Assembly: GCF_000023965.1 (NCBI RefSeq)
Contig: NC_013202.1
Coordinates: 2,880,001 to 2,912,000 of the forward strand
DNA length: 32,000 bases
Direction of reading: 5' to 3'
From: Halomicrobium mukohataei DSM 12286
Lineage (GTDB): Archaea > Halobacteriota > Halobacteria > Halobacteriales > Haloarculaceae
In this document: one piece after another, positions 1 through 32,000 of the stretch
How the letters are laid out: every line of letters starts with the position of its first letter
Numbering within the stretch: position 1 is the stretch's first letter
Notes under the pieces: generated by a model
Seen by the model: the letters and a program-made list of their open reading frames with translations, nothing else
Databases searched by the model: none
What the model was told of the DNA's origin: nothing
Translations under genes and position numbers: made by a program

Positions 1-2046
1 GAAGCGTCCCGCGACGGCCTCGTTGTTCCGGTCGACCGCGAGCGTGTACTGGGTGAGATCGTTCGTCCCGAACGAGGCGAAGTCGATCCCCGTCTCGCAC
101 AGTTGCTCGATGCCCAGCGCGCTGGCCGGCGTCTCGACCATCACCCCCCACGTTCGCTTGTCGGGGTCGATACCCGCCGCTTCGAGCAGCTGGCGGGCCT
201 GCAACACGTCCTCGGCGTCGTTGACCAGCGGGAGCATGACCTCGACGTTGTCGTAGCCCAGATCGTACAGGCGAGCGATCGCGTCCAGCTCCAGCCGGAA
301 CGTCTCCGGCCGGTCGAGGCTCCGGCGGATCCCCCGATAGCCGAGCATCGGATTGTGCTCGGCGGGCTCGTTCTCGCCGCCGTCGAGCTGCCGGAACTCG
401 TCGGTCGGGGCGTCCAGCGTGCGGACCCGGACCGGACGCGGGTAGAACGCCTCGGCGACGGTCCGAACGCCGTCGACGATCTCGTCGACGTAGGCCCGTT
501 CGCCGTGGTCTTCGACGTAGCGTTCGGGCGTCTTGCTCGTCGAGAGGATCATGTGCTCGATCCGCAACAGGCCGACGCCGTCGGCACCGGTCGCGGCGGC
601 CCGCTCTGCGGCCGCGGGGATCGAGACGTTGACCTTGATCTCGGTGCCCGTCATCGGCTTGGCAGCGAGGCCGGCGTCGGTGCCGTCGCCGACCGACGAC
701 GGCTCGGGCTCGTCGGCGGCAGCGGTCGCGCCGGGCTCGACGATCCCCTTGTCGCCGTCGATCGTCACGTCCTGGCCGTCCTGTAGCCGGTCGGTCCCGG
801 CGTCGGTACCGACCACCGCGGGGACGCCAAGCTCGCGCGAGACGATCGCCGCGTGGCTGGTCATCCCGCCCTGGTCCGTGACGATCCCGGCGGCCCGCTC
901 CATCGCCGGCACCATGTCCGGCGTCGTCATCTCCGTGACGATGATGTCGCCCGGTTCGACCTTGTCCAGCTGGTCGAGCTTGGAGACCAGCCGGACCGAT
1001 CCGGCGACCTGGCCCGGACTCGCCCCCAGCCCGGAGACGAGGACGCCGTCCTGCTGGCCGGTCATCGCGCCGCCGTCGGCGACCCCGGCGTCGGTCCCGT
1101 CGGCAGCCCCGCCCTCGTCGATCGTCGTGATCGGCCGGGACTGGAGGAGATACAGCGTGTCGTCGGCGATCGCCCACTCGACGTCCTGGGGCGTCCCGTA
1201 GTGGTCTTCGACCCGCTCGCCCATCTCGACGAGCTGATCGAGCGTCTCGGTCCCCAGGACGCGCTGCTCGCGCTTGTCGTCCGGGACCGCTCGCTCGACG
1301 GTGTCGTCGCCGTCCCGGACGTGCATCACCTTCTTCTCGGCGACGGTGACTTCCTCGACCCGACCGCTCTCGCGGTCGACGACGTAGTTGTCCGGCGAGA
1401 CCGCACCGGAGACGACCGCCTCGCCGAGTCCCCACGCGGCCTCGACGATGGCTCGCTCGGCTCCCGTCGAGGGGTGGCTCGTGAACAGCACGCCGCTCTC
1501 GTCGGCGTCGACCATCGCCTGGACGACGACCGCGATGTCGACCGCGTCGTGAGAGAAGCCCTGTTCCTGGCGGTAGTAGATCGCTCGCTGGGTGAACAGC
1601 GACGCCCAGCACTCCCGGACACGGTCGAGCAGGTCCGCCCGGCCGACGTTGAGAAACGTCTCCTGCTGGCCGGCGAAGGAGGCGTCCGGGAGGTCCTCCG
1701 CCGTCGCCGAGGAGCGGACCGCGACGACATCGTGGCCGAGGTCGTCGAACGCCACCAGCAGCTCGTCCCGGACCGAGTCTGGGACGGGGGTCTCCAGAAT
1801 CAGCTCCTGTGCGTGCTCCGCTGCGGCCGCCAGTGCCTGAGAGTCGTCCGTGTCCACGTCGACAGTCTCGGACAGCGCCGCCTCGATACCGGTGTCCTGT
1901 ACGAACGAGCGATACGTGTCGGCCGTAACGACGAACGCGGGCGGAACCGGGAGGCCAGCGCCCGCGAGTTCACCGAGAGATGCCGCCTTGCCGCCGACGC
2001 TGTCTACGTCGTCGGCCGTGATGTCGTCGAGCCAGCGTAGTGCCAT
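1..2046 (-). CDS. ppsA: Phosphoenolpyruvate synthase (pyruvate, water dikinase); C-terminus cut by window edge
   Basis: Not in the ORF track because it runs off the window. Minus-strand ATG at 2044-2046, open frame of 682 codons ending exactly at base 1. Translation starts MALRWLDDITADDVDSVGGKAASLGELAGAGLPVPPAFVV. It contains the phosphohistidine region GGMTSHAAIVSRELGVPAVVG and ends ...GIDFASFGTNDLTQYTLAVDRNNEAVAGRF, all typical of the PEP-utilising enzyme family. Confidence 0.9.
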   Translation of the reverse strand, partial: MALRWLDDITADDVDSVGGKAASLGELAGAGLPVPPAFVVTADTYRSFVQDTGIEAALSETVDVDTDDSQALAAAAEHAQELILETPVPDSVRDELLVAFDDLGHDVVAVRSSATAEDLPDASFAGQQETFLNVGRADLLDRVRECWASLFTQRAIYYRQEQGFSHDAVDIAVVVQAMVDADESGVLFTSHPSTGAERAIVEAAWGLGEAVVSGAVSPDNYVVDRESGRVEEVTVAEKKVMHVRDGDDTVERAVPDDKREQRVLGTETLDQLVEMGERVEDHYGTPQDVEWAIADDTLYLLQSRPITTIDEGGAADGTDAGVADGGAMTGQQDGVLVSGLGASPGQVAGSVRLVSKLDQLDKVEPGDIIVTEMTTPDMVPAMERAAGIVTDQGGMTSHAAIVSRELGVPAVVGTDAGTDRLQDGQDVTIDGDKGIVEPGATAAADEPEPSSVGDGTDAGLAAKPMTGTEIKVNVSIPAAAERAAATGADGVGLLRIEHMILSTSKTPERYVEDHGERAYVDEIVDGVRTVAEAFYPRPVRVRTLDAPTDEFRQLDGGENEPAEHNPMLGYRGIRRSLDRPETFRLELDAIARLYDLGYDNVEVMLPLVNDAEDVLQARQLLEAAGIDPDKRTWGVMVETPASALGIEQLCETGIDFASFGTNDLTQYTLAVDRNNEAVAGRF

Positions 2047-2177
2047 GTGCGCGTTCGTACCATCATGAACGACCATTATGGTATTGCCGGTTCCGGCACG
2101 TTTCAGCGGGAGTCACTCGGATCCGAAGGAAGGTTTCGAGCCCGTCGAGAATGGGTCTCTGGACGCCCAAGCGGCGA

Positions 2178-3080
2178 TCAGACCTCGATGATGTCGTCGT
2201 CCTCGCTGTCGGGAACGGTCAGCTCCCCGTCGAGCGTCGTCACCGCCCGCCCGCCGACACGCACGTCGTGGCCGTCGGTCACGACGCGGACGCGGCCGGG
2301 CCGATCGAGGAAGTGACCCTGTTCGACGACGATCTCCTCGCGCTCGCCGTCCAGCGCGTTGTGCCGGCGCAGATAGGCACACGCGGCCCCGGCGGCGGTC
2401 CCCGTGACGGGGTCCTCGGGGACGCCGGCCAGCGGGACGAACGCCCGCGCGTGGATCGTCGCGTCGCCGTCCAGCGTGTCGAAGGTAAAAGCGTAGAGCC
2501 CCTCGGCACCGACGGATTCACAGAGCGACTCGATCGCCGCCATGTCCGGCTGAGCGTCCCGCAGGTGCTCGAAGTAGTTCACCGGAGCGACGAGGAAGGG
2601 GAGGCCGCTCGAAGCGACCGAGAGCGGGAAGTCCGCGCCAACGTCCCGCAGCGTCGCCACGTCGATCCCCAGCGCGTCGGCCACGTCCTCGTCGGCCACG
2701 TCGGCGGGTCTCACCGTGGCGGTCGCCTGTTCCATCCAGACGGTGCCGTCGTCGTCGATCTCGATCTCGAACGTGCCCGCGGCCGTCGCCAGCGTGTGGG
2801 TCCCGGCGTCGAGCCGGTCGTGCTCGTAGAGGAGCGCGTGGGCGGCGACGGTCGCGTGTCCACAGAGGTCGACCTCACGTTCGGGCGTGAAGTACCGCAG
2901 CCGCCGGTCCGCCTCGTCGTCCGGCAGCACGAAGGCCGTCTCGCTGGCACCCAGCTCCGAAGCGATCTTGCCGAACTGCTCGTCGTCCAGTCCGTCCGCG
3001 TCCGGCACGACGCCCGCCGGATTGCCCGCCATCGGCTCGTCGGTGAAGGCGTCGACGAGCAGCGCCTGTCGCGTGTCCAT
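2178..3080 (-). CDS. PhzF-family (phenazine biosynthesis-like) isomerase
   Basis: 300-aa ORF. The N-terminus LLVDAFTDEPMAGNPAGVV...ASELGASETAFVL and the later EDPVTGTAAGA motif are typical of the PhzF/DAP-epimerase-like fold. Confidence 0.85.
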   Translation of the reverse strand: MDTRQALLVDAFTDEPMAGNPAGVVPDADGLDDEQFGKIASELGASETAFVLPDDEADRRLRYFTPEREVDLCGHATVAAHALLYEHDRLDAGTHTLATAAGTFEIEIDDDGTVWMEQATATVRPADVADEDVADALGIDVATLRDVGADFPLSVASSGLPFLVAPVNYFEHLRDAQPDMAAIESLCESVGAEGLYAFTFDTLDGDATIHARAFVPLAGVPEDPVTGTAAGAACAYLRRHNALDGEREEIVVEQGHFLDRPGRVRVVTDGHDVRVGGRAVTTLDGELTVPDSEDDDIIEV

Positions 3081-3111
3081 GCCCGCTCAGACTCGCCGCC
3101 GGCAGTAAGGC

Positions 3112-4173
3112 TTGGTGGTCGACGGCCCGCCAGTCGCCGACGCCGATCGTGGGGCGGCAGTCGAACCGACGTTCGACGACGAGACCGACAGCGTTGTGTC
3201 CCTGCTGGACAGACTCCCGACCGTGTCGCTGCTCTCGATTTTCGCGACGGCGATCCTGCCGGTCGTCGCCGTCGCCGGTGCTGGCTATCTGCTGGGTCGG
3301 TTTCGGGACGTGGATCCCGGCGCGCTCAACACGGTCACCGTCTACGTGCTCGCGCCGGCACTCGTCGTCTACAGCTTCGCGACGACTCCGTTCCCCGCTG
3401 CGACGCTCGCACGCGTCGTCGTCGCAGTCACCGCCTTCTCGGCGGCGATGATCGCCGTCGCCGAGTCCGTCGGCCGACTCCAGGGCCAGACCGAGCCGCT
3501 GTTGGGTGCGTTCGTCCTCGTCGTCGCCTTCCCCAACGTCGGCAACTTCGGCATCCCGCTCTCGGAGTTCGCCTTCGGCGCGACCGGTCGCAGCACTGCG
3601 ATTCTCGTCACGGCACTGCAGGGCGTCCTGCTGTACACCGTCGGCGTCTACATCGCCGCTCGTGGCGACGACGGGAGCCCGCTGAGCAGCATGAAGCGCG
3701 TCTTCTCGATCCCGCTGGTCTACGCCGTCGTCGGGACGCTCGCGGCCCGGTGGATCGGGGTCGTCCCGCCCGAGTCAAGCGCCGCGATGCAGACCATCGA
3801 GATGCTGGGCAACGCCTCGATCCCGGTCATGCTGCTCATCCTCGGAATCCGCCTGTCGAACGTCCGCGTCGACGAGACCGTGCGGCGGGTCGGCGTCGCC
3901 AGCGTGGCGAAACTCGCCCTCGCGCCGCTCGTCGGCGTCGGGATCGCACTCGCAGTCGGCTTTCGCGATCCCGTCGTCGCGCGGACGTTCGTCCTGCTCG
4001 CTGCCGCGCCGACGGCGGTGACCCCCGTCATCCTCGTCGGAGCGTTCAGCGGCGAGAGCGACGGCCTGTCGGCCGGTCAGTTCGTCAGCACGTCCGTGCT
4101 CGTGACGACGCTGGGCAGCGTCGTGACTGTCACGCTGCTGGTGGCCCTCCTCCAGTCCGGGGCGATCGTCTGA
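3112..4173 (+). CDS. AEC-family (auxin efflux carrier-like) membrane transporter
   Basis: Polytopic hydrophobic ORF (LLSIFATAILPVVAVAGAGYLLGRF..., ...LLAAAPTAVTPVILV). The track start at 3112 is TTG. The true start is more likely an in-frame GTG at 3196 or 3223, just before the first TM segment. Confidence 0.8.
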   Translation: MVVDGPPVADADRGAAVEPTFDDETDSVVSLLDRLPTVSLLSIFATAILPVVAVAGAGYLLGRFRDVDPGALNTVTVYVLAPALVVYSFATTPFPAATLARVVVAVTAFSAAMIAVAESVGRLQGQTEPLLGAFVLVVAFPNVGNFGIPLSEFAFGATGRSTAILVTALQGVLLYTVGVYIAARGDDGSPLSSMKRVFSIPLVYAVVGTLAARWIGVVPPESSAAMQTIEMLGNASIPVMLLILGIRLSNVRVDETVRRVGVASVAKLALAPLVGVGIALAVGFRDPVVARTFVLLAAAPTAVTPVILVGAFSGESDGLSAGQFVSTSVLVTTLGSVVTVTLLVALLQSGAIV

Positions 4174-4288
4174 CCGAGACTGGGGCTGACCGACCGCGCG
4201 GTCGTGTGCCGTCGACGGAGAAACGTCTGCAGTCGTCACGTGTGGACAGAGTGGCCACTGGAGCGGGCGTCGACGGCCCGCCGCAGGA

Positions 4289-4396
4289 TCAGTGCCGGCC
4301 GTCGTCGCGGACGTAGGTGAGCGCGTCGAGGAACTGCTCGGTGTCGATGCGATCCTCGCGCTCTCGGAGGCGTTCGCGGAGCTTCGTCGGCGTCAT
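4289..4396 (-). CDS. Small hypothetical protein (35 aa, MTPTKLRERLREREDRIDTEQFLDALTYVRDDGRH)
   Basis: Below the track length cutoff. ATG at 4394-4396, TGA at 4289-4291. An AT-rich TATA-like box lies about 30 nt upstream on the same strand. No family recognised. Confidence 0.3.
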   Translation of the reverse strand: MTPTKLRERLREREDRIDTEQFLDALTYVRDDGRH

Positions 4397-4422
4397 GCGT
4401 GTTAACACCATACACAATACAG

Positions 4423-4430
4423 CTATTTAA
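4423..4430 (-). promoter_or_regulatory. TATA-like box (minus strand TTAAATAG) upstream of the 35-aa ORF
   Basis: AT-rich octamer in a GC-rich background, centred about 30 nt from the ATG at 4396 (spacing typical of leaderless haloarchaeal mRNAs). It lies inside the 7-bp inverted repeat gtgttaa (4398-4404) / ttaacac (4426-4432). Confidence 0.3.
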
Positions 4431-4480
4431 CACTTCCCGCGCCGCCGACTTCTCGATCGGGGCCCAGTCACGAGCGCGCA

Positions 4481-4568
4481 GCTATAGTAGCCATTGAAAA
4501 TCAATGCACACCCGATCGCACGACGGCAGTGCGGTCGGTGTGTAAATCGTTTCAATTGTTACTATAGC
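4481..4568. repeat. 88-nt AT-rich imperfect palindrome (long hairpin) downstream of scpA
   Basis: Outer arms gctatagtagccattgaaa (4481-4499) and tttcaattgttactatagc (4550-4568) are complementary with 2 mismatches. Inner arms around 4506-4521 and 4529-4543 also pair, around a 7-nt loop gacggca. Confidence 0.6.
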
Positions 4569-4617
4569 GAGGTGGACTCGTCGAACGAGATCGACGCCGC
4601 GACGCGGGCGAGAAGCG

Positions 4618-5712
4618 CTAGTCGGCCAGTGCCTCTTCGGAGCCGGTCACGGCGCTCGGGTCCTGTATCCAGAGGTCCCCGAACAGTTCGTCTTGCTGGA
4701 GGCGGACCTGCCCGCGATGAGAGAGAAAGAGCAGTCCCAGGAACGTCTCGACCCGGGAGCCGCCGATCTGGTGAACCTCCCGAAACAGGACCTCCTCGCG
4801 GCCGGCGTCGTACTGCTCGCGCACCGCCTCGTACACCTCGTCGACGATCGCGTCGATGTCCTCGCCGTGGGTGTTGGCCGTCACCTCGTCGGCGGTCGGC
4901 TCGTCGTCCATCCGCACGTCTTCGGCCCCGCGGTAGTCCAGTTCCTGGGTCCCGCGCTGGAACCCCGACGGCGAGTCGCTCGTGTCGTAGCTGCGTGATT
5001 CTTTCCACCAGGAATCGCGCTCGGCCTCCCGGAGGTCTCGCACCAGTTCGTCCAGCGTCTGGGGCATCCCCCGTGCCCGACGGCGCTCCAGTCGGCGGTC
5101 CATCTCCTGCTCCAGCGAGGCGAAGGGGTCCGGCTCGTCGATGGGATCGTCGCCGGCCATCGCCGCCTCCCAGGGCTCGGCCGGCGGTTCTTCCTCGTCC
5201 TCGTCGGACAGCATCGCGTCGCTCTTCATGCGAATCAGCACCGACGCGTAGAACAGCGCCCGCCCGGAGGTCCGCAAGTCCGCCTCGTCGATCACTTCGA
5301 GGAACTTGTCGGTCACCCGCACCACGTCGATGTCCCACGGGTCGATTTCCCCCGCGTCAGCGAGCTGGACCAGCACCTCGACGGGCTCGACTTCCTCCTC
5401 GTCGTCTTCGTCGTCGGCCTCGCCGGCTTCGGCCGCCCCCGACTCGCCGTCCGAGTCGTCGCCTCCCGTGTCGAAGGGGTCTTCGGAGGTCCCAGACGGA
5501 GCCTCCCGATCTTCGTGTCCGGCGATGTTCAGGGGAATGTCGTCGTCACCGCCACTCCGCTCACGGGTCGCGTCGCTCCCCGTTCGCGTATCCGAGGACC
5601 GCTCCTCACTTCGTTCGTCGCGCCCCTCGCTGTCTCGCGGGTCGCGTCGTTCCCCGCTCAACGTTTTCGAGTCCCCCTCGTCCCGTCGGTCCTCGGGCGA
5701 CTCGCTAGTCAT
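4618..5712 (-). CDS. scpA: Segregation and condensation protein A (kleisin) with long acidic N-terminal extension
   Basis: 364 aa. The core VEVLVQLADAGEIDPWDIDVVRVTDKFLEVIDEADLRTSGRALFYASVLIRMKS matches the ScpA family. It overlaps the smc stop by 8 nt. Confidence 0.9.
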   Translation of the reverse strand: MTSESPEDRRDEGDSKTLSGERRDPRDSEGRDERSEERSSDTRTGSDATRERSGGDDDIPLNIAGHEDREAPSGTSEDPFDTGGDDSDGESGAAEAGEADDEDDEEEVEPVEVLVQLADAGEIDPWDIDVVRVTDKFLEVIDEADLRTSGRALFYASVLIRMKSDAMLSDEDEEEPPAEPWEAAMAGDDPIDEPDPFASLEQEMDRRLERRRARGMPQTLDELVRDLREAERDSWWKESRSYDTSDSPSGFQRGTQELDYRGAEDVRMDDEPTADEVTANTHGEDIDAIVDEVYEAVREQYDAGREEVLFREVHQIGGSRVETFLGLLFLSHRGQVRLQQDELFGDLWIQDPSAVTGSEEALAD

Positions 5713-8700
5713 CCGCCGGCACCTCCCCGATCTCCCCGGTGAGATCGATTCCGGTCACCGCGCTCACGTTGTCGTCTTGCATCGTCACGCCGATGGCCCG
5801 CTCGGAGCGGTCGAGCAGCGCCGAGCGGTGGGAGACGACGACGAACTGGGCGTCACCGGCGAGTTCGTCGACCATCTCGCCGACCAGTTCGGCGTTGGCG
5901 GCGTCGAGGAAGGCGTCGACCTCGTCCAGCGCGTAGAACGGCGCGGGGTTGTGCCGCTGGATCGCGAAGATAAAGGCCAGCGCCGTCAGGGACTTCTCGC
6001 CCCCGGACATGGCGTTGAGCCGCTGGATCGGCTTGTCGCCCGGCTGGGCCTTCATCGTCAGGCCGCCCTCGAAGGGGTCGGCCTCGTCTTCGAGGTGGAG
6101 GTGGCCCGTCCCGTTCGAGAGCCGTTCGAAAATGTCCTCGAACTGCTCGTTGATCTCGTCGAAGGCGTCCATGAACGTCGCCTTCTTGCGCTGCTCGTAG
6201 GTCTCGATCCGGTCGCGGATGCCGTCGGCCTCCTCGACGAGCGTCTCTTTCTTGTCTTCCAGCTCGTCTAAGTCCGCCTCGACGGCGTCGTACTCGTCGA
6301 TCGCGCGCATGTTGACCGGCTCCAGTTCCTCCATCCGGGATTCGAGCCGACCGATCTGGGATTCGACGACGTGGTGATCCGGGATCTCGTCCGGATCGTA
6401 GTCGCCGACCTCGGCTTCGAGCTCGTCGATCTCCCAGTCGAGGCGCTCGCGCTCCTCGGTGGCGTCGTCGAGATCGCGTTCGAGTTCGCTGACCTTCGAC
6501 TGCTGTTCGTCGCGTCGCTCTTTGGCGTCCTGTAGCTCCTCGCGAAGCTCCTCGCGCTCGCTTTTGAGGTCCGCCAGCTCGGCCTCCAGCTCCGCGACCT
6601 CGTCTTCTTTGGCGGCTTTCTGGGAGCGTTTCTCCTCGATCTCGGCTTCGAGTTCGGCGATCCGTTCCTCGGCCTCGGCTTTGCGGTTCTGTGCGGCTTC
6701 GATGTCCTCGTGGAGCTCCTCGATGTTGTCTTCGGCGTACTGCTTCTCCAGTTGGAGCTCGTTGAGGTCGGCGTCGAGGTCGCTCTCACGGCTCTCCAGT
6801 TCGTCGATCGCCTGTTTGATCCGGTCGGCCTCGTCGGTGAGCGCCGGCAGCTGCGAGTCGGCGACCTCCGCCTCCAGCTCGTCGATGTCCGCCTCGATGA
6901 TGGCGATGGCCTCGTTCTGGCGGGCGATTTTCCCCTCCAGTACGTCCATCTCGTCGGAGACGTCCTCGCGTTCGGCCTCGATCTCCGCCAGTTCCGCCTC
7001 CAGGCGCTCGACGCGGTCGTGGGCGTCCTCGATGGCCGCCCGCTTGCGCTCGATCTCGGATTCGATCTCGCGGACCTGATCGTTCGCGTCGGTCTGTCGG
7101 TCGCGGGCGTCGTCGAGGCGCGCTTCCACGTCGCGAAGCTCCTCGCGGCGCTCCTGGCGTTCGTCTTCCAGCTCGTTGATCTTCGCTGCGACGCGTTCGA
7201 GCTGGCCCTGGCCGCCCGAGAAGGAGTATCGCGTGCCCGACGAGGACCCACCGGTCATCGCGCCGGAGGTCTCGACGAGATCGCCTTCGAGCGTGACCAT
7301 CCGGAACTCGCCCATGAACTCGCGGGCGGTGTCCATGTCAGCGACGACGACGGTGTCGCCCAGCACGTAGGAGAAGATGCCCGCGTACTCGGGATCGAAG
7401 TCGACGAGGTTGTACGCGAAGTCGACGACGCCGCCGTGCTGGGGGAGGCTGGGCAACGACCGCTGGTGCATCTCCGTGATCGGCAGGAAGGTCGCGCGGC
7501 CGGCGTTGCGGGACTTCAGGTACTCGATGCCCCGTTGACCGACCGTGTCGTCGTCGACGACGACGTGTGCGAGCCGGCCACCGGCGGCGGTCTCGCAGGC
7601 GGTCGCGTAGTCGGGGTCGACGCCGCCGAGCTGGCCGACGGTGCCGTGGACGCCGTCCATGCCGGCGTTCAGGATCGTCGTCACCGCCCGGCCGTACGAG
7701 GAGTCACCGTCCTGCCCGGCCTTCGCTTCGAGGTTCGCGTACTCCTGTTGGAGCCCGCTGATCTCGTCTTCCAGCTCGTCGACGTCGCTCTGGAGTTCCC
7801 GTTTCTCCGCTGTGAGGTCCTCGACGACCTCGGTGATCGTCGCCGAGTTCTTCTGTGCTTTCTCCAGTTCCGTTTCGAGGTCCTCGATGTCGGCTTCGAT
7901 GTCGGGAATTTCGGCCTCCGCGTCCTCGATCGCGTCGCGTTTCTCTCGCTGCTGGTTCGACCGGCGACGTGCGTCGTCGAGCAGGCGGTCCTGCTCGCGC
8001 TGGTGGTCGTTCTTCGCCGATTTGGCCGCTTCCAGCGCGGTCCGCTTTGCCTCTAGCTCCGACTTGACCTCCTCGAACTCCTCGCCGACCGCGTCGATCT
8101 TCGCCTGTACGTCCGCGAGTTCGGCCTCTCGCTCGTTGATCTCGGCTTTGACGTTCGACTTCTCGACTTTCGTCTGTCGGATCTCGCTCTCCAGATCGTC
8201 GATGGTCTCTTGCTTGCGGTCGATCTGGACGAACGCCTGCCGGCGCTCGTTCTCGGCGTCTTCGACCTTCTCCTCGGCGGTCGCGGCGCTGTCTTCGAGC
8301 CGCGAGATGTCGCCTTTGATCTCCTCTATCTCGCGTTTGATCGCCAGCTGTTCGTCCTCGCCCTTGCGCTCGATCTCGGTGTTGAGCGACTGGAGTTCGT
8401 CTTCGAGGCGGACGACCGCGCCCTGGCGTTCGTCGAGTTCGCGCTGGAGGTCCGCGAGTTCGTCTTCCAGCGCCCCGATCTCCTCGCGGATCTCCGCGCG
8501 CTCCTCGCGCTTGTCTTCGAGTTCCGCAGCCTTGCGATACCCCTCGTACTCCGCTTTCTCCTCGCGGAGTTCCTGGTACTGCAGGGCCGTCTCGCGTTCG
8601 TCGGCCAGCTGGTCGAGGCGCTCTCGTTTCTCCTCGATGCGGAGCTCGGCCTCGTCGATTCGCTCCTGGACGACCTCCAGTTCCTCGAAGGCGTCGGCTT

Positions 8701-9283
8701 TCTGCTCGTCGAACTGAGCGACGCCGGCGATCTCGTCGATGATCTCCCGGCGCGAGCCGGCCGTCATGTTGATGATCTCGGTCACGTCGCCCTGCATGAC
8801 GACGTTGTACCCCTCCGGCGCGACGCCGGCCTGGGCCAGCAGGTCCTGGATGTCGCCGAGGTTGACCGAGCGGCCGTTGATGTAGTAGTACGAGTAGTAG
8901 TTGTCCTCGGTCTCCTTGACGCGGCGCTTGATCGAGATTTCGTCGACGTCGCCCACGTCTTCGGTGCCGGCCGCGTTGATCACCTGCGAGCGGTCGAGTG
9001 TCCGGTCCTCGTTCGCGAGGATGACCTCGACGCTGGCCTCGCGCTCCCCGCTGCCGTCGGTCTCCTCGTCGGCGTGGCCCGGATTGTAGATCAGATCCGT
9101 CAGTTTCTCGGCGCGGATGCCGGAGGTGCGGGCGAGTCCGAGCGCGAACAGAATCGAGTCGATGATGTTGGACTTGCCCGAGCCGTTGGGGCCGGTAACG
9201 ACGGTAAAGTCCTCGTAGAAGGGGATCCGTGTCTTCCGGCCGAAACTCTTGAAGTTGTCAAGGACGAGCTCTTTGATGTGCAT
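5705..9283 (-). CDS. smc: Chromosome segregation ATPase SMC
   Basis: 1192 aa. N-terminal Walker A (VTGPNGSGKSNIID), long coiled-coil arms, a hinge (GVHGTVGQLGGVD...), then the C-terminal signature LSGGEKSLTALAFIFAIQ and Walker B FYALDEVDAFLD. Confidence 0.97.
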   Translation of the reverse strand: MHIKELVLDNFKSFGRKTRIPFYEDFTVVTGPNGSGKSNIIDSILFALGLARTSGIRAEKLTDLIYNPGHADEETDGSGEREASVEVILANEDRTLDRSQVINAAGTEDVGDVDEISIKRRVKETEDNYYSYYYINGRSVNLGDIQDLLAQAGVAPEGYNVVMQGDVTEIINMTAGSRREIIDEIAGVAQFDEQKADAFEELEVVQERIDEAELRIEEKRERLDQLADERETALQYQELREEKAEYEGYRKAAELEDKREERAEIREEIGALEDELADLQRELDERQGAVVRLEDELQSLNTEIERKGEDEQLAIKREIEEIKGDISRLEDSAATAEEKVEDAENERRQAFVQIDRKQETIDDLESEIRQTKVEKSNVKAEINEREAELADVQAKIDAVGEEFEEVKSELEAKRTALEAAKSAKNDHQREQDRLLDDARRRSNQQREKRDAIEDAEAEIPDIEADIEDLETELEKAQKNSATITEVVEDLTAEKRELQSDVDELEDEISGLQQEYANLEAKAGQDGDSSYGRAVTTILNAGMDGVHGTVGQLGGVDPDYATACETAAGGRLAHVVVDDDTVGQRGIEYLKSRNAGRATFLPITEMHQRSLPSLPQHGGVVDFAYNLVDFDPEYAGIFSYVLGDTVVVADMDTAREFMGEFRMVTLEGDLVETSGAMTGGSSSGTRYSFSGGQGQLERVAAKINELEDERQERREELRDVEARLDDARDRQTDANDQVREIESEIERKRAAIEDAHDRVERLEAELAEIEAEREDVSDEMDVLEGKIARQNEAIAIIEADIDELEAEVADSQLPALTDEADRIKQAIDELESRESDLDADLNELQLEKQYAEDNIEELHEDIEAAQNRKAEAEERIAELEAEIEEKRSQKAAKEDEVAELEAELADLKSEREELREELQDAKERRDEQQSKVSELERDLDDATEERERLDWEIDELEAEVGDYDPDEIPDHHVVESQIGRLESRMEELEPVNMRAIDEYDAVEADLDELEDKKETLVEEADGIRDRIETYEQRKKATFMDAFDEINEQFEDIFERLSNGTGHLHLEDEADPFEGGLTMKAQPGDKPIQRLNAMSGGEKSLTALAFIFAIQRHNPAPFYALDEVDAFLDAANAELVGEMVDELAGDAQFVVVSHRSALLDRSERAIGVTMQDDNVSAVTGIDLTGEIGEVPADD

Positions 9284-9304
9284 GGGGTCGCTCGTGGCCC
9301 AGCC

Positions 9305-9628
9305 TTACGCGACGATGATGTCGGAGTCAGACTCGGCCTCGCTTTCCTCTCGGTTGTGTTCGTCCTTACCGTCCGCTTGCTTAGTACTGTCGGCTACGGT
9401 CGTCTCACTCGTCGCTTCGGTGTCAGGTTCCGGCGCGGCGTCGTCTGGCTGCTCGTCGGCGTCGGTCGCCTTCGGCGCGAGGCCGATGTCCTCGTCGACC
9501 GCGCTCTCCAGTTCCCGCAGTCGGACCTTGCACTCGACGAGTTCGTCGGTGAGTCCTTCGACGGAGGCTTCCAGTTCTTTGACGCGCGCTTCGAGTTCCT
9601 CGACACGGTTGCCGCACATACCCAGCAC
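9305..9628 (-). CDS. Small coiled-coil, highly acidic protein, first gene of the smc-scpA operon
   Basis: 107-aa ORF 22 nt upstream of smc on the same strand. It has a heptad-like N-terminus (VEELEARVKELEASVEGLTDELVECKVRLRELE) and an acidic tail. The track start at 9628 is GTG; the ATG at 9617-9619 is better placed relative to the TATA-like box. Confidence 0.65.
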   Translation of the reverse strand: MLGMCGNRVEELEARVKELEASVEGLTDELVECKVRLRELESAVDEDIGLAPKATDADEQPDDAAPEPDTEATSETTVADSTKQADGKDEHNREESEAESDSDIIVA

Positions 9629-9643
9629 CTGCCGGTCTGTCCA

Positions 9644-9650
9644 CTTATAC
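9644..9650 (-). promoter_or_regulatory. TATA-like box (minus strand GTATAAG) for the coiled-coil/smc/scpA operon
   Basis: AT-rich heptamer about 28 nt upstream of the ATG at 9619. Confidence 0.3.
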
Positions 9651-9720
9651 CTACGTCAGACATTGACAACGAGCGTGACAGGTCGCCGAACATACTACGG
9701 GCTGTAAATCTGTGAACGAT

Positions 9721-9742
9721 TTCGCCACCCCGGGGTGGCGAA
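9721..9742. repeat. Perfect 22-bp palindrome TTCGCCACCCCGGGGTGGCGAA
   Basis: The sequence equals its own reverse complement (checked by hand). It lies in the intergenic region between the FHA gene 3' end and the smc operon promoter. Confidence 0.9.
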
Positions 9743-9747
9743 GATCT

Positions 9748-9793
9748 TCACGAAGTTACAGCCGGCAGTATCACGAAGTTACAGCCGGCAGTA
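9748..9793. repeat. Perfect tandem duplication of a 23-bp unit (tcacgaagttacagccggcagta x2)
   Basis: 9748-9770 and 9771-9793 are identical. A third, partial unit (tca) is the stop codon complement of the FHA gene at 9794-9796. Confidence 0.95.
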
Positions 9794-10690
9794 TCAGTCT
9801 GGCCGCCGCGGGACCTCGACAGAGAGCGTCATGACCCCGGAGAGGTCGATCTCGTCGCCGGGACCGATCCGGGTTCGCTCGCCGGGTCGAAGCCGCTCGC
9901 CGTTGCATCGGGTCAGCCCGTCCCCGCCGACGATCAGCGTGAAGCCGTGTTCGTCCCGGACGAAGCGTAGCTGGCCGTCGTCGATCCACTTCGCGTGCTC
10001 GGCCTCGTCGGCCCCGCGCAGCATCGCCCGGAGCTTCTCGTCGACGGTGTCTCCGTCGCCGACGACGACGCGCTGATTCCCGTACCCCAGCGCGAGCCGG
10101 CCCGGAACGGGACCGTTCCCGCGGGTGGCGGTGGTGGTCGTCGACGCTGTCGCCCCGGACGACTGCTGGGTGCCGCCGCTCGGCGACGACCCGCTCCCGG
10201 TCGAGGGAGTGGCGTCGCCGTCTGCGGGCTGGTCGGTGTCGTCGCTCGATCCGGCCCGGTGGTGGGCGGTCGCCTCGTCGTCGCTCGCTGTCGAACCGGA
10301 GACGGCGTCGCGGACGCGCCAGTTGGGCTGTGGGACCAGCGCGCTCGCCCGCCCTCGAAGCGCGGCCCCGTCGAGCCACCACGGCACGTCCGAGTCGGCG
10401 AGCACGTAGCGACGGACGCCGACGGCGAGCAACAGCAAGAGCGCCTGTGGAACGAAGGTGAAGTACTCCAGCAACGCGGGGGAGTCGTTTCCCTGCTGGA
10501 CCGCCAGGGCCGGATCGACGCCACCCGCGACGCCGGTCGCCGCGGCCGTCAGCGCGACGACAGACAGCCCGATTCTCGTCCGTGGACGACGTGGATGGCT
10601 GGCGGTCGCCGTCGGAGCCAAGCGCCGGCCCCGGCGCTGGCTGTCCGCCCGCGGCCCGTCGTCCCGAGACGTGCTGTCCATGGTTCTCAC
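9794..10690 (-). CDS. FHA-domain membrane protein with Ser/Thr/Gly-rich linker
   Basis: 298 aa. Two hydrophobic segments (IGLSVVALTAAATGVAGGV; FVPQALLLLLAVGV) are followed by a low-complexity linker. The C-terminus is FHA-like (LALGYGNQRVVVGDGD...FVRDEHGFTLIVGGDGLTRCNGERL...GPGDEIDLSGVMTLSVEV). Confidence 0.7.
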   Translation of the reverse strand: MRTMDSTSRDDGPRADSQRRGRRLAPTATASHPRRPRTRIGLSVVALTAAATGVAGGVDPALAVQQGNDSPALLEYFTFVPQALLLLLAVGVRRYVLADSDVPWWLDGAALRGRASALVPQPNWRVRDAVSGSTASDDEATAHHRAGSSDDTDQPADGDATPSTGSGSSPSGGTQQSSGATASTTTTATRGNGPVPGRLALGYGNQRVVVGDGDTVDEKLRAMLRGADEAEHAKWIDDGQLRFVRDEHGFTLIVGGDGLTRCNGERLRPGERTRIGPGDEIDLSGVMTLSVEVPRRPD

Positions 10691-10820
10691 CGACTACGGC
10701 AGTGCTGTTCGTCGGCGATGGACTGGCGTGACCGCCGACGAACGACCACTAATCGTCCGGTCGGGAAGCCTCATAGCGTTTGGGGCCGCCGAGCGAGGTG
10801 GCGTCCCGGAGGTCGTTAGC

Positions 10821-10826
10821 CTTTAG
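10821..10826 (+). promoter_or_regulatory. TATA-like box (agCCTTTAGcc) for gatB
   Basis: Centred about 28 nt upstream of the gatB ATG at 10851. The same agcctttag motif recurs upstream of topA. Confidence 0.3.
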
Positions 10827-10850
10827 CCGCCCGCCACCGAACCGCGGGTA

Positions 10851-12365
10851 ATGACTGCGCAAGCTGCCGAATCGCGCGAGCTCGCGACCGTCATCGGGCT
10901 CGAGGTGCACGTCCAACTCGAGACCGACACGAAGATCTTCTGTGGCTGTTCGACCGACAGCGGCGAGGAGCCAAACACCAACACCTGCCCCGTCTGTCTC
11001 GGGCTCCCCGGCGCGCTCCCGGTGCTCAACGAGGCGGCCGTCGAATCTGCCGTCAAGATCGGCAAGGCCATCGACGCTTCGATCCCCGAAGAGACGACGT
11101 TCCACCGGAAGAACTACTACTACCCCGACCTGCCGAAGAACTTCCAGATCACCCAGTACGACTCGCCGATCTGTCAGGACGGCGAGCTGGAGTTCTCTCA
11201 CGAGGGGGACAGTCGCACCGTCGGCATCCGGCGTGCCCACCTCGAAGAGGACCCCGGCTCGATCAAGCACGTCCGCGAGGGCACCGGTCCGCTCGACTCG
11301 CGGACGACCGGGATCGACCGCGCGGACTACACGCTCGTCGACTACAACCGCGCTGGGACGCCGCTCATGGAGATCGTCACCCGGCCGGACTTCCGGGACC
11401 CCGTCGAGGTGCGGGCCTTCCTCGAAAAGCTGGAGGAGGTCCTCGAATACCTGGGCGTGTTCGACGCCACCCGCGACGGCAGCCTACGCATCGACGCGAA
11501 CCTCTCGCTGATCGACGCCGAGGACGTGAACGACGACGGGAGCATCGACGAGGCCGTGCTCGAAGCGGCGAACCGCACCGAAGTCAAGAACATCTCCAGT
11601 CACAAGGGCGCGGAGACGGCGCTGGCCTTCGAGGCCTCCCGCCAGAAGAAGCTCGTCCAGTCGGGCCGCGAGGTCGCCCAGGAGACCCGGCACTTCAACG
11701 AGACCCACGGCAACACCGTCGGGATGCGCTCGAAGGAAGAGGAGAAAGACTACCGCTACTTCCGCGAGGCCGATCTCCCGCCGCTCCGGGTCAGCCACTG
11801 GAAAGAAGAGATCGACATTCCGGAGCTGCCCGACGCCCGCCGGGACCGCTTCGTCTCGGAGTACGACCTCAGCGAAGAGGCCGCCTCGAAGCTCACATCG
11901 ACGAAGCAGGTCGCCGACTTCTTCGAGGCCGTCGCCGAGCGCTTCGACGCCGATCTGGCGGCGACGTGGGTCGCTGACGAGCTGCTGGGCGAACTGAACT
12001 ACCGCGACATGCTGATCACGGACGTCGAGGACCGCTTCGACGAGATCGAACGCCTCGTCGAACTCGTCGCCGACGACGAGATCACCGCCAAGAACGCAAA
12101 GGAGACGGTCCTCCGAGAGATGCTCGACGAGGGCGACGATCCCGACGCGATCGTCGACAGCGAGGGGCTGGGCAAGACCAGCGGCGACGCGGTCCAGCAG
12201 GCCGTCGAGGCCGCCATCGAGGAGAACCCCGACGCCGTCGCCGACTACGAGGACGGCGACGACGGCGCGATCAACTTCCTCGTCGGCCAGGTCATGGGCA
12301 AGACCGGCGGCAGCGCCGACCCGGGCGACGTGAACCAGCTGTTGCGGGCGGAGTTAGATGGCTAG
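10851..12365 (+). CDS. gatB: Asp-tRNA(Asn)/Glu-tRNA(Gln) amidotransferase subunit B
   Basis: 504 aa. VIGLEVHVQLETDTKIFCGC...NTNTCPVCLGLPGALPVLN...RKNYYYPDLPKNFQITQYD and the C-terminal GatB/YqeY domain (INFLVGQVMGKTGG) are diagnostic. Confidence 0.95.
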   Translation: MTAQAAESRELATVIGLEVHVQLETDTKIFCGCSTDSGEEPNTNTCPVCLGLPGALPVLNEAAVESAVKIGKAIDASIPEETTFHRKNYYYPDLPKNFQITQYDSPICQDGELEFSHEGDSRTVGIRRAHLEEDPGSIKHVREGTGPLDSRTTGIDRADYTLVDYNRAGTPLMEIVTRPDFRDPVEVRAFLEKLEEVLEYLGVFDATRDGSLRIDANLSLIDAEDVNDDGSIDEAVLEAANRTEVKNISSHKGAETALAFEASRQKKLVQSGREVAQETRHFNETHGNTVGMRSKEEEKDYRYFREADLPPLRVSHWKEEIDIPELPDARRDRFVSEYDLSEEAASKLTSTKQVADFFEAVAERFDADLAATWVADELLGELNYRDMLITDVEDRFDEIERLVELVADDEITAKNAKETVLREMLDEGDDPDAIVDSEGLGKTSGDAVQQAVEAAIEENPDAVADYEDGDDGAINFLVGQVMGKTGGSADPGDVNQLLRAELDG

Positions 12366-12466
12366 GCGGCTTCGGAAGCCGTGTCCTCGGCCCGACACCG
12401 ATGACATCCGAACGACTGTGTCGCCAGAGTAACTAAGCGCCAGCCCCACAGGAACACAACAACCAC

Positions 12467-13471
12467 ATGCAACAGTATCTCGATCTCGTCGATTCGACGC
12501 TTCGCGGTGGGACCTACAAGCCCAATCGAACGGGCGTCGACACGGTCGCGTCGTTCAGCCAGCACTACGAAGTCGATCTCGCCGAGGGGTTCCCCCTGCT
12601 GACGACCAAGGACCTCTCTGGCTTTCGGTGGAACTCGCTGATCCACGAGCTGCTGTGGTACCTCTCGGGCGAGGAGCACATCCGAGAGCTACGAGAGGAG
12701 ACCGGGATCTGGGACGCCTGGGCCGACGAAGAGGGCCACCTCGACACCGCCTACGGTCGGTTCTGGCGGCGCTACCCGATCCCAGACGACGACGCCCGAC
12801 TCCCCGGCGAGAGCTGGCCCGACGACGCCCACCGCTGGGTCAACGACGACGGGACGTTCGACCAGCTCGCCTACGTGATAGACCAGCTCGAAGAGAACCC
12901 CCGCTCTCGCCGGCTCGTCGTCAACGCCTGGCACCCGGCGAACGCGACGGTCTCGACGCTGCCGCCCTGTCACTACACGTTCGTGTTCAACGTCCAGGGC
13001 GGTCGCCTGAACGTCCACCTGACCCAGCGCTCGGGCGACATCGCGCTGGGAGTCCCCTTCAACGTCGCCGCGTACTCGTTGCTGGCCCAGGCCGTCGCTC
13101 AGCGCACCGACTTCGAACTGGGCTCTTTCGCCCACACCATCGTCGACGCCCACGTCTACTGCGGGGCGGGCGCTCGGGGCGAGTGGTACGCCGACAACCT
13201 CGACGGGCTACAGGAACGACTCCAGCACGTCGACGCGAAGGAGGACTACCGCGCGGTCCGGGAGTGGCTCGAATCGACCGCACCGGCCGAGGACGACGGA
13301 CACGAGGGGTACGACCACGTGCCAGGCCTGCTCGAACAGTGCGCTCGCGAACCCCGTAAACGCCCGACCATGGAGATCGCCGACACGCCCCTCGACGACC
13401 TGACCTACGACGACTTCGAACTGCACGGCTACGATCCCGCGCCGGGGATCTCCTTCTCGGTGGCCGAGTGA
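12467..13471 (+). CDS. thyA: Thymidylate synthase (ThyA type, with insertions)
   Basis: 334 aa. MQQYLDLV...NRTGVDT...LTTK...ELLWYLSGE...IWDAWADE...LPPCHYTFVFNVQGGRLNVHLTQRSGDIALGVPFNVAAYSLL is the canonical ThyA core including the catalytic Cys. Confidence 0.95.
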   Translation: MQQYLDLVDSTLRGGTYKPNRTGVDTVASFSQHYEVDLAEGFPLLTTKDLSGFRWNSLIHELLWYLSGEEHIRELREETGIWDAWADEEGHLDTAYGRFWRRYPIPDDDARLPGESWPDDAHRWVNDDGTFDQLAYVIDQLEENPRSRRLVVNAWHPANATVSTLPPCHYTFVFNVQGGRLNVHLTQRSGDIALGVPFNVAAYSLLAQAVAQRTDFELGSFAHTIVDAHVYCGAGARGEWYADNLDGLQERLQHVDAKEDYRAVREWLESTAPAEDDGHEGYDHVPGLLEQCAREPRKRPTMEIADTPLDDLTYDDFELHGYDPAPGISFSVAE

Positions 13472-13989
13472 TGGCGGCCGAGGGAACCGACGCCGAGACC
13501 GACATCGAGATCGTGCTCGTGGCCGCCGTCGCCGAGAACGGCGTCATCGGAACGGACGGCGAGCTGCCCTGGCACTACTCAGAGGACCTCGCACACTTCA
13601 AGGAGACGACGATGGGCCACCCGGTCGTGATGGGGCGACGGACCTTCGAGGGGATCGTCGCGGACCTCGGCGAGCCGCTGCCCGGCCGAACGAACGTCGT
13701 CCTGACGAGCCAGCGGCGTGACTTTCCGGACGGTGCCGTCGGCGCGGGGTCGCTCACGGCGGCGGTCGGCGCGGCCCGCGAGACCGGTAGCGAGACCGCC
13801 TACGTCGTCGGCGGCGCGACCGTCTACGAGCAGTTCCTGCCCGACGCCGACCGCCTCGTCCTGACGGAGGTCCACGACCAGTACGAGGGCGACACGTACT
13901 TCCCCGAAGTGGCGTGGGACGACTGGCGAGAGGCGTCTCGGGACGACCGTGGGGAACTCTCCTTCGTCGAGTACGTTCGTCGGGAGTAG
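13468..13989 (+). CDS. folA: Dihydrofolate reductase
   Basis: 173 aa. VAAVAENGVIGTDGELPW...DLAHFKETTMGHPVVMGRRTFE...VVLT...YVVGGATVYEQFLP. ATGA start/stop overlap with thyA. Confidence 0.9.
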   Translation: MMAAEGTDAETDIEIVLVAAVAENGVIGTDGELPWHYSEDLAHFKETTMGHPVVMGRRTFEGIVADLGEPLPGRTNVVLTSQRRDFPDGAVGAGSLTAAVGAARETGSETAYVVGGATVYEQFLPDADRLVLTEVHDQYEGDTYFPEVAWDDWREASRDDRGELSFVEYVRRE

Positions 13990-13996
13990 CGGGCGC

Positions 13997-14086
13997 TCAT
14001 ACGGATGATTGTAGTTGCGTACCGGTGACCGTCGCCAGGGGGGAGACGATCACCGGTCTATCGCGACAATAATCCGTATCACTCTC
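13997..14086. repeat. Hairpin repeat element, copy A (90 nt; termini tcatacgga...tccgtatcactctc)
   Basis: Ungapped hand alignment with copy C (19350-19439) gives 73/90 identical positions. The two halves are largely self-complementary. It sits between the convergent folA and membrane-protein genes, and its right-end tca (14079-14081) is the stop codon of the latter. Confidence 0.7.
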
Positions 14087-14633
14087 GGGTCGCGCGGTCG
14101 CCGCCGACCGGCACTTCGCCGTCGTCCGTCGACGCGCTCGCTGCGGGATCGCGCCGGAGGAGCCAGGCGAACAGGCCGGCAGCGAGCAGTTCGACGCTCT
14201 TGATGACGCCCTCGATCGGCGTCGTGACGTAGTGATCGTAGATCGTGTAGAGGACGCCGCCGTGGGTGTGGCCGCCGGTCTCGGGTGCCGGCAAGCCGGT
14301 GAGGAAGGCACCGTGGCCCGTCTGGTGCCAGGCGACCCAGGCGAGGAAGGAAAGCACCATCAGTCCGGCTCCGGCGAGATAGCCCCGGCGGACGGTGAGG
14401 TAGTCCCGCGTCACGAGGTAGGGGCCGGCCAGCAACACGAGCGCGAAGGCGACGAAGAGAAACGGGCGTGGATCGGGGATCAGGCCGCGGCTCGCGAGCG
14501 AGCCGAGTCCCTGGAGGTAGACGAGCATTCGCGGGAACCCCCACCAGAGGTGGTAGGCGGCAGTGACGAACACGAGCCCGGCGGCGACGGCGCGGGCGAT
14601 CCTGACCGATCGGTCCATGGTCGACGTTGCCAC
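14079..14633 (-). CDS. Hypothetical integral membrane protein (about 4 TM segments)
   Basis: 184-aa hydrophobic ORF (AVAAGLVFVTAAYHLWWGF..., FLFVAFALVLLAGPYLV..., GAGLMVLSFLAWVAWH..., LLAAGLFAWLL). No family recognised. Confidence 0.6.
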   Translation of the reverse strand: MATSTMDRSVRIARAVAAGLVFVTAAYHLWWGFPRMLVYLQGLGSLASRGLIPDPRPFLFVAFALVLLAGPYLVTRDYLTVRRGYLAGAGLMVLSFLAWVAWHQTGHGAFLTGLPAPETGGHTHGGVLYTIYDHYVTTPIEGVIKSVELLAAGLFAWLLRRDPAASASTDDGEVPVGGDRATRE

Positions 14634-14712
14634 TCGTCCGAAATGAGTCCGTCGAAGCGAACTCCGGGCGAGACCGAAGCCTACACCACCCCCGCCGCTA
14701 AATCGGAGACCA

Positions 14713-16083
14713 ATGAGTGAGATGACAGTCTACGAGGATCGGCTCGCCCGCCAGATGGACCGCGGGGAGTTCGTCCTCGCGGTCGTCACGGCGACGAAGC
14801 CAGACTTCTACAAGCAAGCGCCGGTCGTCGACGCCGCCCGCGAGCGGGGCCTGCCCTGTTTCGTCCTCCACACCGGCCAGCACTACGACGACGTGCTCGG
14901 CCACGGGCTGGCGGAGTACGACCTCGAAGACCGGATCGCGGTCGACCTGGGCATCCGCGGCGGGCTCTCGGAGAAGACCGCGCAGGTCCACGAGCGCATC
15001 AGCGAGCTGGCCGACCGACTCGAACAGTGGGAGGACACGACCGTGTTGCCGCTGGTCCACGGCGACACCCACGCCGCTGGCATCGTCCCCCAGGCCTGGC
15101 AGTTCGCCACCAACCAGGCGGTCGCCCACAACGAGGCCGGACTGCGCGGCATGTCGCCGGACTTCGACTTCGACGCCGACCCCGCTGCGACCGTCGAGGC
15201 CCAGTGGGAGGGCGAGTGGTCGCTCAACCGCGCCGAACCCTTCCCCGAGCAGTACGACACCTTCGTCGGTTCGGCGGCCTCACACTATCACTTCGCACCG
15301 GTCGATCTGAACCGCGAGCACCTCGAAAGCGAGGGGTACCCCACCGCGGTCGACGGCCGCGAGCGGATCCCCGTCGTCGGCAACTCCGTCGTCGACGCCA
15401 TCGCCCAGAAGACCGACGCCGACCTCGAAGAGAGCATCTTCGACATCTACCCGGTCCTGGCGGAACGCGACGACTGGATTCGGGTGGACATCCACCGCCG
15501 GGCGAACCTCCTGCCCGAGCGGTTCAGCGCCATCGTCGAGGCCGTGATCGGCCTCGTCGAAGCTGGCTACAACGTCAACTTCCTCGAACTCACCGCGACC
15601 AGGAAGGCCCTCGAAGAGTACGGCTACCGCGAGCGCCTGCTCGCGCTGGAAGCCGAGCGCGAGAACTTCCTCTTTACCGGGCTCTGGAAGAAGCACGCCC
15701 ACGTCTACGAGTTCCTCCAGTCCGGTCAGTGCCTCGCGGAACTGACCGACTCGGGGAGTATGCAAGAAGAGCTCAACGTCATCGACGAGACGATCTGTCT
15801 CACCGCGCGCTTCAACACGGACCGGCCCGAGACGGTCTTCGACGCGGAGACGAACCTCCTCGTACCGCCGGTTTCGGGCGAGTACATGACCGAGATGGTC
15901 GAGTACGTCGTCGAGACCGACGACGTGCGCGAACGGCTCCAGTCCGGCGAGACCATCTACGGCGAGAACCCCGCCGAGCAGATCGTCGCGTTCCTCGACG
16001 ACCGCCGCGACGACGTGCCCTTCGACTGGGCTCACGATCGCGTGGGCTTCGAGACCGGAGCCGCCGACTTCGAGTATCTGTAG
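14713..16083 (+). CDS. UDP-N-acetylglucosamine 2-epimerase (WecB)-like protein
   Basis: 456 aa. TGQHYD, LVHGDTHA, HNEAGLR...PFPEQ, VGNSVVDA and FNTDRPETV resemble the conserved blocks of non-hydrolysing 2-epimerases. There is an insertion of about 25 aa after the AGLR block. Confidence 0.75.
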   Translation: MSEMTVYEDRLARQMDRGEFVLAVVTATKPDFYKQAPVVDAARERGLPCFVLHTGQHYDDVLGHGLAEYDLEDRIAVDLGIRGGLSEKTAQVHERISELADRLEQWEDTTVLPLVHGDTHAAGIVPQAWQFATNQAVAHNEAGLRGMSPDFDFDADPAATVEAQWEGEWSLNRAEPFPEQYDTFVGSAASHYHFAPVDLNREHLESEGYPTAVDGRERIPVVGNSVVDAIAQKTDADLEESIFDIYPVLAERDDWIRVDIHRRANLLPERFSAIVEAVIGLVEAGYNVNFLELTATRKALEEYGYRERLLALEAERENFLFTGLWKKHAHVYEFLQSGQCLAELTDSGSMQEELNVIDETICLTARFNTDRPETVFDAETNLLVPPVSGEYMTEMVEYVVETDDVRERLQSGETIYGENPAEQIVAFLDDRRDDVPFDWAHDRVGFETGAADFEYL

Positions 16084-16230
16084 CACCGGCCTGCGAGCGG
16101 CGAGGGCGTTCGTCGGATCGGCTTCGTTCGAGGGCAGACTCGCGTCCGGGCGCGCGCTCGACGCACGGGGCCGCCCACGCGTCCGCAACCGCACTCACAC
16201 ACGCGCTATCGCCCAGATTCTGGCGAAAGC

Positions 16231-16236
16231 CTTTAG
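16231..16236 (+). promoter_or_regulatory. TATA-like box (aagCCTTTAGaa) upstream of topA
   Basis: Same core as the gatB box. It lies about 55 nt upstream of the GTG start at 16288, which implies a short 5' UTR. Confidence 0.25.
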
Positions 16237-16287
16237 AACACAGTCGGCCGTACCCGGAGATATGATCGAACGGTCTGGTGATGGCGC

Positions 16288-18879
16288 GTGGAACTGATCA
16301 TCACCGAAAAGGAGAACGCCGCCCGCCGCATCGCGGAGATTCTCAGCGACGGCGCTGCGACCGCCGAGCGCGAGAACGGCGTCAACGTCTACCGCTGGGG
16401 GACCAAACGCTGCATGGGGCTGTCGGGACACGTCGTCGGCGTGGACTTCCCGCCGGAGTACTCCGACTGGCGCGACGTCGAGCCGGCGGAGCTGGTCGCG
16501 GCAGACGTGGTCAAGTCCGCGACCCAGGAGAACATCGTCGCGACCCTGCGCAAGCTGGCCCGCAGGGCCGACGAGGCGACGATCGCGACGGACTACGACC
16601 GCGAGGGGGAGCTGATCGGCAAGGAGGCGTACGAACTGATCCGCGAAGAGACCGACGTGCCCGTCGATCGCGTGCGGTTCTCCTCGATCACCGACCGCGA
16701 GGTCCGGGAGGCCTTCGCCAACCCCGACGAGATCGACTTCGACCTCGCCGCCGCCGGTGAGGCCCGACAGGTGATCGACCTCGTGTGGGGCGCGGCGCTG
16801 ACTCGGTTCCTCTCGCTGTCGGCCCGACAGCTCGGCGACGACTTCATCTCGGTCGGCCGCGTCCAGTCCCCGACGCTGAAGCTGATCGTCGACCGCGAGC
16901 GCGAGATCCAGGCGTTCGATCCCGAGGACTACTGGGAGATATTCGGCGACCTCCAGGGCGACGACGCCGCCTTCGAGGCTCAGTACTTCTACGACGACGA
17001 CGGCAGCGAGGCCGAGCGCGTCTGGGACGAGGCGACCGCCGAATCCGTCTACGAGGACCTGGCCGCGCTCGACGCCGCGACGGTCACGTCCGTCCGCGAG
17101 CGGACCCGCACCGACGCGCCACCGGAGCCGTTCAACACCACCGCCTTCATCTCCGCCGCGGGCTCGCTTGGCTACTCGGCCCAGCGGGCGATGAGCCTCG
17201 CAGAGGAGCTGTACACCGCCGGCTACATGACCTACCCCCGGACGGACAACACGGTCTATCCCGAGGACCTGGAGCCCGACGAACTGCTGGACGAGTTCGT
17301 CGGCAGCTCGACCTTCGGCGAGGACGCCGAGTCGCTGCTCGAACAGGACGAGATCGTCCCCACCGAGGGCGACGAGGAGACGACCGACCACCCGCCGATC
17401 CACCCGACCGGGGAACTCCCCCCGCGGGGCGAGCTGGACGACGACGAGTGGGAGATCTACGAGCTCGTCGTCCGGCGCTTCTTCGCGACGGTCGCCGAGC
17501 CCGCGAAGTGGGCCCACCTCCGGGTGGTCGCCGAGGCTGCTGGCCACTCGCTGAAGGCCAACGGCAAGCGCCTGCTCGAACCGGGCTACCACGCCGTCTA
17601 CCCCTACTCCTCGGCCAGCGAGAACGTCGTCCCGGCCGTCTCCGAGGGCGACGCGCTGACGATGAGCGACGTGAGCCTCGACGCCAAACAGACCCAGCCA
17701 CCGCGTCGCTACGGGCAGTCCCGCCTCATCAAGAAGATGGAAGACTTCGGGCTGGGCACGAAGAGCACGCGACACAACACCATCGAGAAGCTGTACGACC
17801 GGGGGTACATCGAGGGCGACCCGCCGCGGCCGACGACCCTGGCCGAGGCCGTCGTCGAGGCCGCAGAGGAGTTCGCCGACCGGATCGTCAGCGAGGAGAT
17901 GACCGCCCAGATGGAGGCCGACATGTCCGCGATCGCGAGCGGCGAGGCCACGCTGGACGAGGTCACCGCGGAGTCCCGCGAGATGCTCGATCGGGTGTTC
18001 GAGGAGCTGGCCGACTCCCGCGAGGAGGTCGGCGACTACCTCCAGGAGTCGCTGAAAGCCGACAAGACGCTCGGTCCCTGTCCGGAGTGTGGCGAGGACC
18101 TGCTCGTGCGTCGCTCGCGACAGGGGTCGTACTTCGTCGGCTGTGACGGCTTCCCCGAGTGTCGCTTTACCCTCCCGCTGCCGTCGACCGGCGAGCCGCA
18201 GGTCCTCGACGACAGCTGCGAGGACCACGGCCTCAACCACGTGAAGATGCTGGCCGGTCGCGACACCTTCGTCCACGGCTGTCCCCGCTGCGAGGCCGAG
18301 AAGGCCGACGAGACCGACGACGAGGTGATCGGAGCCTGTCCCGAGTGTGGGGAGGGCGCTGCTCCGGAGGAGCAACGAGGCGAAGGCGGTGATAGCGAGG
18401 CGCAAAGCGCCTCGGACCATTCGAGCGGGCAAAGCCCGCGAGAAGAAACCGCCGAAGCGCACGGCGGGAAGCTGGCGATCAAGCGCCTGCGCTCCGGCTC
18501 GCGACTCGTGGGCTGTACTCGCTATCCCGACTGCGAGTACTCGCTGCCGCTGCCGCGAAACGGCGACATCGTGGTCGGCGAGGACCGCTGTGCGGAACAC
18601 GATCTGCCCGAGATCTCGATCGTCGACGACGAGGACGACGACGATCCCTGGGAGCTTGGCTGTCCGATCTGCAACTACGCCGAGTACCAGGCCCGCAACG
18701 CGATCGACGACCTCGAAGATCTGAACGGCATCGGCGGCGCGACCGCCGAGAAGCTCGCCGCCGTCGGCATCGACGAGCCCGCCGACCTCCGGGCGGTCGA
18801 ACCCGACGAGATCGCCGCCAACGTCCAGGGCGTGTCGGCCAGCCAGATCGAGGACTGGCAGGCCGAACTGGCGGACTGA
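16288..18879 (+). CDS. topA: DNA topoisomerase I (type IA) with C-terminal zinc ribbons and helix-hairpin-helix tail
   Basis: 863 aa. GTG start, forced by the in-frame TGA at 16279-16281. Toprim N-terminus (ELIITEKENAARRIAEIL...ATDYDREGELIG), active-site region (YMTYPRTDN), repeated CPECG...GC...C ribbons, and a terminal NGIGGATAEKLAAVGI HhH. Confidence 0.95.
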   Translation: MELIITEKENAARRIAEILSDGAATAERENGVNVYRWGTKRCMGLSGHVVGVDFPPEYSDWRDVEPAELVAADVVKSATQENIVATLRKLARRADEATIATDYDREGELIGKEAYELIREETDVPVDRVRFSSITDREVREAFANPDEIDFDLAAAGEARQVIDLVWGAALTRFLSLSARQLGDDFISVGRVQSPTLKLIVDREREIQAFDPEDYWEIFGDLQGDDAAFEAQYFYDDDGSEAERVWDEATAESVYEDLAALDAATVTSVRERTRTDAPPEPFNTTAFISAAGSLGYSAQRAMSLAEELYTAGYMTYPRTDNTVYPEDLEPDELLDEFVGSSTFGEDAESLLEQDEIVPTEGDEETTDHPPIHPTGELPPRGELDDDEWEIYELVVRRFFATVAEPAKWAHLRVVAEAAGHSLKANGKRLLEPGYHAVYPYSSASENVVPAVSEGDALTMSDVSLDAKQTQPPRRYGQSRLIKKMEDFGLGTKSTRHNTIEKLYDRGYIEGDPPRPTTLAEAVVEAAEEFADRIVSEEMTAQMEADMSAIASGEATLDEVTAESREMLDRVFEELADSREEVGDYLQESLKADKTLGPCPECGEDLLVRRSRQGSYFVGCDGFPECRFTLPLPSTGEPQVLDDSCEDHGLNHVKMLAGRDTFVHGCPRCEAEKADETDDEVIGACPECGEGAAPEEQRGEGGDSEAQSASDHSSGQSPREETAEAHGGKLAIKRLRSGSRLVGCTRYPDCEYSLPLPRNGDIVVGEDRCAEHDLPEISIVDDEDDDDPWELGCPICNYAEYQARNAIDDLEDLNGIGGATAEKLAAVGIDEPADLRAVEPDEIAANVQGVSASQIEDWQAELAD

Positions 18880-18980
18880 GGAGCGCACGGCGACGGGGAC
18901 GCAGTCACGAAGGGTCTCGTTTTCGCACAGCTACCAGATCCGGCGGAGCCGCAATTCGTCACGCGTTCCGCTAGATCCAC

Positions 18981-19067
18981 TCATACGGAAAGTTGTAGGT
19001 CTTTACCAGATCGACCGCACGCCGTCGTGCGGTCGACTGGGTAAACGCCTACAACCGTCCGTATCAC
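18981..19067. repeat. Hairpin repeat element, copy B (87 nt; same termini as A/C, different self-complementary core)
   Basis: The first 19 nt and last 20 nt closely match copy C (tcatacggaa.gttgt... / ...acaaccgtccgtatcac). The core taccagatcgaccgcacg / cgtgcggtcgactgggta is itself an inverted repeat. Confidence 0.65.
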
Positions 19068-19353
19068 AGAACGATTCGAAGTCGTTGGCACCGGCACCAC
19101 CGGCGATATCCCGGAGCGTCCCGATCGGAACCTCATCGTGTAACGGGACCGTCACCTGTCGGCGATCGTCCTCGCAGGGGACGACGATCACCTCGTCGCA
19201 CTCGCCGTAGCTGTCGCGGACGGTGCAGGTGTAGGACCCGTCGTCGTGGACTGCCTCGACGGTGGTGAGTTCGCGCTCCGAGCATCTACGAGTCGTGTTT
19301 GTCGGCGGACGTGAAATGTCTGCGAGACGTATCCGGCGACGGTGACGGGTCAT
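19003..19353 (-). CDS. HicA-like (YcfA family) toxin homologue, orphan and possibly degraded
   Basis: The C-terminal half RRQVTVPLHDEVPIGTLRDIAGGAGANDFESFC matches the conserved HicA block (tvP.H...l..GTLr.I...aG) as I remember the family. The only in-frame ATG (19351-19353) lies in the left terminus of repeat copy C and the stop (19003-19005) lies inside copy B. No HicB-like partner is adjacent. Confidence 0.45.
   Translation of the reverse strand: MTRHRRRIRLADISRPPTNTTRRCSERELTTVEAVHDDGSYTCTVRDSYGECDEVIVVPCEDDRRQVTVPLHDEVPIGTLRDIAGGAGANDFESFCDTDGCRRLPSRPHDGVRSIW
19207..19287. repeat. 81-bp direct repeat, copy 1 (inside the HicA-like ORF)
   Basis: 72/81 identical (hand count) to 21061-21141, in the same orientation. 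Confidence 0.85.
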
Positions 19354-19439
19354 ACGGAACGTTGTCGTTGCGTACCGGCGAGCGTCGCCACGGGGGAGAC
19401 GCCCACCGGAACATTCCGACAACCGTCCGTATCACTCTC
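19350..19439. repeat. Hairpin repeat element, copy C (90 nt)
   Basis: See copy A. Its right-end tca (19432-19434) is the stop codon of the AI-2E transporter gene. Its left-end cat is the only ATG available to the HicA-like ORF. Confidence 0.7.
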
Positions 19440-20595
19440 CGACGGGGGCGTCAGCCTCCCCGGTCGCCGCCTCGTCGGGCGGGTCCCCGTCGGGCTGTGG
19501 CATCGAGCCGAGTCCGTGCGCGGTCGTCACCATTGCGGTGACGCGGTCGCCGTGGGCGAGCTCCGAGAGGCCCACGCGGACGAGATGGATGGCCGCGATC
19601 AGCAACAGCGGACCGAAGAAGACGCCGTACCAGCTGAACAGCAGCCCGCCGAAGATGTAGGAAAACATCATCGCCCCTCTGTGGGTACTCTGCCCGGCGA
19701 AGACCGGCCGAACGATCATGATGGGGAACAGATCGAGAACGAGCAGCGCCACGACGGCCACGGCGACGGGGAACCAGATCGTCGCCGGGTCCGACTCGAT
19801 CGCGGCCAGCCCGAGGTACACCGTCACCGGGACGTACACGATCTTCCCCACGACGATGGGGACGAGCGTCGCCGCGCCCGTCAGGAGCGCGAGGACGTTG
19901 GGGATGGGGATCTTCAGCCCCGGCGGGGCGATCACGTTGAGGCCGTTGTAGACGCCCAGGGCGAGCAGCGCGACGACGACCACGGTGCGGACGTTCCCGA
20001 AGTACACCACCTGGAAGTCGCGATCGACCAGCGTCGCGTAGAGCCACAGGGCCGACTCCTCGCCGACCTCCTCGCGGAGCCACGTCGCAATGTGCTCCCC
20101 GTCCCGGAGCAGATAGAACGCGATGGCGATCCCCAGCGCGAGATGCAGGAAGAACGTCGACACCGGCCCCAGAACGTCCCCGCCGGTACTGACGATCTCG
20201 TTGATCGACGCCGCGTCGAACGACGACACGTACGTCGCGGGATCGGCGACCGCCCGCTCCAGTTCCGCGGCGGGGATCGGCAGGAACCAGGCGACGACCT
20301 CCGCACCTGCTCCGGCGGACCGCTCGAGTTCCTTGATGCCGAGAAACAGGAGGTAGCCGGTCACCGCGAGAAACGGGATCTCGAACGCGAACAGCGCGCC
20401 CGCCGCAGCGAATCCGGGACGGTCGACGACGCGTCGCAGTCGACGATAGACAGGCCGGGCCGCGTAGTAGATGAATATCCCGAAGACGAACGTCCCGATA
20501 TACGAGTACACCACCAGCCCGAGCGTGCCGACGAGAGCGGCAGTGAGGGTCCACCAGAGCACCCGCGATCGGTCGAACTCCGTCTTCTCGATCAT
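19432..20595 (-). CDS. AI-2E family transporter (PerM/UPF0118-type permease)
   Basis: 387-aa polytopic membrane protein with high GC like the core genome. The overall TM layout and the LLTGAATLVPIVG-type segment resemble the AI-2E family. Confidence 0.8.
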   Translation of the reverse strand: MIEKTEFDRSRVLWWTLTAALVGTLGLVVYSYIGTFVFGIFIYYAARPVYRRLRRVVDRPGFAAAGALFAFEIPFLAVTGYLLFLGIKELERSAGAGAEVVAWFLPIPAAELERAVADPATYVSSFDAASINEIVSTGGDVLGPVSTFFLHLALGIAIAFYLLRDGEHIATWLREEVGEESALWLYATLVDRDFQVVYFGNVRTVVVVALLALGVYNGLNVIAPPGLKIPIPNVLALLTGAATLVPIVVGKIVYVPVTVYLGLAAIESDPATIWFPVAVAVVALLVLDLFPIMIVRPVFAGQSTHRGAMMFSYIFGGLLFSWYGVFFGPLLLIAAIHLVRVGLSELAHGDRVTAMVTTAHGLGSMPQPDGDPPDEAATGEADAPVGE

Positions 20596-20931
20596 CCCGA
20601 CGGACTCCCGGCGTGTCGGGTGGCCCTCGTCGGCGCACGACCCGCGTCTCCTCCCGGTCCGCTTCCCTCGCCAGCCGACCGGGGGCGGACGAACTGACGG
20701 CCCTCGGGGTCCCGGTCCCAGCGCTGACGGGCCACCGTGGTGCTACTCATTCGTCCCCCCGGAGCGATCGATGCGTGATTCTTCCACGGCAGACCGTGTG
20801 GTACGCACCCAGATAAGAGATGGGGCCGATTTCTCGGCGGTGTTCAGAGAAGCGACTGCGCTGGCTGAGTTGCAGACACCGAACGCCCTCGCGTCGCTCG
20901 GCTGCGGTGAACCGCTCGCTTCGCTTGCGGG

Positions 20932-21156
20932 CTACTCGCCGACCGCTTCCTCGATGATCTCGATTTCCTCGTCGGTGAGCCCGTACAGTTCGTAGACGAT
21001 CTCGTCGATCAGATCGTCCGTCTTCTCGATCTTCGCCTCCAGTTCTGCGGCGCGCTCGTCGTAGTTGTCGCGGACGGTGCAGGTGTAGGGCCCGCCGTCG
21101 TGGACCCTGTCGACCGTGGTGAGTTTGCGCTCCGAGCATCTCGGGGCTTCGTTCAT
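20932..21156 (-). pseudogene. Chimeric remnant: HicA-like N-terminal fragment fused to the C-terminal tail of a restriction-modification methyltransferase
   Basis: 74-aa ORF from the ATG at 21154-21156. MNEAPRCSERKLTTVDRVHDGGPYTCTVRDNY is paralogous to the HicA-like ORF (the 81-bp repeat). Similarity stops at about 21061, and the rest (RAAELEAKIEKTDDLIDEIVYELYGLTDEEIEIIEEAVGE) is the characteristic extreme C-terminus of type IIG/type I/BREX-type N6-adenine methyltransferases. Confidence 0.45.
21061..21141. repeat. 81-bp direct repeat, copy 2
   Basis: 72/81 identical to 19207-19287. Confidence 0.85.
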
Positions 21157-21237
21157 CGGTGTTGGGCAAGTGTCTATTGCCCACGGATGCCACCGGAGAG
21201 CGTCGACTGGCAGCAAGCCAACGCCGCCAGGGCCGAC

Positions 21238-22581
21238 TCAGTCGAGGATTTCTCTGAGGATATATTCGATTTTCTGGTCGACCTCGGAGGCCTGAAGAAT
21301 CTTGATCGACCGCTGCTCGTCGATGGGTGCCGTCTCGTCGTCTGGTAGGTCCTGAACCACGAGTACGCCGTTCGATCCGTTTCCGAACATACTCTCGTCG
21401 TCGTGGACGAGCGTTCCGTTCTGGCGAAGAAAGGCGAGATACTCCAGTGTCTCTGAGATCCCTCGTTGGATCGTCTCAGGGCGTTTCGAGTGTTTGACTT
21501 CCGTGATGAGATACTCGTTCGAGTTCTCCGACTGAACTTCCAGTACGATAACGTCTGGACGGCCAGTTGCACTTCGGAACGTTCTGTTTCGGAAGTAGCT
21601 GTCGGCGACCGCTCGTGCCTCCCGCTCGATCCGCTCTGTCCGTGAGAGCGCCTTTGATGGCTTCTCTGATACGTCCGATTCGAACGACACACCGCGGTCA
21701 CGAGCGGAGTTGTCGTGGTACAGGACGATATCATCGCCGTTCGTCGACAGGCGAGCGACCTCTTGTGAACCAGACGTGATTGTCTGTAGCTCGAAATTCT
21801 CGTCTGTCATACGCTCCACGGCTGCGATGTAACGGAAGAGAACGAATAGTTCGAACAGCGTCTCGTCGTCGTCAGGCGTGATCGCTGTGTCGGCTAGAAG
21901 GTTCGTAATTGCCTCTGGCTCACCAGCGAGTGTCCGCTGGTATTCTTCGATCAGTGCTGCAGCCTCACGGTAGATTTCGCTGCGGGACTGGGCTGCCGTC
22001 TGGAGCATTCGATCCGTCGGCTCGTACACTTCTGGCCGGCGGATTCGACGGACGTGTACGTTTCTCTCGACGACTTCACGCATCGTTTCGACCAGATCTG
22101 TACTCTCTTTCCATCGTTCTGTTACCCAGTCGTACTCTCGTTCGAAGTACGGTTGGCAGTCCTGTAGCGTCTCGTGGACGAGCGCGAGTAGTCGTTTGAG
22201 AACGACGTTCTCGTCGATGTCGTAGTTCTCGGTCCGGTTTTCACAGACGAACAACGAGCGATCACGAGGATTTCGAGCGTATCGCTCTCGCACAGTGCCC
22301 GCCCAGTCGATCCGACCTTCCACGGCACCGCGAGTAGTCGTCGAGACGTTTTCGGTCTGTGTTTTGATGCTTCGCAATCGTTTTGGTAGCCGTTCCACGA
22401 AGTCGACGACTGCCGGCTTCAACACGAAGTGAAGTCGGACGAGCGTTTCGTAGTCGTCGAACCGGTCTGCGAACCCATCTGGTGCAATCTCTTGGACGAG
22501 ATGGCGCTCGGGAAACGACCCGTGCATCACGTACGCGAGGATGTCTTCGGACAGTTGCTCAAGCAGGGCGTCCCTATCCAT
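21238..22581 (-). CDS. mcrC: McrC-like subunit with C-terminal PD-(D/E)xK nuclease motif
   Basis: 447 aa, with an 8-nt overlap onto the upstream AAA+ gene. It has the motif GRPDVIVLEV-x10-YLITEVKHS (PD...E-x-K, about 21493-21561). Upstream blocks (YDIDENVVLKRLL, LFELFVLFRYI) resemble the McrC/DUF2357 N-terminal region. GC content is clearly lower than in the flanks. Confidence 0.7.
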   Translation of the reverse strand: MDRDALLEQLSEDILAYVMHGSFPERHLVQEIAPDGFADRFDDYETLVRLHFVLKPAVVDFVERLPKRLRSIKTQTENVSTTTRGAVEGRIDWAGTVRERYARNPRDRSLFVCENRTENYDIDENVVLKRLLALVHETLQDCQPYFEREYDWVTERWKESTDLVETMREVVERNVHVRRIRRPEVYEPTDRMLQTAAQSRSEIYREAAALIEEYQRTLAGEPEAITNLLADTAITPDDDETLFELFVLFRYIAAVERMTDENFELQTITSGSQEVARLSTNGDDIVLYHDNSARDRGVSFESDVSEKPSKALSRTERIEREARAVADSYFRNRTFRSATGRPDVIVLEVQSENSNEYLITEVKHSKRPETIQRGISETLEYLAFLRQNGTLVHDDESMFGNGSNGVLVVQDLPDDETAPIDEQRSIKILQASEVDQKIEYILREILD

Positions 22582-24166
22582 CAGGTCTCACCTGCAACAC
22601 GTCACTCGCGACAGATCGAAGTCGAGACGAGTCGATTGCATCGATCTCGGCGAGCCGAGCGATGACAGCCTCACGCTTTCTGACACCCTCTAACTGCGGG
22701 AAGACGTAGCTGAGAACGGCCTGAGTAACGACACGATCACGCTGAGCGGGTGGTGTCCCTCGTACGTGAGAGAGCATGTCTCGGACGATTGCCGGCCCGA
22801 TCTTCCGTTCGTCCGCCGCGTTGTTCATGACGAACCAGACATCTCCGATTGCAGCGACGAGATCGTCCGCGACATCGAGGTCCCAAACGTCGGCATACGT
22901 TCGAACAAGTTGGCGACGCGCGTCGTCGTCCTCGGGAACGGTCGGGGCGTCGACGTAGACGAACGCGAACCGGCGCATGAACGCGTACGACATCTCGTAC
23001 AACGACGTTTTGTCGTAGCTGTTCATCGTCGCAAAGATCCGCCAAGACGACGGCATCAGGTACTGGTGCGGAGGAAGATCGCTCTTCTCGGTTTCAGATC
23101 CGGGCCGGATATCGATCTGTGAACCTTCCCTCGTGAACGGAAGAGAGATACCCTGTCCCGATAGCAGCGTGAATAGTTGGCCGAACGACTTGTCGATGTC
23201 CGAGCGGTTGATCTCGTCGATAACGAGCAGGTCGTTGCGCTGTTGCTCATCACGTTTGAAACAGTGCAACACCTGTCCTGGTTCAAACGAGAGATCGTCA
23301 CCACCCTCTTCGCTCGGCATGTATCCGCCGACGGTCTCGAACGTCGACCAGTCTGCTGTGGCCGTAGTCGTCTGGTAGCCAGTGTAAAAATCGGTCTCTG
23401 CTTCAGCAAGGTATCCAGCGACACGGCGAGCAATTTCTGTTTTACCGGTGCCGGGTGGACCAGTGAGAATAATGTGTTTTCCGGCGTTCAACGCATCTTC
23501 CAGTTCTCCGAGAAGTTCGGTAACTCGGTCCTCGTGGTCCTCGCCTGATGGGAAGTGCAGTCCATCGAGAATCGAATCTGGCAGTTCGAATTCCGGCTGG
23601 CTATCTACGTCGATCCGAGCGGTGGTTGTATCGGAGCGCGTTTGCTCTACCGCACTATCGTCTTCCGTTCGGTCACCGTAGACGAAGGACTCGATCGATC
23701 CGTACTTCCCTCTGAGACCGCCGATTCCCATCTCGTTTAGCGGGGAGAATCCCATCGGGTAGTCGATGTCGTAGCCAGCTAACCCGTGTACTTCCGACGA
23801 ATCGACGCCGAGTTCGACGGGTTCGTCGAGATAGATAACACAGAGCCAGGGGCTCCCCTCCTCGTAGTTCGGCCAGACATCTTTTGCCAACGGTTCGTTT
23901 CGTTCCGTGCCAAGAACTTTGGCAGCGTATTCGTACGTGCCGTCACGGTAGAACAAGAGAAAGTCGCCCGCTTCGATGTTGTTCCAGGTGCCCTCGATAG
24001 ATTGTTTGGTCCCCCACAGGCGTACTGGATCGTTATCGAGCGTTCGATCGGTGAACCGCTCAATGCGTTCTGCGGCGATACCGTCACGAACAGTCCGCTG
24101 GAAGTTCTCCTGTGCAGCGCTGTTTGCAATCGGGGCCCTAAACACACCCGGCCCGTCGTACGTCAT
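22574..24166 (-). CDS. mcrB: McrB-like AAA+ NTPase with N-terminal PUA/EVE-like domain
   Basis: 530 aa. Walker A ILTGPPGTGKT (about 23438-23461), McrB-type Walker B LLVIDEINRSDIDKSFGQLFTLLS (about 23201-23230), and ATMNSYD (NxxD) followed by a MRRF block. The first 125 aa or so (VRLWGTKQSIEGTWNNIEAGDFLLFYRDGTYEYAAKVLG...PWLCVIYLDEPVEL) look like a PUA-superfamily (EVE/ASCH/YTH-like) barrel. Confidence 0.85.
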   Translation of the reverse strand: MTYDGPGVFRAPIANSAAQENFQRTVRDGIAAERIERFTDRTLDNDPVRLWGTKQSIEGTWNNIEAGDFLLFYRDGTYEYAAKVLGTERNEPLAKDVWPNYEEGSPWLCVIYLDEPVELGVDSSEVHGLAGYDIDYPMGFSPLNEMGIGGLRGKYGSIESFVYGDRTEDDSAVEQTRSDTTTARIDVDSQPEFELPDSILDGLHFPSGEDHEDRVTELLGELEDALNAGKHIILTGPPGTGKTEIARRVAGYLAEAETDFYTGYQTTTATADWSTFETVGGYMPSEEGGDDLSFEPGQVLHCFKRDEQQRNDLLVIDEINRSDIDKSFGQLFTLLSGQGISLPFTREGSQIDIRPGSETEKSDLPPHQYLMPSSWRIFATMNSYDKTSLYEMSYAFMRRFAFVYVDAPTVPEDDDARRQLVRTYADVWDLDVADDLVAAIGDVWFVMNNAADERKIGPAIVRDMLSHVRGTPPAQRDRVVTQAVLSYVFPQLEGVRKREAVIARLAEIDAIDSSRLRSVASDVLQVRPDG

Positions 24167-24190
24167 GCTGTCTCCCAGTCAGTGAGTGCC

Positions 24191-24200
24191 AATATAAGTA
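24191..24200 (-). promoter_or_regulatory. TATA-like box (minus strand TACTTATATT) for the mcrBC-like operon
   Basis: AT-rich decamer centred about 29 nt upstream of the ATG at 24166, consistent with a leaderless transcript. Confidence 0.35.
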
Positions 24201-24253
24201 GGGGGAACCGGCAGGGCGATAGTTCATCAGTCGGGAGGAATCGAACCCGTGGT

Positions 24254-24478
24254 ATGGAACTCCAACGACACTCCACAGCGGACTGTCGCCACTGCGGAGA
24301 GCGCATCTGGTACGGGGTGAAAGCAGAAAGTACGTGTTGGAAAGTCTTCTGTCAGTGTCTCACAGGCTGTGGCCGTGAGTGGCGGGCAGATCGAATCAGT
24401 CGGTCGACAGTGGACTCCCTCGACGACGTGTATCGACAGGCCGAACGGCAGTGCGAGCGCGTTTTCGCAACAGACTGA
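24254..24478 (+). CDS. Small Cys-rich (putative zinc-binding) protein, 74 aa
   Basis: Internal ATG of a longer track ORF: MELQRHSTADCRHCGERIWYGVKAESTCWKVFCQCLTGCGREW..., with CxxC followed by C-x4-CxC-x3-C. It is divergent from the McrB-like gene, within the lower-GC patch. No family recognised. Confidence 0.35.
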   Translation: MELQRHSTADCRHCGERIWYGVKAESTCWKVFCQCLTGCGREWRADRISRSTVDSLDDVYRQAERQCERVFATD

Positions 24479-24553
24479 CGCTATTCGACCCACAACGGCA
24501 GTCTCCGAGAGACGATCGGCAACAGTAATCAGGCGTGCCCACTTCCGAAGCGG

Positions 24554-24558
24554 TTATA
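24554..24558 (+). promoter_or_regulatory. TATA-like box (ggTTATAcg) for the GGGP synthase gene
   Basis: About 28 nt upstream of the ATG at 24584. Confidence 0.3.
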
Positions 24559-24583
24559 CGCCCGCGGTTGACTCTGTGCACGT

Positions 24584-25306
24584 ATGAGCACGTGGGCGGA
24601 CTGGGACCACATCGTCAAGATCGACCCAGACAAGAGCCTGGTCGCGGGCGAGACCTTCGAGGACGTGGCCGCGACCGGAACGGACGCGATCGAGATCGGC
24701 GGCACGACCGGCATGACCGAAGAGAAGATGGCCCGCGTCGTCGAGGCGTGTGGCGCACACGACATCCCCGTCTACATCGAGCCGTCGAATCCCGCGTCGG
24801 TCGTCCACAGCAACCGTCACGACGGCTACCTCATCCCGGTCGTGATGAACGCCGGTGACGTGACCTGGATCACCGGCGCGCACAAGGAGTGGATCCGCAT
24901 CGACGACGACATCGACTGGTCGCGGACGTTCACGGAGGCCTACATCGTGATGAACCCCGAGGCCTCCGTCGCCAGCTACACGCAGGCCAACTGCGATCTC
25001 GACGCCGACGAGGTCGCGGCCTACGCGGAGGCTGCAGAACACCTCCTGGGACAGGAGATCGTCTACGTCGAGTACTCGGGGATGCTGGGCGATCCCGAGA
25101 AGGTGGCCGCCGCGGACGAGATCCTCGACGACGCGACGCTGTTCTACGGCGGCGGCATCCACGACTACGACTCGGCCCGGCAGATGGCGACCCACGCCGA
25201 CACGATCGTCGTCGGCGATCTGGTCCACGACGAGGGCGTCGACGCCGTCAGAGAGACCGTCGAGGGCGCGCGCGACGCGACGGCTGCCACGCCGCCGAGC
25301 GAGTAG
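24584..25306 (+). CDS. Geranylgeranylglyceryl phosphate synthase (PcrB/GGGPS family)
   Basis: 240 aa. [11 protein letters not shown]...[13 protein letters not shown]...IPVYIEPS...[11 protein letters not shown]...[15 protein letters not shown]...[11 protein letters not shown] matches the GGGPS TIM-barrel family. Confidence 0.9.
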
Positions 25307-25403
25307 CGCCGGGCCAAGACGCCGCCGGGGTGCGGTCGTCGCCGTTCCGTGTCGGGAGCCCGAAACCCAGAACGCTCAAGCCGCCGCGCTCGCGAGGACC
25401 GGT

Positions 25404-25865
25404 ATGGAACCGACGGCCGACGAACTCGCGGGGGTCGTCGACCTGTTCGGCGCGCTCACTCGCGACGAACTGGTCGAGGCGCTCTCCGAGCTGGCGTTCA
25501 AGCGGGGCGAAGACGTGGACGATCCAGCGGGGGCGATCGACGACGCCGTCGCCGCCTATCACCTCGCGGTCGTCGAACGCGACGGCGAGAAACTGCTCGC
25601 GGCCGGTCCGGCGGCGTTTCCGGAACTGCCCGACGGCGCGACGGACCTGCCCCACATCATGGACGTGCCCGAGCGATCGATCGACAGGGAGCGACTCGCG
25701 GCGGCCGTCGAAGAGCGGTTCCGCGAGGAGAGCCTCGTCGCCGTCCGCTCGGACAACGAGGCGTTCGTAGAGCGCCTGCTCGACGTGAGCTACGAACTCG
25801 AAGTCTGGGGACCGATCGACGTGAGCGCGGCCCGCGAGCGTCTCGCCGACGCGGCCGGCGAGTGA
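25404..25865 (+). CDS. Conserved-looking acidic hypothetical protein
   Basis: 153-aa ORF with haloarchaeal acidic composition and GC3-rich codons. No motif recognised. Confidence 0.6.
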   Translation: MEPTADELAGVVDLFGALTRDELVEALSELAFKRGEDVDDPAGAIDDAVAAYHLAVVERDGEKLLAAGPAAFPELPDGATDLPHIMDVPERSIDRERLAAAVEERFREESLVAVRSDNEAFVERLLDVSYELEVWGPIDVSAARERLADAAGE

Positions 25866-25918
25866 GTCGCCCGCGCGTTTCCACCCAAATTAAGAGCGTC
25901 CCGGCCCCACACTGACGC

Positions 25919-26545
25919 ATGGAGTTCGATCGGGTGGCCAGCCACGAGGCGATCGAGGTCGCGGCAGAGCCACGCGAGGCGGCCGTGATCGTCCCCGTCG
26001 TCACCGACGCGGGCGACGGCGACGACCACGCCGTGTTGTTCACCAAGCGGGCCGACCACCTCTCGGACCACCCCGGCCAGATGAGTTTCCCCGGCGGCGG
26101 CCGCGAGCCGGCGGACGACTCGCTGTTGCGGACCGCCCTCAGAGAGGCACAGGAGGAGGTCGGTCTCGACCCCCGTGCCGCCAACGTGATCGGGCGACTG
26201 GACGACATCCGCACCGTCTCGGAGTACTCCGTCCGACCGTTCGTCGCCAGGATTCCCGACCGTGAGTACCAGCCGAGCGATGAGGAAGTGGCCGAGGTCG
26301 TCGTCCTCGCCGTCGACGATCTCGTCGATCTGGACAACTACGAGTCCGAGCGCCGGGACCACCCACACTACGGCGACATCCGGCTACACTTCTTCCACGT
26401 CGACGGCTACACCGTCTGGGGAGCGACCGCCCGGATGCTCGTCCAGTTGCTCGAACTCGCGACCGACTGGACGATGCCGACCGAGCCGGACCGCGTGGCC
26501 GGCCCCGACGACGACTATCCGCCCAGCGTCCGCGATCAGGTGTAG
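25919..26545 (+). CDS. Nudix hydrolase, CoA pyrophosphatase-like
   Basis: 208 aa. Nudix box GGGREPADDSLLRTALREAQEEVGL preceded by LFTKRADHLSDHPGQMSFPGG, as in the NudL/CoA pyrophosphatase subgroup. Confidence 0.85.
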   Translation: MEFDRVASHEAIEVAAEPREAAVIVPVVTDAGDGDDHAVLFTKRADHLSDHPGQMSFPGGGREPADDSLLRTALREAQEEVGLDPRAANVIGRLDDIRTVSEYSVRPFVARIPDREYQPSDEEVAEVVVLAVDDLVDLDNYESERRDHPHYGDIRLHFFHVDGYTVWGATARMLVQLLELATDWTMPTEPDRVAGPDDDYPPSVRDQV

Positions 26546-26672
26546 TCGGGCGGTTTCTGCCCGGCCACCGGGATGACTCCCCGTCGATTCGAGACCGGTC
26601 CCAAGCGACAGGCATTTGCCAGCGGATCGGGTACGGGTGAGCAATCGAACGGGCACGACGCCCACCCAAATC

Positions 26673-27449
26673 ATGCTCACAGGAGTGACGCTCGACGATG
26701 TCGGAATCGACGCGGCAGCGCTCAAGCCCGCCGAGGTCGACGTGACGGCGGCCAGCGACCTCGACGTGTCGACGGTGACGATCGACTACGAGGGGGCGGG
26801 CCACCTGCCGGACCGGTCGACGCTGGCCGCGCTGGCCGACCAGAAGCGCGTCAGGCTGACGACGCCGGTCCGGGCCGACGGCTTCGACCCGCTGGGCGAC
26901 GACAGCGCGCTCGCGACGCTACCCGACGGTGTCGGGCGAGTGCTGGTCGCGGGCCACGATGCCTATCTCACGAACGACGAGGCCGAACGGGCGGTCGTCC
27001 CTCGGCTCGAAGCCGCCGCGGCGACGGCCACCGATCCCTGGGTCGGCACCGAGGGCATCGAGCGCGTCGCGCTGGCGATCGGCGGCACCCAGTTCGAGTT
27101 GCTCTCTCGATCGACGGGACGGGACCTCCGGGCGCTTCGAACGGCCGGCTTCGAGGGGGAGATCGCCGTCTACGCGCCGACGGTGTTGACCGACGACGAG
27201 AGCGAAATCCTCGACGCCGTCGGGGACTACGCCGCCCGGCGCGGCCCGGTCCGTGCGGCCCTGCCCGACGGCGCGGCGACCGACGCGACCGCGAGCGGAC
27301 GAGCCCGCGACGTGCTCACCCAGGCCGTGGGCGACTACGCGCTCGTGGGCGATCCCGAGACGGTCGCGGAACGCATCGAGCAGCTTCGAGCGGCCGGCGC
27401 GGACGCGATCGTCGGCTACCCGGCCAGGGGCATCGAGCCGGTGCGGTGA
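26673..27449 (+). CDS. Hypothetical protein with luciferase-like (LLM) C-terminal motif
   Basis: I prefer the ATG at 26673 (MLTGVTLDD...) to the track start at 26616. The C-terminus GDPETVAERIEQLRAAGADAIV resembles the end of LLM-class oxidoreductases. The stop lies 2 nt before the next gene. Confidence 0.55.
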   Translation: MLTGVTLDDVGIDAAALKPAEVDVTAASDLDVSTVTIDYEGAGHLPDRSTLAALADQKRVRLTTPVRADGFDPLGDDSALATLPDGVGRVLVAGHDAYLTNDEAERAVVPRLEAAAATATDPWVGTEGIERVALAIGGTQFELLSRSTGRDLRALRTAGFEGEIAVYAPTVLTDDESEILDAVGDYAARRGPVRAALPDGAATDATASGRARDVLTQAVGDYALVGDPETVAERIEQLRAAGADAIVGYPARGIEPVR

Positions 27450-27451
27450 CG

Positions 27452-28555
27452 ATGCGGGTCGCCGTCGTCGGTGCCGGGGCCGTCGGCCTGACCGCCGCAC
27501 GGACGCTGGCCGACCGCGGCACCGACGTGGTGCTGTACGACCGCGGGGAGATCGCCAGCGGTGCGACCGGCCGCGCGGCGGGGCTGTGCTACGACGCGTT
27601 CGCCGAGGACCGGGACGCCGCGGTGGCCGCCGACTCGCTCCGGCGGTTCCGCGAACTGGGCGTGCTCACCGAGTGTCCGTACGTGTGGTACGCCCGCGAC
27701 GGCGACGAGGCAAACGCCGACGCCATCGCCCAGCAGGTCCCGCGAATGCAGGCCCACGGGCGCGATGTGGCGCTGGTCGAGCCCGAGCGACTGGGCGAGC
27801 GGTACCCACAGCTTCGGACCGACGAGATCGCCGTCGCCGCGATCGCGCACCGGGCGGGCTTCGTCGATCCGACCGAGTACGCGAGTGCGCTGACGGAGAC
27901 CGTGCTGGAACGCGGGGTCGGCGTGCGGACGGAGACGCCCGTCTCGCTGGCCGGGCCGACGACGGTCGCCGAGCCCGACGGGACGGTCGGGTTCGACGCC
28001 GTGCTCGTGGCCGCCGGACCCGCGACGAAGCCGATCGTCGCCGACGCTGGCGTCGCGCTCCCGCTACAGGCCTATCGCGCCCAGGCGCTCGTGACGGAGC
28101 CGCTACGGGCGACGCTCCCGATGGCCTACGACGCGACCCAGCAGTGCTACTGGCGGCCCTGTGAGGGTGGACTGCTCGTCGGCGACGGTGCCCACGAGGT
28201 CGATCCCGACGACTGGGATCCCGACGCCGACGCGAGCTTCGAGCGGAGCGCGCTCGATCGGCTGGCGGCTGCGACGACCGTCGACGCGACGCGAGCGCAG
28301 TCCTGGGCGGGGCTCTGTACCGCGACGCCGGATCGGGAGCCGCTGCTGGGTGGCGTCGGGGACGGGCTCTACGTGGCGACGGGGTGGCACGGCCACGGCC
28401 TCATGCGCTCGCCGGCCCTGGGCGAGCGGATCGGCGAGCAGATCCTCGGCGGGCCGGGCGTCGACGCCTACGATCCCGACCGCTTTACCGGCGACGAGAC
28501 GATCGACGTGGTCGACGGCATGACGATCGACGAGGACGAGGAGACACCGAGCTGA
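27452..28555 (+). CDS. FAD-dependent oxidoreductase (DAO/glycine-sarcosine oxidase-like)
   Basis: 367 aa from the ATG at 27452. Dinucleotide-binding N-terminus MRVAVVGAGAVGLTAARTLADRGTDVVLYDRGEIASGATGRAAG and the C-terminal GWHGHGLMRSPALG block. The 660-aa track ORF is an Arg-rich 5' over-extension of this frame. Confidence 0.85.
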   Translation: MRVAVVGAGAVGLTAARTLADRGTDVVLYDRGEIASGATGRAAGLCYDAFAEDRDAAVAADSLRRFRELGVLTECPYVWYARDGDEANADAIAQQVPRMQAHGRDVALVEPERLGERYPQLRTDEIAVAAIAHRAGFVDPTEYASALTETVLERGVGVRTETPVSLAGPTTVAEPDGTVGFDAVLVAAGPATKPIVADAGVALPLQAYRAQALVTEPLRATLPMAYDATQQCYWRPCEGGLLVGDGAHEVDPDDWDPDADASFERSALDRLAAATTVDATRAQSWAGLCTATPDREPLLGGVGDGLYVATGWHGHGLMRSPALGERIGEQILGGPGVDAYDPDRFTGDETIDVVDGMTIDEDEETPS

Positions 28556-28564
28556 GACGAGCGG

Positions 28565-28948
28565 TCAGTCGGCCGCTTCGTCGGCTTTCGGGACGTAAAC
28601 GTGCAGCGTGCCGTCGTCTTTCAGGGTCGCCGACGCGGCCTCGGCCTCGACCACGGCGTCGGCGGGCAGGGTGACGCTGCCGTCGAGGGAGAGTCCGCGG
28701 CCGGGATAGCGCATCTCGAAGCCCTCGTGGAACGGCCGGAATCGGTCGACGCGGACCTCGACACGGTCGTCGACGTACTGGACCTGCAGGTCAGCGGCCT
28801 CGACGCCGGGCGCGTCGAACACCACGAGGTACGCGTCGTCGCTCTCCAGCAGATCGGCCGGCAGCGGCGTCCGTTCCTGGACGCGGCCGGCTGCGCGGCC
28901 GACGTTCTCGACGATCGCGTCGCCGAGCGAGCGGGCGAAGTCGAACAT
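28565..28948 (-). CDS. Hsp20/alpha-crystallin family small heat-shock protein
   Basis: 127 aa from the ATG at 28946-28948: ...ADLLESDDAYLVVFDAPGVEAADLQVQYVDDRVEVRVDR...LPADAVVEAEAASATLKDDGTLHVYVPK. The upstream part of the track ORF is Arg-rich and rejected. Confidence 0.85.
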   Translation of the reverse strand: MFDFARSLGDAIVENVGRAAGRVQERTPLPADLLESDDAYLVVFDAPGVEAADLQVQYVDDRVEVRVDRFRPFHEGFEMRYPGRGLSLDGSVTLPADAVVEAEAASATLKDDGTLHVYVPKADEAAD

Positions 28949-29106
28949 CACAGCTCGACCTCCGACAGGCAGTCGACACCCCCGCAGTAGGGACACTGGA
29001 AGTCGGTCACGCCCACGCTGTCGGGCATGTCGTAGGTGTAGTGGAGTTCGAACATGTCGAGTTCGCAGCCGTCGTCGGTACAGACGAGTTCGAGCGTCGC
29101 TGGCAT
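28948..29106 (-). CDS. Zinc-ribbon microprotein (52 aa)
   Basis: MPATLELVCTDDGCELDMFELHYTYDMPDSVGVTDFQCPYCGGVDCLSEVEL, with C-x4-C and CxxC pairs. Its TGA overlaps the hsp20 ATG by 1 nt (TGATG). Confidence 0.55.
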   Translation of the reverse strand: MPATLELVCTDDGCELDMFELHYTYDMPDSVGVTDFQCPYCGGVDCLSEVEL

Positions 29107-29220
29107 ACGATTCTGTTGGACCGCGCGGGACAAACAGCTTTCGGAGCCCGGAGTACGCACCCCGCCGGACACACGGCGACAACGAGAACTTTCATGTCGG
29201 CCCGGCGAGTGGGCTGGGGC

Positions 29221-30009
29221 ATGAGTTCGCGTGTCTTGGGCGTCGACTTCAGCGGTGCGAGCGACGCGGGGCGCTCGCTGTGGCTGACGGAGGCGCGGGA
29301 GACGGGGGACGGACTGCGGGTCGAGGACTGCTATCGCGCGGCCGACGAGTGGGGACCGGACCGCGAGGACGCACACGCCGGCCTGCGCTCGCGGCTCACG
29401 GCCTTCGACGTCGTCGGGCTCGACTTCCCGTTCAGCCTCCCGCAGGCGCTACTGGACGAGCACTGCGACGGCGAGTGGGCCGGGCTGGTCGAGTGGCTCA
29501 CGCTCGACGGCCCGACCGATCCCGACGAGTTCGCCTCGACGTGTCGCTCGACCGCTCGCGAGCACACGGGCGACGGCACCGCGTCGCTGCGTCGCGAGAC
29601 GGACCTGCGTCGCGCCGCGCTGTGTCCCTACGACCGGATGGTCCAGTACCAGACGTTCTACGGGATCCGGAACGTGCTTGCCGGCCTCGCCGACGATCCC
29701 GATGTCGCCGTCGCGCCGATGCAGGACGGCGACCCCGCGACCCGCGTCGTCGAGGTGTACCCCGCCGCGACCTTCGGCTGGCTCGGGCTCTACCGCGAGG
29801 GGTACAAGAGCGACCGACGAGACCGCCGCGCGACCAACGTCGACGGGATCGAGGCCTGCAGCGTCGACCTCGGGGGGTTCCGCGAGGCGTACGAACGACA
29901 CCACGACGCGCTCGACAGCCTCGCGGCGGTGGTCTCGGCCGGCCGGGTCGCCGAGAACGGGAGACGGCCGCTCCACGGCCCGCGCGAGGAAGGCCACATC
30001 TACGTGTGA
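29221..30009 (+). CDS. DUF429-like protein (predicted RNase H-fold)
   Basis: MSSRVLGVDFSGA...EVYPAATF...HDALDSLAAV pattern as in DUF429. An alternative ATG lies at 29194. The track start at 29041 overlaps the divergent genes and is rejected. Confidence 0.65.
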   Translation: MSSRVLGVDFSGASDAGRSLWLTEARETGDGLRVEDCYRAADEWGPDREDAHAGLRSRLTAFDVVGLDFPFSLPQALLDEHCDGEWAGLVEWLTLDGPTDPDEFASTCRSTAREHTGDGTASLRRETDLRRAALCPYDRMVQYQTFYGIRNVLAGLADDPDVAVAPMQDGDPATRVVEVYPAATFGWLGLYREGYKSDRRDRRATNVDGIEACSVDLGGFREAYERHHDALDSLAAVVSAGRVAENGRRPLHGPREEGHIYV

Positions 30010-30091
30010 GCGCCACGACCGCACAGCAGTACCCGGATCGGCGTTCGACGGGGGTGGTTTCTTTGTCGATGCGGTCGTCGGTGATCGCACG

Positions 30092-30328
30092 ATGTCCTCG
30101 CCCGATTCCGCCCCTCCGGACGCCCCCCGTTCACTCGGCCCGGTTCAGATACTCGAACGGTCGCTCACACGCCAGTTACTCGGCCTCGGACTCGCGTTGG
30201 TGGGCATCTCGATCGTCAGCTGGGTGATCGAGAGCTCGCCGCCACTGTGGTCCGTGATTGCGCACACAGCTGTCGGTTCGTTTGCCGTCTTCAACGGGCT
30301 CTACCTCGGAGGCGTTCGGTTCCGATAG
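30092..30328 (+). CDS. Small membrane protein (78 aa, 2 TM)
   Basis: Internal ATG at 30092: ...LLGLGLALVGISIVSWVI...VIAHTAVGSFAVFNGLYLGG. It lies immediately upstream of the ABC transporter genes. Confidence 0.4.
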   Translation: MSSPDSAPPDAPRSLGPVQILERSLTRQLLGLGLALVGISIVSWVIESSPPLWSVIAHTAVGSFAVFNGLYLGGVRFR

Positions 30329-30384
30329 CCCCACAGACCGACCGCGTGCGGGACTTTTTACTCTCCCATCACCTATAGAGGGCA

Positions 30385-31401
30385 ATGAAAACCCAGGAGC
30401 GACCGCAGACGAGCGCCGACGCGGCCGCGACCGACGACCCGCCCGACGACGCCGCCCTCGTCGTCGAGGGGCTCTCCAAGCGGTTCGCCAGCGGCGACGC
30501 CGCGGTCACCGCCGTCGACGACGTGTCCTTCAGCGTCGGCCGTGGCTCCGTCGTCGGGCTGCTCGGTCCCAACGGCGCGGGCAAGACGACGACGATCAAA
30601 GCGATCCTCGGCATGGTGTTGCCCGACGCCGGCTCGGTTCGGATCGACGGGATCGACGTGTACGAACAGCCGAGTGCCGCCTACGCCAACGTCGACGCGA
30701 TGCTGGAGGGCGCGCGCAACGACTACTGGCGGCTGACCGTCCGGGAGAACCTCCGGTACTTCGCGACGATCGGCGGCGTCGATCCCGACTCCGTAGCGGA
30801 TCGCCACGAGCGCCTGCTCGACCAGCTCGATCTCGCCGAGAAGGCCGACGAGGCGGTTCGAGACCTCTCGCGGGGGATGAAACAGAAGGTGTCCCTCGCC
30901 AGCGTGCTGGCGACCGACGCCGACGTGGTCTTTCTCGACGAGCCGACGCTCGGACTGGACGTGGAGAGTTCGCTGACGCTGCGACGCGAACTGCGCCGGA
31001 TCGTCGACGAGCGGGCGCTGACCGTCGTGCTCTGTAGCCACGACATGGACGTGATCGAAGCGGTCTGTGACCGCGTCGTGATCATGAACGACGGGCGCGT
31101 GATCGCGGACGACACCGTCGAGCGCCTCCTGTCGGGCGACGGCACTCAGCGGTTCGCCGTCGCCAGTTCGGACATCGACGAGGCGCTGCTCGCGCGCATC
31201 CGCGACGGCTTCGAGGTGACCGAGGTGACGACCGACGGCGAGCGAACGCGCGTCGAGGTGGCGACCGACAGCGAGGGGTTCTACGACCTGGCGGACCAGC
31301 TACGGGCCGCCGACGTGGCGCTGGACAGCGTCAACACGGCCCGGCCCGACCTCGAAGACGTGTTCCTCGGGCTGACCGACGAGGGCGAGGGCCGTCGATG
31401 A
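30385..31401 (+). CDS. ABC transporter ATP-binding protein
   Basis: 338 aa. Walker A LLGPNGAGKTTT, signature LSRGMKQKVSLA, Walker B VVFLDEPTLGLD, H-loop CSHDM. Confidence 0.9.
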   Translation: MKTQERPQTSADAAATDDPPDDAALVVEGLSKRFASGDAAVTAVDDVSFSVGRGSVVGLLGPNGAGKTTTIKAILGMVLPDAGSVRIDGIDVYEQPSAAYANVDAMLEGARNDYWRLTVRENLRYFATIGGVDPDSVADRHERLLDQLDLAEKADEAVRDLSRGMKQKVSLASVLATDADVVFLDEPTLGLDVESSLTLRRELRRIVDERALTVVLCSHDMDVIEAVCDRVVIMNDGRVIADDTVERLLSGDGTQRFAVASSDIDEALLARIRDGFEVTEVTTDGERTRVEVATDSEGFYDLADQLRAADVALDSVNTARPDLEDVFLGLTDEGEGRR

Positions 31402-32000
31402 CGGGACAGCCAGCCAGTGAGACGCCGAGCGGCGGGGAGACGCCCCGTCGGGCTTCCTACTACCACCTCGCGAGGGCCGTCCTCGTCCGTGAGTTCCTGC
31501 TGTTCGTGCGCTACCCGGCCAACGCCCTCGGCGGGATCGTCGTCTCGCTTTTCTTCTTCGGGCTGCTGTTCTACGGCGGGCGGATGATCGCCGGACAGGC
31601 GCTGACCGACTCGCTGGAGGGGATCGTCGTCGGCTACTTCCTGTGGACGCTCGCGGTCGGTGCCTACTCCTCGATCTCGAACGACATCGGCAGCGAGGTC
31701 CAGTGGGGGACCCTGGAGCGCCACATCATGACGCCCTTCGGTTTCGCGCCGGTCGCGCTGTTGAAAGGCGTCGCGAAGGTCGTCCGGACCTTCCTCACGT
31801 CGGCGGTGATCCTCGCGGTCATGCTCCTGCTCACCGATACCACCCTCCAGTTGCCGGTCGTCACGATCACGGTCGTCGCCGCGCTAGCGGTCGCCTCCGT
31901 GCTGGGACTTGGCTTCGCGGCCGGCGGCGTCGCCGTCCTCTACAAGCGCATCGGCAACTGGCTGAACCTCCTTCAGTTCGGATTCATTCTGCTGATCTCG
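31398..32000 (+). CDS. ABC-2 type transporter permease (partial, continues past window end)
   Basis: Not in the track because it runs off the edge. ATG at 31398 with an ATGA overlap onto the ATPase stop. 201 open codons of hydrophobic sequence (LVREFLLFVRYPANALGGIVVSLFFFGLLFYGG...). Confidence 0.75.
   Translation, partial: MTGQPASETPSGGETPRRASYYHLARAVLVREFLLFVRYPANALGGIVVSLFFFGLLFYGGRMIAGQALTDSLEGIVVGYFLWTLAVGAYSSISNDIGSEVQWGTLERHIMTPFGFAPVALLKGVAKVVRTFLTSAVILAVMLLLTDTTLQLPVVTITVVAALAVASVLGLGFAAGGVAVLYKRIGNWLNLLQFGFILLIS

Follow-up and report, generated by a model that had tools for sequence, protein, structure and literature searches.

A cassette of Halomicrobium mukohataei DSM 12286 is read here as a horizontally acquired, modification-dependent (type IV) restriction module of the McrBC type, and a probability of roughly 0.8 is assigned to this reading together with the mechanism proposed below. 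The cassette belongs to a known type of defence system, of which it is a diverged form, and does not establish a novel type. The first-pass annotation had likewise placed it as a variant of a known family rather than a new class, and fusions of YTH or EVE domains to McrB are indeed already on record (PMC7641849, PMC7680126). The window analysed is a stretch of 32,000 nucleotides (assembly GCF_000023965.1, contig NC_013202.1, positions 2,880,001-2,912,000) and all coordinates follow its numbering. The core of the cassette is organized as follows:

22574-24166, minus strand: gene of the McrB-like NTPase (530 aa), coding an N-terminal YTH/PUA-like reader, a linker and a McrB-type AAA+ module, defined by its ORF and by Pfam, NCBIfam, PDB and hhalign matches.
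21238-22581, minus strand: gene of the partner protein (447 aa), putatively McrC-like but divergent, whose N-terminal half is helical and whose C-terminal part is a PD-(D/E)xK nuclease, the gene being defined by its ORF and by hhalign.
22574-22581, minus strand: 8-nt overlap of the two genes, ATGGATAG, running from the partner start codon to the NTPase stop codon and suggesting translational coupling.
24197-24191, minus strand: TATA-like box TTATATT, centred ~28 nt upstream of the NTPase ATG, a putative leaderless promoter.

The two overlapping minus-strand ORFs and the AT-rich box placed for a leaderless transcript had been noticed at first pass, and both observations hold. The partner ATG occupies positions 22581-22579 and the NTPase stop codon TAG positions 22576-22574, and an identical 8-nt overlap is found in Haloplanus and Halobacterium loci. 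The partner gene lies directly 3' of the NTPase gene in all 83 of 83 related loci, often with the 8-nt overlap. The same partner order is kept in more distant relatives (24-28% identity), whose NTPases bear other readers such as EVE. Most of 45 related loci have a TATA-like or AT-rich box at a similar spacing, which supports a leaderless transcript. The NTPase and partner genes would share a leaderless TATA promoter and a transcript, with their translation coupled through the overlap.

The low GC content of the island carrying the cassette, also remarked upon at first pass, is borne out by a value of 0.569 across 21062-24536 vs 0.680 elsewhere, with a GC3 of 0.61-0.65 in the island genes vs 0.89-0.93 in host genes. 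The island edges were set by blastn collinearity with Halomicrobium katesii (98%, ending at 21061 and resuming at 24537). This near-identical organism carries at the same chromosomal site a type IIG restriction-modification (RM) gene, not the cassette. The exchange involves the following features:

21062-24536, no strand assigned: horizontally acquired segment of 3475 bp that stands where H. katesii has the type IIG RM gene, delimited by blastn collinearity and GC.
20932-21216, minus strand: chimeric remnant ORF in which the final 43 codons of the type IIG gene (20932-21061) are joined to a copied piece of a HicA-like gene (21048-21141).

The remnant ORF matches the C-terminus of the PADLOC model REase_MTase_IIG (3.1e-8) and is collinear with the H. 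katesii IIG gene, while its HicA-like part is a repeat of positions 19194-19289. The cassette was acquired by horizontal transfer and swapped against a type IIG RM gene. Its distant relatives adjoin type IIG, BstXI and PLD-DUF87 genes.

Motifs and profile matches support the assignment of the 530-aa protein to the McrB branch of AAA+. The relevant elements are:

22574-23569, minus strand: AAA+ module of the McrB GTPase type (residues ~200-530), with invariant motifs aligned to EcMcrB and TgMcrB, the Escherichia coli and Thermococcus gammatolerans proteins.
23438-23461, minus strand: Walker A GPPGTGKT (residues 236-243).
23201-23230, minus strand: Walker B LLVIDEINRS (residues 313-322).
23012-23026, minus strand: NxxD signature MNSYD (residues 381-385).
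22967-22975, minus strand: RRF (residues R398-R399-F400).

The first three of these motifs had been singled out as McrB-type hallmarks, and residues G236-T243, D317, E318, N320, R321, N382, D385 and R398-R399-F400 are invariant in a 32-sequence alignment. In EcMcrB and TgMcrB, MNSYD aligns with MNTAD and RRF with RRRF; TgMcrB Arg425 and Arg426 form the trans-acting arginine pair (PMC7680126). The profile searches proposed at first pass gave, for the NTPase, AAA_5 in Pfam (6.8e-15) and McrB as the top match in both NCBIfam (3e-11, the next family being at 3e-5) and the PDB. The NCBIfam score of 42.7 bits lies far below the 637 bits of the E. coli-McrB equivalog cut-off, so the NTPase is to be taken as a McrB family member, not an equivalog. 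Searched against the PDB, the family profile matches TgMcrB at 2.4e-19, in three colinear segments that include the N-terminal domain, and EcMcrB at 2.9e-18 vs 2.9e-6 for the best non-McrB protein. Hhalign pairs the NTPase with EcMcrB at 99.0% probability (5.4e-18). A PADLOC run, likewise suggested, was negative for the NTPase at the level of its type IV models. The AAA+ module is expected to hexamerise and to hydrolyse nucleotide, probably GTP because the NxxD signature is intact.

Public records name the NTPase 'MoxR family ATPase' or 'AAA family ATPase' and the partner 'hypothetical protein', and the partner fails every curated family model, as would suit a MoxR-type AAA+ chaperone with an unrelated partner and no role in defence. 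This reading is hardly credible: the scores of McrB proteins are >12 orders of magnitude better than those of any other AAA+ family, the McrB-specific NxxD and RRF do not vary in the NTPase, whose N-terminus has the fold of a modified-base reader, the partner holds an invariant nuclease motif, and the cassette replaces an RM gene, behaving as mobile DNA.

The N-terminal domain of the NTPase is delimited as follows:

23672-24166, minus strand: reader domain (residues 1-165), a predicted PUA-superfamily barrel nearest to the TgMcrB N-terminal YTH-like domain, defined by AlphaFold, Foldseek and profile matches.

A PUA-superfamily barrel had been suspected in this region, whose N-terminal sequence reads WGTK...IEAGDFLLFYRDGTYEY, and structure prediction followed by a Foldseek search sharpened the assignment to the TgMcrB YTH-like type. 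The AlphaFold model (pLDDT 87.5) finds first the TgMcrB N-terminal domain in 6p0f and 6p0g (E 1.8e-7 and 8.8e-7, TM 0.66-0.67), next MJECL36 (1.9e-4), and then ASCH, YTH, EVE/THYN1 and VcaM4I structures (4e-3 to 4e-2, probability up to 1.0). Hmmsearch of the reader-domain profile against the PDB recovers 6p0f at 4.5e-4, and the same segment is recovered by the full-length profile. The match to 6p0f aligns W51 with TgMcrB W53; W51 is one of the invariant aromatic residues of the reader, together with W61, F72, Y73, Y78, W98 and W107. The model thus supports that residues 1 to ~165 fold as a PUA-superfamily domain closest to the TgMcrB YTH-like reader. Note that prokaryotic YTH-like domains are hard to tell from EVE (PMC7641849).

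In TgMcrB, the N-terminal domain adopts a YTH fold and is directed at N6-methyladenine (6mA) in DNA (PMC7680126, PMC7544203). By homology, the base recognized by the haloarchaeal reader is most likely 6mA, which would be flipped out of the DNA and held in an aromatic pocket. That the same McrBC-type machine is aimed instead at modified cytosine (4mC, 5mC, 5hmC) or at some other hypermodified base is possible but doubtful. The reader is only ~18% identical to the TgMcrB domain, and the Foldseek list below TgMcrB comprises ASCH, THYN1/EVE bound to 5mC DNA, and VcaM4I. Among the bases read by PUA-family domains are also 5mC, 5hmC and 4mC; EVE reads 5mC and 5hmC, and the sole experimentally supported reader role of ASCH is 4mC (PMC11037411). 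The 6mA-preferring TgMcrB domain is nevertheless the best match in structure (1.8e-7 vs 1.9e-4 or weaker) and alone reaches significance in sequence (4.5e-4). Moreover, 4mC methylation at CTAG is widespread among Halobacteria; a reader of 4mC in general would therefore run the risk of self-restriction.

The domain order of the NTPase, with a YTH/PUA-like reader ahead of a McrB AAA+ module that carries NxxD, is that of the archaeal T. gammatolerans McrBC (6p0f, 6p0g, 6ut5, 6ut7), in which the downstream partner also combines a helical domain and a PD-(D/E)xK nuclease. The haloarchaeal system differs from it, besides the low identity of the reader, by its zinc-ribbon gene (see below), by its mesophilic halophile host and by a partner without Foldseek or sequence-search similarity to TgMcrC. 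The combination of a PUA-superfamily reader, a McrB-like GTPase and a PD-(D/E)xK nuclease is shared with the EVE/YTH/ASCH-McrB fusions of Bell et al. 2020 (PMC7641849), a study that already includes TgMcrB YTH-domain homologs fused to McrB-like GTPases and in which the terms 'Halobacteria' and 'haloarchaea' are both absent. Findings of the present analysis are the zinc-ribbon gene that accompanies the cassette and how extremely the McrC partner has diverged. HhiV4I-type enzymes (PMC11037411) occur in the same host group and probably follow the same logic, a reader-based restriction of adenine-methylated invaders, but they are single-chain HNH nucleases without a NTPase motor whereas the cassette would code a two-subunit, NTP-driven McrBC type. 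The E. coli EcoKMcrBC has a homologous AAA+ motor (hhalign 99%) with the same signature motifs, and its genes are also adjacent, overlapping by one base. It differs by its reader, the EcMcrB N-terminal DUF3578 domain, which reads 4mC, 5mC and 5hmC and is not PUA-like (PMC7680126, PMC7544203).

The relationship of the partner protein to McrC is the weaker link, visible only by profile-profile comparison (E 1e-4 to 1e-3). Three elements of its sequence are relevant:

21493-21558, minus strand: PD...ExK nuclease motif (P342-D343...E361-V-K363, the first two residues within GRPD), invariant and on consecutive beta-strands in the model.
22177-22329, minus strand: residues 85-135 (GAVEGRIDW...FVCENRTENYDIDENVVLKRLL), the most conserved N-terminal motif, aligned with EcMcrC 70-116 (RGRI...NRIIK).
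21982-21984, minus strand: codon of R200, a candidate GTPase-stimulating basic residue, nearly invariant and aligned with EcMcrC Lys157.

The first-pass annotation had described a PD...E-x-K motif near the C-terminus of this 447-aa protein and had called the protein McrC-like. The motif is confirmed: its residues are invariant in the 32-sequence alignment, and none of P342, D343, E361 and K363 varies among 50 relatives with identities of 22-55%. G89 and N125, also invariant in the latter alignment, fall on G74 and N106, likewise invariant in the McrC alignment. The McrC assignment is less firm than the first pass had taken it to be. It is favoured by the invariant motif, by the constant gene order and by hhalign against the E. 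coli-type McrC profile, which gives E 7.4e-4 (26%) for the full length, 1.3e-4 (53%) for the N-terminal halves and 9.6e-4 (22%) for the C-terminal halves. These weak matches are colinear and bring D343 onto D244, E361-x-K363 onto D257-x-K259 (the catalytic D...DxK of the EcMcrC family) and R200 onto K157. The role of the basic residues EcMcrC Lys157 and TgMcrC Arg263 is documented (PMC7680126), hence the candidacy of R200. Two homologs of the partner in UniRef already carry the label McrC.

Searches with curated models and solved McrC structures speak against this assignment. The McrC and DUF2357 profiles put forward at first pass are without a match: the partner hits nothing in Pfam (McrBC PF10117 and DUF2357 PF09823 included), NCBIfam, PADLOC or the PDB sequences, whereas EcMcrC matches PF10117 at 2e-27. 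Among the 50 relatives, PF10117 and the PADLOC models match none and DUF2357 matches one (8.7e-4). The partner model (pLDDT 69) has a helical N-terminal half, a beta-hairpin and an alpha/beta nuclease fold, a domain order that agrees with the McrC architecture described in PMC7680126. Foldseek with the full-length model found no match at E < 0.4 and no McrC chain (6ut7, 6hz4), but this is a weak test versus solved McrC since residues 73-120, the presumed stalk, are modelled at low confidence. The weak Foldseek matches that do appear are PD-ExK nucleases (MspJI, Dna2, PaqCI, Cap4). As a highly diverged McrC, the partner would insert its helical N half into the AAA+ ring and stimulate hydrolysis, possibly through R200, and its C-terminal PD-ExK domain (D343, E361, K363) would cut the DNA.

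The YTH-like domains of the McrB homologs of CoCoNuT systems are proposed to read methylated RNA (PMC10542128), and in eukaryotes YTH domains recognize m6A in RNA (PMC11037411). A cassette directed at RNA in the manner of CoCoNuT, sensing methylated tRNA, rRNA or mRNA and acting on translation, is however very improbable. GTPases of the CoCoNuT branch have a shortened NxD, whereas the NxxD of the NTPase is invariant; the HEPN, cold-shock, coiled-coil and Hsp70-like parts are all absent as judged from Pfam and the model; the TgMcrB N-terminal domain has little RNA affinity (PMC7544203); and the PD-ExK catalytic residues of the partner are intact.

A third gene lies within the swapped segment:

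24254-24478, plus strand: gene of a 74-aa four-Cys zinc-ribbon protein, divergent from the NTPase gene.

Its homologs adjoin the cassette in 40 of the 45 loci with a complete YTH-type NTPase. Residues C11, C14, E25, W29 and C35 are invariant, and there are weak Brz matches. The protein, which travels with the cassette, is likely an accessory or regulatory part of it and probably regulates it.

The presence of an additional small gene recalls LlaI, LlaJI and BsuMI, in which an extra gene likewise accompanies the McrB-like motor and the McrC-like nuclease. In these systems the extra gene codes a DNA-binding module, and they are site-specific and accompanied by methyltransferases (PMC7680126 and bioRxiv 10.64898/2026.08.31.748284, the same two sources from which non-canonical McrBC homologs that cut site-specifically are known). 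It is improbable that the cassette is a sequence-specific, modification-independent relative of this type that needs a cognate methyltransferase for self-protection: neither the swapped segment nor, in the loci examined, the immediate surroundings of the cassette contain a methyltransferase gene, the NTPase begins with a PUA/YTH-type modified-base reader in place of a B3 or another sequence-specific domain, and the divergently encoded 74-aa zinc ribbon is too small for a DNA-binding module of the LlaI.R1 type.

A more far-reaching and rather unlikely reading is that the cassette represents a distinct three-component haloarchaeal McrBC variant. It would comprise a McrB with a YTH reader, a McrC that escapes curated models and defence-finder profiles, and a dedicated 74-aa zinc-ribbon protein controlling the expression or the activity of the nuclease, and it would be functionally incompatible with RM systems that write 6mA. 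Such incompatibility would explain why the cassette takes the place of a type IIG enzyme at the same site in sister strains. The haloarchaeal clade comprises 828 clusters at 50% identity (E <= 1e-3).

The two minus-strand ORFs described in the first-pass annotation were borne out by the follow-up, as were their 8-nt overlap (sequence ATGGATAG) and the AT-rich box preceding them, TTATATT, which is centred ~28 nt 5' of the first ATG. A TATA-like box is found at about the same spacing in most of 45 related loci; the box and its conservation fit an archaeal leaderless promoter. The cassette formed by the two genes lies in the low-GC island recognized earlier (GC 0.55-0.58 at ~21000-24500 vs 0.66-0.72 in the flanks). 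The features of the locus are:

22574..24166, minus strand: NTPase gene, 530 aa
21238..22581, minus strand: partner gene, 447 aa
24254..24478, plus strand: 74-aa four-Cys zinc-ribbon ORF, divergent from the NTPase gene, with homologs at related loci
20932-21216, minus strand: chimeric ORF that ends in the 43-codon tail of the lost type IIG gene and whose upstream part is the copy of a HicA-like gene fragment
21062-24536 (3475 bp): segment swapped for positions 3713-7953 of L016, the Halomicrobium katesii DSM 19301 locus, between 98% identical flanks
19194-19289 and 21048-21141: direct repeat of ~94 bp, 88% identity

The 530-aa protein carries the predicted motifs GPPGTGKT, LLVIDEINRS, MNSYD and WGTK...IEAGDFLLFYRDGTYEY, and its assignment to McrB is upheld by several searches. 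It matches Pfam AAA_5 at 6.8e-15, and the E. coli McrB model is its best match in NCBIfam (3e-11, the next family being at 3e-5) with a score far under the equivalog cut-off. The best solved relatives of the single sequence are the McrB proteins of E. coli (EcMcrB) and Thermococcus gammatolerans (TgMcrB), and a profile of 32 NTPases searched against the PDB finds TgMcrB at 2.4e-19 and EcMcrB at 2.9e-18, whereas proteins other than McrB score no better than 2.9e-6. The match to TgMcrB is composed of three colinear segments, namely the N-terminal domain, the Walker A region and the stretch from Walker B to sensor, while hhalign aligns the NTPase to EcMcrB with 99% probability. Walker A, DEINR, N382-x-x-D385 and R398-R399-F400 are invariant in the NTPase family. 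The NxxD form differs from the NxD signature of the CoCoNuT branch. PADLOC gives no type IV match for this protein. The profile evidence identifies it as a McrB-family NTPase with TgMcrB-like architecture. The annotation "MoxR ATPase" is rejected on account of the invariant McrB motifs and of the rank of McrB ahead of other AAA+ proteins in the PDB profile search.

The N-terminal ~165 residues of the NTPase form the reader domain; the first ~125 of them had been guessed to belong to the PUA superfamily. This proved correct, since a Foldseek search with a model of residues 1-172 (pLDDT 87.5; 23 homologs used) ranks the TgMcrB N-terminal domain first (6p0f/6p0g, E 1.8e-7, TM 0.66), ahead of MJECL36, ASCH, YTH, THYN1/EVE and VcaM4I, and a reader-domain profile, from sequence alone, also matches the TgMcrB N-terminal domain structure (6p0f) at 4.5e-4. 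Model and profile indicate that the closest relative of the reader domain is itself a McrB reader domain. [quoted passage not shown] PUA domains read cytosine modifications too (PMC11037411). More distant relatives of the cassette have much longer NTPases, of 984 aa and 1072 aa in the metagenomic loci L141 (2054-5008) and L170 (2790-6008), respectively. The former seems, by eye, to carry two PUA-like segments and the latter has a weak match to Pfam EVE together with DUF8425 and DUF8426; their partners remain at ~450 aa. Reader domains thus seem to be exchanged within the cassette clade.

The window is part of a Halomicrobium chromosome, and the 447-aa partner is 100% identical to a protein of Halomicrobium sp. 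ZPS1 and H. mukohataei. NCBI has two versions for 21238-22581 (minus strand), one of the full 447 aa and one of 281 aa that is truncated at the N-terminus. The 281-aa start (record P0116) is rejected and the 447-aa form is considered correct because residues 1-166 are conserved in distant relatives.

The earlier proposal that this partner is McrC-like agrees with the PD...ExK nuclease motif, found as GRPD...EVK, and with the gene order; curated models and solved McrC structures gave no match. The protein has no match in Pfam, NCBIfam or PADLOC, and none of 50 relatives was matched by PADLOC. PDB sequence searches with the partner alone, with a narrow 32-sequence profile and with the profile of the 50 relatives gave only chance matches (uridylyltransferase, beta-amylase). 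Foldseek of the partner model (pLDDT 69, the presumed stalk being of low confidence) against the PDB found nothing significant and no McrC chain. This missing match is not counted against McrC homology owing to the low-confidence stalk and to the mere 13% identity between the T. gammatolerans and E. coli McrC proteins (TgMcrC and EcMcrC; PMC7680126), a divergence that also makes weak similarity between the partner and McrC expected.

Several features support the reading of the partner as a diverged McrC. Its gene lies directly 3' of a McrB-like gene in 83/83 related loci examined, among them 80 metagenomic contigs as well as genomes of Haloplanus and Halobacterium in which the flanks are unrelated, and relatives at only 24-28% identity are also found 3' of AAA_5 NTPases with other reader domains, e.g. 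EVE. An exhaustive profile search returned 828 representative clusters (the family counts 626 clusters at the 90% identity level and 828 at the 50% level). P342, D343, E361 and K363 are among the residues invariant in 50 diverse members. The model has a helical N-terminal half followed by a beta-hairpin and an alpha/beta nuclease fold, in which D343 and E361/K363 occupy adjacent strands; the same domain order is described for McrC (PMC7680126). The hhalign comparison of the narrow profile to the single EcMcrC sequence (E 0.052) became useful only with broader profiles: against an alignment of 35 E. coli-type McrC sequences the match is colinear over the full length (E 7.4e-4), with E 1.3e-4 for the N-terminal halves and E 9.6e-4 for the C-terminal halves, these E values being equal to P as they come from single targeted comparisons. 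The sole invariant N-terminal residues of each family are aligned (partner G89/N125 with McrC G74/N106), D343 is placed opposite D244 and E361-x-K363 opposite D257-x-K259. The McrB GTPase is stimulated by a basic residue of EcMcrC, Lys157 (PMC7680126), with which the nearly invariant R200 of the partner is aligned. Two partner homologs are already called McrC in UniRef. Gene linkage, nuclease motif, domain order, profile-profile comparison and these names together suggest that the partner works like McrC and is probably a highly divergent representative of that family.

Readers of the PUA family fused to McrB GTPases have already been described as a class, TgMcrB YTH homologs included (PMC7641849), the structure of TgMcrBC is solved (PMC7680126) and fusions of YTH to NTPases are listed among the type IV systems expected to depend on 6mA (PMC11037411). 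The mechanistic picture of McrBC is unchanged by the cassette. Three things are particular here: a large haloarchaeal and archaeal clade with a predicted McrC subunit that no curated model detects, the linkage of a zinc-ribbon gene, and a clean exchange of alleles with a type IIG restriction-modification gene. A widespread haloarchaeal pair annotated as "MoxR/AAA ATPase" and "hypothetical protein" gains a concrete, testable function. Since the nuclease subunit wholly escapes Pfam, NCBIfam and PADLOC, current counts of type IV systems for Halobacteria are probably too low. If the target is 6mA, the cassette would be relevant to transformation barriers in haloarchaeal genetics.

The start codons of the zinc-ribbon ORF and of the NTPase gene are 87 nt apart. 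A zinc-ribbon homolog adjoins the cassette in 40 of the 45 loci that have a complete YTH-type NTPase gene, upstream and divergent in 36 and downstream and convergent in 4. C11, C14, E25, W29 and C35 are invariant and C39 is nearly so. The protein has no match in Pfam, and its matches to Brz, a small haloarchaeal regulator, are weak (4/27 members, best 2e-3). The cassette may have in it a third component or else a regulator, the latter being the best guess at low confidence.

The zinc-ribbon ORF lies within the swapped segment and is missing from the H. katesii allele. The flanks of the cassette code for housekeeping functions (SMC, ScpA, GatB, ThyA, DHFR, TopA, an AI-2E transporter, PcrB and a NUDIX protein). 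H. katesii DSM 19301 is 98% identical and collinear with the window up to 21061 and again from 24537, and at the same site it has a 1392-aa Eco57I/MmeI-type IIG restriction-modification gene and no cassette. By sequence comparison, the two chromosomes carry swapped defence alleles at a single site. The swapped segment has a GC content of 0.569 and GC3 of 0.61-0.65 (host genes, GC3 ~0.9). Of the type IIG gene the window retains the final 43 codons (20932-21061; PADLOC REase_MTase_IIG 3.1e-8), joined to a ~94-bp copy from a nearby HicA-like ORF, and gene callers give the resulting chimeric ORF as a 74-aa protein. One copy of the repeat lies in that 116-aa HicA-like ORF (19003-19353, minus strand; Pfam HicA_toxin 2.5e-4), while the other copy overlaps the left island junction by 14 bp and may be the trace of a recombination event.

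Site-specific integration is unsupported: no tRNA gene was found in the window, the flanking genes examined contain no recombinase family of Pfam, and repeats on either side of the swapped segment, direct or inverted, do not exceed chance. Viral origin is likewise unsupported, the partner having no relative in the viral contig collection. Homologous recombination in the conserved flanks is the more likely way in which the cassette arrived. H. mukohataei/ZPS1 with the cassette and H. katesii with the type IIG system, between 98% identical flanks, provide a natural comparison usable for studying exchange between modification-writing and modification-dependent defence. The occupation of one site in sister strains by a 6mA-writing type IIG enzyme or by a putative 6mA-dependent nuclease is suggestive of incompatibility, which is speculation. 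In H. katesii, the central part of the type IIG gene (L016 4000-5500) has 41-54% GC, compared with ~65% in the rest of the gene, which suggests a recently exchanged internal segment.
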